From Escherichia coli (GTDB lineage: Bacteria > Pseudomonadota > Gammaproteobacteria > Enterobacterales > Enterobacteriaceae): a stretch of DNA of 64,000 bases. Of this stretch, positions 1 to 64,000 are shown in pieces. The notes beneath the pieces are model-generated. The model saw only the letters and a program-made list of their open reading frames with translations. It did not search any database and was not told where the DNA came from. Location of the stretch: the NCBI RefSeq assembly GCF_001677475.2, contig NZ_CP015229.1, one strand, 5' to 3'. Made by a program: the position numbers and the translations under genes. How positions within the stretch are numbered: position 1 is the first letter of the stretch; each line of letters opens with the position of its first letter.

Positions 1-57
1 AAGAGCACTAATTTCGAGTACGCCCATCTGATATCTCTTGTTCCAGTATGTATCCCG

Positions 58-429
58 TCAGGCTCGGCGACCTTGTCGCGCCAACCAACGTGCAACAAGA
101 TCTTCCATTGCCTCTTTTTTATTTCTTAGTTCTTTTATGATCTCCTGCTGTTCATTATCAGGAAAAGCACTAAATATTTGTAGTAATTCCAATTGGTTAG
201 GGGTTAATGCCATAGATCTTGATGACGAAGATTCTGTTGTGTCTTCAGGTTCCATATCAAGATAACCCCCAGGCATCCCATATGTTTGCTCAATACGTCT
301 AGCTGCCTTTTCGCCAAACGTAGATTTACCGCTCATTAACTGAGATAAGTAACTTTTCTCTTTAGGCGGCAAAGTCCTGTCTTTGAACCACTCTTTGAGG
401 CGTAAACGCCGAATCTCTTTTGTTTCCAT
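58..429 (-). CDS. DicA/CI-like HTH repressor
   Basis: 123 aa; N-terminal HTH; C-terminal LTPNQLELLQIFSAFPDNEQ resembles DicA-type prophage repressors; divergent from a Cro-like gene. Confidence 0.7.
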   Translation of the reverse strand: METKEIRRLRLKEWFKDRTLPPKEKSYLSQLMSGKSTFGEKAARRIEQTYGMPGGYLDMEPEDTTESSSSRSMALTPNQLELLQIFSAFPDNEQQEIIKELRNKKEAMEDLVARWLARQGRRA

Positions 430-531
430 ACATTCATTATCTTTAGTAATTGCAAAACAAGCAAATACTTGACTGGTTTATTTAGTTGCGTATAAACTTT
501 CGCTTGTTCTAAATGTGCTGAGATAAAAATT
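430..531. promoter_or_regulatory. Divergent immunity-region promoter/operator interval
   Basis: AT-rich 100 bp between divergent repressor and cro-like genes; TTGACT -35-like hexamer and repeated TTAGT(A/T)..GC half-site-like motifs. Confidence 0.4.
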
Positions 532-819
532 ATGACGCTAAAGGAATTCATCAAATCATTAAAAATTGGAGAAGCAAAAAAATTTGCGACCAACCTTGGT
601 GTGTCTCCATCCTTCTTGTCCCAAATGGCATCTGGAACTTCACCTGTGTCTCCTGTTCGTGCGTTGATGATAGAAGCAGAAACTGGAGGACACGTTACAA
701 GACGCGAATTGAGACCTAATGACTGGGAGCTTATATGGCCCGAATACACTGGAATCACGTCCCCTTCACGTCACAAATATGAACTTAACACCAAAAAGGC
801 TGATGGGGTTGACTCATGA
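532..819 (+). CDS. Cro/YdaS-like HTH regulator
   Basis: 95 aa, HTH near N-terminus, first gene of rightward early operon, translationally coupled to next gene. Confidence 0.6.
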   Translation: MTLKEFIKSLKIGEAKKFATNLGVSPSFLSQMASGTSPVSPVRALMIEAETGGHVTRRELRPNDWELIWPEYTGITSPSRHKYELNTKKADGVDS

Positions 820-1241
820 TAATCAAGCATGAACACATCCGCATGGCGATGAATGCATGGGCGCATCCGGACGGTGAAAAAGTTCCGGCAGCTGAAATAA
901 CCCGGGCTTATTTTGAGCTGGGTATGACGTTCCCGGAGCTATATGACGACAGGCATCCGGAAGCGCTGGCTCGTAATACCCAGAAAATTTTCCGCTGGCT
1001 GGATAAAGACACCCCTGATGCGGTTAAAAAAATTCAGGCGTTGTTACCAGCTATCGAAAAAGCAATGCCGCCTCTGCTGGTGGCCCGAATGCGCAGCCAC
1101 AGTTCAGCCTATTTTCGGGAACTGGTGGAGACGCGGGAACGACTGGTGAGAGACGCTGATGATTTTGTCGCAGTGGCGATCGCTGGTTTCAATCAGATGA
1201 ATCGTGGTGGTCCGGCGGGAAATGCCGTGGTGATGCACTAA
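816..1241 (+). CDS. YdaT-like prophage protein
   Basis: 141 aa; N-terminal MIIKHEHI... and position after YdaS-like gene match the Rac YdaS-YdaT arrangement. Confidence 0.6.
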   Translation: MIIKHEHIRMAMNAWAHPDGEKVPAAEITRAYFELGMTFPELYDDRHPEALARNTQKIFRWLDKDTPDAVKKIQALLPAIEKAMPPLLVARMRSHSSAYFRELVETRERLVRDADDFVAVAIAGFNQMNRGGPAGNAVVMH

Positions 1242-1263
1242 AAGCACGGTGTTCGGGGGTTTT

Positions 1264-2232
1264 ATGAGCAGCAAGCTTCATGGTCTTGTCTGGGAAGGGT
1301 GCGCCTTCACTGGCATGATCTTATCCAGGGTGGCGGTTATGGCCCGTCTTGCAGACTACAGCAATGACGAGGGCGTGTCATGGCCTGCCATTGAAACTAT
1401 CCGGCGTCAGATCGGTGCAAGAAGTGAATCCACCGTGAAATCTGCTATTGCAGAACTGGCGAAAGAGGGCTGGCTGACGAAGGAAGAGCGTAAGGTCGGT
1501 GGGCGTAACGTAAGCAATATCTATCGGCTTAATGTGGAAAAACTCGAAGCAGCTGCAGCGGCGGCGCGTGAGGCATATAAACCGAAAAGAAAAATTAGCC
1601 CGGCAAAAAATGACCAGTTAACAGTTGACCAGTCAAATATTGCCCCATCAATGGTTGGCCCGTCAAATTTTGATGGATCAACTGTTGATAAAAAACTGCC
1701 GATTAGGGGGACGATGATTGACCCCGATCAGTCATTATTAAAACCTGATCCGTCAGATGAAAGATCTTCTTGTCCTGACGTTTCACTGCCGGACAAAAAA
1801 CAATCATCACCAGTTGAGCGATTTCTGGAGAAACACCCGGATGCGCATACCTGGAATGTGCAGAAGCGACAGTGGGGTACCCGTGAGGATGTCGCCTGTG
1901 CGCAGTGGATTTGGGGACGGGTTGTTGCGTTGTATGAACAGGCCGCCAGTGATGATGGTGAGGTATCACGCCCCAGAGAACCTAACTGGACGACCTGGGC
2001 GAATGATGTGCGCATGATGCGTATGCTGGATGGACGTAGTCACCGGCAGATTTGTGAAATGTTTGGGCGTGTCCAGCGGGATTCGTTCTGGGTAAAAAAC
2101 ATCATGAGTCCGGCAAAACTCCGGGAAAAATGGGATGAGCTGGTTATTCGTCTGGGGCGTTCGCCTGTACAGCGTTGCGTGAATCACATTTCTGAACCGG
2201 ATACCGAAATTCCGCCGGGGTTCAGGGGGTAA
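1264..2232 (+). CDS. Phage replication initiation protein (HTH, O-like)
   Basis: N-terminal winged-HTH segment typical of phage replication initiators; ATG at 1264 inside ORF 1249..2232; position after cro-like genes. Confidence 0.55.
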   Translation: MSSKLHGLVWEGCAFTGMILSRVAVMARLADYSNDEGVSWPAIETIRRQIGARSESTVKSAIAELAKEGWLTKEERKVGGRNVSNIYRLNVEKLEAAAAAAREAYKPKRKISPAKNDQLTVDQSNIAPSMVGPSNFDGSTVDKKLPIRGTMIDPDQSLLKPDPSDERSSCPDVSLPDKKQSSPVERFLEKHPDAHTWNVQKRQWGTREDVACAQWIWGRVVALYEQAASDDGEVSRPREPNWTTWANDVRMMRMLDGRSHRQICEMFGRVQRDSFWVKNIMSPAKLREKWDELVIRLGRSPVQRCVNHISEPDTEIPPGFRG

Positions 2233-2274
2233 GTGCTGATTTGAGGTCATGAAGTTATTTTCTCAGGAGAGTTT

Positions 2275-2676
2275 ATGGGGGCTATTTATACCGAAGAACA
2301 GCGGGAAAGGTTACAGCGTCACATCGTTGACCTTGTACGTAAAAACGGGCGTATGACAATGCCACAACTGGCATCGGCAACATATGCTTCACATGATTCC
2401 ATTCGCCGGTACCTGAAGATGCTGGTGAGCCAGGGCGAAGTGTATGTTGTCAGCGGAAAAGGGGTATTCCTTTCAGAGAGAGTTTACCGTGAATGGCTGG
2501 CAAGTTCGGCAAAAAAATCAAGGGTTATCCGCAAACCAGCACAAAAACAGGGTAAGGCCGGAGTACAACCCTACGACCGGCACCAGAACGTAATTTGCCG
2601 GGAATGTCGTAACAGCGAATCAATGCAGCGGGTACTGGCTTTTTACAGGGGTGGATTTCAGGAGCTCGTATCGTGA
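2275..2676 (+). CDS. Hypothetical protein (possible DNA-binding)
   Basis: 133 aa ORF with RBS-like AGGAGAG upstream; no recognisable motif. Confidence 0.45.
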   Translation: MGAIYTEEQRERLQRHIVDLVRKNGRMTMPQLASATYASHDSIRRYLKMLVSQGEVYVVSGKGVFLSERVYREWLASSAKKSRVIRKPAQKQGKAGVQPYDRHQNVICRECRNSESMQRVLAFYRGGFQELVS

Positions 2677-2981
2677 AAAAGTGGGTGCGTGCCGAGATAC
2701 TGATTCTACGGCAGTGTGCGGGAACAATGACGGTGGAATGCATCGGGATGCTTATTGGTCGTAGTGAGGCTGCGGTCAGAACGAAAGCGCGGGAACTGGG
2801 TATTAGTATGATGTTACGGGGTGATTATCACCAGTCAGCAAAATATCCGCAGAGTGATATTGAGCTGGCGCGACAGCTGCATCAGCGTGGCGTGTCCAGG
2901 AGAGAAATCGCCAGAAAATTTGGAATGCCGCTGCGCACAGTGAATAACTACGTTTATTTCGACAGGAGGGTGTCTGCGTGA
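2673..2981 (+). CDS. Hypothetical HTH protein
   Basis: 102 aa, overlapping start/stop with neighbours; HTH-like segment. Confidence 0.4.
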   Translation: MKKWVRAEILILRQCAGTMTVECIGMLIGRSEAAVRTKARELGISMMLRGDYHQSAKYPQSDIELARQLHQRGVSRREIARKFGMPLRTVNNYVYFDRRVSA

Positions 2982-3223
2982 AAATCCTGTATCAGGATTA
3001 CGGCCCGGTGGGACAGGTGGTTATCAGCAGTACTGTAATGGAGTTCCGGAAGCATAACCGTGTGGTGGATGCAGTGCTGTTAGCCTGTCCGGGGATATCG
3101 GCGAGCCGTGCAGGTGTGTTTTTTATGAAGACGAAGTTATATGGCAGTACAGCGTGGATAAAGAAGGCGTACCGGGTAGCGTTGCAGGAGGTAAACAGTG
3201 AGCGAATCGGCAACCATTCTTGA
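2978..3223 (+). CDS. Hypothetical protein
   Basis: 81 aa ORF translationally coupled in the operon. Confidence 0.3.
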   Translation: MKILYQDYGPVGQVVISSTVMEFRKHNRVVDAVLLACPGISASRAGVFFMKTKLYGSTAWIKKAYRVALQEVNSERIGNHS

Positions 3224-3686
3224 TATGTCCTGTGGCAGTCGTATGTTCTGGTTCGATAAGAATGACGACCGGGCGATATTTAGCGATATCAGAAAAGAAG
3301 AGCACACATTATGTGATGGACGACGCCTGATAATTAGCCCTGACCTGATAGCAGATTTTCGTGCATTACCATTTGCAGACGCATCGTTTCCGGTTGTTGT
3401 ATTCGACCCTCCGCATCTTGAGCGTGTTGGTGATAACGCCTGGATGGGAAAGAAATATGGACGGCTGAATAAAGATACCTGGCGTGATGATTTGCGGCAG
3501 GGATTTAAAGAAGCCTTTCGTGTGTTGTGGCCACACGGTGTTCTGATTTTTAAATGGAATGAAACGCAAATACCTGTCCGCCAGATATTGGCACTAACCG
3601 ACGCGAAACCAATCATCAGCCAGCGCACCGGTAAGAACGATAAAACACATTGGATTATTTTTGTGAAGGAAGCGACCAGTGGGTAA
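3198..3686 (+). CDS. Phage orphan DNA methyltransferase (N6-adenine type)
   Basis: 162 aa; motif VVVFDPPH (DPPY/DPPH catalytic motif IV of amino-methyltransferases); no adjacent restriction endonuclease. Confidence 0.65.
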   Translation: MSESATILDMSCGSRMFWFDKNDDRAIFSDIRKEEHTLCDGRRLIISPDLIADFRALPFADASFPVVVFDPPHLERVGDNAWMGKKYGRLNKDTWRDDLRQGFKEAFRVLWPHGVLIFKWNETQIPVRQILALTDAKPIISQRTGKNDKTHWIIFVKEATSG

Positions 3687-3933
3687 ATCAAAATGCCAGG
3701 TTTATGGCAACAAGATAGAACCGAGTACGGCACTGGCAAACTCCCTTGAGCATGATGCTGAATACACGACGCGAAAAGGTCTGCTGATATACAAAATCTG
3801 GAATGAGAGTTTAACTCGCGACCCTGATTTGGTGATGTTGCGTTCCGGTGAATTTTCTAAATCACCAGTGCGGGTTTCATTTTGTCCGTTCTGTGGTGAA
3901 AGTCTGAAAACGTGGGAGAACAGAAATGAATGA
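3679..3933 (+). CDS. Hypothetical protein with C-terminal zinc-ribbon-like CxxC
   Basis: 84 aa; CPFCG motif near C-terminus. Confidence 0.4.
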   Translation: MGKSKCQVYGNKIEPSTALANSLEHDAEYTTRKGLLIYKIWNESLTRDPDLVMLRSGEFSKSPVRVSFCPFCGESLKTWENRNE

Positions 3934-4237
3934 AATTAAAGAAATACCAGTAGTACGTGATGAATATGGCTGCTGGACGCATCCTGAATATGAAAAATTC
4001 TGTGATGGTAGAGAACATATTTCAACGGAAGAGTTTAACGCCTGGATGGAGGAAAATAATCTTCAATGGACCATCAGAACTATGGATGAAGATGATTTTA
4101 ATCTGGACGCAGATGGTCCCGATATTGCCTCCTGGAAACCGGAGCGCCCGGAAGGTGAAGGCTGGTTCATTGGTTCAATTCATGACACTGAAGATGGTCC
4201 GGTTTGTGTATGGCTGAGAAATAAGGTTGAAGCATAA
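3926..4237 (+). CDS. Hypothetical protein
   Basis: 103 aa ORF overlapping previous stop (ATGA). Confidence 0.4.
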   Translation: MNEIKEIPVVRDEYGCWTHPEYEKFCDGREHISTEEFNAWMEENNLQWTIRTMDEDDFNLDADGPDIASWKPERPEGEGWFIGSIHDTEDGPVCVWLRNKVEA

Positions 4238-4368
4238 AGGCGATAAACCACCTGACAACAAAACACTGAAAAATTTAAATCAGAAGTGAATTTTATTAAA
4301 TCCTTAACCGGAGGGATTCCTGCACTCTCAGAACATCAGGAGACCGCCCGAAAGGGCGGTAATGAAAA

Positions 4369-4836
4369 ATGGCTGAATTAACCAAATGGCTACAAAACAC
4401 GATTACCGGAATTGAAACGGTAGTAGACGATAAATCGTTTGTATGTGATGAAATAGTATTCAAAATCGATGTGGTTAAAAACGTACTTACCGCATTTAAA
4501 GTCGCGCTGGCATCGCTGGAAGCCGAACCGGTGACATGGCGATATCGCTACGTGAGAAAAGGCGTTACGAACTTTCAGGAGAAGCCGTGGGTTGGTGACT
4601 GGAAATATGTACCGACAAAAGAGGATTGCAACGACAGACCGAACTATGAAATTCAGGCGTTATTCACGGCCCAGCCTGTGCCACTGACACCCGAAGGATT
4701 GATTAAAGCGGTGCGCTTCTATGAACAGGTTAAGAGTGAAAATCCGCCAGTCGAAACCGGAGCATGGAAAGACGCTGTTGACTGGGTGCTCAAAGAGGCT
4801 TGTCAGGCTGTAAACATTGGCATCAAAGGAGAGTGA
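4369..4836 (+). CDS. Hypothetical protein
   Basis: 155 aa; N-terminus LTKWLQNTITGIE shared with ORF 5032..5244. Confidence 0.45.
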   Translation: MAELTKWLQNTITGIETVVDDKSFVCDEIVFKIDVVKNVLTAFKVALASLEAEPVTWRYRYVRKGVTNFQEKPWVGDWKYVPTKEDCNDRPNYEIQALFTAQPVPLTPEGLIKAVRFYEQVKSENPPVETGAWKDAVDWVLKEACQAVNIGIKGE

Positions 4837-4837
4837 G

Positions 4838-5029
4838 ATGAACGGACAAATATCAATTGTTCGACCGGGAGCATGTGACGATCGCGAGATACGAATGATT
4901 ATTCGTCTGGCGATGGGGAAAACAATAACTGCTCTCATTACTCCTGAAAATCTCGCATTAGCATTAACAGGAAAGTCAGACCTGCCAATAGAGCTAAAGC
5001 TGCGAAATGTTGAGATTAAGGTGAAATAG
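4838..5029 (+). CDS. Hypothetical small protein
   Basis: ATG at 4838 preceded by AAAGGAGAG RBS; 63 aa. Confidence 0.35.
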   Translation: MNGQISIVRPGACDDREIRMIIRLAMGKTITALITPENLALALTGKSDLPIELKLRNVEIKVK

Positions 5030-5031
5030 TT

Positions 5032-5244
5032 ATGAATACTCTTACCAAAGAATGGTTACAGAACACGATTACCAGCATTGAGTCAGCACGGGATGAAATA
5101 CCATTCGGACTCGATGAAGATCAAAGCAACATGCTTACCGCATTTACATTCCGGCGAGGAGAAGCAACGATTAAGCCGGGTAATGGTATTGAGCAGGCAA
5201 CTCACAGGATGAAATTACCGGAACCGCCGCAGGAGGTGAACTGA
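5032..5244 (+). CDS. Hypothetical protein (N-terminal paralog of 4369..4836)
   Basis: 70 aa; LTKEWLQNTITSIE and NMLTAF match the upstream ORF. Confidence 0.4.
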   Translation: MNTLTKEWLQNTITSIESARDEIPFGLDEDQSNMLTAFTFRRGEATIKPGNGIEQATHRMKLPEPPQEVN

Positions 5245-5639
5245 TGAAAGATGAAGTCGACAATGTTATCACCCTGGTACAGCCAAAATCAGAGGAGGAA
5301 GGACTCCTCAACGTTGTGATAACCGACAGAAAAAGCGGCGAGCAAAAATGCTGTCAGCATATCCGTACAACAATTTCAGAAGTGAATCGTACGATTACCT
5401 GCAACCGGTGTGGATTAGCTTTAGAGCCATTCGAGTTTATTCTCGATCGTGCGAGAAACGGTGAAAACATCGTGTCTGAGATTAAATCACTCTATGCAAA
5501 GCGGGATGCTCTTCGTGAAGCTGTGGCAAAACTTGAACGTGAAGAGAAAAACGCCAAAGCCCGGTTACGAGCAGCCAGGACAGCAATACTGTATGCGGAA
5601 AATGACCTTAAAAATATTGAGCAGGAGGTGAATCGATGA
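5244..5639 (+). CDS. Hypothetical protein with Cys cluster and C-terminal coiled coil
   Basis: 131 aa; CCQH...CNRCG then charged helical tail. Confidence 0.4.
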   Translation: MKDEVDNVITLVQPKSEEEGLLNVVITDRKSGEQKCCQHIRTTISEVNRTITCNRCGLALEPFEFILDRARNGENIVSEIKSLYAKRDALREAVAKLEREEKNAKARLRAARTAILYAENDLKNIEQEVNR

Positions 5640-5843
5640 CCTGGCCTGAGGCATTCACCACGGTAGGAATTGCGATGGCGGTGGCGCTGGTGGTGTATTC
5701 GATTTGCCGCTGGGGATAAATCGCCGAAAAAAGATCCCGACACAAACATGAGCCGGGATCTTTGATTTATATAGCCTACGAATCCGCCAGTAAGAGAGGG
5801 GGCGGATGGTTTATTCTACCACCGGAATGATGTGGGTAAAAAT

Positions 5844-6143
5844 TTATAAGAAATCGGTTTCATAACTTTGCCCACCATGATAGATACCGACAATAAAGAC
5901 TTTTCTGCCATCAACGGCAAAAGCAATAATCGTTCTGTGGCGGAAATGAGTTACCCGCATCCCCTGGCGAATATCATCGCGTTTATTGCCCCGATGCGGG
6001 AATGTAGAAAACCCATCAAGATAATCAAGAAGCGCATTGGCATAATTGTCAGCAATGACGTTCCCTGCTTTCTCCGTTATATATCTGTGCAGGTTGATTA
6101 TTTGTTGTTCGGCCTCAGGAGTAATGATGACTTCATATGTCAT
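5844..6143 (-). CDS. ParE/RelE-family type II toxin
   Basis: 99 aa; start MTYEVIITPEAEQ and end FIVGIYHGGQ are typical of ParE toxins; downstream of antitoxin in same operon. Confidence 0.7.
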   Translation of the reverse strand: MTYEVIITPEAEQQIINLHRYITEKAGNVIADNYANALLDYLDGFSTFPHRGNKRDDIRQGMRVTHFRHRTIIAFAVDGRKVFIVGIYHGGQSYETDFL

Positions 6144-6148
6144 GCAGA

Positions 6149-6406
6149 TTACTTCCCGGATCGAATCGCGGCGCGAACCTGTGAAATGGAGCGTCCGTTG
6201 TTTGGATTTTCGCGGATAGAATCAAGAGAGGGGGCGGCTGAATGCGTTAACCACGCTTCGATTGCTTTATCGCGCTCATTCAGTGCGCGAAGCCCTTCAC
6301 GAATGACCTCGCTTTCTGAAGCATAGGCACCGGAAGCCACACGGGCGCGCACCATGTCAGCCATCTCGTTAGTTAATGTAATGCTGAATTGTTGGGTTGT
6401 ACGCAT
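6149..6406 (-). CDS. ParD-type antitoxin (ribbon-helix-helix)
   Basis: Internal start MRTTQQFSITLTNEMADMVRARV (RHH beta-strand-like) with RBS GAGG upstream; directly upstream of ParE gene. Confidence 0.65.
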   Translation of the reverse strand: MRTTQQFSITLTNEMADMVRARVASGAYASESEVIREGLRALNERDKAIEAWLTHSAAPSLDSIRENPNNGRSISQVRAAIRSGK

Positions 6407-6487
6407 GGTAAACCTCACGGAGTAGGATAGAACACCATTCGATGATAGCACGTTGCCTGTTGACGACAACAGAAATCAGAGACAATA

Positions 6488-6820
6488 TTGCCGCACGCCA
6501 GCCTGAACAACTGGCACCTGCTGCGCCAGCAGAGACAACCGATGGCGCACGATACCAAATTACACAATTCTGATGATTCTGCCGTCTTTGCCAGCAGGCA
6601 CGGGCGGCGTTCCTGCACTTTCAAATCTGACTGGTTCCAGCATGACCCATGCACTGAAGAACAGGCCGAGTGGCTGATTCAGTGCTACCGCAGACACGGA
6701 TACGAGATTAAGAAAGCCCTCAGCCTCGATTATCGTCACTGGATAATCTCCGTCAGGCTTCCTTACTCTGAACGCCCACCACGTCCATCCCGCACATTCC
6801 AGCAACGCATCTGGAGGTAA
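6488..6820 (+). CDS. Hypothetical protein
   Basis: 110 aa ORF ending 1 bp before next gene. Confidence 0.3.
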   Translation: MPHASLNNWHLLRQQRQPMAHDTKLHNSDDSAVFASRHGRRSCTFKSDWFQHDPCTEEQAEWLIQCYRRHGYEIKKALSLDYRHWIISVRLPYSERPPRPSRTFQQRIWR

Positions 6821-6821
6821 C

Positions 6822-7880
6822 ATGCGGGTATTGCTTCGACCTGTTCTGGTACCGGAACTCGGACTGGTTATCGTTAAGCCAGGCCGTGAATCCATGCAGG
6901 TATTCCATAACGGCAGAGTACTGGTGGAACCGGAACCGAAAAGTATGCGCGGTCTGCCGTCCGGAGTCGTTCCTGCCGTTCGCCAGCCGCTGGAGGAGGA
7001 TAAATCATTACTGCCGTTTTTCAGTAACGCACGGGTGATTCGTGCTGCTGGTGGTGCTGGTGCATTGTCTGACTGGCTGTTGCGCCATATTAAATCCTGC
7101 CAGTGGCCACACGGCGATTATCACCACAGTGAAACCGTCATTCACCGTTATGGCGCTGGCGCGATGGTGTTGTGCTGGCACTGCGACAACCAGTTGCGTG
7201 ACCAGACAGCCGAATCACTCGAGCAACTTGCTCATCAAAACCTGTCAGCATGGATGATTGACGTCATCCGTCACGCAATGAATGGCACACAGGAGCGGGA
7301 ATTATCGCTGGCTGAATTATCCTGGTGGGCAGTCTGCAATCAGGTGGCGGACGCGCTACCGGAGACAGTATTACGTCGTTCTCTGAGGTTACGTGCGGAA
7401 AAAATCCGCTCGGTGTATCGCGAAAGCGACATCGTACCGGGAGAGCAGACCGCCACCAGCATACTAAAGCAGCGCACAAAAAATCTTGCGCCGTTGCCTC
7501 ACTCTCATCAGCAACAGAACCCGCCACAGGAAAAGACGGTGGTCAGCATTGCCGTTGATCCGGAGTCACCGGCTCAGTATCTCCAGCGCCAGAAACCACA
7601 ACGGGAAGAGATGCCCGTATACACGCGCTGGGTAAAAACGCAGAAATGCATGACGTGCGGTAATCAGGCAGATGATCCGCATCACATCATTGGTCATGGA
7701 CTGGGAGGGATGGGAACAAAGGCTGATGATTTGTTTGTTATTCCGCTGTGCCGTAAATGTCATAACGAACTGCACGCCGGGGTAAAAGATTTTGAAGAAA
7801 AACACGGCAGCCAGCTGTTGTTGCTGATTCGTTTTTTAATGCACGCGAGAAATTCGGGTGTCCTGAAGTGGAAAGCATGA
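6822..7880 (+). CDS. DUF968/YdfU-like prophage protein with HNH-like C-terminal Cys/His cluster
   Basis: 352 aa; C-terminal CMTCGN...HHIIGHG...CRKCHNELH; size and position upstream of rusA as in lambdoid nin regions; true start uncertain. Confidence 0.5.
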   Translation: MRVLLRPVLVPELGLVIVKPGRESMQVFHNGRVLVEPEPKSMRGLPSGVVPAVRQPLEEDKSLLPFFSNARVIRAAGGAGALSDWLLRHIKSCQWPHGDYHHSETVIHRYGAGAMVLCWHCDNQLRDQTAESLEQLAHQNLSAWMIDVIRHAMNGTQERELSLAELSWWAVCNQVADALPETVLRRSLRLRAEKIRSVYRESDIVPGEQTATSILKQRTKNLAPLPHSHQQQNPPQEKTVVSIAVDPESPAQYLQRQKPQREEMPVYTRWVKTQKCMTCGNQADDPHHIIGHGLGGMGTKADDLFVIPLCRKCHNELHAGVKDFEEKHGSQLLLLIRFLMHARNSGVLKWKA

Positions 7881-8261
7881 ATGACTGAACGCATAGAATT
7901 TGTTTTGCCTTACCCGCCGACGGTAAACACCTACTGGAGACGTCATGGCAATACGTATTTCATCTCGGAAGTCGGAAAGCGTTATCGCCGTGATGTGGCT
8001 CTAATTGTTCGCCAGCAGCGACTGAAATTAAACCTGTCCGGAAGGCTGGCGATAAAGATTATTGCAGAGCCACCGGATAAGCGCCGTCGTGACCTGGACA
8101 ATATCCTGAAAGCACCGCTGGATGCGTTGACGCATGCGGGACTGCTTATCGACGACGAGCAGTTTGATGAAATCAATATTGTGCGCGGTCAGCTTGTTCC
8201 TGGTGGTCGGCTGGGCGTGAAGATTGACGAAATAATGCATGACGGGCAGGTCCAAAAATGA
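7881..8261 (+). CDS. rusA: Holliday junction resolvase RusA
   Basis: 126 aa; YPPTVNTYWR and RRRDLDN motifs match RusA. Confidence 0.8.
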   Translation: MTERIEFVLPYPPTVNTYWRRHGNTYFISEVGKRYRRDVALIVRQQRLKLNLSGRLAIKIIAEPPDKRRRDLDNILKAPLDALTHAGLLIDDEQFDEINIVRGQLVPGGRLGVKIDEIMHDGQVQK

Positions 8262-9079
8262 AACTGGAAGATTTACCGAAATACTATTCCCCAAAATCGC
8301 CAGGCCTGACTGATGCATCCGCCTCGACGTCAAAAGATGCGCTGAGTATCACTGATGTGATGGCTGCGCAGGGTATGACACAGAACCGGGCTGAGATGGG
8401 ATTTTCTGCGTTCCTGGGGAAAATGGGCATTAGTATGAATGACAGGGCGCGGGCAACAGAATTACTGGCAGATTATGCATTAAGTCAGTGCGGTCGTGTG
8501 GCTGCGTTAAGAAAACTTCCGGCAGAGATAAAACCGGCAGTGATGCGCATTATGGCTTCGTACGCTTTTGAGGATTATGCCCGCAGCGCAGCGAGTAAAA
8601 AGCAATGCCCTTGTTGCCGAGGGGAAAAATTTATTGAAAGCGAGGTTTTTACAAACAAGGTTCAGTATCCGGATGGTAAGCCGCCAGTATGGGCAAAGTG
8701 TACAAAAGGCGTGTATCCGTCTTACTGGGAAGAATGGAAAAAAATCCGGGAGGTGGTGAAGGTTTCCTGTCCTGAATGTAAAGGGAAGGGAGAGATTTCG
8801 ACCGCCTGTAAAGACTGCCGTGGGCGTGGTGTAGCCATTCATCGTGAAGAGTCAGAAAAACGGGGTATGCCTGTTATCAGGGACTGCCAGCGTTGTGGCG
8901 GTCGTGGCTATGAAAGACAGCCGTCGACGGAGGCATTTAATGCCATATGTGAGGTGACAAATCAAATAACACGCGCGTCATGGGAAAAAACGGTTAAGCA
9001 ATTCTATGACACTCTGGTGGTTCGGTTTGACATTGAAGAGGCATGGGCGGAGCGGCAGTTAAAAAAGGTAACCAGATAA
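8258..9079 (+). CDS. Late-gene antiterminator Q-like protein
   Basis: 273 aa; multiple CxxC zinc motifs (CPCCRGE, CPECKGKGE, CKDCRGRG, CQRCGGRG); lies after rusA and before a strong terminator, as for Q. Confidence 0.65.
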   Translation: MKLEDLPKYYSPKSPGLTDASASTSKDALSITDVMAAQGMTQNRAEMGFSAFLGKMGISMNDRARATELLADYALSQCGRVAALRKLPAEIKPAVMRIMASYAFEDYARSAASKKQCPCCRGEKFIESEVFTNKVQYPDGKPPVWAKCTKGVYPSYWEEWKKIREVVKVSCPECKGKGEISTACKDCRGRGVAIHREESEKRGMPVIRDCQRCGGRGYERQPSTEAFNAICEVTNQITRASWEKTVKQFYDTLVVRFDIEEAWAERQLKKVTR

Positions 9080-9160
9080 CAAGGTTGATTTTTCCGGAAT
9101 CTGTGGTAAATTTTCCCTAACGATGGGCGTTTTATGCCTGACGTTAGGATGATTTTTACA

Positions 9161-9187
9161 ACCCGCCGTTGAGCGGGTTTTTTATTG
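9161..9187 (+). terminator. Rho-independent terminator (tR'-like) downstream of Q
   Basis: Hairpin AACCCGC-CGTTG-AGCGGGTT followed by TTTTTTATT. Confidence 0.65.
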
Positions 9188-9305
9188 CCCGAAAAACGGT
9201 ACAGGACGTTAAACGCCCTGGTGGTTATGAATACAGTCTTTCAGCTTGCTGGCTTTTTCGACAAGAGTTATTGGTGTGTCACGTTAACCAGAAAAGGGAA
9301 AAGGC

Positions 9306-9503
9306 ATGCTAAAACAGCAGGATATGACCGAAACCGCCAGAGCCGTGTTTAATGAATTAAGCGTCACCGAACCGGCGACAGTCGGGGAGATTGCTCAGAA
9401 TACTTACCTTTCACGCGAACGCTGTCAGTTAATACTGACCCAGCTTGTTATGGCGGGTCTGGCAGATTATCAGTTCGGTTGTTACAGACGCCTTCCGCAG
9501 TGA
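9306..9503 (+). CDS. Hypothetical small winged-helix-like protein
   Basis: 65 aa ORF with GGAAAAGG upstream. Confidence 0.3.
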   Translation: MLKQQDMTETARAVFNELSVTEPATVGEIAQNTYLSRERCQLILTQLVMAGLADYQFGCYRRLPQ

Positions 9504-36942: not shown

Positions 36943-37281
36943 ATGCAGGCGGGCAGATTACGTGATCGCGTAATTATTCTGAATGTCACCACCGCCCGCT
37001 CTCCGTCAGGGCATCCGGTGGAGACGGTGACGGAGGGAGCTACCGTATGGGCAGAAGTTAAGGGTATCAGCGGGAGGGAGATAATCTCAGGCGGAGCAGA
37101 AACCGCTCAGGCTACGGTCAGAGTCTGGATGAGATTCCGGCGCGATGTGACAGCGACTTCACGTCTGAAAGTGCTGACCGGTGCATTTAAAGGGGCAATT
37201 CTGGGTATAGAAGGTCCACCAATACCGGATGCACGCGCTACCCGGCTTGAAATACTCTGCAGCCTGAAGGGGAATGTGTGA
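36943..37281 (+). CDS. Head closure / head-tail adaptor protein
   Basis: 112 aa; position and size in HK97/lambda-like head-tail joining module. Confidence 0.5.
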   Translation: MQAGRLRDRVIILNVTTARSPSGHPVETVTEGATVWAEVKGISGREIISGGAETAQATVRVWMRFRRDVTATSRLKVLTGAFKGAILGIEGPPIPDARATRLEILCSLKGNV

Positions 37282-37727
37282 TGGATTTCAGTCTTGATTT
37301 TTCAGGTCTGGCGGATATTGCACGGGATCTGGAGACGCTCAGCAGGGCAGAAAACAATAAGGTACTGCGCGATGCCACCCGTGCCGGTGCTGAAGTTATG
37401 CGGGATGCAGTTGCTGAACGTGCGCCGGAGCGAACCGGGAAACTGAAGAAAAATGTGGTTGTTCTCACTCAGCGTTCAAAGCGTCGGGGGGAAATTATCT
37501 CGGGTGTCCACATTCGTGGACGGAACCCGCGAACCGGAAACAGTGATAACAGCATGAAAGCCAGCGATCCCCGAAATGCGTTTTACTGGCGCTTTGTGGA
37601 GCTGGGAACGATAAACATGCCCGCGCATCCGTTCATTCGCCCGGCATTCGACACGACAGAGGAACTGGCAGCACAGATTGCCATACAGCGAATGAATCAG
37701 GCTATTGATGAGGTCTTAAGTAAATGA
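37278..37727 (+). CDS. HK97 gp10-like neck/tail-attachment protein
   Basis: 149 aa; position; conserved ...HPFIRPAFD... segment. Confidence 0.5.
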   Translation: MMDFSLDFSGLADIARDLETLSRAENNKVLRDATRAGAEVMRDAVAERAPERTGKLKKNVVVLTQRSKRRGEIISGVHIRGRNPRTGNSDNSMKASDPRNAFYWRFVELGTINMPAHPFIRPAFDTTEELAAQIAIQRMNQAIDEVLSK

Positions 37728-38068
37728 GGGAGACCGCACTGTATTCCCTGCTGTCTCAACTGGCCGGAGGACAGGTTTATCCTTATGTGGTCCCGCTGAC
37801 GGAGGGAAAGCCTGCGGTATCTCCGCCGTGGCTGGTGTTTTCTGTGGTGTCTGACACGGCGTCTGATGTGCTTGATGGTCAGGCTGAATCAAGAATTACC
37901 GTGCAGATCGATGTCTGGGCAACAGTACCTGATGACGCAGATGATATCCGTGAGCAGGCGCTTGATGCGGTAAGGCAACTTGCACCCTCCGTTATTTCTA
38001 AAACTCAGGGTTATGATCCTGATTCCCGTCTGAGCAGAGCCACGCTTGAATTTCAGGTAATAGCCTGA
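37724..38068 (+). CDS. Tail completion / terminator-like protein (DUF3168-like)
   Basis: 114 aa; position before major tail protein. Confidence 0.45.
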   Translation: MRETALYSLLSQLAGGQVYPYVVPLTEGKPAVSPPWLVFSVVSDTASDVLDGQAESRITVQIDVWATVPDDADDIREQALDAVRQLAPSVISKTQGYDPDSRLSRATLEFQVIA

Positions 38069-38085
38069 GGTCGTTAATGATTTTA

Positions 38086-38110
38086 CCCACCCGCCGCTGG
38101 CGGGTTTTTT
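38086..38110 (+). terminator. Rho-independent attenuator/terminator before major tail gene
   Basis: CCCACCCGCC-GCTG-GCGGGT + TTTTTATTTT. Confidence 0.55.
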
Positions 38111-38127
38111 ATTTTCAGGAGACGAGT

Positions 38128-38832
38128 ATGTCCTCTAATTTTGAGCGTTCGCAACTGACGAAAATTATGATTTCGTCTGCACCGGTAACAGCAGAAACCT
38201 TGGATTCTGCCAGCTATCTTGGCCTGAGCTGTACAATCAAAGAGGTGCAGTTTACCGCAGGACAAAAGCAGGATATTGATGTCACCACGCTGTGTTCTGT
38301 TGAGCAGGAACATATTAACGGCCTTGGTGCCGCGTCAGAGATTTCCATGTCAGGCAACTTTTACCTCAATGCTGCCCAGAACGCGTTGCGCAGTGCCTAT
38401 GACAATGACACCACGTATGGCTTTAAAGTTATTTTTCCGTCAGGCAACGGATTTACCTTTATGGCAGAGGTGCGTCAGCATACCTGGTCTGCAGGAACCA
38501 ATGGTGTTGTGGCTGCAACGTTTTCCCTGCGCCTGAAAGGTAAACCTGTGCTGACGACAGAGCCGCTGAAAGTGAAGGTCGATTTAAACAGCACGCTGCA
38601 GGTTTCTGCCGGAGCAAAACTCGAAATGGTGGTTGAGGCTGCCGGTGGTGTGCCGCCTTATTCTTATGTCTGGAAGAAAGGTGGTTCTCCTGTTTCCGGA
38701 CAGACGGCGGCAACGTTCAGTAAGGCATCAGCAGCATCCGGTGATGCCGGTGCGTATACCTGCGAGATTTCTGATTCAGCAAGCCCTGTTAACAAGGTGA
38801 CCTCCACTTCCTGCACTGTTACCGTCAGTTAA
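38128..38832 (+). CDS. Major tail protein with C-terminal Ig-like domain
   Basis: 234 aa; highly expressed position; C-terminal Ig-like segment (...GGVPPYSYVWKKGGSPVSGQ...AYTCEISD...). Confidence 0.65.
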   Translation: MSSNFERSQLTKIMISSAPVTAETLDSASYLGLSCTIKEVQFTAGQKQDIDVTTLCSVEQEHINGLGAASEISMSGNFYLNAAQNALRSAYDNDTTYGFKVIFPSGNGFTFMAEVRQHTWSAGTNGVVAATFSLRLKGKPVLTTEPLKVKVDLNSTLQVSAGAKLEMVVEAAGGVPPYSYVWKKGGSPVSGQTAATFSKASAASGDAGAYTCEISDSASPVNKVTSTSCTVTVS

Positions 38833-39218
38833 TGAGGATAGATGTGATGACTAAAAATATCCGTAATCTGGCACTGGCAACGATGTCGGGGTTTCGTCAT
38901 AAAACCGTTGATGTGCCTGAATGGGAAGGAGCAACGGTTGTGTTACGGGAACCTTCTGCAGAAGCCTGGTTGCGCTGGCAGGAGATCGTTAAAGCCAGGG
39001 AAGATGATACATCGCCATCCGTTGCAGAGCGTGCCCGCCGAAATCTTGAGGCGGACGTTGAACTGTTCATTGATGTTCTGTGTGATACCGGGCTGCAACC
39101 CGTATTTTCAGAGGATGATCGTGAACAGGTGATTGCCGTGTATGGCCCGGTGCATGCCCGACTTCTTCGCCAGTCTCTGGAACTGATCAGTGGTGCCGGA
39201 GAGGTTAAAAAAAAGTAG
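38832..39218 (+). CDS. Tail assembly chaperone (G-like)
   Basis: 128 aa, immediately upstream of tape measure, ends in A-run slippery site. Confidence 0.6.
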   Translation: MRIDVMTKNIRNLALATMSGFRHKTVDVPEWEGATVVLREPSAEAWLRWQEIVKAREDDTSPSVAERARRNLEADVELFIDVLCDTGLQPVFSEDDREQVIAVYGPVHARLLRQSLELISGAGEVKKK

Positions 39219-39229
39219 CGCTTCCGGGG

Positions 39230-39520
39230 ATGCGTTTTCTGATGATGCTGGCGCTCAGGATGGGGCGCACATTGTCAGAGTTACGCCGGGAAATGTCCGC
39301 ATCAGAAATCATGATGTGGGCAGAATTTGACAGGTTCAGCCCGCTGGGGGACGAACGGGCTGATATCCGGGCTGCCCAGATTGTTTCAGCTGTTTACGGT
39401 GCGCAGGGAGTCAAAGTGCCACTGAATGATGCACTTCTTCAGTGGGAGAAGGAGCAGACAGAAGGTGCCTCAGATCCATTTGCCGGAATGGAAAACGCGC
39501 TTTTAATAGTGTCTCAGTGA
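39230..39520 (+). CDS. Tail assembly chaperone T-like extension (expected G-T -1 frameshift product)
   Basis: ORF in -1 frame overlapping end of G gene; slippery run AAAAAAAAG near 39207..39215. Confidence 0.5.
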   Translation: MRFLMMLALRMGRTLSELRREMSASEIMMWAEFDRFSPLGDERADIRAAQIVSAVYGAQGVKVPLNDALLQWEKEQTEGASDPFAGMENALLIVSQ

Positions 39521-39560
39521 GTCAACATAACCGCTTCGGCGGTTTTTTTTCGTCCGGAGA

Positions 39561-42500
39561 ATGAGTGTGGCGACATTACGTGAACTGATTATTAAAATCT
39601 CGGCAAACTCCCGGTCCTTCCAGTCGGAGATCGCCCGGGCTTCGCGTATGGGGCAGGATTACTACCGCACCATGCAGAACGGAGGCCGACAATCCGCTGC
39701 TGCATCACGTGAAATGCGGCGTGCACTGGCAGAAGTGACGGATCAGATAAATACGGCGAAGTCTTCGGCACTGAATATGGCGGGGGCATTTGCCGGGGCT
39801 TTTGCCACCGGACATCTTATTTCCCTTGCTGATGAGTGGAATTCAGTAAATGCCCGTCTGAAACAGGCTACGCAATCCAGTGATGATTTTCAGGCATCAC
39901 AACGTGAATTAATGGCAATCAGCCAGAGAACGGGGACGGCTTTTTCAGATAACGCCAGTCTTTTTGCCCGCTCTGCTGCTTCCATGCGGGAGTATGGCTA
40001 CAGTTCTGAGGAGGTACTGAAAGTCACCGAGGCGATCTCCACGGGCCTGAAATTATCCGGTGCCAGTACAGCAGAAGCCAGTTCGGTGATCACGCAGTTC
40101 AGCCAGGCACTGGCGCAGGGAGTGCTGCGCGGTGAAGAGTTTAACGCCGTGAATGAGAGCGGTGATCGTGTTATTCGTGCGCTGGCTGCGGGAATGGGCG
40201 TTGCCCGTAAGGATCTGAAGGCTATGGCGGATGATGGAAAGCTGACCGCCGATAAGGTTGTTCCTGCGTTGATTAGTCAGCTTGGGGCGTTGCGTGATGA
40301 ATATGCAGCAATGCCTGATACGGTTTCATCCTCTGCAACCAAAGTTGAAAACGCCTTTATGGCCTGGGTTGGTGGTGCGAACGAGGCAAGCGGAGTGACG
40401 AAGACGCTTTCCGGAGTGCTGAATGGTGTTGCAGGCAATATTGATACCGTTGCAACCGCTGCCGGTGCTCTGGTTGCCGTCGGGGTAGCCCGATATTTGG
40501 GCAATATGGCGTCTTCTGCTGGAGCTGCAACTGCCGGATTAATTACCGCAGCCAGAAACGAAGTGGCTCTTGCGGAAGCGCAGCTCCGGGGAACACAGAT
40601 AGCAACAGCCAGGGCGCGTGCGGCGGTTTATCGTGCGCAACAGGCGGTTGCGGCTACCCGTGGTACTGAAAGGCAGGCAGCCGCAGAAGCGAAACTGGCT
40701 GCTGCCCAGGCGTCACTTACCCGTAATATTGCGGCCAGAACAGCAGCACAGACAACGCTGAATACTGTCACGTCAGTGGGGAGTCGTCTGTTAAGTGGGG
40801 CACTGGGGCTGGTTGGTGGTGTGCCGGGGCTTGTCATGCTGGGGGCTGCGGCCTGGTACACGATGTATCAGAATCAGGAGCAGGCCAGAGAATCTGCACG
40901 CCAGTATGCCGCAACAATCGACGAAATTCGCCAGAAAACGTCGGCAATGTCGCTTACTGAAGCGTCAGATAATGAGGAAAAGACGCGACAGGCACTGAAG
41001 GAGCAGAACAGGTTAATTGACGAGCAGAAAAGTAAGATTAAATCCTTACAGGAAAAAATTGCTGGCTATCAGTATGTGCTGGCAAACCCGGGCTGGACAA
41101 CCGATAACGGTTTTATGATTAACCACATGACGTCGGTAAAAACTGTCACAGAAGGGCTTGCAGAAGCAACAAATCAACTGGCAGTTGAACAGTCTCGCCT
41201 CACTCAAATGCAGGGCAAAGCGCAATCCATTCAGGATGTGCTTGCCGGGCTGGAGGAGCGACGGGTGGCGTTGATCCGTCAACAGGCGGCGGAACAAAAT
41301 AAAGCGTATCAGTCCCTGTTGATCATGAATGGGCAGCATACCGAGTTTAATCGTCTTCTCGGGCTTGGTAATGAGTTACTTCAGCAGCGTCAGGGGCTGG
41401 TGAATGTACCATTACGACTGCCACAGGCCACCCTGGATGATAAACAGCAGAATGCGCTGAATAACAGCGAGCGCGAACTGGCTCTGTCCCGCCTGAAGGG
41501 GGAAGCCCGTGAGCGTGCCCGACTGGGTTATGCTGCGGATGATCTCGGCTTTGTGGGAGAGGCGTATCAGACAGCCAGACAGAATTATATCAATAACTCA
41601 CTGGATGCCTGGCGAAATAACCAGGCAAATAAACCCAAAGCGCATAAAAAGACCGAAGCGGAAAAAACAGAAGATATTTATAAACGGCTGATTAAACAGC
41701 AGAAAGAGCAGATAGCACTGGCAGGGCAGAATACTGAACTGGCTAAGATGAAATATCAGGTCAGTCAGGGCGAATTATCAACCCTGTCAGAAGCGCAGAA
41801 AAAAACGCTTTTGCAGAATGCAGCACTCATCGACCAGAAAAAGATTCGTGAGCAGCTTGCTGCGTATGAGAGCAGTCTGGCGGACAGTAATGCCAGTGCC
41901 CGGGCATCTGACGAAGCGCAGTTGCTGGGATATGGTGAAGGCTCACGGATGCGTGAACGACTCCAGGAAATGTGGAGTATCCGGCAGACGTTTGAGCAGA
42001 AAAATAACGAGCTGCTGAGACAGTATCAGGCCGGAGAAATTGAAGAAGCCCTGTGGAAACAGGAGAAAGAACTGAATAAAAAATATCTGGAAGAGCGTCT
42101 CGGCGATCAGCAGGATTATTATGCAAAGGCTGATGCTTTACGCAGTAACTGGAATGCCGGACTCCAGGAGGGACTGACCAACTGGGCAGACAGTGCCACC
42201 GATTATGCTTCACAGGCGGCAGATGCTGTCGTTTCCACGATGGACGGGCTGGTATCAAATATTTCCGATGCACTGGCCGGAAATGTTGTGGACTGGAGAA
42301 ACTGGGGGAGTTCAATTCTCCAGGAAGTTTCAAAAATTCTGATGAACGCTGCCATCGTTAACGGGCTGAAGTCACTTTCCAAAAGCATGTCCGGTGCCGG
42401 AGGATGGCTTGGTACGGTCGGCGACTGGCTTTCCGGTGCAGTGGCAAACGCAAAAGGTGGTGTTTATACATCGGCAAATCTGAGTGCTTACAGTAACACC

Positions 42501-42806
42501 ATTGTGGATACCCCGACGTATTTTGCTTTTGCGAAAGGTGCCGGGCTGATGGGCGAGGCAGGGCCTGAAGCTATCATGCCACTGACTCGGGCAGCGGACG
42601 GCTCTCTTGGAGTCAGAGCCATTGGCAATGTGAATGGTGGCGGTGGATTTGTTTATTCTCCCGTGTATCACATCAGTATTCAGAATAAAGGGAGCAATGG
42701 CGAGATAGATACGCAGTCAGCCAGGGGGCTGGTGGATCTGATCGACAGCAGGGTTGTGTCAATTATGCAGTCATCACGTCGGGACGGAGGATTATGCAGT
42801 GCCTGA
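39561..42806 (+). CDS. Tail tape measure protein
   Basis: 1081 aa, Ala/Gln-rich coiled-coil, canonical position after G/T. Confidence 0.85.
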   Translation: MSVATLRELIIKISANSRSFQSEIARASRMGQDYYRTMQNGGRQSAAASREMRRALAEVTDQINTAKSSALNMAGAFAGAFATGHLISLADEWNSVNARLKQATQSSDDFQASQRELMAISQRTGTAFSDNASLFARSAASMREYGYSSEEVLKVTEAISTGLKLSGASTAEASSVITQFSQALAQGVLRGEEFNAVNESGDRVIRALAAGMGVARKDLKAMADDGKLTADKVVPALISQLGALRDEYAAMPDTVSSSATKVENAFMAWVGGANEASGVTKTLSGVLNGVAGNIDTVATAAGALVAVGVARYLGNMASSAGAATAGLITAARNEVALAEAQLRGTQIATARARAAVYRAQQAVAATRGTERQAAAEAKLAAAQASLTRNIAARTAAQTTLNTVTSVGSRLLSGALGLVGGVPGLVMLGAAAWYTMYQNQEQARESARQYAATIDEIRQKTSAMSLTEASDNEEKTRQALKEQNRLIDEQKSKIKSLQEKIAGYQYVLANPGWTTDNGFMINHMTSVKTVTEGLAEATNQLAVEQSRLTQMQGKAQSIQDVLAGLEERRVALIRQQAAEQNKAYQSLLIMNGQHTEFNRLLGLGNELLQQRQGLVNVPLRLPQATLDDKQQNALNNSERELALSRLKGEARERARLGYAADDLGFVGEAYQTARQNYINNSLDAWRNNQANKPKAHKKTEAEKTEDIYKRLIKQQKEQIALAGQNTELAKMKYQVSQGELSTLSEAQKKTLLQNAALIDQKKIREQLAAYESSLADSNASARASDEAQLLGYGEGSRMRERLQEMWSIRQTFEQKNNELLRQYQAGEIEEALWKQEKELNKKYLEERLGDQQDYYAKADALRSNWNAGLQEGLTNWADSATDYASQAADAVVSTMDGLVSNISDALAGNVVDWRNWGSSILQEVSKILMNAAIVNGLKSLSKSMSGAGGWLGTVGDWLSGAVANAKGGVYTSANLSAYSNTIVDTPTYFAFAKGAGLMGEAGPEAIMPLTRAADGSLGVRAIGNVNGGGGFVYSPVYHISIQNKGSNGEIDTQSARGLVDLIDSRVVSIMQSSRRDGGLCSA

Positions 42807-43140
42807 GTCTGAAGTTTTTAACTGGATCCCCCGCGAGGGGATGGAGACGACACGAAAGCCATCTGTTATTACGGTAAAGTTCGGTGACGGATATGAACAG
42901 CGACGGGCTGGTGGTCTGAATGCAGATCTGAAAACGTTTAAACCGGTATTTCGTGTCACGGATGAATATTCCCGTGCCGCGCTGGACAGTTTTTTATCCC
43001 GTCATGCCGGGATGCGTGCTTTTTTGTGGCGTCCGCCAAAATATAACAGGACCGTCCGGGTTGTCTGCAGGGAGTGGAGTATTTCGGATAATGCCATGTA
43101 TACCGATTTTAACTGTACCTTTGAAGAGGTCACTCACTGA
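42799..43140 (+). CDS. Minor tail protein M (lambda gpM-like)
   Basis: ...VKFGDGYEQRRAGGLNADLKTF... closely resembles lambda gpM; start approximate. Confidence 0.75.
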   Translation: MPESEVFNWIPREGMETTRKPSVITVKFGDGYEQRRAGGLNADLKTFKPVFRVTDEYSRAALDSFLSRHAGMRAFLWRPPKYNRTVRVVCREWSISDNAMYTDFNCTFEEVTH

Positions 43141-43838
43141 TGCAGGATATACAGCAGGAAACACTCAATGAGTGCACTAAATCGGAGCAATCCGCGCTGG
43201 TCGTGCTCTGGGAAGTCGATCTGACGGAGGTCGGCGGAGATCGTTATTTCTTCTGTAATGAGCAGAACGAAAAAGGTGAACCAGTCACCTGGCAGGGGCG
43301 GCAGTATCAGGCGTACCCCATTCAGGGGAGCGGCTTTGAGATGAACGGTAAGGGCAGCAGCGCACGTCCCACACTTAAGGTATCTAACCTGCACGGCATG
43401 GTCACCGGTATGGCGGAAGACCTGCAGAGTCTGGTCGGCGGAACGGTGGTCAGGCGTAAGGTTTACGCCCGTTTTCTGGATGCGGTGAACTTCGTCAACG
43501 GAAACAGTGACGCCGATCCGGAGCAGGAGGTGATCAGCCGCTGGCGCATCGAGCAGTGCAGCGAACTGAGCGCTGTCAGTGCCTCTTTTGTACTGTCCAC
43601 ACCGACTGAAACGGATGGTGCTGTTTTTCCGGGGCGCATCATGCTGGCTAATACCTGCACCTGGACCTATCGCGGTGATGAGTGCGGTTATAACGGTCCG
43701 GCGGTCGCGGATGAATATGATCAGCCGACGTCCGATATCACGAAGGATAAATGCAGCAAATGCCTGAGTGGCTGTAAGTTTCGCAATAACCTCGGCAACT
43801 TTGGCGGTTACCTTTCCATCAACAAACTTTCGCAGTAA
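43140..43838 (+). CDS. Minor tail protein L (lambda gpL-like)
   Basis: 232 aa; lambda gpL-like, C-terminal Cys cluster; follows M. Confidence 0.8.
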   Translation: MQDIQQETLNECTKSEQSALVVLWEVDLTEVGGDRYFFCNEQNEKGEPVTWQGRQYQAYPIQGSGFEMNGKGSSARPTLKVSNLHGMVTGMAEDLQSLVGGTVVRRKVYARFLDAVNFVNGNSDADPEQEVISRWRIEQCSELSAVSASFVLSTPTETDGAVFPGRIMLANTCTWTYRGDECGYNGPAVADEYDQPTSDITKDKCSKCLSGCKFRNNLGNFGGYLSINKLSQ

Positions 43839-43842
43839 TCCC

Positions 43843-44586
43843 ATGACAGAGACAGAATCAGCGATTCTGGCGCACGCCCGGCGATGTGCGCCAGCGGAGT
43901 CGTGCGGCTTCGTGGTGAGAACGCCGGAAGGGGAAAGATATTTTCCCTGCGTGAATATCTCCGGTGAGCCGGAGGAGTATTTCCGGATGGCTCCGGAGGA
44001 CTGGCTGCGGGCAGAAATGCAGGGTGAGATTATGGCGCTGGTCCACAGCCACCCCGGTGGTCTGCCCTGGCTGAGTGAGGCCGACCGGCGGTTGCAGGTG
44101 CAGGGTGATTTGCCATGGTGGCTGGTCTGCCGGAGAGCGATTCACAAGTTCCGCTGTGTGCCGCATCTTACCGGGCGGCGCTTTGAGCACGGGGTGACGG
44201 ACTGTTACACGCTGTTCCGGGATGCTTACCATCTGGCGGGGATTGAGATGCCGGATTTTCATCGTGAGGATGACTGGTGGCGTCACGGTCAGAATCTCTA
44301 TCTGGATAATCTGGAGGCCACGGGGCTGTATCAGGTGCCGCTGTCAGCGGCGCAGCCGGGCGATGTGCTGCTGTGCTGTTTTGGTTCATCGGTACCGAAT
44401 CATGCAGCCATTTACTGCGGTGATGGCGAGCTGCTGCACCATATTCCTGAACAACTGAGCAAACGAGAGAGGTATACCGACAAATGGCAGCGACGCACAC
44501 ACTCCCTCTGGCGTCACCGGGCATGGCACGCATCTGCCTTTACGGGGATTTACAACGATTTGGCCGCCGCATCGACCTTCGTGTGA
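43843..44586 (+). CDS. Tail assembly protein K (JAB/MPN + NlpC/P60 domains)
   Basis: JAMM motif ALVHSHPGG; NlpC/P60 Cys (GVTDCYTLF) and His; lambda gpK-like. Confidence 0.8.
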   Translation: MTETESAILAHARRCAPAESCGFVVRTPEGERYFPCVNISGEPEEYFRMAPEDWLRAEMQGEIMALVHSHPGGLPWLSEADRRLQVQGDLPWWLVCRRAIHKFRCVPHLTGRRFEHGVTDCYTLFRDAYHLAGIEMPDFHREDDWWRHGQNLYLDNLEATGLYQVPLSAAQPGDVLLCCFGSSVPNHAAIYCGDGELLHHIPEQLSKRERYTDKWQRRTHSLWRHRAWHASAFTGIYNDLAAASTFV

Positions 44587-45131
44587 AAACGGGGGCTGAA
44601 GCCATCCGGGCACTGGCCACGCAGATCCCCGCATTTCGACAGAAACTGAATGAGGGCTGGTATCAGGTGCGCATTGCAGGGCGTGATGCAGGTGAAACCG
44701 AATTATCTGCCCGTCTTAATGAGCCGCTGGCAAATGGTGCCGTGATCCACATCGTACCGCGTCTGGCGGGTGCCAAAAGTGGCGGTATTTTTCAGGCGGT
44801 GCTGGGGGCGGCGCTGATTGCGGTGGCATGGTGGAACCCTGTGGGCTGGCTGGGTGCCGCGGCTGTATCGGGCATGTATGCGGCAGGGGCCAGTATGATC
44901 CTGGGCGGAGTGGCGCAGATGCTGGCACCGAAAGCCAGGACGCCCACGGCAGCAAGTACAGATAACGGCAAACAGAACACCTATTTCTCCTCACTGGATA
45001 ACATGGTTGCCCAGGGCAATGTTCTGCCCGTTCTGTACGGTGAAATGCGCGTGGGGTCGCGGGTGGTCTCTCAGGAGATCAGCACGGCAGACGAAGGGGA
45101 TGGTGGTCAGGTTGTGGTGATTGGTCGCTGA
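44484..45131 (+). CDS. Tail assembly protein I (lambda gpI-like)
   Basis: Position between K and J, C-terminal hydrophobic Gly/Ala-rich segment; start uncertain. Confidence 0.65.
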   Translation: MAATHTLPLASPGMARICLYGDLQRFGRRIDLRVKTGAEAIRALATQIPAFRQKLNEGWYQVRIAGRDAGETELSARLNEPLANGAVIHIVPRLAGAKSGGIFQAVLGAALIAVAWWNPVGWLGAAAVSGMYAAGASMILGGVAQMLAPKARTPTAASTDNGKQNTYFSSLDNMVAQGNVLPVLYGEMRVGSRVVSQEISTADEGDGGQVVVIGR

Positions 45132-45190
45132 TGAAAAACGTTTATGTGAAACCGCCTCCGGGCGGTTTTGTCGTTTATGGAGCGTGAGGA

Positions 45191-48100
45191 ATGGGTAAAG
45201 GCAGCAGTAAGGGGCATACTCCGCGCGAAGCGAAGGACAACCTGAAGTCCACGCAGTTGCTGAGTGTGATCGATGCCATCAGCGAAGGGCCGGTTGAAGG
45301 TCCGGTGGATGGATTAAAAAGCGTGCTGCTGAACAGTACGCCAGTGCTGGACAGTGAGGGGAATACCAATATCTCCGGCGTCACGGTGGTGTTCCGGGCC
45401 GGTGAGCAGGAGCAGACACCGCCGGAGGGATTTGAATCCTCTGGCTCCGAGACGGTGCTGGGTACGGAAGTGAAATACGACACGCCGATCACCCGGACCA
45501 TCACGTCGGCAAACATTGACCGACTGCGTTTTACCTTCGGCGTGCAGGCACTGGTGGAAACCACCTCAAAGGGGGACAGGAATCCGTCGGAAGTCCGCCT
45601 GCTGGTTCAGATCCAGCGTAATGGTGGCTGGGTGACGGAAAAAGACATCACCATTAAGGGCAAAACCACCTCGCAGTATCTGGCCTCGGTGGTGGTGGGT
45701 AACCTGCCGCCGCGCCCGTTCAATATACGGATGCGCAGGATGACGCCGGACAGCACCACAGACCAGCTGCAGAACAAAACGCTCTGGTCGTCATACACCG
45801 AAATCATCGATGTGAAACAGTGCTACCCGAACACGGCACTGGTCGGCGTACAGGTGGATTCGGAGCAGTTCGGCAGCCAGCAGGTGAGCCGTAATTATCA
45901 TCTGCGCGGGCGCATTCTGCAGGTGCCGTCGAACTATAACCCGCAGACGCGGCAATACAGCGGTATCTGGGACGGAACGTTTAAACCGGCATACAGCAAC
46001 AACATGGCCTGGTGTCTGTGGGATATGCTGACCCATCCGCGCTACGGCATGGGGAAACGTCTTGGTGCGGCGGATGTGGACAAATGGGCGCTGTATGTCA
46101 TCGGCCAGCATTGCGATCAGTCGGTGCCGGACGGTTTTGGCGGCACGGAGCCGCGCATCACCTGTAATGCGTACCTGACCACACAGCGCAAGGCGTGGGA
46201 TGTGCTCAGTGATTTCTGCTCTGCGATGCGCTGTATGCCGGTATGGAACGGGCAGACGCTGACGTTCGTGCAGGACCGACCGTCGGATAAGGTGTGGACC
46301 TATAACCGCAGTAATGTGGTGATGCCGGATGATGGTGCGCCGTTCCGCTACAGCTTCAGCGCCCTGAAGGACCGCCATAATGCCGTTGAGGTGAACTGGA
46401 TTGACCCGAATAACGGCTGGGAGACGGCGACAGAGCTTGTGGAGGACACGCAGGCCATTCTCCGTTACGGTCGTAACGTCACGAAGATGGATGCCTTTGG
46501 CTGTACCAGTCGGGGGCAGGCACACCGCGCCGGGCTGTGGCTGATTAAAACAGAACTGCTGGAAACGCAGACCGTGGATTTCAGCGTCGGCGCAGAAGGG
46601 CTTCGCCATGTGCCGGGCGATGTTATTGAAATCTGCGATGATGACTATGCCGGTATCAGCACCGGCGGGCGCGTGCTGGCGGTGAACAGCCAGACCCGGA
46701 CGCTGACGCTCGACCGTGAAATCACGCTGCCATCCGCCGGCACCACGCTGATAAGCCTGGTTGACGGAAGTGGAAATCCGGTCAGCGTGGAGGTTCAGTC
46801 CGTCACCGATGGCGTGAAGGTAAAAGTGAGCCGTGTTCCTGACGGCGTTGCAGAATACAGTGTGTGGGGGCTGAAGTTGCCGACGCTGCGCCAGCGCCTG
46901 TTCCGCTGTGTGAGTATCCGTGAGAATGACGACGGCACGTATGCCATCACCGCCGTGCAGCATGTACCGGAAAAAGAGGCCATCGTGGATAACGGGGCGC
47001 ACTTTGACGGCGACCAGAGCGGCACGGTGAATGGTGTCACGCCGCCCGCGGTGCAGCACCTGACCGCCGAAGTCACCGCAGACAGCGGGGAATATCAGGT
47101 GCTGGCGCGCTGGGACACGCCGAAGGTGGTCAAGGGTGTGAGCTTCCTGCTTCGCCTGACCGTGGCAGCGGATGACGGCAGTGAGCGGCTGGTCAGCACA
47201 GCCCGGACGACGGAAACCACATACCGCTTCAGGCAGCTGGCGCCAGGAAATTACAGTCTGACGGTCCGGGCGGTAAATGCCCGGGGACAGCAGGGGGATC
47301 CGGCGTCGGTATCGTTCCGGATTAACGCCCCGGCAGCGCCTGCCACAATTGAACTGATACCGGGGTATTTTCAGATAACGGCGGTCCCGCGTCTTGCGGT
47401 GTATGACCCGACGGTGCAGTTTGAGTTCTGGTTCTCGGAAAATCAGATTACGGATATCCGGCAGGTTGAAACCACAGCCCGCTATCTCGGTACGGCGATG
47501 TACTGGACAGCTGCCAGTATTAATATCAGGCCGGGCCATGATTATTACTTTTATATCCGCAGTGTGAACATCGTCGGTAAATCAGCGTTTGTGGAAGCTG
47601 TTGGCCAGCCGGTTAATGATGCTGAGGTGTATCTCAATTTTTTTGAAGGGAAAATAAACAGCACCCTGCTGGGACAGGAGCTGAACGATCGTATTAATGC
47701 CTCGGCATTGCGCAGTGAAGTTGAGCAACTGGAGGATGAGATCAATCAGCAGATAGAGAGTGATATTGCTGAAGTGACCCAAAAAATCGGGGAGACAGAA
47801 AACAGCCTCACACAGCTGGTTGCGAAAAAAAATGATGAGCTGTCACTGGGTATATCACAGGTGAGCCAGAGAGTGGATAACGTCAGCAGCGAACTCACGC
47901 AGACGGTCAGTCAGAGTAATGAGGAGAATGCACGCCAGATAGCGCAGGTTCGCCAGTATGTGGATCAAAAAAGCAGTGAAATCATGACGACAACGGACCA
48001 AAAGCTGGGAGATCAGGAGGCCACCATCCAGCAGATACAAAAGGTTCAGACGGACACCAGTAATAACCTGAACAGTATGTGGGCCGTGAAACTGCAGCAG

Positions 48101-48445
48101 ATGCAGGATGGTCGCCTTTATATTGCGGGTATCGGTGCCGGTATTGAGAATACCCCTGACGGTATGCAGAGCCAGGTGCTGCTGGCGGCAGACAGGATTG
48201 CGATGGTTAATCCTGCGAATGGTAATACAACACCCTTGTTTGTGGCTCAGGGGGATCAGCTGTTCCTGAATGAGGTTTTCATGTCCAGGGCGACGATTGA
48301 TTTTGCGGAAATTACGGGGGTTCTTCGTTCTTCGGGATTTGAAGTCAGGGGACAGGGAGGCTGGGATCTGAGCCGGGAACTGAACTGCTTCAGGGTCGAT
48401 GATGAAAACAATGTCATTCGGGTGAGAATGGGCAGGTTACTCTGA
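45191..48445 (+). CDS. Host specificity / central tail fibre protein J
   Basis: 1084 aa; lambda gpJ-like length, position and conserved N-terminal region. Confidence 0.85.
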
Positions 48446-48454
48446 GGAGCGAAT

Positions 48455-48826
48455 ATGTCATTGCAATATGGCTGGCAAATCATGGATGCAACGGGCAGGG
48501 TGGTTACGGATACGTCTGCAATTATGTGCAGACGTTTATTCTCATATCATGTTCCGATCATTGAAGCACTGGCATCAAATATCCCGTGGTCAGTGACATT
48601 TGGTGTCAGTTTTAACAATGGAACCCCATTCACACATTGTGTGACACGGAAGGGGATTACGGTGCCTTCCGGCAGGGTATGGTATCCGGTGGCACCGGAT
48701 ATTATCATCAACGGTAACAGCGTCACCTTAACCTATACAGCAAGACATGTTTCATATCCTGATGATTTGGGGTATCTCCTGGCTGTTGGCGGTGTGGATG
48801 TTCATTGTGGGGTTTACCACCGATGA
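48455..48826 (+). CDS. Hypothetical protein downstream of J
   Basis: 123 aa; lower GC; N-terminus ...YGWQIMDATGRVVTDTSA resembles N-terminus of next ORF. Confidence 0.4.
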   Translation: MSLQYGWQIMDATGRVVTDTSAIMCRRLFSYHVPIIEALASNIPWSVTFGVSFNNGTPFTHCVTRKGITVPSGRVWYPVAPDIIINGNSVTLTYTARHVSYPDDLGYLLAVGGVDVHCGVYHR

Positions 48827-49614
48827 GCGGTTATGGCATTCAGCTAATTAATGACTATGGACTGACAGTGGCAGATGCGGAAGATGTGAATTATGTTTTG
48901 CGAAGTGCCGGTCAGTTCAGTAATGGTCATTTTATCTCCGGCGGGAACACGACGAGCGCAATCAGTCTGATAACAACCGGGATGAACAGTCCTTTATTGT
49001 TTCTGAAGATGAATACAAATAATTCGAGGCTGACACAAAAAGCCGGGGTCAATAAGCTGTCCCCTGATTTTGTTAATCCCGGAACATATATATCGGTGAC
49101 AAGTATAGACGTGTTTAAATGGTGGAATATAAATATTGGCACGGTTCAGTATTATATTTTTGACAAGTGGATACCGCCGGAGCGAAGTTCATACGGTATG
49201 CAACTGTTTGATGGTTCAGGCGGAATTATATTTGATTCCGGGTGGTATTTTCTGAAATTACGGGATGTGAAATGGCTTGAACCGCAATATCCAAACCATT
49301 CAGGGCATGAAAGCGGTAGTAACTGGAGTAATGTCGGGCATGTTTCCGATGATGTCAATAACACAGCATTATCAATGCCTCTGGGCAGGGGCTGGATTGA
49401 GTCATCCTTACAGGGTGGATATTACTATAATGAGTGTTGTCATCTTGACGGTAACGGTAATCTCTATATATCCATAATACCGACAGGTGTTTATCTCGAT
49501 ATATCACCGACAGGCGGCTGGGTTGGCTCAATGAAAACCCAGGTCATGGTTGCGGATGTATCCGGCTTACCGACGAATTATAACCCTGTGGAGATAAGGA
49601 ACGTTAACGGTTAA
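48805..49614 (+). CDS. Hypothetical protein downstream of J (N-terminal paralog of previous ORF)
   Basis: 269 aa; ...YGIQLINDYGLTVADAEDV...; Asn/Gly/Ser-rich. Confidence 0.45.
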   Translation: MWGLPPMSGYGIQLINDYGLTVADAEDVNYVLRSAGQFSNGHFISGGNTTSAISLITTGMNSPLLFLKMNTNNSRLTQKAGVNKLSPDFVNPGTYISVTSIDVFKWWNINIGTVQYYIFDKWIPPERSSYGMQLFDGSGGIIFDSGWYFLKLRDVKWLEPQYPNHSGHESGSNWSNVGHVSDDVNNTALSMPLGRGWIESSLQGGYYYNECCHLDGNGNLYISIIPTGVYLDISPTGGWVGSMKTQVMVADVSGLPTNYNPVEIRNVNG

Positions 49615-49666
49615 GTGCTGTAACGAAATCACGGCAAAATGAAACAGAAAATCTGAATGTAATCAC

Positions 49667-49692
49667 AGCCCGCCGGAACCGGCGGGCTTTTT
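49667..49692 (+). terminator. Rho-independent terminator
   Basis: CAGCCCGCCGG-AACC-GGCGGGCT + TTTTTG. Confidence 0.6.
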
Positions 49693-49704
49693 TGTGGGGT
49701 GAAT

Positions 49705-51801
49705 ATGGCAGTAAAGATTTCAGGTGTCCTGAAAGACGGAGCGGGTGAGCCTGTCGTAAACTGTGCGATTGAATTGCGTGCCAGAAGAACCAGTCCGACA
49801 GTTGTGGTTAATATTGTGGCAACCTGTCTTACGGGAAGTGATGGCGGGTATACTATTAATGCTGAGCCGGGATTTTATGATGTATTTTTGTCCCGCACAG
49901 GGCATCCTCCTGTAAAGGCGGGGGAAATTTATGTTGCACCGACAGATGAGCCGGATACGCTGAATGCTTTTCTGGATGCACCAAAGGAGGGTGATTTACG
50001 CCCTGAGGTAATGAAGCGTTTTGAGGAAATGGTAAATACCGTTGTTCGCTTGTCTGAGCAGGTGGTCAGTGACAGGGAGAGAGCAGAAACAGCTGCTGAT
50101 GATGCAATTAATGCAGCAACATCTGCGGCGGGTAGTAAGGATGAGGCAGAAGAGCTAAAAAATCAGACACAGCAGAGCGCCGAAGCTGCAGCCGGAAACG
50201 CACAGCAGACGGCACAGGATGTGACGACAACCGCAACGGCCCGTGATGATGCGGAACGTTTTGCGAATGAGGCTGAAAACAGCGCACAGTCATCAGGCAC
50301 AGCGCGGGACGAATCAGTCGATGCCGCCGAACGCGCCCGCCTTTATCATAATGCCGCATCAGCAGCAGCGACCAGTTCAGAACTGTCGGCAAATGCGGCG
50401 CTGGGGCACAAAAACAGTGCCGCCGAATACGCCCGACAGGCTAAAGCCAGCCAGGATGCAGGTGCAGACAATGCGCAGGAAGCGAAACAGTTCAGGGATG
50501 AGGCACAGCAGATTGTTGATGACCTGAATGCAACAAATGCCAGCACGACAGAAAAAGGTCTGGTGCAACTCTGTAGTGATACGGACAACGACAGCGAGGA
50601 ACTGGCTGCCACGCCAAAGGCTGTCAGACTCGTCATGGACGAGACGAAAACAAAAGCGCCACTGGACAGCCCGGCTTTCACCGGCATCCCAACCACCCCA
50701 ACCCCACCGGATGATGCCGCCGGTCTGGAAGCAGCGAACGCAGCGTTTGTGCGCAAACTGCTTGCTGCGCTGGTTGGCTCATCGCCGGAAGTTCTGGACA
50801 CCCTGAACGAACTGGCAGCGGCGCTGGGCAATGACCCGGAGTTTGCGACCTCAATCATGAATGCGCTGGCAGGCAAACAACCGCTTAATGACGTCTTAAC
50901 GGCAATCAGCGCACTGACGCAACGGTCAGATAATCTTCTGTACTTCAATACGGACGGGAATGCCTCACTGTCTCTGCTGTCAGAGAAGGGCCGCGCATTA
51001 CTGGCGCATGACACAGCTGAAGCCATGCGCACGGAGCTTGAGCTGAAAGCAGCTGCGACGATGGAACCCCAGAGTGATATTCGCGACCGCACATCCGGCA
51101 GGCTGGCGCTGTCCGGGATGTATGGGTTTGGACAGGCATTCACCAGCGCCGACGCTCTGTCATTTAACGGACAGGCTGATTTCGTTGAGTGGTTGAAGAA
51201 AGTCACGCCGGGGCGGTATGCGGTCAGTATTACAGACTCCTCGCAACTGCTTACCGGTACCACGCAATTTAACGGCATTATTGATGTGATGTGGTCACCG
51301 TACGCCAACAGTGAATCTGATACAGTCCGCAAATTTAAAACCCTGATGTGTTACAACCAGTATTATCAGGGTGAACACTGTATTCACTATATGCAGTACC
51401 GGTACAACGACAGTGATAACAGCTGGAACATGTCATCGCGGGTAGTTGTATACGACGGAGATTCTCTCGCTTATTTATTATCGCGGTTATCCGGTAATGG
51501 TCCGTTCTCATATTACCAATACCCGGCCGTCGGTGTGCCGATTATGGCGGTATATCAGGGAGAAAGTTTTGGTGAAAATGCTTCTCTGGGACTCGGTGAT
51601 ACTGTGCCGGGTTCCCGTCTTGGTCCTCTGGCCATGAGTGCACCGGTTAGTGATACAGGGACATACGCATCCTCACCGCAGGTTGTGATTGGCGGTGCCG
51701 GTGAATACAACTTCCCCGGTCGTTACATGGCGCTTTCGGGCTTAGGTAACAATTATGGTACTCAGCGTGGCTTTATCGGTCTTTTTGTACGCATTGAGTA
51801 A
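49705..51801 (+). CDS. Side tail fibre protein
   Basis: About 698 aa; conserved N-terminal tail-fibre domain, long Ala-rich repeat shaft, distinct C-terminal domain; followed by Tfa. Confidence 0.65.
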   Translation: MAVKISGVLKDGAGEPVVNCAIELRARRTSPTVVVNIVATCLTGSDGGYTINAEPGFYDVFLSRTGHPPVKAGEIYVAPTDEPDTLNAFLDAPKEGDLRPEVMKRFEEMVNTVVRLSEQVVSDRERAETAADDAINAATSAAGSKDEAEELKNQTQQSAEAAAGNAQQTAQDVTTTATARDDAERFANEAENSAQSSGTARDESVDAAERARLYHNAASAAATSSELSANAALGHKNSAAEYARQAKASQDAGADNAQEAKQFRDEAQQIVDDLNATNASTTEKGLVQLCSDTDNDSEELAATPKAVRLVMDETKTKAPLDSPAFTGIPTTPTPPDDAAGLEAANAAFVRKLLAALVGSSPEVLDTLNELAAALGNDPEFATSIMNALAGKQPLNDVLTAISALTQRSDNLLYFNTDGNASLSLLSEKGRALLAHDTAEAMRTELELKAAATMEPQSDIRDRTSGRLALSGMYGFGQAFTSADALSFNGQADFVEWLKKVTPGRYAVSITDSSQLLTGTTQFNGIIDVMWSPYANSESDTVRKFKTLMCYNQYYQGEHCIHYMQYRYNDSDNSWNMSSRVVVYDGDSLAYLLSRLSGNGPFSYYQYPAVGVPIMAVYQGESFGENASLGLGDTVPGSRLGPLAMSAPVSDTGTYASSPQVVIGGAGEYNFPGRYMALSGLGNNYGTQRGFIGLFVRIE

Positions 51802-52400
51802 TGAGGAAATCAGGCATGAAAATCAGAGCGGTGAAAGGCATCAGAAACGCACATTATCTTGAAAATGGTGCGATTGACTGCGAGGTGTTATTTGAAGGTG
51901 AAACGGAGTTCGCCATGTATACCGCCATACAGGATGATACAGCCCCGACAGGCCAGCACATCTGGCAGGAGCTGCAAAGCGGGAAATGGGGCGAAATCGT
52001 CCCGTTCACCGTCACGCCTGAACTTATTGCAGCGGCAAAGGATGCCAAAAGGCGGGAGATTGAGGCATGGCGCGACAGTCAGGAAAACGTTGAGTTTATT
52101 TTCACGTTTGATGGTCGTCGTTTTGATGGTGGAAAAACCTCGCAGTCACGCCTTGCGCCCGTGGTTGCAACAGCACAGGCCGGACTGCTTCCGGAGGGTT
52201 TTTTCTGGACTGATGCGGATAATAACAACGTCGTACTGACCAGGGAGAAACTTATTGCGCTGAACGATGCCATGATGGTGGCCATGGTGGCGGAGGGCTT
52301 TAAAATCCACGAACGTCAGCGGGAGATGAAAGAGGAGCTGAGTAGCCTCGAGGATTTACACTCAATCAGGAAGTTGCTCGTTAACTCAGAAAAAATTTGA
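51801..52400 (+). CDS. Tail fibre assembly protein (Tfa)
   Basis: 199 aa; immediately downstream of tail fibre gene; Tfa-like. Confidence 0.65.
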   Translation: MRKSGMKIRAVKGIRNAHYLENGAIDCEVLFEGETEFAMYTAIQDDTAPTGQHIWQELQSGKWGEIVPFTVTPELIAAAKDAKRREIEAWRDSQENVEFIFTFDGRRFDGGKTSQSRLAPVVATAQAGLLPEGFFWTDADNNNVVLTREKLIALNDAMMVAMVAEGFKIHERQREMKEELSSLEDLHSIRKLLVNSEKI

Positions 52401-52539
52401 GATACCAAAGACATCAAAGAGGTGCTGGCGGGAAAATATCGCAGATATTAAAAACTGAAAATATACCAATTGGTATACCAAGTTTATACCAAGAACCCAA
52501 AAAGCAAAGGGGCTACCATTTGGTAACCCCTTGATTATT

Positions 52540-52627
52540 TGGCGGAAGCGCAGAGATTCGAACTCTGGAACCCTTTCGGGTCGCCGGTTTTCAAGACCGG
52601 TGCCTTCAACCGCTCGGCCACACTTCC
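52540..52627 (-). tRNA. serT: tRNA-Ser (anticodon UGA)
   Basis: Reverse complement reads GGAAGTGTGGCCGAGCGGTTGAAGGCACCGGTCTTGAAAACCGG...GGTTCGAATCTCTGCGCTTCCGCCA; long variable arm; matches E. coli serT. Confidence 0.9.
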
Positions 52628-53053
52628 GGAATGACGCGCACTATAAACATCCCGATGCGGCGTGTAAACCCCTAATTTGTTTGTTTGCCTGAAAAACAGC
52701 CAAAAGAGCATTGATAGCATGAAATAACAGCAGATTGATCATTTCATCACCATGAATTCCTTCTCTTTTACTCGTTTAGCAACCGGCTAAACATCCCCAC
52801 TGCCCGGCAAAAAGAAAAATAGGTCCATTTTTATCGCTAAAAGATAAATCCACACAGTTTGTATTGTTTTGTGCAAAAGTTTCACTACGCTTTATTAACA
52901 ATACTTTCTGGCGACGTGCGCCAGTGCAGAAGGATGAGCTTTCGTTTTCAGCATCTCACGTGAAGCGATGGTTTGCCTTGCTACAGGGACGTCGCTTGCC
53001 GACCATGTGCGCCCGGTGTCCTGCCGGTGTCGCAAGGAGAAGAGACGTGCGAT

Positions 53054-54172
53054 ATGAATAACGAGGAAACATTTTACCAGGCCATGCGGCGTCAGGGCGT
53101 TACCCGGCGCAGCTTTCTCAAATATTGTAGTCTGGCTGCCACGTCGCTGGGATTAGGCGCGGGAATGGCACCAAAGATTGCCTGGGCGCTGGAGAACAAA
53201 CCGCGCATTCCGGTGGTATGGATCCACGGTCTGGAATGCACCTGCTGTACCGAATCTTTTATCCGCTCCGCTCACCCACTGGCGAAGGACGTCATCCTTT
53301 CCCTGATTTCCCTCGATTACGACGATACTTTGATGGCAGCCGCCGGAACCCAGGCGGAAGAAGTCTTTGAAGACATCATCGCGCAATACAATGGCAAATA
53401 TATCCTCGCAGTAGAAGGTAATCCGCCGCTGGGCGAGCAGGGGATGTTCTGTATCAGCAGCGGACGACCGTTTATTGAGAAACTCAAACGTGCCGCTGCC
53501 GGAGCCAGTGCGATTATCGCCTGGGGAACCTGCGCGTCCTGGGGCTGCGTGCAGGCCGCGCGACCCAATCCGACGCAGGCAACGCCTATCGACAAAGTCA
53601 TCACCGACAAACCTATTATCAAAGTACCTGGCTGCCCGCCGATTCCGGATGTGATGAGCGCCATCATTACTTACATGGTGACCTTTGATCGCTTGCCAGA
53701 TGTCGACAGAATGGGCCGTCCGTTGATGTTCTATGGTCAGCGAATCCACGATAAATGCTATCGCCGCGCTCACTTCGACGCCGGAGAGTTCGTCCAGAGT
53801 TGGGATGATGACGCTGCCCGCAAAGGTTACTGCCTGTACAAAATGGGCTGCAAAGGGCCTACCACCTATAACGCCTGTTCCTCCACACGCTGGAATGATG
53901 GCGTTTCTTTCCCAATCCAGTCTGGTCACGGCTGCCTGGGCTGTGCGGAAAATGGTTTCTGGGATCGCGGTTCGTTCTACAGCCGCGTGGTCGATATTCC
54001 ACAAATGGGCACTCATTCCACCGCCGATACCGTCGGTTTAACCGCGCTTGGCGTGGTAGCAGCGGCTGTTGGTGTGCACGCAGTCGCCAGCGCCGTTGAC
54101 CAGCGCAGACGTCATAACCAGCAACCTACAGAAACCGAACATCAGCCAGGCAATGAGGATAAACAGGCATGA
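53054..54172 (+). CDS. hyaA: Hydrogenase-1 small subunit
   Basis: 372 aa; Tat signal RRSFLK; Cys clusters for FeS; starts [16 protein letters not shown]. Confidence 0.9.
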
Positions 54173-55962
54173 GCACTCAGTACGAAACTCAAGGATACAC
54201 CATCAATAATGCCGGACGCCGCCTGGTGGTCGACCCGATTACGCGCATTGAAGGCCACATGCGCTGCGAAGTGAATATTAACGATCAGAATGTGATCACC
54301 AATGCCGTCTCCTGCGGCACCATGTTTCGCGGGCTGGAGATCATCCTGCAAGGGCGCGACCCGCGCGATGCGTGGGCGTTCGTTGAACGTATCTGCGGCG
54401 TCTGTACTGGTGTACACGCCCTGGCTTCGGTTTACGCCATCGAAGATGCCATCGGTATTAAAGTGCCGGACAACGCCAATATCATCCGCAACATTATGCT
54501 GGCAACGCTCTGGTGCCACGATCATCTGGTGCACTTCTATCAGCTTGCCGGGATGGACTGGATCGATGTGTTAGATGCGCTGAAAGCCGACCCGCGGAAA
54601 ACCTCCGAACTGGCGCAAAGCCTCTCCTCATGGCCGAAATCATCCCCTGGCTATTTCTTCGACGTACAAAACCGCCTGAAGAAATTCGTTGAAGGTGGCC
54701 AGTTGGGGATCTTCCGCAATGGCTACTGGGGGCACCCGCAGTACAAACTGCCGCCAGAAGCCAACCTGATGGGCTTTGCCCACTATCTCGAAGCTCTCGA
54801 TTTCCAGCGTGAAATTGTCAAAATCCACGCGGTCTTTGGCGGTAAAAACCCGCATCCAAACTGGATTGTCGGCGGGATGCCTTGCGCCATTAACATTGAC
54901 GAAAGCGGCGCGGTCGGGGCGGTCAATATGGAACGCCTGAACCTGGTGCAGTCGATTATCACCCGCACGGCGGATTTCATTAACAACGTGATGATCCCCG
55001 ACGCCTTAGCCATTGGTCAGTTCAACAAACCGTGGAGCGAAATCGGCACGGGTCTTTCTGATAAATGTGTCCTCAGCTACGGCGCATTCCCGGATATTGC
55101 CAACGACTTTGGCGAGAAAAGTCTGCTGATGCCTGGCGGCGCGGTGATTAACGGCGACTTTAAAAATGTGCTGCCAGTGGATTTAGTTGATCCGCAGCAG
55201 GTGCAGGAGTTTGTTGACCATGCCTGGTATCGTTATCCCAACGATCAGGTTGGGCGTCATCCGTTCGATGGCATTACCGACCCGTGGTACAACCCCGGCG
55301 ATGTTAAAGGCAGCGATACCAACATTCAGCAGCTGAATGAACAGGAACGCTACTCGTGGATCAAAGCGCCACGCTGGCGCGGTAACGCGATGGAAGTGGG
55401 GCCGCTGGCACGCACGTTAATCGCTTATCACAAAGGCGATGCGGCGACCGTTGAGTCGGTCGATCGCATGATGTCGGCGTTGAACCTGCCACTTTCCGGC
55501 ATCCAGTCAACGTTGGGCCGCATTTTGTGCCGCGCGCACGAAGCGCAGTGGGCCGCAGGTAAGTTGCAGTATTTCTTCGACAAGCTGATGACCAATCTCA
55601 AAAACGGCAATCTTGCCACCGCCTCCACTGAAAAATGGGAACCTGCAACCTGGCCGACAGAGTGCCGTGGTGTCGGTTTTACCGAAGCGCCGCGCGGGGC
55701 GTTAGGCCACTGGGCTGCCATTCGCGATGGCAAGATTGATCTCTACCAGTGCGTGGTGCCGACCACCTGGAACGCCAGCCCGCGCGATCCTAAAGGGCAA
55801 ATTGGCGCTTATGAAGCGGCGCTGATGAACACCAAAATGGCGATCCCCGAGCAACCGCTGGAGATCCTGCGTACTCTGCACAGCTTTGATCCGTGCCTCG
55901 CCTGTTCAACACACGTGCTGGGCGACGACGGTAGCGAGCTGATCTCCGTGCAGGTGCGTTAA
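54169..55962 (+). CDS. hyaB: Hydrogenase-1 large subunit
   Basis: 597 aa; N-terminal RICGVC and C-terminal DPCLACSTH NiFe ligands. Confidence 0.9.
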
Positions 55963-55980
55963 CAGCGAAGGAGAATCATC

Positions 55981-56688
55981 ATGCAACAGAAAAGCGACAA
56001 CGTTGTCAGCCACTATGTCTTTGAAGCGCCAGTGCGTATCTGGCACTGGCTGACGGTGTTATGCATGGCGGTGTTGATGGTCACCGGTTACTTTATCGGC
56101 AAGCCGCTGCCTTCGGTCAGCGGTGAGGCGACGTATCTGTTCTATATGGGCTACATCAGGTTAATTCACTTCAGCGCCGGGATGGTTTTTACCGTGGTCT
56201 TGCTGATGCGGATCTACTGGGCTTTTGTCGGCAATCGCTACTCACGCGAGCTTTTCATCGTGCCAGTATGGCGTAAAAGCTGGTGGCAGGGCGTGTGGTA
56301 TGAAATCCGCTGGTATCTGTTTCTGGCAAAACGTCCGAGTGCCGATATTGGCCATAACCCCATCGCCCAGGCGGCGATGTTCGGCTATTTCCTGATGTCA
56401 GTTTTTATGATCATCACCGGCTTTGCGCTCTACAGCGAACACAGCCAGTACGCTATTTTTGCGCCGTTCCGTTATGTGGTGGAATTTTTCTACTGGACGG
56501 GCGGCAACTCAATGGACATTCACAGCTGGCATCGGCTGGGGATGTGGCTGATTGGCGCGTTTGTGATCGGTCATGTCTACATGGCGCTGCGTGAAGATAT
56601 CATGTCCGACGACACGGTGATCTCCACCATGGTCAACGGCTACCGTAGCCACAAATTTGGCAAAATAAGTAACAAGGAGCGTTCATGA
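55981..56688 (+). CDS. hyaC: Hydrogenase-1 cytochrome b subunit
   Basis: 235 aa, four TM segments with conserved His. Confidence 0.85.
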
Positions 56689-57272
56689 GCGAGCAACGCG
56701 TGGTGGTAATGGGGCTGGGCAACCTGCTGTGGGCCGATGAAGGTTTCGGCGTGCGGGTGGCGGAACGGCTGTATGCCCATTACCACTGGCCCGAGTATGT
56801 GGAGATTGTCGATGGCGGTACTCAGGGACTGAACTTGCTGGGGTATGTCGAAAGCGCCAGCCATCTGTTGATTCTCGATGCCATTGACTACGGGCTGGAA
56901 CCTGGAACGCTGCGAACCTATGCCGGAGAACGCATTCCGGCTTATCTCAGCGCGAAGAAAATGAGCCTGCACCAGAACAGTTTCTCCGAAGTGCTGGCGC
57001 TGGCAGATATCCGCGGACATCTGCCAGCACATATTGCCCTCGTCGGTCTGCAACCCGCAATGCTCGACGACTACGGCGGCAGCCTGAGCGAACTGGCACG
57101 GGAGCAACTGCCCGCTGCTGAACAATCGGCGCTGGCGCAGCTGGCTGCATGGGGAATTGTGCCGCAACCGGCTAATGAATCGCGCTGTCTCAATTATGAC
57201 TGTCTGTCGATGGAAAATTACGAAGGCGTTCGCTTGCGCCAGTACCGGATGACACTGGAGGAGCAGGGATGA
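56685..57272 (+). CDS. hyaD: Hydrogenase-1 maturation protease
   Basis: 195 aa; GxGN...D.G HybD/HyaD-like. Confidence 0.85.
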
Positions 57273-57667
57273 GCAACGACACGCCATTTGATGCGTTGTG
57301 GCAACGAATGCTGGCGCGCGGCTGGACGCCGATCAGTGAATCCCGTCTTGACGACTGGCTTACGCAAGCGCCAGACGGCGTGGTGTTATTAAGCAGTGAC
57401 CCGAAACGCACGCCAGAGGTCAGCGATAATCCGGTAATGATTGGCGAATTACTGCGCGAGTTTCCCGACTACACATGGCAGGTGGCGATTGCTGACCTTG
57501 AGCAGAGCGAAGCCATCGGCGATCGCTTTGGCGTCTTTCGCTTTCCCGCCACTTTAGTGTTTACCGGCGGAAACTATCGCGGCGTGCTGAATGGTATTCA
57601 CCCGTGGGCGGAACTGATAAACCTGATGCGTGGGCTTGTCGAACCACAACAGGAGCGTGCCTCATGA
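57269..57667 (+). CDS. hyaE: Hydrogenase-1 operon protein HyaE
   Basis: 132 aa, operon position. Confidence 0.8.
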
Positions 57668-58521
57668 GCGAAACTTTTTTCCATCTGCTGGGGCCAGGAA
57701 CGCAACCGAACGATGACAGTTTCAGCATGAATCCACTGCCGATCACCTGTCAGGTGAATGATGAACCGAGTATGGCGGCCCTGGAACAATGTGCTCACAG
57801 CCCGCAGGTGATTGCGCTGTTAAACGAGTTACAACATCAACTAAGTCAACGCCAGCCGCCGTTGGGCGAGGTGCTGGCAGTCGATCTGTTAAATCTCAAC
57901 GCCGACGATCGTCACTTTATCAATACGCTTCTCGGGGAAGGGGAAGTGTCAGTGCGCATTCAGCAGGCTGACGACAGTGAAAGTGAAATACAGGAGGCGA
58001 TCTTCTGCGGATTATGGCGGGTGCGCAGACGTCGCGGCGACAAGTTGCTGGAGGACAAACTGGAGGCTGGCTGCGCGCCGCTGGCGTTGTGGCAGGCGGC
58101 AACGCAAAATCTCTTGCCGACAGATTCGCTGTTACCGCCGCCCATTGATGGCCTGATGAATGGCCTACCGTTGGCGCATGAGTTACTGGCACATGTACGT
58201 AACCCCGACGCGCAGCCGCACAGCATTAATCTGACGCAATTACCCATCAGCGAGGCTGATCGGCTTTTTCTCTCACGTCTCTGTGGGCCGGGAAATATTC
58301 AGATTCGTACCATTGGCTATGGCGAGAGCTATATCAACGCCACGGGGTTACGCCATGTCTGGCATTTACGCTGCACGGACACCTTAAAAGGCCCGTTACT
58401 TGAGAGTTATGAAATCTGCCCGATACCGGAAGTGGTGCTGGCAGCGCCAGAAGATTTGGTCGACTCTGCGCAGCGGCTTAGTGAGGTATGTCAGTGGCTG
58501 GCGGGAGGGGCACCGTCGTAA
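57664..58521 (+). CDS. hyaF: Hydrogenase-1 operon protein HyaF
   Basis: 285 aa from [10 protein letters not shown]; operon position. Confidence 0.8.
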
Positions 58522-58654
58522 AAAGACGGTAAGTATCGCTTTCAGGCTTATGAATATCGCAATCGGCGAATACCTCTGGTCGTAGAGTTTCAGGATAAAG
58601 AGGGAGATCTACCATTAACGGGTTATTTTTCTCTCTTCGCCTACAGGAGTGCGC

Positions 58655-60199
58655 ATGTGGGATGTCATTGATTTATCGCGCTGGCAGTTTGCTCTGACCG
58701 CGCTGTATCACTTTTTATTTGTACCCCTTACCCTGGGGCTGATTTTTTTGCTGGCTATCATGGAAACCATTTACGTGGTCACCGGCAAAACAATCTACCG
58801 CGATATGACGCGCTTCTGGGGTAAGCTCTTCGGTATCAACTTTGCTCTTGGCGTGGCTACCGGCCTGACGATGGAGTTTCAGTTTGGTACTAACTGGTCA
58901 TTCTATTCCAACTATGTGGGCGATATTTTTGGCGCACCGCTGGCGATGGAAGCATTAATGGCCTTCTTCCTCGAATCCACCTTTGTCGGGCTGTTCTTCT
59001 TCGGCTGGCAACGGCTGAATAAATACCAGCACCTGCTGGTGACGTGGCTGGTGGCGTTCGGTTCAAATCTCTCTGCGTTGTGGATATTGAATGCCAACGG
59101 TTGGATGCAATACCCGACCGGTGCGCATTTTGATATCGACACCCTTCGTATGGAAATGACCAGCTTCAGCGAGCTGGTCTTTAACCCGGTCAGCCAGGTG
59201 AAATTTGTGCACACCGTAATGGCGGGCTACGTGACCGGGGCCATGTTTATTATGGCGATCAGCGCCTGGTATTTACTGCGCGGACGGGAGCGCGATGTCG
59301 CATTACGCTCGTTTGCCATCGGTTCCGTCTTCGGTACTCTGGCGATTATCGGCACGCTGCAACTCGGAGACAGTTCTGCGTATGAAGTCGCGCAAGTACA
59401 ACCGGTAAAACTGGCGGCGATGGAAGGGGAGTGGCAAACGGAACCTGCACCTGCACCGTTCCATGTGGTTGCCTGGCCGGAACAGGATCAAGAGCGTAAC
59501 GCCTTTGCTATCAAAATTCCCGCGCTGCTAGGGATCCTCGCCACTCACTCATTAGATAAACCCGTGCCGGGTCTGAAGAATTTGATGGCTGAAACCTACC
59601 CACGCTTGCAACGCGGACGTATGGCCTGGCTGTTAATGCAGGAAATATCGCAAGGCAATCGTGAGCCGCATGTGTTGCAGGCATTCCGGGAGCTGGAAGG
59701 CGACCTTGGTTACGGCATGTTGCTCTCCCGCTATGCGCCGGATATGAATCATGTCACAGCCGCACAGTACCAGGCGGCGATGCGTGGCGCGATACCTCAG
59801 GTTGCGCCGGTATTCTGGAGTTTCCGCATCATGGTGGGCTGTGGTTCCCTGCTGCTACTGGTGATGCTGATTGCGCTTGTCCAGACGCTGCGTGGCAAAA
59901 TCGACCAGCATCGCTGGGTGCTGAAAATGGCGCTCTGGAGTTTGCCGCTGCCGTGGATTGCGATTGAAGCCGGGTGGTTTATGACCGAGTTTGGTCGTCA
60001 GCCGTGGGCGATACAGGACATCTTACCGACATACTCCGCGCACTCCGCTTTAACCACAGGACAACTGGCTTTCTCACTGATCATGATCGTAGGGCTTTAC
60101 ACCCTGTTCTTAATCGCCGAAGTCTACCTGATGCAGAAATATGCCCGTCTGGGGCCGAGCGCGATGCAGAGTGAACAACCGACGCAGCAACAGGGGTAA
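58655..60199 (+). CDS. appC: Cytochrome bd-II ubiquinol oxidase subunit I
   Basis: 514 aa from [29 protein letters not shown]; CydA-like. Confidence 0.9.
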
Positions 60200-60210
60200 A
60201 GGAGAAAATC

Positions 60211-64000: not shown

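Follow-up and report, generated by a model that had tools for sequence, protein, structure and literature searches.

The immunity and replication module

The window, by which we mean the whole stretch of DNA that was analysed (64,000 nucleotides), carries at positions 1-3300 the immunity and early-replication module of a lambda-like (Rac-like) prophage. The genes of the module, and the domains encoded by its initiator gene, are as follows.

58-429, minus strand: repressor gene at the cI position (open reading frame, 123 aa), left end of the immunity/replication module
532-819, plus strand: gene at the Cro position, YdaS family helix-turn-helix protein (Pfam YdaS_toxin, E 1e-9)
816-1241, plus strand: gene at the cII position, YdaT family (Pfam YdaT_toxin, E 1e-10)
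1264-2232, plus strand: O-like replication initiator gene (322 aa; PHROG 391 'replication initiation O-like', E 4e-104)
1264-1575, plus strand: N-terminal winged helix-turn-helix domain of the initiator, presumed to bind the iterons (aa 1-104; Pfam HTH_36 at aa 25-71, E 2e-6)
1870-2148, plus strand: C-terminal helical domain of the initiator, homologous to the lambda O C-terminal domain (aa 203-295; BLASTP)
2167-2229, plus strand: C-terminal tail of the initiator, VQRCVNHISEPDTEIPPGFRG, nearly identical to the extreme C-terminus of host DnaT (primosomal protein I)
2275-2676: DUF977 gene (Pfam), next after the initiator

A Pfam scan of the repressor-position product gave no match; WP_001169687, which occupies the repressor position in two related loci (L003 and L005), has the same length and position. 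The YdaT family gene is labelled 'activator protein cII' in related phages, and RefSeq homologues of the initiator begin at the ATG corresponding to the start used here. A promoter scan returned a promoter-like site at 469-498, upstream of the Cro-position gene. At its right end the window is host flank (hya/app genes), 98.3% identical to E. coli. Directly downstream of the initiator, neither the open reading frames of the window nor their Pfam matches include a helicase-delivery partner (P or DnaC-like). A DnaC-like ATPase gene follows the initiator in the related loci L002, L004 and L005; L001, L003 and the viable phage SfIV also have no DnaC-like loader gene adjoining it.

The initiator is O-like in its architecture and in its C-terminal domain, while its DNA-binding domain falls outside the lambda O family. 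This assignment follows from three results: (i) Pfam matches the N-terminus to HTH_36, with an additional sub-threshold match to DnaD_N; (ii) Pfam finds no match in the initiator to Phage_rep_O, the N-terminal family of lambda O; and (iii) the BLASTP alignment with lambda O is confined to the C-terminal domain, which is 43% identical over 93 aa to lambda O aa 188-270 (E 2e-24). AlphaFold2 predicts helices and a beta-hairpin wing (aa 71-89) for the N-terminal domain, with 10-residue block-mean pLDDT of 66-88, disorder throughout a linker at aa 107-204 (block means 28-45) and helices at aa 207-298. In a phmmer comparison with the PDB the C-terminal tail matched residues 72-92 of 2ru8_A and residues 160-179 of 9zbt_D.

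The repeat array and its surroundings

An array of short repeats lies in the middle of the initiator gene and is followed by two distal sites. These features are listed without strand.

1594-1698: in-frame iteron array of 15-bp units, core dyad TTGA-n4-TCAA
starting at 1594: array unit, degenerate, ATTAGCCCGGCAAAA
starting at 1609: array unit, AATGACCAGTTAACA
starting at 1624: array unit, GTTGACCAGTCAAAT
starting at 1639: array unit, ATTGCCCCATCAATG
starting at 1654: array unit, GTTGGCCCGTCAAAT
starting at 1669: array unit, TTTGATGGATCAACT
starting at 1684: half unit (half site) of the array, GTTGATAAAAAACTG
1690-1695: A6 run at the array end, then a G-rich spacer, GGGGG (1706-1710)
1718-1734: distal composite site, TTGACCCCGATCAGTCA, made of a half site and an imperfect dyad, CGATCAGTCA (1725-1734); contains GATC
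1731-1770: least stable 40-bp duplex stretch of the gene in a nearest-neighbour stability scan, candidate unwinding region
1746-1755: distal perfect dyad site, TGATCCGTCA; contains GATC

All five of the motifs quoted in a sequence-only reading of this locus were found where it had placed them (TGACCAGTTA at 1611-1620, TGACCAGTCA at 1626-1635, GGCCCGTCAA at 1657-1666, TGACCCCGATCAGTCA at 1719-1734 and TGATCCGTCAG at 1746-1756). To these we add two units, TTGCCCCATCAA at 1640-1651 and TTGATGGATCAA at 1670-1681, together with two properties that the earlier reading did not describe, a strict 15-bp (5-codon) period and an internal dyad symmetry. The core of the unit is a 12-bp quasi-palindrome, TTGAyCnrTCAA, the invariant part of which is TGA-n4-TCA. 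FNR-type sites, which have the form TTGAT-n4-ATCAA, were considered for the dyad and rejected, as their half-site spacing is off by 2 bp. The array corresponds to gene nt 331-435 (aa 111-145), between the winged-helix and the C-terminal helical domains; its five full units (1609-1683) take up gene nt 346-420 and the distal sites reach aa 164. The peptide encoded here, DQLTVDQSNIAPSMVGPSNFDGSTVD (aa 117-142 of the open reading frame 1264-2232), is the low-complexity linker that had been described. AlphaFold2 predicts it to be disordered, and it can for that reason tolerate a sequence dictated by the DNA.

The repeat signal exceeds chance. At a lag of 15, 38-39 of 60 positions at the array are self-identical, where the window averages 15.8 (sd 3.8); no other short-period signal anywhere in the 64 kb (lags 3-45) is as strong as this one and its lag-30 harmonic. 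Tandem Repeats Finder did not report the array because its units are only ~60-65% identical, and the period is thus demonstrated by lag autocorrelation. The pattern TTG-n5-TCAA, which was picked after inspection of the data, has seven matches in 64 kb, four of them in the array at exact 15-bp spacing, and none of 200 dinucleotide shuffles produced a cluster of more than two. Across the whole window TTGACCCGTCAA with up to three mismatches is not enriched (45 found, 56.8 expected), so that only the local cluster is significant.

An A-rich stretch had also been said to follow the repeats. There is indeed an A6 run (1690-1695), with an A-run at the same place in SfIV, phiP27 and the related locus L007, but it lies inside the repeat region, and what comes after is a weak counterpart, the moderately AT-rich segment at 1731-1770. 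The least stable stretches of the gene, 1665-1694 and 1731-1770, are ~60-65% AT and within the least stable 1-4% of the window; by rank among all 40-bp windows of the 64 kb, the latter falls only within the lowest 2.4% for stability, which is weak evidence for unwinding. Near the array there is no consensus DnaA box, with one-mismatch matches only, at 1533 and 1683. No RNA family was returned by an Rfam scan of the repeat region, and a promoter and terminator scan of the same region gave nothing convincing, the best candidate being a weak terminator-like hairpin on the minus strand (1617-1600). The distal sites have counterparts elsewhere: relatives carry ...GATCCGTCA at the position of the composite site, and two to three copies of GATCCGTCA at the position of the 1746-1755 site in every lineage examined but phiP27, where GATCCGCAA is found instead.

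Constraint and inheritance of the repeats among homologues

We compared 60 distinct homologous genes, drawn from E. coli prophages (82-98% nucleotide identity), IMG/VR contigs and the phages SfIV, phiP27, vB_EcoS-733R5, Flotzy, YeP1 and Klebsiella phage Kp4866-6; the phage homologues are 42-65% identical over the first 179 aa (N-terminal domain and linker). Since the homologues are related, the unit and codon counts that follow are not independent events, although lineages with strongly diverged N-terminal domains are included. An in-frame array with a 15-bp period occupies the same gene position in every homologue of the set. Copy number ranges from three to eight units and always changes in steps of 15 bp.

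The informative positions of the 96 distinct units from these genes form a dyad, T-G-A n4 T-C-A-A, that straddles codon boundaries. Its conservation does not follow the amino acids: (i) the T before GAx, a third codon position, is present in 91 of 96 units, though the residue may be V, S, I, F or N; (ii) A follows TCA in 84 of 96 units, though the residue may be K, N, T, M or I; (iii) with units defined by an in-frame xxT|GAx, a definition made independently of TCA, the codon two positions further on is TCA 76 times out of 125 in the linker and 0 times out of 127 elsewhere; (iv) TCA accounts for 148 of 239 serine codons in the linker (62%) as opposed to 62 of 415 (15%) in the rest of the genes; and (v) TGA-n4-TCA occurs at 18.4 per kb in the linker, whereas the remainder of the genes has 0.21 per kb. 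We also found seven pairs of units that are reverse complements of each other, four times with both units in one gene, and the two members of a pair encode different peptides (DPS as against EGS or DGS), as in TGACCCCTCA (DPS) and TGAGGGGTCA (EGS). A symmetric binding site predicts such pairs; a peptide repeat does not.

The sequence-only reading had named, as an outcome that would speak against it, a protein that is conserved in homologues while the DNA repeats are not. The opposite was found, in that the dyad is kept across N-terminal domains that are 42-100% identical while the pentapeptides vary. These comparisons indicate selection on the DNA of the repeats over and above the demands of the protein.

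Identity between relatives switches within the initiator gene, and the right-hand switch falls at the following feature of the window.

1760-1775: mosaic junction, AGATCTTCTTGTCC, right boundary of a cassette comprising the N-terminal domain and the repeats

Over the N-terminal domain and the repeats L001 and L003 share 98-99% identity, which falls to 64% immediately beyond, while L004 and L005 show the reverse, with 42% through the N-terminal domain and repeats and 94-99% afterwards. Between L003 and L005, identity is at least 98% through cI and cro, drops to ~45% at the initiator start codon and recovers to 92% beyond gene nt ~490, a pattern from which it follows that the repeats travel with the initiator DNA-binding domain and not with the repressor or cro. 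These switches place one breakpoint at the start of the gene and another at gene nt ~490-500. Judged by these identity patterns, the DNA-binding domain and the repeats make up a single cassette of ~500 bp, the exchange of which is uncoupled from that of the immunity genes and the C-terminal domain.

Where the N-terminal domain of an initiator differs, its repeats differ as well. The initiator of L005 has a lambda-family N-terminal domain (RefSeq 'phage O protein family') and its own TCAAAAtG-type repeats from gene nt ~345, and distant HTH_36 initiators (S107, ZF40, SI5 and a Vibrio phage) have unrelated repeats at the same position. In S107 and ZF40 these are units of ~21-24 bp containing CCTGTGCC, in SI5 they are GGGGCAGGAGCTGACC and in the Vibrio phage GGTCAAATTCCGACC. 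SI5 and S107 share the first ~45 aa and the C-terminus of the initiator and differ in the helix/wing segment and in the repeats.

A putative intragenic origin and its alternatives

An origin located inside the gene for its own initiator has established precedents in lambda, P22, phage L and Stx phages (PMC8022706, PMC7466680). The resemblance to a lambda-type intragenic origin that had been proposed for this locus is borne out by comparison with O genes, in the position of the array, the homology of the C-terminal domain and the exchange of the cassette. The annotated iterons of lambda lie at nt 349-433 of O, and the five full units here start at nt 346. Lambda and the Stx phages have dyad-symmetric iterons in the middle of the initiator gene that encode the linker between domains, as does the window array; in lambda, too, specificity resides in a cassette of N-terminal domain and iterons. 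The two types also share homologous C-terminal domains (43% identity) and the gene order cI-cro-cII-O, and iteron number is variable in both, with four or six in Stx phages (PMC7466680) and three to eight in the type described here.

The differences from lambda are equally clear. Where lambda O has a Phage_rep_O domain, the window initiator has HTH_36; the lambda iteron is 18-19 bp long and spaced at 20-24 bp, whereas the site in the window is a 12-bp dyad, TTGA-n4-TCAA, repeated strictly in frame every 15 bp. The AT-rich tract is weak in the window gene compared with that of lambda, and two extra GATC-containing sites lie downstream, unlike in lambda. Lambda has a P gene but the window type has none, relatives carrying a DnaC-like ATPase and the window no loader gene at all, and the window initiator, unlike lambda O, ends in a DnaT-like tail. 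Because the DNA-binding family, the site, the spacing, the AT tract and the helicase partner differ, the window gene is set outside the lambda O family in the strict sense.

Two further systems bear comparison. P22 gene 18 has four repeats of ~20 bp and its phage L counterpart six imprecise 11-bp repeats, which were read as an origin (PMC8022706). As in the window type, these distantly related initiators each have their own distinct intragenic repeats, but the repeat sequence and period differ from those of the window array and, unlike in the window, a DnaB-type helicase (gp12) is encoded beside the initiator. Neither P22 nor phage L had a record among the matches listed (40 of 55) or in the organism summary of a tblastn search with the N-terminal part of the window initiator. 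The second system is that of the iteron plasmid replicons (RepA of pPS10, RepE of F and pi of R6K), in which a winged-helix initiator acts with directly repeated sites; plasmid iterons measure ~17-22 bp, are not part of the rep gene and usually have DnaA boxes on their flanks. The window sites are intragenic and have only one-mismatch DnaA-box matches nearby, so they do not classify as plasmid-type.

Taken together, we favor the possibility that the repeats are the initiator-bound iteron part of the prophage origin, located inside the linker-coding middle of its own initiator gene, and we regard this as probable. Both the origin activity and the binding of the repeats by the initiator are what we infer from sequence comparison. 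The intragenic origin is in itself an ordinary arrangement; it is the repeat type that has not been characterised previously. We found no publication on origin activity or initiator binding for repeats of the TGA-n4-TCA type, and a full-text search of about 8 million papers with the repeat motif strings matched only unrelated primers. The SfIV genome paper does not mention an origin, and a paper on the replication region of Stx phages treats neither the HTH_36 initiator type nor these repeats (PMC8044961). The Rac prophage oriJ is named in the publications found, which do not give its sequence.

A plausible scenario for how such an origin might work is the following. Derepression would lead to rightward transcription from the promoter on the cro side and hence to expression of the initiator, dimers of whose N-terminal winged-helix domain would bind the TGA-n4-TCA dyads. 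With five to seven sites at 15-bp centre-to-centre spacing and two more 40-60 bp downstream, a nucleoprotein complex resembling the O-some may form and destabilise the adjoining stretch of low stability (~1731-1770), and the lambda-O-like C-terminal domain, possibly with the DnaT-like tail, would bring in the host DnaB helicase. For helicase loading the relatives would use a phage DnaC-like loader and the window prophage would need host DnaC. Among the points that speak against the origin reading are the weakness of the AT-rich element and the 15-bp period, which leaves adjacent sites facing almost opposite sides of the helix, whereas the lambda spacing is about two turns.

We also considered that the repeat type is an origin but that the window copy is a decayed, non-functional remnant in a defective prophage, which we think unlikely. 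Units 1, 3 and 4 deviate from TGA-n4-TCA, the perfect form being present in only two of the five full array units, compared with four in the closest relative, L001; however, the imperfect units TTGCCCCCTCAA and TTGGCCCGTCAA are also present in the O157:H7 prophage L002 and for that reason represent a common allele. Divergence from L001 is greatest in the repeat region, with 11 differences in 155 nt (92.9% identity) and none in 469 nt downstream (100%), but three window-specific CCG-to-CAG changes (1616, 1631 and 1730) affect the centre of the dyad, which is unconstrained, the initiator reading frame is intact and its N-terminal domain is conserved. The window copy could also be weakened or inactive because no helicase-loader gene follows the initiator, as one does in L002, L004 and L005, although L001, L003 and phage SfIV likewise have no DnaC-like loader gene beside theirs.

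Less likely still, and in our view improbable, is that the repeats are DNA binding sites with a role other than that of an origin, such as operators through which the initiator regulates its own gene, or targets of a host factor (for example SeqA/Dam at the clustered GATC). It is true that GATC is clustered, with four sites within 1676-1766 in comparison with 3.1 per kb in the window, that it is conserved inside the distal GATCCGTCA repeats of relatives, and that the evidence tying the sites to initiation is indirect. Host-factor sites, however, would not be expected to be inherited in a cassette with the initiator DNA-binding domain, and the sites are located exactly where lambda-type O genes have their iterons. 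Moreover, no second iteron array or initiator gene was seen in the 3.3-kb module of the window or in the loci of relatives (3-6 kb each), and an origin must exist somewhere in viable phages like SfIV and phiP27. Autoregulation would in any case be compatible with origin function. Least plausible by far is a tandem pentapeptide repeat (D-P-S-x-x) in a flexible linker, made by slippage and with no role as DNA: the array is in frame, varies by whole units as slippage products do and encodes a low-complexity peptide that is predicted to be disordered, but the codon analysis has largely refuted this explanation already, in that third codon positions are among the most conserved while amino acids vary, serine codons in the linker are biased towards TCA (62% vs 15%), reverse-complement units encode different peptides, the conserved dyad straddles codon boundaries and the pattern persists across lineages whose N-terminal domains are only 42-65% identical.

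Returning to the origin reading, a bolder extension of it is conceivable, though we consider it doubtful: the region could be a dual-coding element in which selection for symmetric sites dictates the disordered linker, the 15-bp period lets the number of sites change (3-8) in frame, and the near-DnaT-identical tail recruits the host helicase machinery directly. Were this so, origin strength and linker length would change together; and if the DnaT-like tail does recruit the helicase, this would explain why several members, the window copy included, have no phage helicase-loader gene.

By megablast the initiator gene is present in 1778 of 5426 complete E. coli genomes (about a third), at up to five places per genome, and among the tblastn matches listed the same initiator type was found in the Shigella serotype-converting phages SfII and SfIV, in phiP27 and in Klebsiella and Yersinia phages. 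Throughout the records examined the initiator is labelled only 'helix-turn-helix domain-containing protein' or 'primosomal protein', and their annotation tables carry no origin mark. One record, NZ_CP148542.1, a 16-kb 'plasmid' with the module, was considered as a natural mini-replicon and rejected, as both its ydaT and its initiator gene carry frameshifts; the record may stem from an assembly artefact or contain sequencing errors.

The textbook picture of intragenic phage origins is left unchanged by these findings. What the array offers is a clean example of a DNA element that constrains codon choice within a gene and, in TGA-n4-TCA at 15-bp spacing, a testable origin for these prophages. 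A defined site of this kind would also allow prediction of which co-resident prophages share replication specificity.

Repeat units and exchange of the probable origin cassette

Compared with the closest relatives, the window has three parallel C-to-A changes, at positions 1616, 1631 and 1730, each converting CCG to CAG (Pro to Gln) and each falling at the equivalent central position of a separate repeat unit. The CAG variant is also present in one unit each of a few other prophages (L062 and L067), and the dyad position that was hit by the three changes carries little information. On the sequence comparison, the changes at 1616, 1631 and 1730 look like concerted change among the repeats.

The E. 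coli prophage L005 has near-identical immunity genes and an initiator whose C-terminal half is related (85-90% identical) and whose N-terminal domain belongs to the lambda family. Its repeats are as follows:

L005, 2233-2405: CATCrGGTCAAAATG, about 5 copies, then three 12-bp repeats TACAGAGAATAn

In L005, then, the origin cassette, made up of the N-terminal DNA-binding domain together with its repeats, has been exchanged in nature. Among phages with more distant HTH_36 initiators, a further element is found as 2 copies 17 bp apart in S107 and ZF40 and as a single copy at the matching place in SI5, and it is kept at both the DNA and the protein level (HSFEPVKEP) among the three phages:

L093-L095 (loci of these phages), gene nucleotides ~350-420: GAACCAGTCA, just downstream of the otherwise different iterons of S107, ZF40 and SI5

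Other sequence signals, RNA genes and the probable prophage end

Over the whole window, 33 nine-mers match the DnaA box TTATCCACA with at most one mismatch, against 13.8 expected (none of 100 shuffles reached 33), and the minus strand carries 25 of them; in this same count, no cluster of such nine-mers was found at the proposed origin. Short-period self-similarity is second-strongest in the window at about 23360-23640, with lag 39 at about 23598 and lag 10 at about 23364. By eye, a 99-aa ORF (5844-6143, minus strand) resembles a ParE/RelE-type toxin and is a putative one; an annotated RelE/ParE toxin lies close to the repressor in the related prophages L003 and L005.

A C4 antisense RNA, an immunity RNA of the P1/P7 type, was detected inside the prophage at 18652-18739 (Rfam, 72 bits; gathering score 45). 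The tRNA genes are:

10380-10631: tRNA-Met and tRNA-Arg(tct), inside the prophage
52540-52627, minus strand: tRNA-Ser(tga), adjoining the host hya/app genes

The tRNA-Ser(tga) gene is probably the prophage integration site and right end. The host flank has a best identity of 98.3% to any complete E. coli genome, and on this ground a divergent Escherichia or a Shigella may be the host.

This replication module is also contained in L097 (NZ_CP148542.1, 15,977 bp). Although submitted as a circular plasmid of E. coli, the L097 record consists solely of a lambdoid prophage segment running from repressor to lysis genes, and its ydaT and initiator genes are frameshifted. L097 may represent either a replicon of the lambda-dv kind or an artefact of assembly.

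Helicase loading and the DnaT-like tail of the initiator

In the window, the interval that separates the initiator from the DUF977 gene (2233-2274) contains no helicase-loader gene, whereas the O157:H7 prophage (L002; compared region 3461-5001, which also holds a DUF1627 gene) and other relatives have a DnaC-like ATPase gene at this position. A DnaC-like loader gene is also missing in the closest relative (L001), in L003 and in phage SfIV.

The initiator finishes with 20 residues, RCVNHISEPDTEIPPGFRG (2167-2229), that are almost the same as those at the very C-terminal end of DnaT, the host's primosomal protein I, and the tail matched the DnaT structures PDB 2ru8 and 9zbt. Homologous initiators with unrelated C-terminal domains (L006, L008 and L010) likewise have a tail with the ending ..IPxGFRG, and it is because of this DnaT-like tail that initiators are annotated as 'primosomal protein I'. 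A 2026 preprimosome paper assigned no function to this tail. The likeness of the two termini suggests that the initiator tail may mimic DnaT and would thereby reach the host helicase-loading machinery.

Follow-up and report, generated by a model that had tools for sequence, protein, structure and literature searches.

The locus and its prophage setting

The window, by which we mean the whole 64-kb stretch of E. coli DNA that was analysed, carries a Rac-like lambdoid prophage that is defective, and within the early-right operon of this prophage lies a small methyltransferase gene. The features of this region are:

58..429, minus strand: divergent RacR/CI-like repressor gene (the syntenic gene is annotated racR in NZ_CP013662.1)
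532..5639, plus strand: closely packed early-right operon of the prophage, containing the methyltransferase gene (defined from the ORF listing, PHROG/Pfam matches and synteny)
2978..3223, plus strand: upstream ORF of 81 aa (phrog_1001), sharing its last 26 nt with the methyltransferase gene
3186..3191, plus strand: Shine-Dalgarno sequence AGGAGG, 6 nt before the GTG of the methyltransferase ORF (read directly from the sequence)
3198..3686, plus strand: methyltransferase ORF of the ORF listing (162 aa, 18.75 kDa, pI 7.8, GTG start)
3679..3933, plus strand: downstream ORF of 84 aa (phrog_4030, with the cysteine pattern CxxxxxxxC...CxxC), sharing its first 8 nt with the methyltransferase gene

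The original prediction had placed a 162-aa ORF bearing the peptide VVVFDPPH at 3198-3686, and exactly these coordinates and this motif were recovered in the ORF listing and the sequence: VVVFDPPH occupies aa 66-73 (nt 3393-3416) inside the peptide FPVVVFDPPH (aa 64-73), and its last four residues are encoded by GAC CCT CCG CAT at 3405-3416. By our own estimate about 0.3 occurrences of DPPH are to be expected by chance in the six-frame translation of 64 kb, and the four-residue motif by itself is insignificant; the ORF as a whole, however, lies far above chance because of its matches to phrog_954, to PADLOC profiles and to numerous homologues. Its start position matches the equivalent start in homologues. 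A longer antisense ORF (3137..3739, 200 aa) lacks comparable family support and is taken to be spurious.

The operon opens with a cro/YdaS-like gene, followed by a YdaT-like gene, an O-like replication initiator (1249-2232), a DUF977/Ren-like gene, an HTH gene, the phrog_1001 ORF and the methyltransferase; beyond the latter come small nin-like ORFs and then DUF968, RusA and a DUF1133-like gene (by synteny with NZ_CP013662.1). Based on the biology of lambdoid phages, the divergent repressor is expected to keep the early-right operon silent in the lysogen, and it is a natural inference that the genes of the operon are co-transcribed after induction. Promoter-like and terminator-like signals in the operon did not rise above shuffle expectation.

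Elsewhere in the prophage the terL gene is split in two, with 13689-14882 encoding the ATPase domain and nuclease-domain positions 2-64, and 30130-30855 encoding nuclease positions 64-283. The split is caused by an inserted element of ~15.3 kb that encodes an integrase, a Bro-N protein, a RepA-like AAA_25 helicase, a prohead protease, an HK97-type capsid protein, a portal protein, TerS and TerL. The head module of the prophage contains an IS21 (istA/istB, 33780-36031), and hya-type NiFe-hydrogenase genes from 52973 onwards mark the chromosomal flank.

The methyltransferase is an orphan. When the 71 ORFs of at least ~100 aa in the 64-kb window were scanned against PADLOC-DB at E<=1e-5, a scan that a restriction endonuclease would escape if its family is absent from PADLOC or if it is shorter than 100 aa, neither an endonuclease nor a second methyltransferase was recovered, in agreement with the original prediction that no restriction enzyme is a neighbour, and the methyltransferase ORF itself was the only restriction-modification match. 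Pfam and PHROG searches with the ten ORFs flanking the methyltransferase returned only replication, HTH and unknown-function phage families, and RusA is the only endonuclease in the syntenic RefSeq annotation. A DrmD-like PADLOC match also arises in the window; ten candidate ORFs were tested as its source, all with negative results.

Family, conserved residues and predicted fold

The methyltransferase ORF matches phrog_954, labelled "DNA methyltransferase", with an E-value of 3.6e-86, its residues 3-160 aligning with positions 50-204 of the 229 in the profile; the ~49 profile positions ahead of this alignment represent N-terminal extensions that only some members have and that are not conserved. 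The PADLOC profiles MTase_II (8.9e-71) and oMTase (1.2e-46) match it from end to end. The DNA-methyltransferase labels that PHROGs and PADLOC give to this family are predictions, not assays, and searches of the literature recovered no characterised member of phrog_954. An NCBIfam search with the ORF likewise gave no meaningful match. Homologues are nevertheless abundant, with 4493 recovered at E<=1e-3 from a 90%-clustered protein collection and 1934 representatives at the same threshold from a 50%-clustered library. The gene is 100% identical in nucleotide sequence to genes in several RefSeq E. coli chromosomes, whose PGAP product is WP_000004205.1, "class I SAM-dependent methyltransferase", and copies at ~80% nucleotide identity or more are found in 874 of 5426 complete E. 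coli genomes (~16%). It is therefore an ordinary, already catalogued and common prophage accessory gene.

Tblastn searches recovered the family in 253 of 50,697 phage records, where the homologues are typically 45-65% identical to the E. coli protein. These phages span the Firmicutes, Actinobacteria, Proteobacteria and Bacteroidetes, i.e. four phyla, and their hosts include Streptococcus, Vibrio, Acinetobacter, Porphyromonas, Listeria (A118 ORF50), Gordonia, Corynebacterium, Lactobacillus, Enterococcus and Staphylococcus. The phage records are annotated variously as "DNA methyltransferase", "methyltransferase", "DNA cytosine methyltransferase" or "hypothetical protein"; NCBI PGAP and the Gordonia phage records examined (H32, H33) give no more than a generic methyltransferase label. 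The family is present on 61 of 72,556 plasmids, most of them non-mobilizable, and in a single conjugative-element context (L009); we accordingly rejected the idea that it is a typical gene of the leading region of conjugative plasmids.

Conservation was assessed in an alignment of 95 representatives with 40-91% identity to the query. Six residues (D30, R32, P48, P71, P72 and R108) are invariant in this set, and at least 95% conservation is seen at D9, G13, D49, D53, F64, V67, F69, D70, H73, Y87, G88, L90, W95, F103, E105, V109, L110, G114, F118, K119, W120, P138 and K157. The core of the family is mildly basic, with a median pI of 8.4. Mapped on the window, the main elements of the protein are:

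3219..3239, plus strand: motif I, the SAM-binding loop after strand beta1 (aa 8-14, LDMSCGS), from conservation and alignment with 1ve3
3285..3293, plus strand: D30-I-R32 at the end of strand beta2, with D30 and R32 invariant
3297..3335, plus strand: beta-hairpin insertion (aa 34-46) between beta2 and beta3, with AlphaFold2 strands at 34-37 and 43-46 and pLDDT above 93
3354..3359, plus strand: motif III, D53-F54 (D53 95%, F54 92%), aligning with GDA of 1ve3
3405..3416, plus strand: motif IV, DPPH (aa 70-73), immediately after strand beta4 (aa 64-69), from conservation and the model

A comparison of these elements with class I methyltransferases showed that: 1) Motif I has the family consensus LDxCCGS (L8 92%, D9 98%, C12 94%, G13 96%), which in a family-profile alignment is equivalent to the VLDLACGVGG motif I of PH0226 (PDB 1ve3), and which is atypical in having CCGSRM in place of GxGxG. 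2) D30 aligns with the acidic residue at the end of beta2 in 1ve3 and, as in class I methyltransferases generally, presumably binds the ribose of SAM. 3) The D53-F54 pair is expected, from this alignment, to contact the adenine of SAM, and with it the protein has the complete class I set of motif I loop, acidic residue at the end of beta2 and motif III aspartate. 4) The DPPH of motif IV (D70 99%, P71 100%, P72 100%, H73 99%) follows directly on beta4 and conforms to the (D/N/S)PP(Y/F/W/H) signature of the amino-methyltransferases. In enzymes with this signature the acceptor is an exocyclic amino nitrogen and, given the conserved DPPH, such a nitrogen is therefore the likely acceptor here. As both the SAM-binding residues and DPPH are 95-100% conserved, we consider it very probable that the protein is an active SAM-dependent amino-methyltransferase, whatever its substrate.

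The family also includes truncated copies, such as a 118-aa version in phage PhiR42_1 and several fragments. These, together with the interruption of the terminase gene by the ~15.3 kb element and the IS21 in the head module, would suit an explanation in which the window gene is a functionless passenger of a defective prophage that is never usefully expressed and is drifting towards decay. We regard this as extremely improbable: the ORF is full length with every conserved residue of the family in place, it is identical to copies in other E. coli genomes, and the defect of the prophage says nothing on the activity that it encodes.

The AlphaFold2 model (mean pLDDT 95.1, pTM 0.89) contains the seven-stranded beta-sheet core of the class I Rossmann fold. 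The catalytic core uses all 162 residues, the only extras being the hairpin of aa 34-46 and the loop of aa 73-95, and a target-recognition domain is absent from the model. Just three helices are predicted (82-87, 95-109 and 127-131), such that the SAM-binding half lacks the usual helices, and the chain ends ~6 residues after strand beta7 without a C-terminal domain. The hairpin, in which R42 is 77% conserved and which is followed by the invariant P48, is the only extra element of the model that could contact a substrate. Longer homologues carry N- and C-terminal extensions that are heterogeneous and not conserved, such as a Zn-ribbon-like tail in P0086; at least some of the C-terminal ones match the N-terminus of the downstream gene, and in one plasmid record this is an ead/Ea22-like protein. 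On both counts we rejected the interpretation of 248-aa homologues as fusions of the methyltransferase to a target-recognition domain.

Neighbouring genes and candidate substrates

Across 80 IMG/VR loci no family of neighbouring genes recurs in more than 25, and the commonest neighbours are integrase, repressor and replication genes. DNA methylase genes repeatedly adjoin homologues in unrelated phages: an N6_N4_Mtase in L003 and L004, a C5 methylase in L006, a C5 methylase of 671 aa within ~1.5 kb of the homologue in 12 of the 80 loci and, in 5 of the 80, an MT-A70-type DPPW gene as the next gene downstream. The adjacency also holds for gp66 of the Gordonia phage Nymphadora, where the homologue overlaps the stop of a large DNA methylase gene. 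The homologue of the conjugative element L009 lies beside genes for ArdC, SSB and a topoisomerase. An annotated RtcB gene is adjacent to the homologue in Corynebacterium phage Adelaide, and L007 has an RtcB gene ~3 kb away.

The arrangement in Nymphadora, the start/stop overlaps with small ORFs on both sides in the window, which point to translational coupling, and the variable terminal extensions of some homologues, including the tail in P0086, could be reconciled with the protein being the catalytic subunit of a two-part DNA methyltransferase, which would depend for its specificity on a partner: a small neighbouring phage protein like that of the 84-aa ORF at 3679-3933, another methylase, or a host component, for example the replisome. 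There is precedent for such dependence in M.EcoGIX/M.BceJIII, which seem to depend on another host protein linking the methylase to the replication fork (PMC7736820). We nevertheless consider a two-part enzyme quite improbable. The small flanking ORFs are not conserved between lineages, and the 81-aa and 84-aa ORFs show no similarity to the ORFs that flank a distant homologue; neither could be sustained as a conserved partner or a split-off recognition domain, as the 80 loci contain no conserved neighbour. The extensions, for their part, look like fusions with the adjoining gene.

Among the specific Pfam families, the one matched by most members is PF01555 (N6_N4_Mtase), to which 27 of the 95 align weakly at 13-18 bits, below the cut-off of 26.7, and in which only profile positions 2-65 are covered by homologue residues ~61-135, i.e. 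the module from DPPH to beta5. No Pfam DNA-methylase family reaches threshold for the methyltransferase ORF or the 95 members, and N6_Mtase, Eco57I and TaqI_C gave no match. The best Pfam matches of the 95 members are the generic Methyltransf_11/25, and weak matches were recovered to Cons_hypoth95 in 3 of the 95 (best E 0.016), to UPF0020 in 1 of the 95 and to PF10237, the family of the lysine methyltransferase EEF1AKMT1, in 2 of the 95. The labels in PHROGs and PADLOC, the weak match to the PF01555 module, the adjacency to DNA methylases, the context with ArdC and the basic core together favour DNA, which is probably the substrate. The missing recognition domain and the failure of curated Pfam and NCBIfam DNA-methylase models to match at threshold are neutral or speak against DNA. 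As for the original prediction of an orphan phage DNA methyltransferase, its compact, SAM-dependent, prophage-borne and orphan enzyme with a conserved motif IV stands, and DNA as the substrate carries over only as this probable attribution.

Structural comparisons do not single out one class of substrate. A PDB sequence search with the single protein gave no match, and a search with the family profile gave marginal generic matches only, among them weak ones to Trm11 and the putative methylase HI0767. Structure searches with the model likewise recovered generic class I methyltransferases only: the top matches are PH0226, phosphatidylethanolamine N-methyltransferase, NRMT1 and KMT9, and enzymes acting on RNA (Trm11, TrmN, RsmC, TrmM), DNA (M.TaqI, N4CMT) and protein (KMT9) are of similar rank, with query-normalised TM-scores not exceeding 0.61 for any of them, so that the ranks do not discriminate.

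One alternative, which we consider unlikely, is that the enzyme methylates RNA, forming m2G, m6A or m4C at a conserved tRNA or rRNA position of host or phage, by which it could weaken the effect of anticodon nucleases or of defences aimed at the ribosome, or adjust lytic translation. The closest amino-methyltransferases by structure include Trm11 (m2G10 tRNA), TrmN, RsmC, Trm14, TrmM and the archaeal rRNA m4(2)C synthase, and the profile matches to Trm11 and HI0767 point the same way. Like the window enzyme, Trm11, TrmN, RsmC/RsmD and TrmM contain a compact class I core in which motif IV reads (D/N)PP(F/Y/H), and in structural similarity they score as well as the DNA enzymes or better. It is usual to find, among RNA methyltransferases, small enzymes that work alone and have no recognition domain; RsmD, for instance, is ~198 aa long with a DPPF motif. 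The level of identity maintained across phages of four phyla fits a universally conserved substrate, and the strict histidine of motif IV together with this identity would also suit a universal substrate other than DNA; the proximity of RtcB in Adelaide and L007 is a further point of agreement. However, the small RNA enzymes bear N-terminal RNA-binding modules such as THUMP, or have the assembled ribosome as their substrate, whereas no THUMP, PUA or similar module of the RsmD/Trm11 type is added to the window protein. They are cellular housekeeping genes rather than phage accessory genes, and the RNA-related Pfam families Cons_hypoth95 and UPF0020 are matched far more rarely than N6_N4_Mtase. 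Moreover, the genes that recur beside the family serve DNA methylation, replication or recombination rather than RNA repair, and the structural ranks that favour RNA are undiscriminating.

A second alternative is an amino-methyltransferase acting on protein or a small molecule, with a Gln or Lys side chain, or a free adenine nucleotide or second messenger, as the acceptor; in the latter case it would, for example, inactivate a host immune signal. Protein methyltransferases with a (D/N)PP(Y/F/H) motif that modify glutamine or lysine are known in PrmC/HemK, KMT9 and EEF1AKMT1. The model lacks any macromolecule-recognition domain, its best structural matches, listed above, act on small molecules, lipids and proteins, and in Pfam the generic Methyltransf_11/25 come out best, with PF10237 also matched weakly. 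We judge this alternative to be quite unlikely, given that no conserved partner or target gene lies nearby, that both PHROGs and PADLOC group the family with DNA methylases, that it is co-located with such methylases, and that no positive evidence points to any particular small-molecule substrate.

Proposed function and related enzymes

The explanation that we prefer, and to which we would give about an even chance, is that the protein is a stand-alone amino-methyltransferase that acts on DNA with little or no specificity and serves in anti-restriction. The methyltransferase would be silent in the lysogen, within the repressed early-right operon, and after induction would be made together with the replication proteins. 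It would bind SAM via motif I (aa 8-14), D30 and D53-F54, and DPPH (aa 70-73) would hold the exocyclic amino nitrogen that accepts the methyl group. The enzyme would act on a base flipped out of freshly replicated phage DNA, adenine N6 being the likelier acceptor since motif IV begins with D and not S. As there is no target-recognition domain, little or no specificity is expected, and any recognition sequence would be very short or lacking altogether, with the enzyme possibly acting as a dimer. The benefit to the phage would be a broad shielding of its new DNA from host restriction enzymes.

The family is widespread and highly conserved among phages, is labelled "DNA methyltransferase" purely by inference, and its members are very small next to characterised DNA methyltransferases, of which M.EcoGII, for example, has 349 aa. 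If its substrate and specificity were established, the known anti-restriction enzymes and the enzyme toolbox would gain a minimal, possibly non-specific DNA methylase, or else a systematic error of annotation would be put right across phage genomes. We tentatively raise the possibility that this is the smallest self-sufficient nucleic-acid amino-methyltransferase known, a recognition-free core of ~18.7 kDa found in temperate phages of at least four phyla, which would either methylate adenine in DNA with little or no sequence specificity or counter host defence by modifying an RNA or nucleotide that is universally conserved. In the former case it would provide a universal anti-restriction coat and a potential compact tool for footprinting and epigenome editing; if the target is not DNA, hundreds of phage "DNA methyltransferase" annotations are wrong.

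With respect to known systems, M.EcoGI and M.EcoGII, from prophages of E. coli O104:H4, are adenine DNA methyltransferases without sequence specificity (PMC5778455). They share with the window enzyme their prophage-borne and orphan status, amino-methyltransferase chemistry and a D-P-P-aromatic motif IV; being silent in the lysogen and proposed to provide broad anti-restriction cover, they would be functional analogues of the window enzyme if the latter is non-specific. However, they are beta-class proteins of 349 aa that match PF01555, with an N-terminal DPPY, a TRD region and a C-terminal FxGxG, whereas the window protein has 162 aa, DPPH, motif I before motif IV and no TRD, and falls below the PF01555 threshold. 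The beta-class order of IV, TRD and I, typified by the PF01555 enzymes M.EcoGII, CcrM and M.PvuII, differs from that of the window protein, in which motif I (aa 8-14) precedes motif IV (aa 70-73). An assignment of the family to M.EcoGI/II, or to M.EcoGIX, a plasmid enzyme, was rejected since all of these are beta-class DPPY enzymes. The gamma-class N6-adenine enzyme M.TaqI, by comparison, has the same motif order, I then IV, and the same class I fold as the window protein, to which it is matched in Foldseek with an E-value of 1.8e-4 and a query-normalised TM-score of 0.49. M.TaqI itself has NPPY as its motif IV and a large C-terminal target-recognition domain, and the window enzyme thus agrees with the gamma class in motif order but not in the presence of a C-terminal TRD.

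The classical orphan methylases of phages, namely T4/T2 Dam, the P1 Dam-like enzyme, lambdoid Dam (PF05869) and the C5 methylases of the nin region, differ from the window family in having recognition domains, defined targets and curated Pfam models, none of which the window family has. They occupy the same early or nin-like niche of temperate phages with a presumed anti-restriction role, and members of these classical families adjoin homologues of the window gene.

Insertions in the host prophage and its right-hand boundary

The large-terminase gene of the defective Rac-like lambdoid prophage that bears the methyltransferase lies in two pieces, of which the 5' piece (13689-14882) stops at position 64 of the nuclease domain and the 3' piece (30130-30855) restarts at this same position. 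The two are separated by an element of about 15.3 kb (~14.8-30.1 kb), which encodes the following:

14822-16111, tyrosine integrase
Bro-N protein
19927-21336, AAA_25 RepA-like helicase
Prohead protease
23609-24754, HK97-type capsid protein
25276-26580, portal protein
27460-27957, small terminase subunit (TerS)
27941-29602, the element's own complete large terminase subunit (TerL)

The TerL of the element and that of the host prophage are 33% identical. In appearance the element is either a cf-PICI-like satellite that forms its own capsids or a small prophage, integrated in the terminase gene of the host prophage. No attachment-site repeats of the element were identified, the sole short direct repeats found being weak.

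A second disruption of the host prophage is an insertion sequence, situated between the prophage prohead protease (32238-32918) on one side and the remaining head and tail genes on the other. On its right-hand side the prophage gives way to chromosomal DNA at about 52.4-52.9 kb, a boundary marked by NiFe hydrogenase genes:

33780-36031, IS21-family insertion sequence, comprising an ORF of 499 aa, presumably istA, that carries a Mu-transposase C-terminal domain, and an IstB ATPase
52973-55962, genes of the hyaA/hyaB type for the small and large subunits of a NiFe hydrogenase

Judged from their size and order, the ORFs beyond hyaA/hyaB look like the rest of hya followed by appCBA.

Candidate toxin-antitoxin and defence genes

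Inside the nin-like region, on the opposite strand, we observed a pair of overlapping-to-adjacent small ORFs:

5844-6469, minus strand, two ORFs of 99 aa and 106 aa

By eye these look like a ParE/RelE-type toxin and a ribbon-helix-helix antitoxin; comparison of the pair with PADLOC gave no match. The PADLOC model for DrmD, the DISARM helicase, was matched at 5.1e-44 by one of the 71 ORFs compared in the window, and none of 10 candidate ORFs, each re-scanned singly, was positive for this match.

Length variants, probable fusions and neighbors of the methyltransferase homologues

Several homologues of the methyltransferase differ from it in length: 1) gene calls of 248 aa (P0013, P0072 and P0096) are frequent among the enterobacterial homologues, and their ~90 C-terminal residues are absent from the window protein; 2) P0005 spans 279 aa, and P0086 (208 aa) ends in a Zn-ribbon-like tail; 3) phage PhiR42_1 carries a truncated copy of 118 aa (locus L002, 6001-6357). 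For some of the C-terminal extensions, the matching sequence is the beginning of the gene that lies downstream, which suggests that these are read-through fusions.

A different kind of fusion seems to involve an ORF located downstream of the methyltransferase:

4817-5029, 70-aa ORF, phrog_1222

The N-terminal 93 positions of phrog_11564, which bears the database label 'DNA methyltransferase', are matched by the window methyltransferase, and its C-terminal 35 positions also by the 70-aa ORF. From this split, phrog_11564 seems to represent deletion fusions of the methyltransferase N-terminus to the downstream ORF.

In two unrelated contexts a gene annotated as an RtcB RNA ligase adjoins, or is near, a homologue:

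3866-4932, homologue and RtcB, Corynebacterium phage Adelaide (L010)
3786-8546, homologue and RtcB, locus L007

This proximity could be a coincidence, or hint at an RNA-related role.

Follow-up and report, generated by a model that had tools for sequence, protein, structure and literature searches.

The best-described relatives of the locus studied here belong to the ParD1/3/4-ParE1/3/4 group of toxin-antitoxin systems, which comprises Caulobacter ParDE1 (3kxe), Mesorhizobium ParDE3 (5ceg/6x0a), M. tuberculosis ParDE1 (8c24) and P. aeruginosa ParDE1 (6xrw), with parDE of plasmid RK2 as the prototype. ParD antitoxins are known to wrap around their toxin, and their C-terminal region is normally disordered in the free protein. 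The cryptic prophages of E. coli O157:H7 carry a different arrangement, PaaR2-PaaA2-ParE2 (5cw7), which has three components, including an antitoxin that is not of the ribbon-helix-helix (RHH) type and a separate regulator. ParE toxins range from non-toxic to potent, some having no measurable toxicity when over-expressed, and the filamentation that they cause is consistent with inhibition of DNA gyrase, which can trigger the SOS response (PMC6813445). Gyrase inhibition has been reported for ParE of P. aeruginosa (PMC6813445) and for ParE of M. tuberculosis (PMC10899793). E. coli O157 ParE2 is reported to lack it (PMC8706911), and a ParE-type fold is no guarantee of a gyrase target. Within a prophage, the ParE_SO/CopA_SO pair of Shewanella oneidensis (7etr) serves to maintain CP4So once it has excised, and the antitoxin of the pair, an RHH protein, binds to inverted repeats in its own promoter (PMC8706911).

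In the window, by which we mean the whole 64,000-nt stretch of DNA that was analysed, a pair of this kind occupies positions 5844-6406, which is exactly the span of its two coding sequences. Both genes lie on the minus strand. The first, parD (6149-6406), encodes an 85-aa RHH antitoxin, with the RHH domain at about residues 6-51 followed by a C-terminal region predicted to bind the toxin, and the second, parE (5844-6143), encodes a 99-aa toxin of the ParE branch of the RelE/ParE superfamily. Five nucleotides separate the parD stop codon (TAA, 6151-6149) from the parE ATG at 6143. We place the parD start at the ATG at 6406, which has a GAGG 6 nt upstream; the open reading frame listing extends the same frame to an upstream TTG at 6469 (entry 6149-6469), and the equivalent of the ATG start is the one used by RefSeq and by the gene calls in other genomes, whose products are 85-91 aa long. 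A plus-strand ORF of 152 aa (5868-6326) overlaps the pair, and with two well-supported minus-strand genes at this place we treated it as a shadow ORF.

The pair is the only antisense unit in the surrounding early stretch. Preceding it on the plus strand are genes for a YdaT-like protein, an HTH replication-type protein, a DUF977 protein and several unknowns, and following it are genes for a 92-aa unknown, a DUF968/HNH protein, RusA and antiterminator Q. These surroundings are the early-right (nin-proximal) operon of a lambdoid prophage, whose end is a tRNA-Ser adjoining hya/app chromosomal genes of the Escherichia host. Since every other sizeable ORF with a family match between 816 and about 13 kb is on the plus strand, the earlier note was right to describe the pair as lying antisense within an early/nin region.

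The assignment of both proteins to ParE and ParD families, which the earlier note had proposed as a check on its 99-aa ParE-like toxin and its RHH antitoxin of about 85 aa, holds, both proteins scoring above curated family thresholds. ParE matched Pfam PF05016 (ParE_toxin) with E=3.2e-10 and 40.9 bits against a gathering score of 23, the alignment running end to end from residues 5-94 on positions 1-89 of the 89-position profile, and it matched PHROG 5232 ('toxin') with E=3.4e-43. NCBIfam lacks a model specific to this toxin. Searched alone against the PDB, the ParE sequence gave only a weak best match, to a Mesorhizobium ParE at E=0.007. A profile built from 89 homologues, gathered in two database searches, matched ten ParE-type chains at E values from 1e-11 to 7e-4, and at E<1e-4 it matched ParE toxins only. 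Among these matches were M. tuberculosis ParE1, P. aeruginosa ParE1, Caulobacter ParE1, E. coli O157 ParE2 and V. cholerae ParE2; the first three and Mesorhizobium ParE were matched at E values of 1e-11 to 2e-7, and E. coli O157 ParE2 at 3.6e-5.

Because the RefSeq name, 'RelE/ParE family toxin', leaves the branch of the superfamily open, we predicted the structure of the toxin. The AF2 model made from the homologue alignment (pLDDT 90.6, pTM 0.81) has a strand (residues 4-7), a two-helix hairpin (9-26 and 28-46) and a three-stranded antiparallel sheet (62-67, 71-78 and 81-89). In a Foldseek search of the PDB with this model, the top 23 structures were all ParE-type toxins (TM 0.72-0.84, rmsd 1.4-2.6 Å), and the best matches, at TM 0.78-0.84, included ParE from Mesorhizobium, P. 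aeruginosa, M. tuberculosis, V. cholerae, Caulobacter and E. coli O157, although sequence identity to any solved ParE is 13-24%. The RelE-like RNases YoeB, HigB2, YafQ and RelK scored TM 0.43-0.64 with rmsd 3.3-6.2 Å. That ParE-type structures outscore these RNases places the toxin, at the level of a predicted model, in the ParE branch.

For the antitoxin, the family frame is PF03693/TIGR02606, corresponding to COG3609 RHH proteins. ParD matched Pfam PF03693 (ParD_antitoxin) with E=1.6e-7 and 32.1 bits (cut-off 21), the NCBI curated ParD model TIGR02606 with 53.8 bits (cut-off 46.2) and PHROG 6494 ('antitoxin') with E=1.7e-56. Its sequence matches in the PDB are ParD antitoxins (3kxe_C, 7ycv, 7b22, 8c24_C and 5ceg_A) over residues 3-51, and its first 51 residues align to ParD of Caulobacter, Vibrio, Mesorhizobium and M. 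tuberculosis. Its 2,657 homologues carry, where a name is given, the names ParD, ParD1/3/4, CopG-family antidote or RHH protein. To model the contact between the two proteins, ParD and ParE were fused through a (GGGGS)5 linker, with an alignment of six natural pairs and unpaired homologues anchored on the linker. In the resulting AF2 model, residues 51-80 of ParD have a pLDDT of 94-96, and pTM is 0.71 despite the disordered 25-aa linker. The predicted order of residues 51-80 is suggestive of a C-terminus that folds onto ParE, as would be expected from the wrap-around mode of binding.

Upstream of parD, a consensus scan together with conservation identified a candidate sigma-70 promoter on the minus strand (6442-6469), with a -35 element TTGTCG (6469-6464), a 16-nt spacer and an extended -10 element TGcTATCAT (to 6442). 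Both elements are conserved in the homologous loci of E. coli, Yersinia and Enterobacter. Overlapping the -35 element is a perfect 16-bp palindrome, CTGTTGACGACAACAG (6457-6472; CTGTTG-ACGA-CAACAG, 6+4+6), a candidate ParD operator, which is found at one place in the window where chance would give 0.01 occurrences and whose core, TGTTGnnnnCAACA, is kept in the 87%-identical O157 variant. Between the -10 element and the Shine-Dalgarno sequence, also on the minus strand, lies a conserved box, AATgGTGTTCTATCCTACT (6421-6439), a candidate second operator or 5'-UTR element. The box hardly varies among those loci of E. coli, Yersinia and Enterobacter that encode toxins sharing only 63-69% identity with ParE of the window. 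Palindrome, promoter elements and box would together fit the operator region of an RHH antitoxin.

On the other side of the pair, an inverted repeat between the convergent plus-strand early genes and parDE folds as a putative bidirectional intrinsic terminator (5730-5763; stem 5730-5744/5749-5763). On the minus-strand RNA (5763-5730) the hairpin is followed by UUUUUU and has a fold z-score of -3.6; on the plus strand, where UUUGAUUUAU comes after it, it makes a weaker terminator. A compensatory A>C / T>G change preserves the stem in one of the compared loci (L004). We accepted this hairpin, with its 14-nt loop, as a terminator from folding; the default terminator scan did not flag it, and its sole flag was a weak site inside parE (5922-5903). 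As the stem reads as a terminator on both strands, it may separate the convergent early genes from the pair. Directly beyond the parE stop codon is a second, G+C-rich hairpin, ATCCGCC ... GGCGGAT (5782-5807; stem 5782-5788/5801-5807), which forms in folds of both strands and is conserved in all loci. An Rfam search at E<=1 over positions 5000-7000 returned no known RNA, neither a sok-like nor any other catalogued antisense RNA. We infer the promoter, operator and terminator from consensus or conservation. With the palindrome upstream of parD and the two hairpins beyond parE, the flanking hairpins described in the earlier note are present, and its two-gene minus-strand operon agrees with genes lying 5 nt apart that have a promoter-like site and a terminator of their own and are presumably co-transcribed.

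Selection was compared over six loci, the window and five others. Both parD and parE were intact in all loci examined, and for both genes dN/dS was 0.04-0.28 in all pairs of loci divergent enough to yield a value; purifying selection acts on both. More distant relatives of the toxin, 51-69% identical, are found in Yersinia prophages, an Enterobacter ludwigii island and a Desulfovibrio chromosome, and in all three a PF03693 gene lies directly upstream of the toxin gene, with a gap of 5 nt or an overlap of 1-4 nt. Matches to family HMMs, the predicted fold, the conservation of the pairing and the purifying selection all support the identity of the locus as a type II operon of ParD (RHH) and ParE, as do a putative promoter and terminator of its own.

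We searched 5,426 complete E. coli genomes with a 681-bp query over both genes and found matches in 364, all of them chromosomal; in 327 of these at least 80% of the query was covered at one place. Among the matches listed, the annotated features beneath them are a RelE/ParE toxin and a ParD antitoxin. Some part of a 2.9-kb stretch around the pair was matched in 4,625 genomes. Because the surroundings are matched in part in so many more genomes than the pair itself, parDE is optional cargo. The Stx2c prophage of strain RM10466 carries the pair at the same position, and the window translations of ParE and ParD are identical to its gene products WP_000220600.1 and WP_001260977.1, respectively. 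Stx2a phages also have the pair, namely ArgO145 and two more. It is already catalogued, its proteins being annotated in RefSeq, in PHROGs and in a deposited phage genome that labels them putative toxin and antitoxin components; our literature search found no experimental study of this particular ParD-ParE pair.

In ArgO145 the pair is placed near the integrase end and not beside the DUF968 gene. As delimited by blastn, the block shared between the two positions extends over 838 bp (5634-6471) at 98% identity. Its right edge falls just past the -35 element and the palindrome, and its left edge lies where a small plus-strand ORF starts, one that encodes a hydrophobic 27-aa product, MTWPEAFTTVGIAMAVALVVYSICRWG (5636-5719), and has an AGGAGG Shine-Dalgarno sequence and an ATGA overlap with the upstream gene. 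Differences between loci in this ORF are mostly synonymous. A role as a third component, for example as a small membrane toxin, was considered and rejected, as the ORF turns up in 93 phage records, among them phages that lack parDE; it resembles a conserved recombination joint. Phage 933W has this ORF too, with the hokW/sokW type I system directly after it. In Qin of K-12, relBE-hokD is located upstream of ydfU, a DUF968 gene, with rem between. As hok/sok of 933W and relBE-hokD of Qin occupy slots equivalent to that of parDE, the site is a recurrent slot for toxin-antitoxin cargo. The pair has its own promoter-like site and terminator and is present or absent as a unit among related phages. 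We therefore regard it as a self-contained type II toxin-antitoxin 'moron' of a lambdoid prophage.

Stx2a phages of O157:H7 keep an intact ParD allele and its promoter without parE. At 80-90% identity, the parDE query matched 45 phage records and 37 genomes, and the matches listed cover the antitoxin half only. In the one such locus examined (L002), parE ends after five conserved codons, and in its place are an ORF for an unrelated 93-aa lipoprotein-like product and a HigA-like HTH gene; a search beside this orphan parD for a parE remnant found none past the first 5 codons. For the orphan ParD, dN/dS is 0.03 in the RHH domain versus 0.24 in the C-terminal part. We speculate that an antitoxin retained under selection in this way is what an anti-addiction role would predict.

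Taken together, we consider it likely that the locus is a functional ParDE toxin-antitoxin module. Drawing on established ParDE biology, we propose that a ParD dimer would bind the palindrome and the conserved box over the promoter and repress parDE, and that the C-terminal region of ParD would wrap ParE and neutralize it, with ParD turning over faster than ParE. Should ParD synthesis stop, whether by loss or excision of the prophage or by shut-off of transcription by an infecting phage, free ParE would build up and most likely trap DNA gyrase on DNA, leading to double-strand breaks, an SOS response, filamentation and either arrested growth or death. Cells that lose the prophage, or infected cells, would thereby be removed, which amounts to addiction and possibly also abortive-infection defence. 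In the lysogen, the convergent bidirectional terminator may insulate parDE from un-antiterminated early transcription. The earlier note had suggested prophage-stabilising addiction or abortive-infection cargo as the role of the pair, which is a standard and reasonable inference.

Other readings of the locus differ from this proposal at different steps. That ParE poisons DNA gyrase is, on balance, the most probable mode of action. We doubt, while granting it some weight, the reading in which the pair is genuine and its toxin has a ParE fold but a target other than gyrase. Precedents for such a target have been reported in E. coli O157 ParE2 and in PrpT and PfiT, ParE-like toxins linked to phages or plasmids, and the latter two (7ycs, TM 0.84; 9w3a, TM 0.81-0.82) rank with the best structural matches of our model. 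The aromatic residue that VcParE2 needs for its interaction with gyrase, Trp25, is described as poorly conserved across the family, and by hand alignment to VcParE2, it presumably falls on Ala26 of the toxin here. The profile nevertheless lies nearer to the Mesorhizobium, M. tuberculosis, P. aeruginosa and Caulobacter toxins (1e-11 to 2e-7) than to E. coli O157 ParE2 (4e-5), the member reported not to inhibit gyrase (PMC8706911), and that nearer set includes the P. aeruginosa (PMC6813445) and M. tuberculosis (PMC10899793) toxins reported to inhibit gyrase. A more radical departure, in which the toxin would be a RelE-like ribosome-dependent mRNA endonuclease, has almost no credence with us. PF05016 does fall within the RelE/ParE superfamily and the RefSeq name is generic, but the 23 top structures are all ParE-type, with the RelE-like RNases superposing poorly, the profile search matches ParE chains first and the partner is an RHH antitoxin of the ParD type.

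Further readings concern what the pair is selected for, if anything. Its selected function might be defence of the lysogen against other phages by abortive infection, or prophage competition, and not stabilization of its own prophage; we hold this to be possible but on the unlikely side. It would suit optional cargo in a slot that elsewhere holds hok/sok or relBE-hokD, and the intact orphan ParD of the O157:H7 Stx2a phages would be understandable as a shield against the ParE of a competitor. Neither ParD nor ParE, however, matched any family of the PADLOC-DB v2 defence models at E<=0.1, a literature search of titles and abstracts gave no paper aiming to show phage defence by ParDE, and the documented precedent for a prophage ParE is maintenance after excision (PMC8706911); addiction and defence are, moreover, not mutually exclusive. 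A bolder form, which we think improbable, makes parDE a weapon in conflict between prophages and a modulator of induction, not an addiction module only, with the orphan ParD serving to block addiction by competitor phages that carry ParE, or to give immunity against them. Because gyrase poisoning of the ParE type gives DNA breaks and SOS, release of ParE in an SOS-inducible lambdoid or Stx prophage could affect repressor cleavage, induction and Shiga-toxin output. Finally, it is very unlikely that the pair is a decaying or attenuated remnant hitch-hiking in the prophage, as might be imagined from the loss of the toxin in one phage lineage and from ParE toxins that show no measurable toxicity when over-expressed (PMC6813445): against this stand ORFs intact at all loci examined, the low dN/dS, a regulatory region conserved across genera and the 327 E. 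coli genomes with at least 80% of the query.

The cassette rides in Shiga-toxin-converting phages, namely ArgO145 and the Stx2c prophage of RM10466, and a toxin that poisons gyrase might in principle, within a prophage inducible by SOS, affect how well that prophage is retained, its induction or the production of toxin. The recurrent slot for differing toxin-antitoxin systems would illustrate how lambdoid phages exchange cargo. The practical value of the analysis is correct annotation, as a genuine ParDE module of a familiar type.

Set beside the described systems, the locus most resembles the ParD1/3/4-ParE1/3/4 group. It shares with that group the RHH antitoxin gene first and the toxin gene second in one operon, the same HMM families, the predicted toxin fold, a ParD C-terminus predicted to be ordered with ParE and a palindrome at the promoter; it differs in being phage cargo antisense to an early operon and in its low identity (13-24%) to the solved ParE toxins. 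ParE_SO/CopA_SO, likewise a prophage-borne ParE-type toxin with an RHH antitoxin, offers the closest functional parallel, although it is distant (profile E=2e-4; Foldseek TM 0.59) and belongs to another phage type and host. PaaR2-PaaA2-ParE2 also places a ParE-fold toxin in E. coli lambdoid prophages (TM 0.78-0.79), but its toxin is reported not to inhibit gyrase (PMC8706911) and has weaker profile similarity (E=3.6e-5), and the locus here is a classical two-gene ParD-ParE system. The relBE-hokD and hokW/sokW systems of Qin and 933W are, like parDE, toxin-antitoxin morons of lambdoid phages in equivalent cargo slots; their toxins, an RNase and a membrane peptide, are of families unrelated to ParE, and relBE is co-oriented with the early genes of Qin, whereas parDE here is antisense. 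In its anatomy, the pair does not depart from the known kind.

The ParD antitoxin is also found without its toxin. In the Stx2a phages of O157:H7, the ParD allele and its promoter are intact (87% nucleotide identity), as seen in E. coli O157:H7 3-5-1 (locus L002, from NZ_CP038416.1), where the orphan parD stretch at L002 2694–3277 is homologous to window 6130–6471. In this locus parE is lost beyond codon 5, and its place is taken by a 93-aa lipoprotein-like ORF and a HigA-like HTH gene. The ribbon-helix-helix (RHH) domain of the orphan ParD has a dN/dS of 0.03. We consider orphan ParD a possible candidate for an anti-addiction or immunity factor.

A homologous ParD-ParE pair was present at 3738–4288 in prophage loci from Yersinia enterocolitica assemblies (L008–L010), with a toxin that is 68–69% identical. 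There, the pair is flanked by ERF or anti-repressor genes on one side and by sieB/cI on the other, and it lies antisense to these neighbors, as in the window. The antisense-cargo layout thus recurs, in a different phage region. Within the window, the 16 bp palindrome upstream of parDE, a candidate ParD operator, is shared with a promoter-like site on the plus strand (TTGACG ... AATATT, 6460–6489) that points toward a 92-aa plus-strand ORF (6542–6820) preceding DUF968. If ParD binds the palindrome, this divergent promoter could also be affected.

An unannotated plus-strand ORF (5636–5719), encoding a 27-aa hydrophobic peptide (MTWPEAFTTVGIAMAVALVVYSICRWG), marks a mosaic joint. It is preceded by the ribosome-binding site AGGAGG and shares an ATGA overlap with the stop codon of the gene before it. 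Changes between loci are mainly synonymous. The ORF is contained in 93 phage records, placed behind various ea-type genes, and in phage 933W it is followed directly by the type I toxin-antitoxin system hokW/sokW.

Further downstream, window 13689–29602 appears to be a second phage-like integrative element, inside or adjoining the prophage terminase gene. In order, this interval holds a large-terminase ORF cut off past the start of its nuclease domain (13689–14882), a tyrosine integrase (14822–16111), a RepA-like AAA_25 helicase (19927–21336), a capsid (23609–24754), a portal (25276–26580) and a complete TerL (27941–29602); a second portal lies at 31049–32290. E. coli UMNF18 and 042 match the interval in part, with similar features there (integrase, capsid, terminase). 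The chromosomal flank (52400–64000), comprising tRNA-Ser (52540–52627) and then the hya and app operons, reached a best identity of just 98.1–98.2% against 5,426 complete E. coli genomes, and from this sequence comparison the host may belong to a lineage without close representatives among them.

At 9640–10631, between antiterminator Q (8258–9079) and tRNA-Met/tRNA-Arg genes, lies an AraC-family regulator gene, followed by a TerB-like ORF (10805–11230). The regulator gene sits in the late-promoter-proximal slot, which in Stx phages, such as the prophage of RM10466 that carries identical ParD and ParE proteins, is instead occupied by the stx genes.

What the first reader, a model, noticed from the sequence alone, without database searches (positions are those of the whole stretch)
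48455..49614. Two lower-GC genes with related N-termini between J and the side tail fibre gene
ORFs 48455..48826 and 48805..49614 begin with similar sequences (...YGWQIMDATGRVVTDTSA versus ...YGIQLINDYGLTVADAEDV) and occupy the slot where lambdoid phages carry host-interaction cargo such as lom. The second is Asn/Gly/Ser-rich. They may be receptor-binding accessories or superinfection-exclusion proteins.
Basis: seen in the sequence. Interest (0 to 1): 0.4.

Follow-up and report, generated by a model that had tools for sequence, protein, structure and literature searches.

The report
Split receptor-binding module after tail-tip gene J
The two genes after J are most likely separate tail-tip proteins that supply the receptor-binding function this prophage's shortened J protein lacks; they belong to a class of phage host-range cassette that is already described but has little experimental support.

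Summary
Two co-oriented, translationally coupled genes, ORF1 (48455-48826, 123 aa) and ORF2 (true start ATG 48823, to 49614, 263 aa), follow J in a lambdoid prophage at tRNA-Ser/hyaA. They are lower in GC and share a ~20-residue N-terminal motif. ORF2 carries a third copy at residues 121-143.

They are not lom-like cargo or exclusion lipoproteins: neither has a signal peptide, lipobox, TM segment or promoter of its own. J here ends in the Phage_Tail_Tip domain and lacks the C-terminal receptor-binding domain that the common E. coli J allele (which is followed by Lom) carries.

The J, ~120-aa, ~260-aa order was found in all 24 related loci. These include virulent T1-like phages. In one of them, IME253 (65%/75% identical), the published receptor is FepA with TonB dependence.

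Profile comparisons place ORF2 in the superfamily of T1 gp31 / N15 gp23. They link it more weakly to the LptD-binding RBP solved by cryo-EM.

Best reading: a split receptor-binding module docked on the J trimer. This is inferred, not shown. It is a new member of a known kind, of modest interest.

The motif occurs three times per module. In the solved LptD RBP, the three equivalent segments lack density. This suggests they form the J-docking element.

The parts
45191..48445 (+). J, the central tail fibre / tip attachment protein (1084 aa). Its last domain is Phage_Tail_Tip (aa 945-1077). It has no C-terminal receptor-binding domain.
   Evidence: Pfam finds FNIII-A_GpJ, Phage-tail_3, Ig_J, Ig_J_second and Phage_Tail_Tip, and no PF12421 Ig_GpJ_C. 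The common E. coli allele L026 (1165 aa) has PF12421 at 1029-1164.
47400..48445 (+). Lower-GC 3' part of J, with coiled-coil-like sequence plus the Phage_Tail_Tip domain. Its last ~160 nt are as rare in E. coli as ORF1/ORF2.
   Evidence: GC falls from about 0.6 to 0.48-0.52. 4630 of 5426 E. coli genomes match query positions 1 to about 2460-3090 of J, but only 6 match through the end of J plus ORF1 and ORF2. In L013, J is 50-86% identical before aa 720 and 100% after.
48444..48449 (+). Shine-Dalgarno GAGGAG, 5 nt before the ORF1 ATG. It overlaps the J stop codon (48443-48445).
   Evidence: Read directly from the sequence.
48455..48826 (+). ORF1, 123 aa. A small all-beta (sandwich-like) protein and the first gene of the pair.
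   Evidence: Conserved directly upstream of every ORF2 homologue in 24 of 24 loci. 65% identical to IME253 gp60. AlphaFold2 gives pLDDT 84 and pTM 0.71, all beta strands. No signal peptide.
48458..48523 (+). Motif copy 1 (ORF1 aa 2-23, SLQYGWQIMDATGRVVTDTSAI).
   Evidence: hhalign vs the internal ORF2 copy gives E = 3e-6. Conserved in 14 distinct homologues.
48823..49614 (+). ORF2, 263 aa. An all-beta protein and the candidate receptor-binding protein. Its start overlaps the ORF1 stop (ATGA at 48823-48826).
   Evidence: 75% identical to IME253 gp61. PHROG 4062, E = 5e-36. AlphaFold2 gives pLDDT 77 and pTM 0.78. Member of the T1 gp31 superfamily.
48826..48888 (+). Motif copy 2 (ORF2 aa 2-22, SGYGIQLINDYGLTVADAEDV).
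   Evidence: pLDDT is 41-52 in the monomer model.
49183..49251 (+). Motif copy 3 (ORF2 aa 121-143, RSSYGMQLFDGSGGIIFDSGWYF). It follows the conserved YYIFDKWIPPE strand.
   Evidence: This is the most conserved block of the family. pLDDT is 53-57 in the monomer model.
49667..49697 (+). Intrinsic-terminator-like hairpin (9 bp stem, 8 G-C pairs) with a T run, between ORF2 and stf.
49699..51801 (+). Side tail fibre (Stf, 700 aa). It is context for the module, not part of it.
   Evidence: Pfam phage_tail_N and Phage_fiber_2. PHROG 2636.
51801..52400 (+). Tail fibre assembly protein (DUF4376). Context only.

Best explanation

J in this prophage stops after its Phage_Tail_Tip domain and has no receptor-binding domain of its own. 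ORF1 is a ~13 kDa beta sandwich and ORF2 a ~29 kDa all-beta protein. They are made from the same transcript as J; the ORF1 Shine-Dalgarno sequence overlaps the J stop, and ORF2 is translationally coupled by an ATGA overlap. They attach non-covalently to the J trimer, and ORF2 most likely contacts the terminal outer-membrane receptor.

The receptor is probably a TonB-dependent transporter. By analogy with IME253 it could be FepA.

The conserved ~20-residue hairpin-like motif occurs once in ORF1 and twice in ORF2. It is proposed to be the element that docks the module onto the three J chains.

What is shown: gene structure, conservation, synteny, absence of the J receptor-binding domain, absence of export signals, and superfamily membership.

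What is inferred: presence in the virion, attachment to J, which of the two proteins binds the receptor, and the identity of the receptor.
For: 1. J lacks PF12421 and ends in PF09327 in the window and in IME253, while the common E. coli allele has PF12421 followed by Lom. Ten further J proteins upstream of homologous pairs give the same result, so 12 of 12 in all.

2. The gene order is invariant: J, then a 110-139 aa protein, then a 241-285 aa protein, with 4- or 8-nt overlaps, in 24 of 24 loci (about 16 distinct). These come from E. coli, Klebsiella, Serratia and Brenneria and from both temperate and virulent phages. The same order holds in three sampled distant relatives and in T1-type loci.

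3. IME253, whose gp60/gp61 are 65%/75% identical to ORF1/ORF2, needs FepA and TonB for adsorption and infection (PMC6499177). Its genus relative Rtp carries a different cassette at the same place, and Rtp-like phages target LptD (PMC8594841).

4. ORF2 is homologous to the T1 gp31 / N15 gp23 family. The direct profile comparison gives probability 77%, E = 2e-5. Through a profile of 126 intermediates it gives probability 98.6%, E = 1.4e-15, over the full length. That profile also matches the LptD-binding RBP family at probability 90%, E = 1.6e-6. A member of that family is seen bound to LptDE in PDB 9RPT (bioRxiv 10.1101/2025.07.07.663478).

5. There is no signal peptide, lipobox or TM segment. 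Lom, Cor, Rtp45 and IME253 gp62 all have one.

6. No promoter-like site lies between J and ORF2 on the + strand, and a strong terminator follows ORF2.

7. ORF1 and ORF2 co-vary strongly (Spearman 0.73-0.78), as expected for partners.

8. Distant relatives often match only the N-terminal half plus the internal motif. This fits a conserved attachment part and a variable receptor-contact part.

9. Published in-silico work places the T1-type pair on the J tip (PMC12309495).
Against: - No experiment shows that either protein, or any close homologue, is in the virion or binds a receptor. The published support for the T1-type pair is comparative genomics, AlphaFold models and one tentative SDS-PAGE band.
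- The T1 cryo-EM did not resolve the J C-terminus or these proteins.
- ORF1 shows no detectable sequence relation to T1 gp32 or to the lambda gpJ receptor-binding domain.
- The ORF2 model has no significant match to any solved structure. The LptD RBP 9rpt_C scores only E = 0.8.
- The pair does not co-vary with the J C-terminal domain (Spearman about 0). There is therefore no co-evolution signal for a J contact.
- 65-75% identity to the IME253 proteins does not guarantee the same receptor.
Confidence: 0.68

Rival explanations
1. The pair acts in superinfection exclusion or receptor masking in the infected or lysogenic cell. This could be together with, or instead of, a Cor/Llp-type lipoprotein, as assumed for the two T1 genes upstream of cor.
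For: In T1-type loci the pair is followed by cor in 4 of 5 loci examined. IME253 has a lipoprotein gene (gp62) right after gp61. A 2026 paper assumes the T1 pair is Sie-related and found no structural matches for it (PMC13164509). Database names such as 'outer membrane protein' and 'membrane associated protein' exist for the T1 homologues.
Against: ORF1 and ORF2 have no signal peptide, lipobox or hydrophobic segment, so there is no evident route to the envelope. Only 2 of 15 loci of this family have a lipoprotein gene within 1.5 kb, and the window has none. The genes lie in the late tail operon without a promoter of their own, so they would not be expressed in a lysogen. They occur only with J proteins that lack a receptor-binding domain. 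The membrane names are not backed by predicted membrane affinity (PMC12309495).
Confidence: 0.1
2. They are assembly factors (chaperones) for the J tip or for the side tail fibre and are absent from the finished particle. J itself, through its Phage_Tail_Tip end, or Stf would then bind the receptor.
For: Their position between J and stf would suit a fibre chaperone. The pair shows no co-variation with the J C-terminus. The authors of PMC12309495 at first considered 'structural or chaperone-like roles'. No virion evidence exists.
Against: In virulent T1-like phages the lateral fibre gene is elsewhere and on the other strand, yet the pair still follows J. A dedicated fibre assembly gene (DUF4376) already follows stf. 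The Phage_Tail_Tip domain is conserved among phages with different receptors, whereas the cassette changes with the receptor (PMC8594841). A related family is a proven receptor binder (9RPT).
Confidence: 0.14
3. They are lysogenic-conversion cargo (a moron) acquired in the lom slot and unrelated to the tail.
For: Lower GC than the neighbouring genes. Lom occupies this slot in the common allele. The cassette is rare in E. coli, in 6 of 5426 genomes.
Against: The pair is conserved in virulent phages. It has no promoter of its own and is translationally coupled to the late operon. It is strictly linked to J proteins without a receptor-binding domain. It has no export signal.
Confidence: 0.03

Closest known systems
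Escherichia phage vB_EcoS-IME253 gp60/gp61 (Rtpvirus, Drexlerviridae). This is the cassette downstream of gpJ in a phage whose receptor is FepA (TonB-dependent).
   Same: Full-length homologues (65% and 75% identity). Same sizes (123 aa; 265 vs 263 aa). Same order directly after a J that ends in Phage_Tail_Tip. Same 4-nt overlap and the same three motif copies.
   Different: IME253 is virulent and the window element is a lambdoid prophage. IME253 has a lipoprotein gene (gp62) on the opposite strand after gp61, and the window has none. The IME253 proteins are themselves annotated as hypothetical. Neither has been assigned experimentally as the FepA binder.
Phage T1 gp32/gp31, equivalent to N15 gp22/gp23 (PHROG 557 'outer membrane protein' and PHROG 425 'membrane associated protein'). 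This is the FhuA-associated cassette downstream of J, modelled as an 'Ig-like' plus a 'hand-like' tail-tip protein (PMC12309495).
   Same: Same architecture: J without a receptor-binding domain, then a ~100-aa protein, then a ~225-aa protein. ORF2 is a remote homologue of gp31. The motif is at the same places: the N-terminus of both proteins and about residue 110 of the larger one.
   Different: Direct sequence identity is negligible. Homology of ORF1 to gp32 could not be shown. T1-type loci nearly always carry cor and this family does not. The receptor presumably differs (FhuA vs FepA).
LptD-binding receptor-binding proteins of small siphophages (Rtp44; Oekolampad RBP, PDB 9RPT).
   Different: One polypeptide of ~310 aa rather than two, and often on the opposite strand with a lipoprotein partner. 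The direct family-to-family comparison is not significant (E = 0.017). Foldseek finds no similarity between the ORF2 model and 9rpt_C (E = 0.8).
Phage lambda gpJ C-terminal receptor-binding domain (Pfam PF12421), and phage T5 pb5 on the pb4 trimer.
   Same: Functional analogy only. The lambda domain is the terminal-receptor binder at the end of the central fibre. T5 is the precedent for a separate monomeric RBP carried by a trimeric fibre (PMC9586334; own knowledge).
   Different: No sequence or fold match of ORF1 or ORF2 to PF12421 or to solved gpJ. pb5 is unrelated.

Membership tests
IME253 gp60/gp61-type cassette downstream of J (FepA-associated) | Full-length sequence homology of both proteins | tested here: met
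   tblastn gives 65% over 123 aa (E = 1e-51) and 75% over 262 aa (E = 4e-133).
IME253 gp60/gp61-type cassette downstream of J (FepA-associated) | Position immediately after, and co-oriented with, a gpJ homologue | tested here: met
   9 nt separate the J stop from the ORF1 start. The order is the same in 24 of 24 loci.
IME253 gp60/gp61-type cassette downstream of J (FepA-associated) | Infection depends on FepA and TonB | not testable with these tools
   Known only for IME253 (PMC6499177). No receptor data exist for this prophage.
Locus-encoded ('bona fide') RBP modules of T1-like and related siphophages | J lacks its own C-terminal receptor-binding domain | tested here: met
   PF12421 is absent and J ends in PF09327, in 12 of 12 J proteins next to such pairs. 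The common allele has PF12421.
Locus-encoded ('bona fide') RBP modules of T1-like and related siphophages | The protein is part of the virion and binds the terminal receptor | not testable with these tools
   Shown by cryo-EM only for the LptD type.
T1 gp31 / N15 gp23 superfamily (PHROG 425) | Profile-level homology of the larger protein | tested here: met
   A4 vs A1: probability 77%, E = 2e-5 over 132 columns. Through the intermediate profile: probability 98.6%, E = 1.4e-15 over 216 columns. PHROG cross-hits: 425 at E = 0.0046 and 3370 at E = 1.5e-6.
T1 gp32 / N15 gp22 family (PHROG 557) | Homology of the smaller protein | tested here: not met
   hhalign A6 vs A5 gives probability 11%, E = 0.0026 over 14 columns. 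ORF1 hits PHROG 2427, not 557. Only the position, the size and the N-terminal motif are shared.
LptD-type RBP (Rtp44 / Oekolampad RBP, PDB 9RPT) | Sequence or fold homology | tested here: inconclusive
Ail/Lom outer-membrane beta-barrel | Signal peptide and a match to the Ail/Lom domain | tested here: not met
   No Pfam hit at E <= 1. The mean Kyte-Doolittle hydropathy of the first 25 residues is 0.14-0.31, against 1.30 for Lom.
Cor / Llp / Rtp45 exclusion lipoproteins | Lipoprotein signal peptide with a lipobox cysteine; 60-80 aa | tested here: not met
   No lipobox. The sizes are 123 and 263 aa. The window has no Cor, gp62 or Rtp45 homologue.
Lambda gpJ C-terminal receptor-binding domain (PF12421) | Match to PF12421, or to the solved gpJ structure, by ORF1 | tested here: not met

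The most novel reading that the evidence does not exclude
The conserved hairpin-like motif is the J-docking element, and it always comes in threes to match the J trimer: one copy in ORF1 plus two in ORF2. The same holds for T1 gp32 plus gp31, and all three copies lie in one chain in the LptD-type RBPs.

On this reading, all these cassettes downstream of J, which a recent survey calls unrelated families, would share one attachment solution to the 3:1 symmetry mismatch. Their receptor-contact parts would be the exchangeable portion.

If so, ORF1+ORF2 is a split version of the same device. A lambdoid STEC-associated prophage would then have acquired from T1-like virulent phages a cassette aimed at a TonB-dependent siderophore transporter.

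Support:
[quoted passage not shown] These contain the three motif copies.
- The two motif segments of ORF2 are the low-confidence parts of its monomer model.
- The superfamily profile aligns motif-domain-motif collinearly with Rtp44 residues 114-241.
Probability: 0.3. Interest if true: 0.55.

Novelty: new member of a known kind. Interest (0 to 1): 0.33.

Why it matters
The cassette downstream of J decides which outer-membrane protein a large group of siphophages uses for DNA entry. It is exchanged between virulent and temperate phages.

Only the LptD type has experimental backing. For the T1-type pair, the literature still holds two opposed readings: tail-tip receptor binder, or exclusion-related membrane protein.

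This locus adds a temperate, E. coli-resident member of the least studied allele, the one linked to FepA in IME253. The pair here occurs without any exclusion lipoprotein and next to a J that clearly lacks its receptor-binding domain. That helps separate the two readings.

If the three-motif docking idea holds, it would give a simple sequence rule for recognising such modules and a handle for swapping receptor specificity in engineered phages.

Tried and rejected
- Pfam and NCBIfam give nothing for either protein. There are no PDB sequence relatives.
- I first thought ORF1 and the two halves of ORF2 were three copies of one domain. Profile comparisons show the similarity stops after about 20 residues.
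- I thought the J C-terminal tail carried a fourth copy of the motif. The score is only 5.4 bits, and that stretch is simply the end of the general Phage_Tail_Tip domain. Dropped.
- I expected the J C-terminus to co-evolve with the pair. The mirror-tree analysis shows no correlation, although one E. coli prophage has a recombination boundary at J aa 720.
- A motif HMM from this family does not score the T1 motifs above background. The T1 parallel therefore rests on position and on weak profile hits.
- One BFVD structural neighbour is named as having a bulb-type lectin domain, but Pfam gives no B_lectin signal. Not pursued.
- jackhmmer from T1 gp31 on the collected set did not converge on anything at a realistic database size.
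- A search for virion proteomics of these proteins found nothing usable.

Full report
**1. What is there**

The window holds a lambdoid prophage whose right end abuts tRNA-Ser(tga) at 52540-52627 and hyaAB. The tail genes run L, K, I and J (45191-48445), then two ORFs, then the side tail fibre gene stf (49699-51801) and a DUF4376 fibre assembly gene.

ORF1 is 48455-48826 (123 aa). A GAGGAG Shine-Dalgarno sequence precedes it and overlaps the J stop codon.

The mechanical start of ORF2 is TTG 48805. The ATG at 48823 overlaps the ORF1 stop (ATGA) and gives the N-terminus MSGYG..., which every homologue shares. ORF2 is therefore 48823-49614 (263 aa).

A strong terminator-like hairpin follows at 49667-49688. 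No promoter-like site lies between J and ORF2 on the + strand.

GC is 0.42-0.47 over the two ORFs against 0.56-0.64 in most of J. The drop starts inside J near 47400.

**2. The N-terminal similarity**

The similarity is real but short.
- Pairwise BLASTP is weak (E = 0.006). It aligns the ORF1 N-terminus with an internal stretch of ORF2 at residue 124, not with the ORF2 N-terminus.
- With family profiles, the ORF1 N-terminus matches the internal ORF2 copy at E = 3e-6 and the ORF2 N-terminus at E = 9e-4. The two ORF2 copies match each other at E = 2e-3. In each case the alignment ends after 18-22 residues.
- In a non-circular test, an HMM trained only on internal copies ranks the ORF1 N-terminus first among 165 ORF segments of the window, but with only 7.8 bits.

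What makes the motif convincing is its conservation at the same three positions in all homologues and across a wider superfamily.

**3. Relatives and context**

The proteins have no Pfam or NCBIfam family. Only PHROGs of unknown function match them.

They are rare.
- ORF2 has 23 clusters at 90% identity among 5.8 billion proteins, and ORF1 has 6.
- 6 of 5426 complete E. coli genomes carry the locus, always annotated as hypothetical.

Phage records with both genes include the virulent Rtpvirus IME253 and four near-identical isolates, two Klebsiella weberviruses and a Brenneria phage.

In 24 of 24 loci examined (about 16 distinct) the order is J, then a 110-139 aa protein, then a 241-285 aa protein. 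The last two overlap by 4 or 8 nt.

A profile search of 1.84 billion representatives found 202 relatives at E <= 0.001. Most are 210-270 aa. Three sampled ones sit in the same context.

**4. J lacks a receptor-binding domain**

The window J (1084 aa) has the Pfam domains FNIII-A_GpJ, Phage-tail_3, Ig_J, Ig_J_second and Phage_Tail_Tip, and it ends there. The common E. coli allele (1165 aa) has in addition PF12421, the C-terminal receptor-binding domain, and is followed by an Ail/Lom gene.

Ten further J proteins upstream of homologous pairs also end in Phage_Tail_Tip and lack PF12421.

4630 of 5426 E. coli genomes match the first 2.5-3.1 kb of this J at about 93% identity. Only six continue through the J 3' end and the two ORFs.

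**5. What the pair is not**

Neither protein has a signal peptide, lipobox or hydrophobic segment. Lom, T1 Cor, Rtp45 and IME253 gp62 all do.

The window has no homologue of those lipoproteins. Only 2 of 15 loci of this family have a lipoprotein gene within 1.5 kb downstream, against 4 of 5 T1-type loci.

This argues against lom-like cargo and against a role tied to Cor-type exclusion.

**6. Link to known systems**

[quoted passage not shown] Its alleles track the terminal receptor (PMC8594841; bioRxiv 10.64898/2026.04.02.716166).

IME253 needs FepA and TonB (PMC6499177). Its genus relative Rtp carries a different cassette there (rtp44/rtp45) and is assigned to LptD.

T1 has J, then gp32 (101 aa), then gp31 (229 aa), then cor. 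The sizes and order are the same as here.

ORF2 is a remote homologue of gp31.
- The direct profile comparison gives probability 77%, E = 2e-5.
- Through a profile of 126 intermediates it gives probability 98.6%, E = 1.4e-15, over the full length.

No homology of ORF1 to gp32 could be shown.

The T1-type pair has been modelled in silico as a small 'Ig-like' protein and a 'hand-like' protein capping a J that lacks a receptor-binding domain (PMC12309495). A 2026 paper instead assumes the pair is related to exclusion (PMC13164509). The T1 cryo-EM did not resolve this region. The function of the class is therefore not settled experimentally.

**7. Structures**

AlphaFold2 gives confident all-beta models for ORF2 (pLDDT 77, pTM 0.78) and ORF1 (pLDDT 84, pTM 0.71).
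- ORF2 has no significant PDB match. It has 20 matches among predicted phage proteins, all uncharacterised.

**8. The three-motif observation**

LptD-type RBPs are single ~310-aa proteins. They carry three copies of a similar motif, near residues 1-14, 115-130 and 210-225.

The superfamily profile aligns its 'motif, ~95-residue domain, motif' segment with Rtp44 residues 114-241 (probability 90%, E = 1.6e-6). The direct comparison with the ORF2 family is not significant.

[quoted passage not shown] These are the three motif-bearing segments.

In my monomer model of ORF2 the two motif segments are the low-confidence parts.

ORF1 plus ORF2, and T1 gp32 plus gp31, also total three copies. I therefore propose, as an inference, that the three hairpins form the part that docks on the three J chains.

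Against a specific J contact, pairwise distances of the pair do not correlate with those of the J C-terminus (Spearman about 0). ORF1 and ORF2 correlate strongly with each other (0.73-0.78). This pattern fits an exchangeable cassette on a generic platform, but it is not positive evidence for contact.

**9. Verdict**

The finding is a genuine gene pair. It is best explained as a split receptor-binding module of the central tail fibre. It is the temperate E. coli relative of the IME253 cassette and a distant member of the T1 gp31 superfamily.

The kind is already described, so novelty is limited to a new member. Small additions are the homology between the FepA- and FhuA-associated families and the three-motif pattern.

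Virion presence, the J contact, the division of labour between ORF1 and ORF2, and the receptor all remain untested.

Noticed in passing
window 13689-30852: The prophage's large terminase gene is split. The N-terminal part is 13689-14879 (TerL_ATPase plus nuclease profile positions 2-64). The C-terminal part is 30130-30852 (nuclease profile positions 64-283). Between them lies a ~15.3 kb element encoding an integrase, Bro-N, an AAA_25 protein, a major capsid protein, a prohead protease, a portal, TerS and TerL. None of its ORFs checked with Pfam is a tail gene. From my own knowledge, it looks like a capsid-forming PICI-type satellite inserted into terL. The same terL/integrase junction, near window 14711-14717, is present in 35 of 5426 E. 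coli genomes. About 900 genomes match only the terL side.
   Followed up: partly
L002 6810-6995 (IME253 gp62, minus strand): The 61-aa gene right after gp61 encodes a lipoprotein signal (MKKLIVITAMILAGC), like T1 Cor and Rtp45. It is a candidate exclusion protein directed at FepA. It has no homologue in the window and is absent from most loci of this family.
   Followed up: partly
L001 5892-9110 (NZ_CP013662.1): RefSeq annotates the J gene of the near-identical E. coli prophage as a pseudogene ('incomplete; missing C-terminus'). The ORF is intact at 1084 aa. The flag probably reflects the natural absence of the receptor-binding domain and so looks like an annotation artefact.
   Followed up: partly
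L031 1437-3227; also P0124, P0141, P0146: Some distant relatives of ORF2 are 513-597 aa long. The ORF2-like N-terminal ~140 residues are fused to a long unrelated C-terminal part. In L031 the gene follows a separate 140-aa Phage_Tail_Tip protein and an 89-aa protein, and a DUF4376 gene comes after it.
   Followed up: no
window 47645-48025 (J aa 819-944): Between Ig_J_second (ends at aa 818) and Phage_Tail_Tip (starts at aa 945), this J has about 125 residues of heptad-like, Gln/Glu/Ser-rich sequence. The common allele has about 53 residues there (818 to 872). The central fibre is therefore probably longer.
   Followed up: no
window 10380-10631 and 9640-10350: tRNA-Met and tRNA-Arg(tct) genes lie inside the prophage, next to an AraC-type HTH gene.
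   Followed up: no
window 33780-35276: A 499-aa ORF in the head-gene region, after the portal and protease genes, gives only a weak Pfam hit to Mu-transpos_C_2 (E = 9e-8) rather than to a capsid family.
   Followed up: no
L035 and L036 (Salmonella phage FSL SP-016, Klebsiella phage NJS3): In these phages, homologues of the LptD-type RBP lie directly after J on the same strand. In Rtp, mEp515 and vB_EcoM_50EP the homologue lies on the strand opposite to J.
   Followed up: no

Follow-up and report, generated by a model that had tools for sequence, protein, structure and literature searches.

The closest described counterparts of the locus analysed here are the attachment site of phage lambda, whose attP is laid out as P1-H1-P2-X-F-H2-COC'-H'-P'1P'2P'3, and the class I mode of integration into tRNA genes, in which attP shares identity with its target from the anticodon stem-loop to the 3' end of the tRNA. 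Class I integration into tRNA genes is catalogued by Islander and has been shown for mycobacteriophage L5, and Williams is said to have assembled, in 2002, a catalogue of these anticodon-loop insertions. Islands and phages that reside in tRNA genes regenerate the gene and leave a displaced 3' fragment (PMC4383910, PMC1762012); at class I sites strand exchange falls in the anticodon loop of 7 bp, as mapped in other phages (PMC1762012), with subsites described as well (PMC4383910). The serT gene is itself a reported prophage site, tandem insertions included, in STEC CC119, O121 and Stx2f-positive E. albertii (PMC10132054, PMC8767318, PMC10673567).

We analysed a stretch of 64,000 nucleotides of Escherichia coli DNA (the window), and our results favor, with a probability of roughly 0.88, the reading that positions 52458-52627 constitute attR (B-O-P') of a lambda-like prophage that is inserted in serT and has an integrase of the Sp4/Evi lineage; in this reading the palindrome next to the tRNA gene would be a terminator and the repeats beyond it are likely arm sites (Table 1). 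An earlier, sequence-only reading had noted an ORF that ends at 52400, a tRNA-Ser on the opposite strand and a palindrome and repeated motifs between them, all of which are present, and its proposal of a prophage-host junction (attR) at the 3' end of serT is borne out. The last prophage ORF matches Pfam DUF4376 (4e-19) and PHROG 1141 'tail fiber protein' (9e-82), and its counterpart in strain N96 is annotated as a DUF4376 protein, making the label 'tail fibre assembly' plausible. The tRNA gene was recovered by ARAGORN as tRNA-Ser(UGA), scores 57.5 bits as an Rfam tRNA, is intact and has the same sequence as K-12 serT, as does its promoter-like site, which is unchanged. In an Rfam scan of 52200-53100 only the tRNA scored above threshold, a MicX match over 52447-52541 (18 bits against a gathering score of 75) being attributed to chance. 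A 45-aa TTG-start ORF that spans the interval (52397-52534, + strand) has no Pfam match and overlaps the terminator and the repeats, and it is almost certainly non-coding.

Table 1 Features of the prophage-serT junction; repeat positions are counted from the centre of the anticodon loop.
Feature	Position in window	Strand	Basis or remark
Tail fibre ORF, 700 aa, preceding the DUF4376 ORF	49699-51801		
Tail-fibre-module ORF (DUF4376, Tfa-like), last prophage gene	51801-52400	+	ORF list; 199 aa
Stop codon TGA of the 199-aa ORF	52398-52400	+	
Phage-specific spacer from last gene to conserved attP arm	52401-52457	.	57 bp
Degenerate fourth repeat copy, GATACCAA	52401-52408		within spacer
P' arm of attP (phage DNA): three repeats, terminator hairpin, IHF-consensus match	52458-52534	-	
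Candidate arm-type Int site P'3, TTGGTATA	52462-52469	-	+123
Candidate arm-type Int site P'2, TTGGTATA	52474-52481	-	+111
Candidate arm-type Int site P'1, TTGGTATA on tRNA strand	52485-52492	-	+100
Predicted intrinsic terminator of serT, phage-borne variant	52497-52532	-	
Terminator hairpin (predicted), AAGGGGUUACC-AAAU-GGUAGCCCCUU, then UUGCUUUUUGG	52507-52532 (hairpin)	-	
Palindrome GGGGCTACCATTTGGTAACCCC	52509-52530		
Candidate IHF site, AATCAAGGGGTTA against consensus WATCAANNNNTTR	52524-52536	-	consensus match
Identity block of attP (Evi) and attB (K-12): tRNA nt 29-88 plus AAUAA	52535-52599	-	65 bp
serT, tRNA-Ser(UGA), intact	52540-52627	-	ARAGORN; Rfam
Anticodon loop CUUGAAA between the halves of the anticodon-stem inverted repeat; candidate 7-bp overlap region	52589-52595	-	
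serT promoter-like site, native host side	52640-52668	-	promoter scan, 10/12 matches

The boundary with the host follows from the empty site. An MG1655 derivative has the order yccA-serT-hyaA without an insert, and the window is identical to K-12 at 512 of 521 positions from 52535 to the start of hyaA and at 1087 of 1102 within hyaA, while identity to the yccA-serT spacer drops to 71 of 140 positions left of 52535. By this comparison the insertion lies between serT and yccA, and the serT-hyaA side is native and undisturbed; the sequence left of 52535 is phage DNA. For the comparison with a prophage-free genome the informative spacer is yccA-serT and not, as had been proposed, serT-hyaA; the serT-proximal sequence, rather than being native with an unduplicated core, departs sharply from the empty-site allele at 52534/52535, adjoining serT, and the core is duplicated at the attL of relatives. 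Among complete E. coli genomes the serT side is matched by 5425 of 5426, and the match to the window breaks off near 52500 in prophage-free genomes and at 52458 in O157:H7 genomes.

Beyond that boundary the sequence, as far as 52458, closely matches that of a free phage. Positions 52458-52599 form one contiguous stretch (98.6% identical) in the free Escherichia phage Evi (LR597642), situated between an espV remnant and the integrase and flanked by the P arm and int. The order of the Evi attP is int stop, P arm, CGGTCTTGAAAACCGG...GCTTCCGCCA (tRNA nt 29-88), AATAA, hairpin GGGGTTACCAAATGGTAGCCCC, T-run and three TTGGTATA; in the phage, tRNA nt 29-88 run without a break into the P' arm that the window shows. 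Homology to Evi and to O157 Sp4 starts at 52458, identity between the P' arm and the right end annotated for Sakai prophage Sp4 is 97.4%, and in the RefSeq record of O157:H7 Sakai the feature 'prophage Sp4, lambda-like phage' ends at the base equivalent to window 52534. The window prophage is a member of this Sp4/Evi lineage, the ends of which are already annotated in the Sakai genome; a literature search found no report that connects Sp4, serT and O157. Like the window, Sp4 (Sakai) and Evi show insertion between yccA and serT, the hairpin variant, three TTGGTATA and a 60-65-bp serT identity block; beside the arm they carry espV/tccP2 remnants, whereas the window has the tail fibre gene, the DUF4376 gene and the 57-bp spacer. 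The P' arm (52458-52534) is found in 747 of the 5426 complete E. coli genomes; 47 genomes also have the spacer that follows the DUF4376 gene, and with it the complete interval of 134 bp.

Elsewhere in the window, positions 1-3000 (divergent HTH genes, YdaT-family, DUF977) reach at most about 95% identity over at most about 74% of their length in complete E. coli genomes; because the immunity/replication region has partial matches of this kind, we regard the window prophage as a mosaic that is not represented whole in the collection. The late-regulatory region carries prophage genes for tRNA-Met(CAU) and tRNA-Arg(UCU) at 10380-10631, as in many lambdoid and Stx-type phages, with an IHF-consensus match at 10336-10348, just upstream of them.

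Because the window opens in a cI/cro-like prophage immunity region and contains no second copy of the core (attL) in its 64 kb, the other prophage end lies outside it, and attL, int and the duplicated core were read from the same-site relatives N96, OkiPb01695 and Sakai. An integrase at that outlying end had been predicted, and in the same-site relatives int is indeed located at the far, yccA-proximal end. OkiPb01695 shares the 134-bp interval at 100% identity and N96 is 99.2% identical over 52380-52760. All three relatives have int, an excisionase-like gene (DUF4224/PHROG excisionase in N96 and OkiPb01695, an annotated phage excisionase in Sakai) and a 60-65-bp serT 3' fragment with the native terminator beside yccA. 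OkiPb01695 gives the arrangement for a single prophage, with the excisionase-like DUF4224 gene, the tyrosine integrase, the P arm, the 60-nt serT fragment, the native hairpin GGGGTTAGCTAAATGCTAACCCC and yccA in succession; Sakai Sp4 has the same far-end layout and an integrase 96% identical to that of N96, which shares the attR of the window. N96 combines an arrangement like that of OkiPb01695 with a second, decayed prophage in tandem, resulting in a hybrid att. At this N96 locus (NZ_CM169999; 9400-13500) the intact prophage is followed by a remnant with a Lom fragment, tRNA-Gly, tRNA-Arg and a truncated integrase, and the hybrid att between the two prophages has a third terminator variant and a single CTGGTATA.

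Two further records touch on this family of sites. PPompW-type prophages (LC567818, Stx2a phage/PPompW_14040; locus about 2400-2720) contain, next to espO, a decayed serT-type attP in which the tRNA 3' half is mutated and which further has a hairpin, repeats of the TTGGTATA/TTGGTACA type and an IHF consensus within a P-arm-like stretch, and this apparent fossil att inside another prophage suggests past recombination between lambdoid prophages. The attP of 'Stenotrophomonas phage vB_SmeS_BUCT708' (OM816834; locus 2500-2760) carries 59 nt that match the 3' part of enterobacterial serT perfectly, for which reason its Stenotrophomonas host label looks doubtful; here three CTTAGAATA directly follow the int stop codon, and int lies on the P' side in convergent orientation, unlike in Sp4/Evi.

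The att core had been sought within 52401-52540, and this placement does not hold: exact-match extension gives a 65-bp block identical between Evi attP and K-12 attB that lies almost wholly inside serT. The block is duplicated at the attL of N96 (65 bp), Sakai and OkiPb01695 (60 bp each). In the latter two, attL reads CCA-G and attR reads CCA-A, so that the direct repeat is exactly the 60 tRNA nucleotides; since this difference follows directly after CCA, the exchange must lie 5' of the tRNA end. The base after CCA is G at attL in Sakai Sp4 (about position 1590 of the locus) and OkiPb01695 (about 8210), A at attR and A in K-12 attB, indicating that the native allele varies among E. coli and that it depends on the host whether the direct repeat measures 60 or 65 bp. 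Where the phage arms are identical to the tRNA, this identity has its left edge at nt 29 in Evi and Sp4, nt 30 in BUCT708, nt 33 in the fossil copy of PPompW prophages and nt 34 in the N96 remnant, and all four variants of this edge keep the anticodon loop and its 3' stem. Because edges at nt 29-34 are the pattern of class I anticodon-loop integration, we place the overlap region in the 7-nt anticodon loop (52589-52595) as the most likely site of strand exchange; because attP and attB agree throughout the 65 bp, the sequence bounds the crossover rather than fixing it. The 5' 28 nt of serT are host DNA, and the 3' 60 nt, being part of the identity block, are nominally phage-derived, with identical sequence.

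The palindrome GGGGCTACCATTTGGTAACCCC, noted earlier in the interval taken as attR, is best understood as a terminator. It is imperfect; on the tRNA strand its sole mismatch can pair as G-U, and there the hairpin is followed by a T-run. A terminator scan describes an 11-bp stem with 6 GC pairs that starts 8 nt past CCA, a 4-nt loop and the tail UUGCUUUUUGG, and a 51-nt stretch with the hairpin folds at -24 kcal/mol (z = -3.8). K-12 has a hairpin at the same place, GGGGTTAGCTAAATGCTAACCCC, with AGC/GCU where the window has ACC/GGU, a compensated G-C/C-G swap. A strong hairpin with a T-run is present in 36 of 37 distinct serT 3' flanks (taken from the window, from the loci compared with it and from 48 IMG/VR stretches), with apparent compensatory changes in the stem, which occurs in the variants GGGGUUAGC/GCUAACCCC, GGGGUUACC/GGUAACCCC, GGGCUUACC/GGUAAGCCC and GGGCCUGACG/CGUCAGGCCC. 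The generic terminator scan over the 1.1-kb region found 2 terminators against 1.5 expected from shuffles, and because this does not exceed the shuffle expectation, the argument for a terminator rests on position and conservation. We therefore suggest that the palindrome is the predicted intrinsic terminator of serT, a phage variant that would replace the native one. Since the hairpin is not common to attP and attB, K-12 having the variant GGGGTTAGCTAAATGCTAACCCC, the palindrome does not belong to the core. Retroregulation of int by the hairpin, in the manner of lambda sib, was also considered; a similar terminator follows int in both attP and attL, so that integration would make no difference, and the idea was dropped.

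The repeated TACCAA motifs exist as described (starts at 52403, 52464, 52476 and 52487), although the real unit is larger, an 8-mer TATACCAA in three copies at spacings of 12 and 11 bp. Within the 64-kb window TTGGTATA/TATACCAA occurs 4 times, always within 52462-52492; shuffles give 0.95 expected occurrences for the whole window, and none of 100 shuffles reaches 4. The P arm of Evi and Sakai has one TTGGTATA in the same orientation at -118, and N96 has CTGGTATA there. Comparable arrays recur in other P' arms: a Salmonella contig has three copies (TTGGTACA, TTGGTATA, TTGGTATA) with other spacers, phage BUCT708 (integrase 54% identical) has three CTTAGAATA at +101/+112/+125, and IMG/VR sites have triplets of TTGGTATA, TTAGAATA or GAAGAATA in the corresponding position. 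None of these repeats occurs in native host flanks. Across the P' arms of IMG/VR and phage records there are 2-3 direct repeats at about +100/+111/+123 with diverging spacers and a lineage-dependent motif, and the layout is kept in more than 20 variant sites. P and P' share a motif class in 16 of 21 sites (Fisher p = 0.03, without correction for relatedness), and the 5 that disagree may be hybrids formed in tandem prophages. In five IMG/VR att-like sites the repeat class of the P arm (for example TTGGTATA or GAAGAATA) is not that of the P' arm; they could be either tandem-prophage hybrids or the sites of related integrases that tolerate both motifs.

The IHF consensus is matched in the P arm, at -91, and again at +56, the latter being one of 5 such matches in 64 kb against 2.4 expected. 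The +56 match is present in Evi attP and not in K-12 attB, owing to the phage-specific bases AATAATCAAGG where K-12 has AATAAGATAAGG. Situated between core and P' sites, as H' is in lambda, it is a candidate for IHF binding. Residues 1-318 of the N96/Sp4-type Int, taken from relatives of the window prophage, align with residues 1-339 of lambda Int (PDB 1z1b, 5j0n; E = 1e-16), an alignment that covers the N-terminal arm-binding domain. Given the positions of the repeats, the same 8-mer in the P arm and the full-length alignment with lambda Int, the three repeats are most likely P'1-P'3 arm-type sites, the predicted targets of the Int N-terminal domain. That this integrase has arm sites is expected, and we found no literature report of them.

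Three other explanations of the junction deserve consideration. That the recombination core lies downstream of the tRNA, within 52401-52540, and consists of the palindrome and/or the TACCAA motifs is suggested by the location of both elements between the last phage gene and serT and by the similar-looking K-12 hairpin at the same place (29 of 40 positions identical). Yet the hairpin sequence differs between attP/attR and attB/attL, every native flank is without the repeats, the exact identity block is inside serT, and in Sakai and OkiPb01695 attL and attR differ from the first base past CCA, leaving this placement highly improbable. A second proposal accepts the core in serT and reassigns the TATACCAA repeats to another protein (excisionase, Fis or a phage regulator) or to an operator-like palindrome, TACCAATTGGTA/TTGGTATACCAA. 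In its favor, the repeats here create two overlapping perfect 12-nt palindromes, the P and P' classes disagree in 5 of the 21 sites, and the arm-site assignment is itself drawn from sequence. The palindromes are lineage-specific, however: the Salmonella contig and the IMG/VR variants have three direct repeats with non-palindromic spacers, and because the 12-nt palindromes are not conserved elsewhere while the direct repeats are, the reading of TTGGTATACCAA as an operator for a dimeric regulator was rejected. Moreover, three helically phased, core-distal direct repeats plus one copy in the other arm reproduce the P'1-3/P1 layout of lambda, and the integrase has a lambda-like N-terminal domain. 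The lambda Xis sites are in the P arm and not in the P' arm, which speaks against an excisionase at the three repeats. We consider binding by another protein unlikely and retain the arm-site reading.

A further question is whether the junction still works. Many O157-type lambdoid prophages are defective, and the left end of the window prophage lies beyond the window, so that one could regard the junction as a relic, either the attR of a defective or immobile prophage or a tandem/hybrid site that no longer functions. Tandem arrays with hybrid att sites do occur at serT, both in N96 and in the literature (PMC10132054). Against a relic, the attR core and the three TTGGTATA do not differ from their counterparts in the isolated phage Evi, the late region in the window looks complete for a lambdoid phage as far as the tail fibres, and OkiPb01695, with its identical interval, has a single prophage with intact int and xis. 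Loss of function thus seems improbable to us, and an attR of an Sp4/Evi-type prophage remains the reading we prefer.

In our model of the site, the phage attP contains a copy of the serT 3' 60 nt, and next to this copy lie the phage's own terminator hairpin and three TTGGTATA as direct repeats. A lambda-Int-type tyrosine integrase would recombine this attP with chromosomal serT, the exchange taking place most probably in the anticodon loop, and integration would rebuild the tRNA gene from host 5' and phage 3' sequence, with the rebuilt gene being terminated by the phage-borne hairpin. The native serT 3' fragment and its terminator would be displaced by about 45-50 kb to a position beside int/xis and yccA, outside the window. 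The repeats P'1-P'3 would be bound by the N-terminal domain of Int and, together with the P-arm copy at -118 and the putative IHF sites at -91 and +56, would assemble the integrative and excisive intasomes.

It is tempting to speculate further that serT-targeting lambda-like integrases form a broad enterobacterial family with a composite P' module made of the tRNA 3' half, an IHF site that overlaps the terminator hairpin, and three arm sites about 100 bp from the crossover. In such a family the arm motif (TTGGTATA, TTAGAATA or GAAGAATA) would co-vary with the Int N-terminal domain, and the hairpin would play several roles, as the serT terminator, as the terminator of int transcription in attP and as an architectural element of the intasome. 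Taken jointly, these propositions are tentative and, as a set, rather doubtful; if they were true, the family would provide a natural specificity-swap series for arm recognition.

The main value of the analysis is precise annotation, the mechanism holding no surprises. The att arm is present in about 14% of complete E. coli genomes, O157:H7 Sp4 included, and serT is a hotspot at which tandem prophages bearing type III effector genes accumulate, as do Stx2f phages in E. albertii. Knowing att precisely is therefore of use in delimiting and typing such prophages. We would draw the right end of the prophage at 52534/52535 or, if the probable mechanism is followed, at about 52592 within serT; the appropriate label for the hairpin is predicted serT terminator and not att core, and the empty site is yccA-serT.

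Finally, we note that the locus is ordinary in kind, since a lambda att architecture on a tRNA target of the anticodon-loop class is already known. The Sp4-type relatives and lambda have homologous integrases with an N-terminal arm-binding domain, and both systems have three close direct repeats in P', a copy of the motif on the P arm and IHF sites on both sides of the core, identified here by consensus match. They differ in their target, which is the gal-bio intergenic attB for lambda and a tRNA gene for the window prophage, and in the length of the identity block, 15 bp in lambda against 60-65 bp here. The P' arm is also stretched relative to lambda: it measures about 135 bp, since the crossover and the P' sites are kept apart by the terminator hairpin and the 3' half of the tRNA, and its motif is TTGGTATA instead of the lambda arm consensus, with a predicted role in binding. 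As in class I integration, attP identity in the window runs from the anticodon stem-loop to the tRNA 3' end and the tRNA is regenerated while the 3' fragment is displaced, the displacement being seen in relatives; compared with L5, the crossover here is placed by sequence pattern. The position of int varies around this common plan: in the Sp4/Evi lineage it lies beside the displaced fragment rather than the regenerated tRNA, whereas in the related BUCT708 lineage it lies on the other arm.
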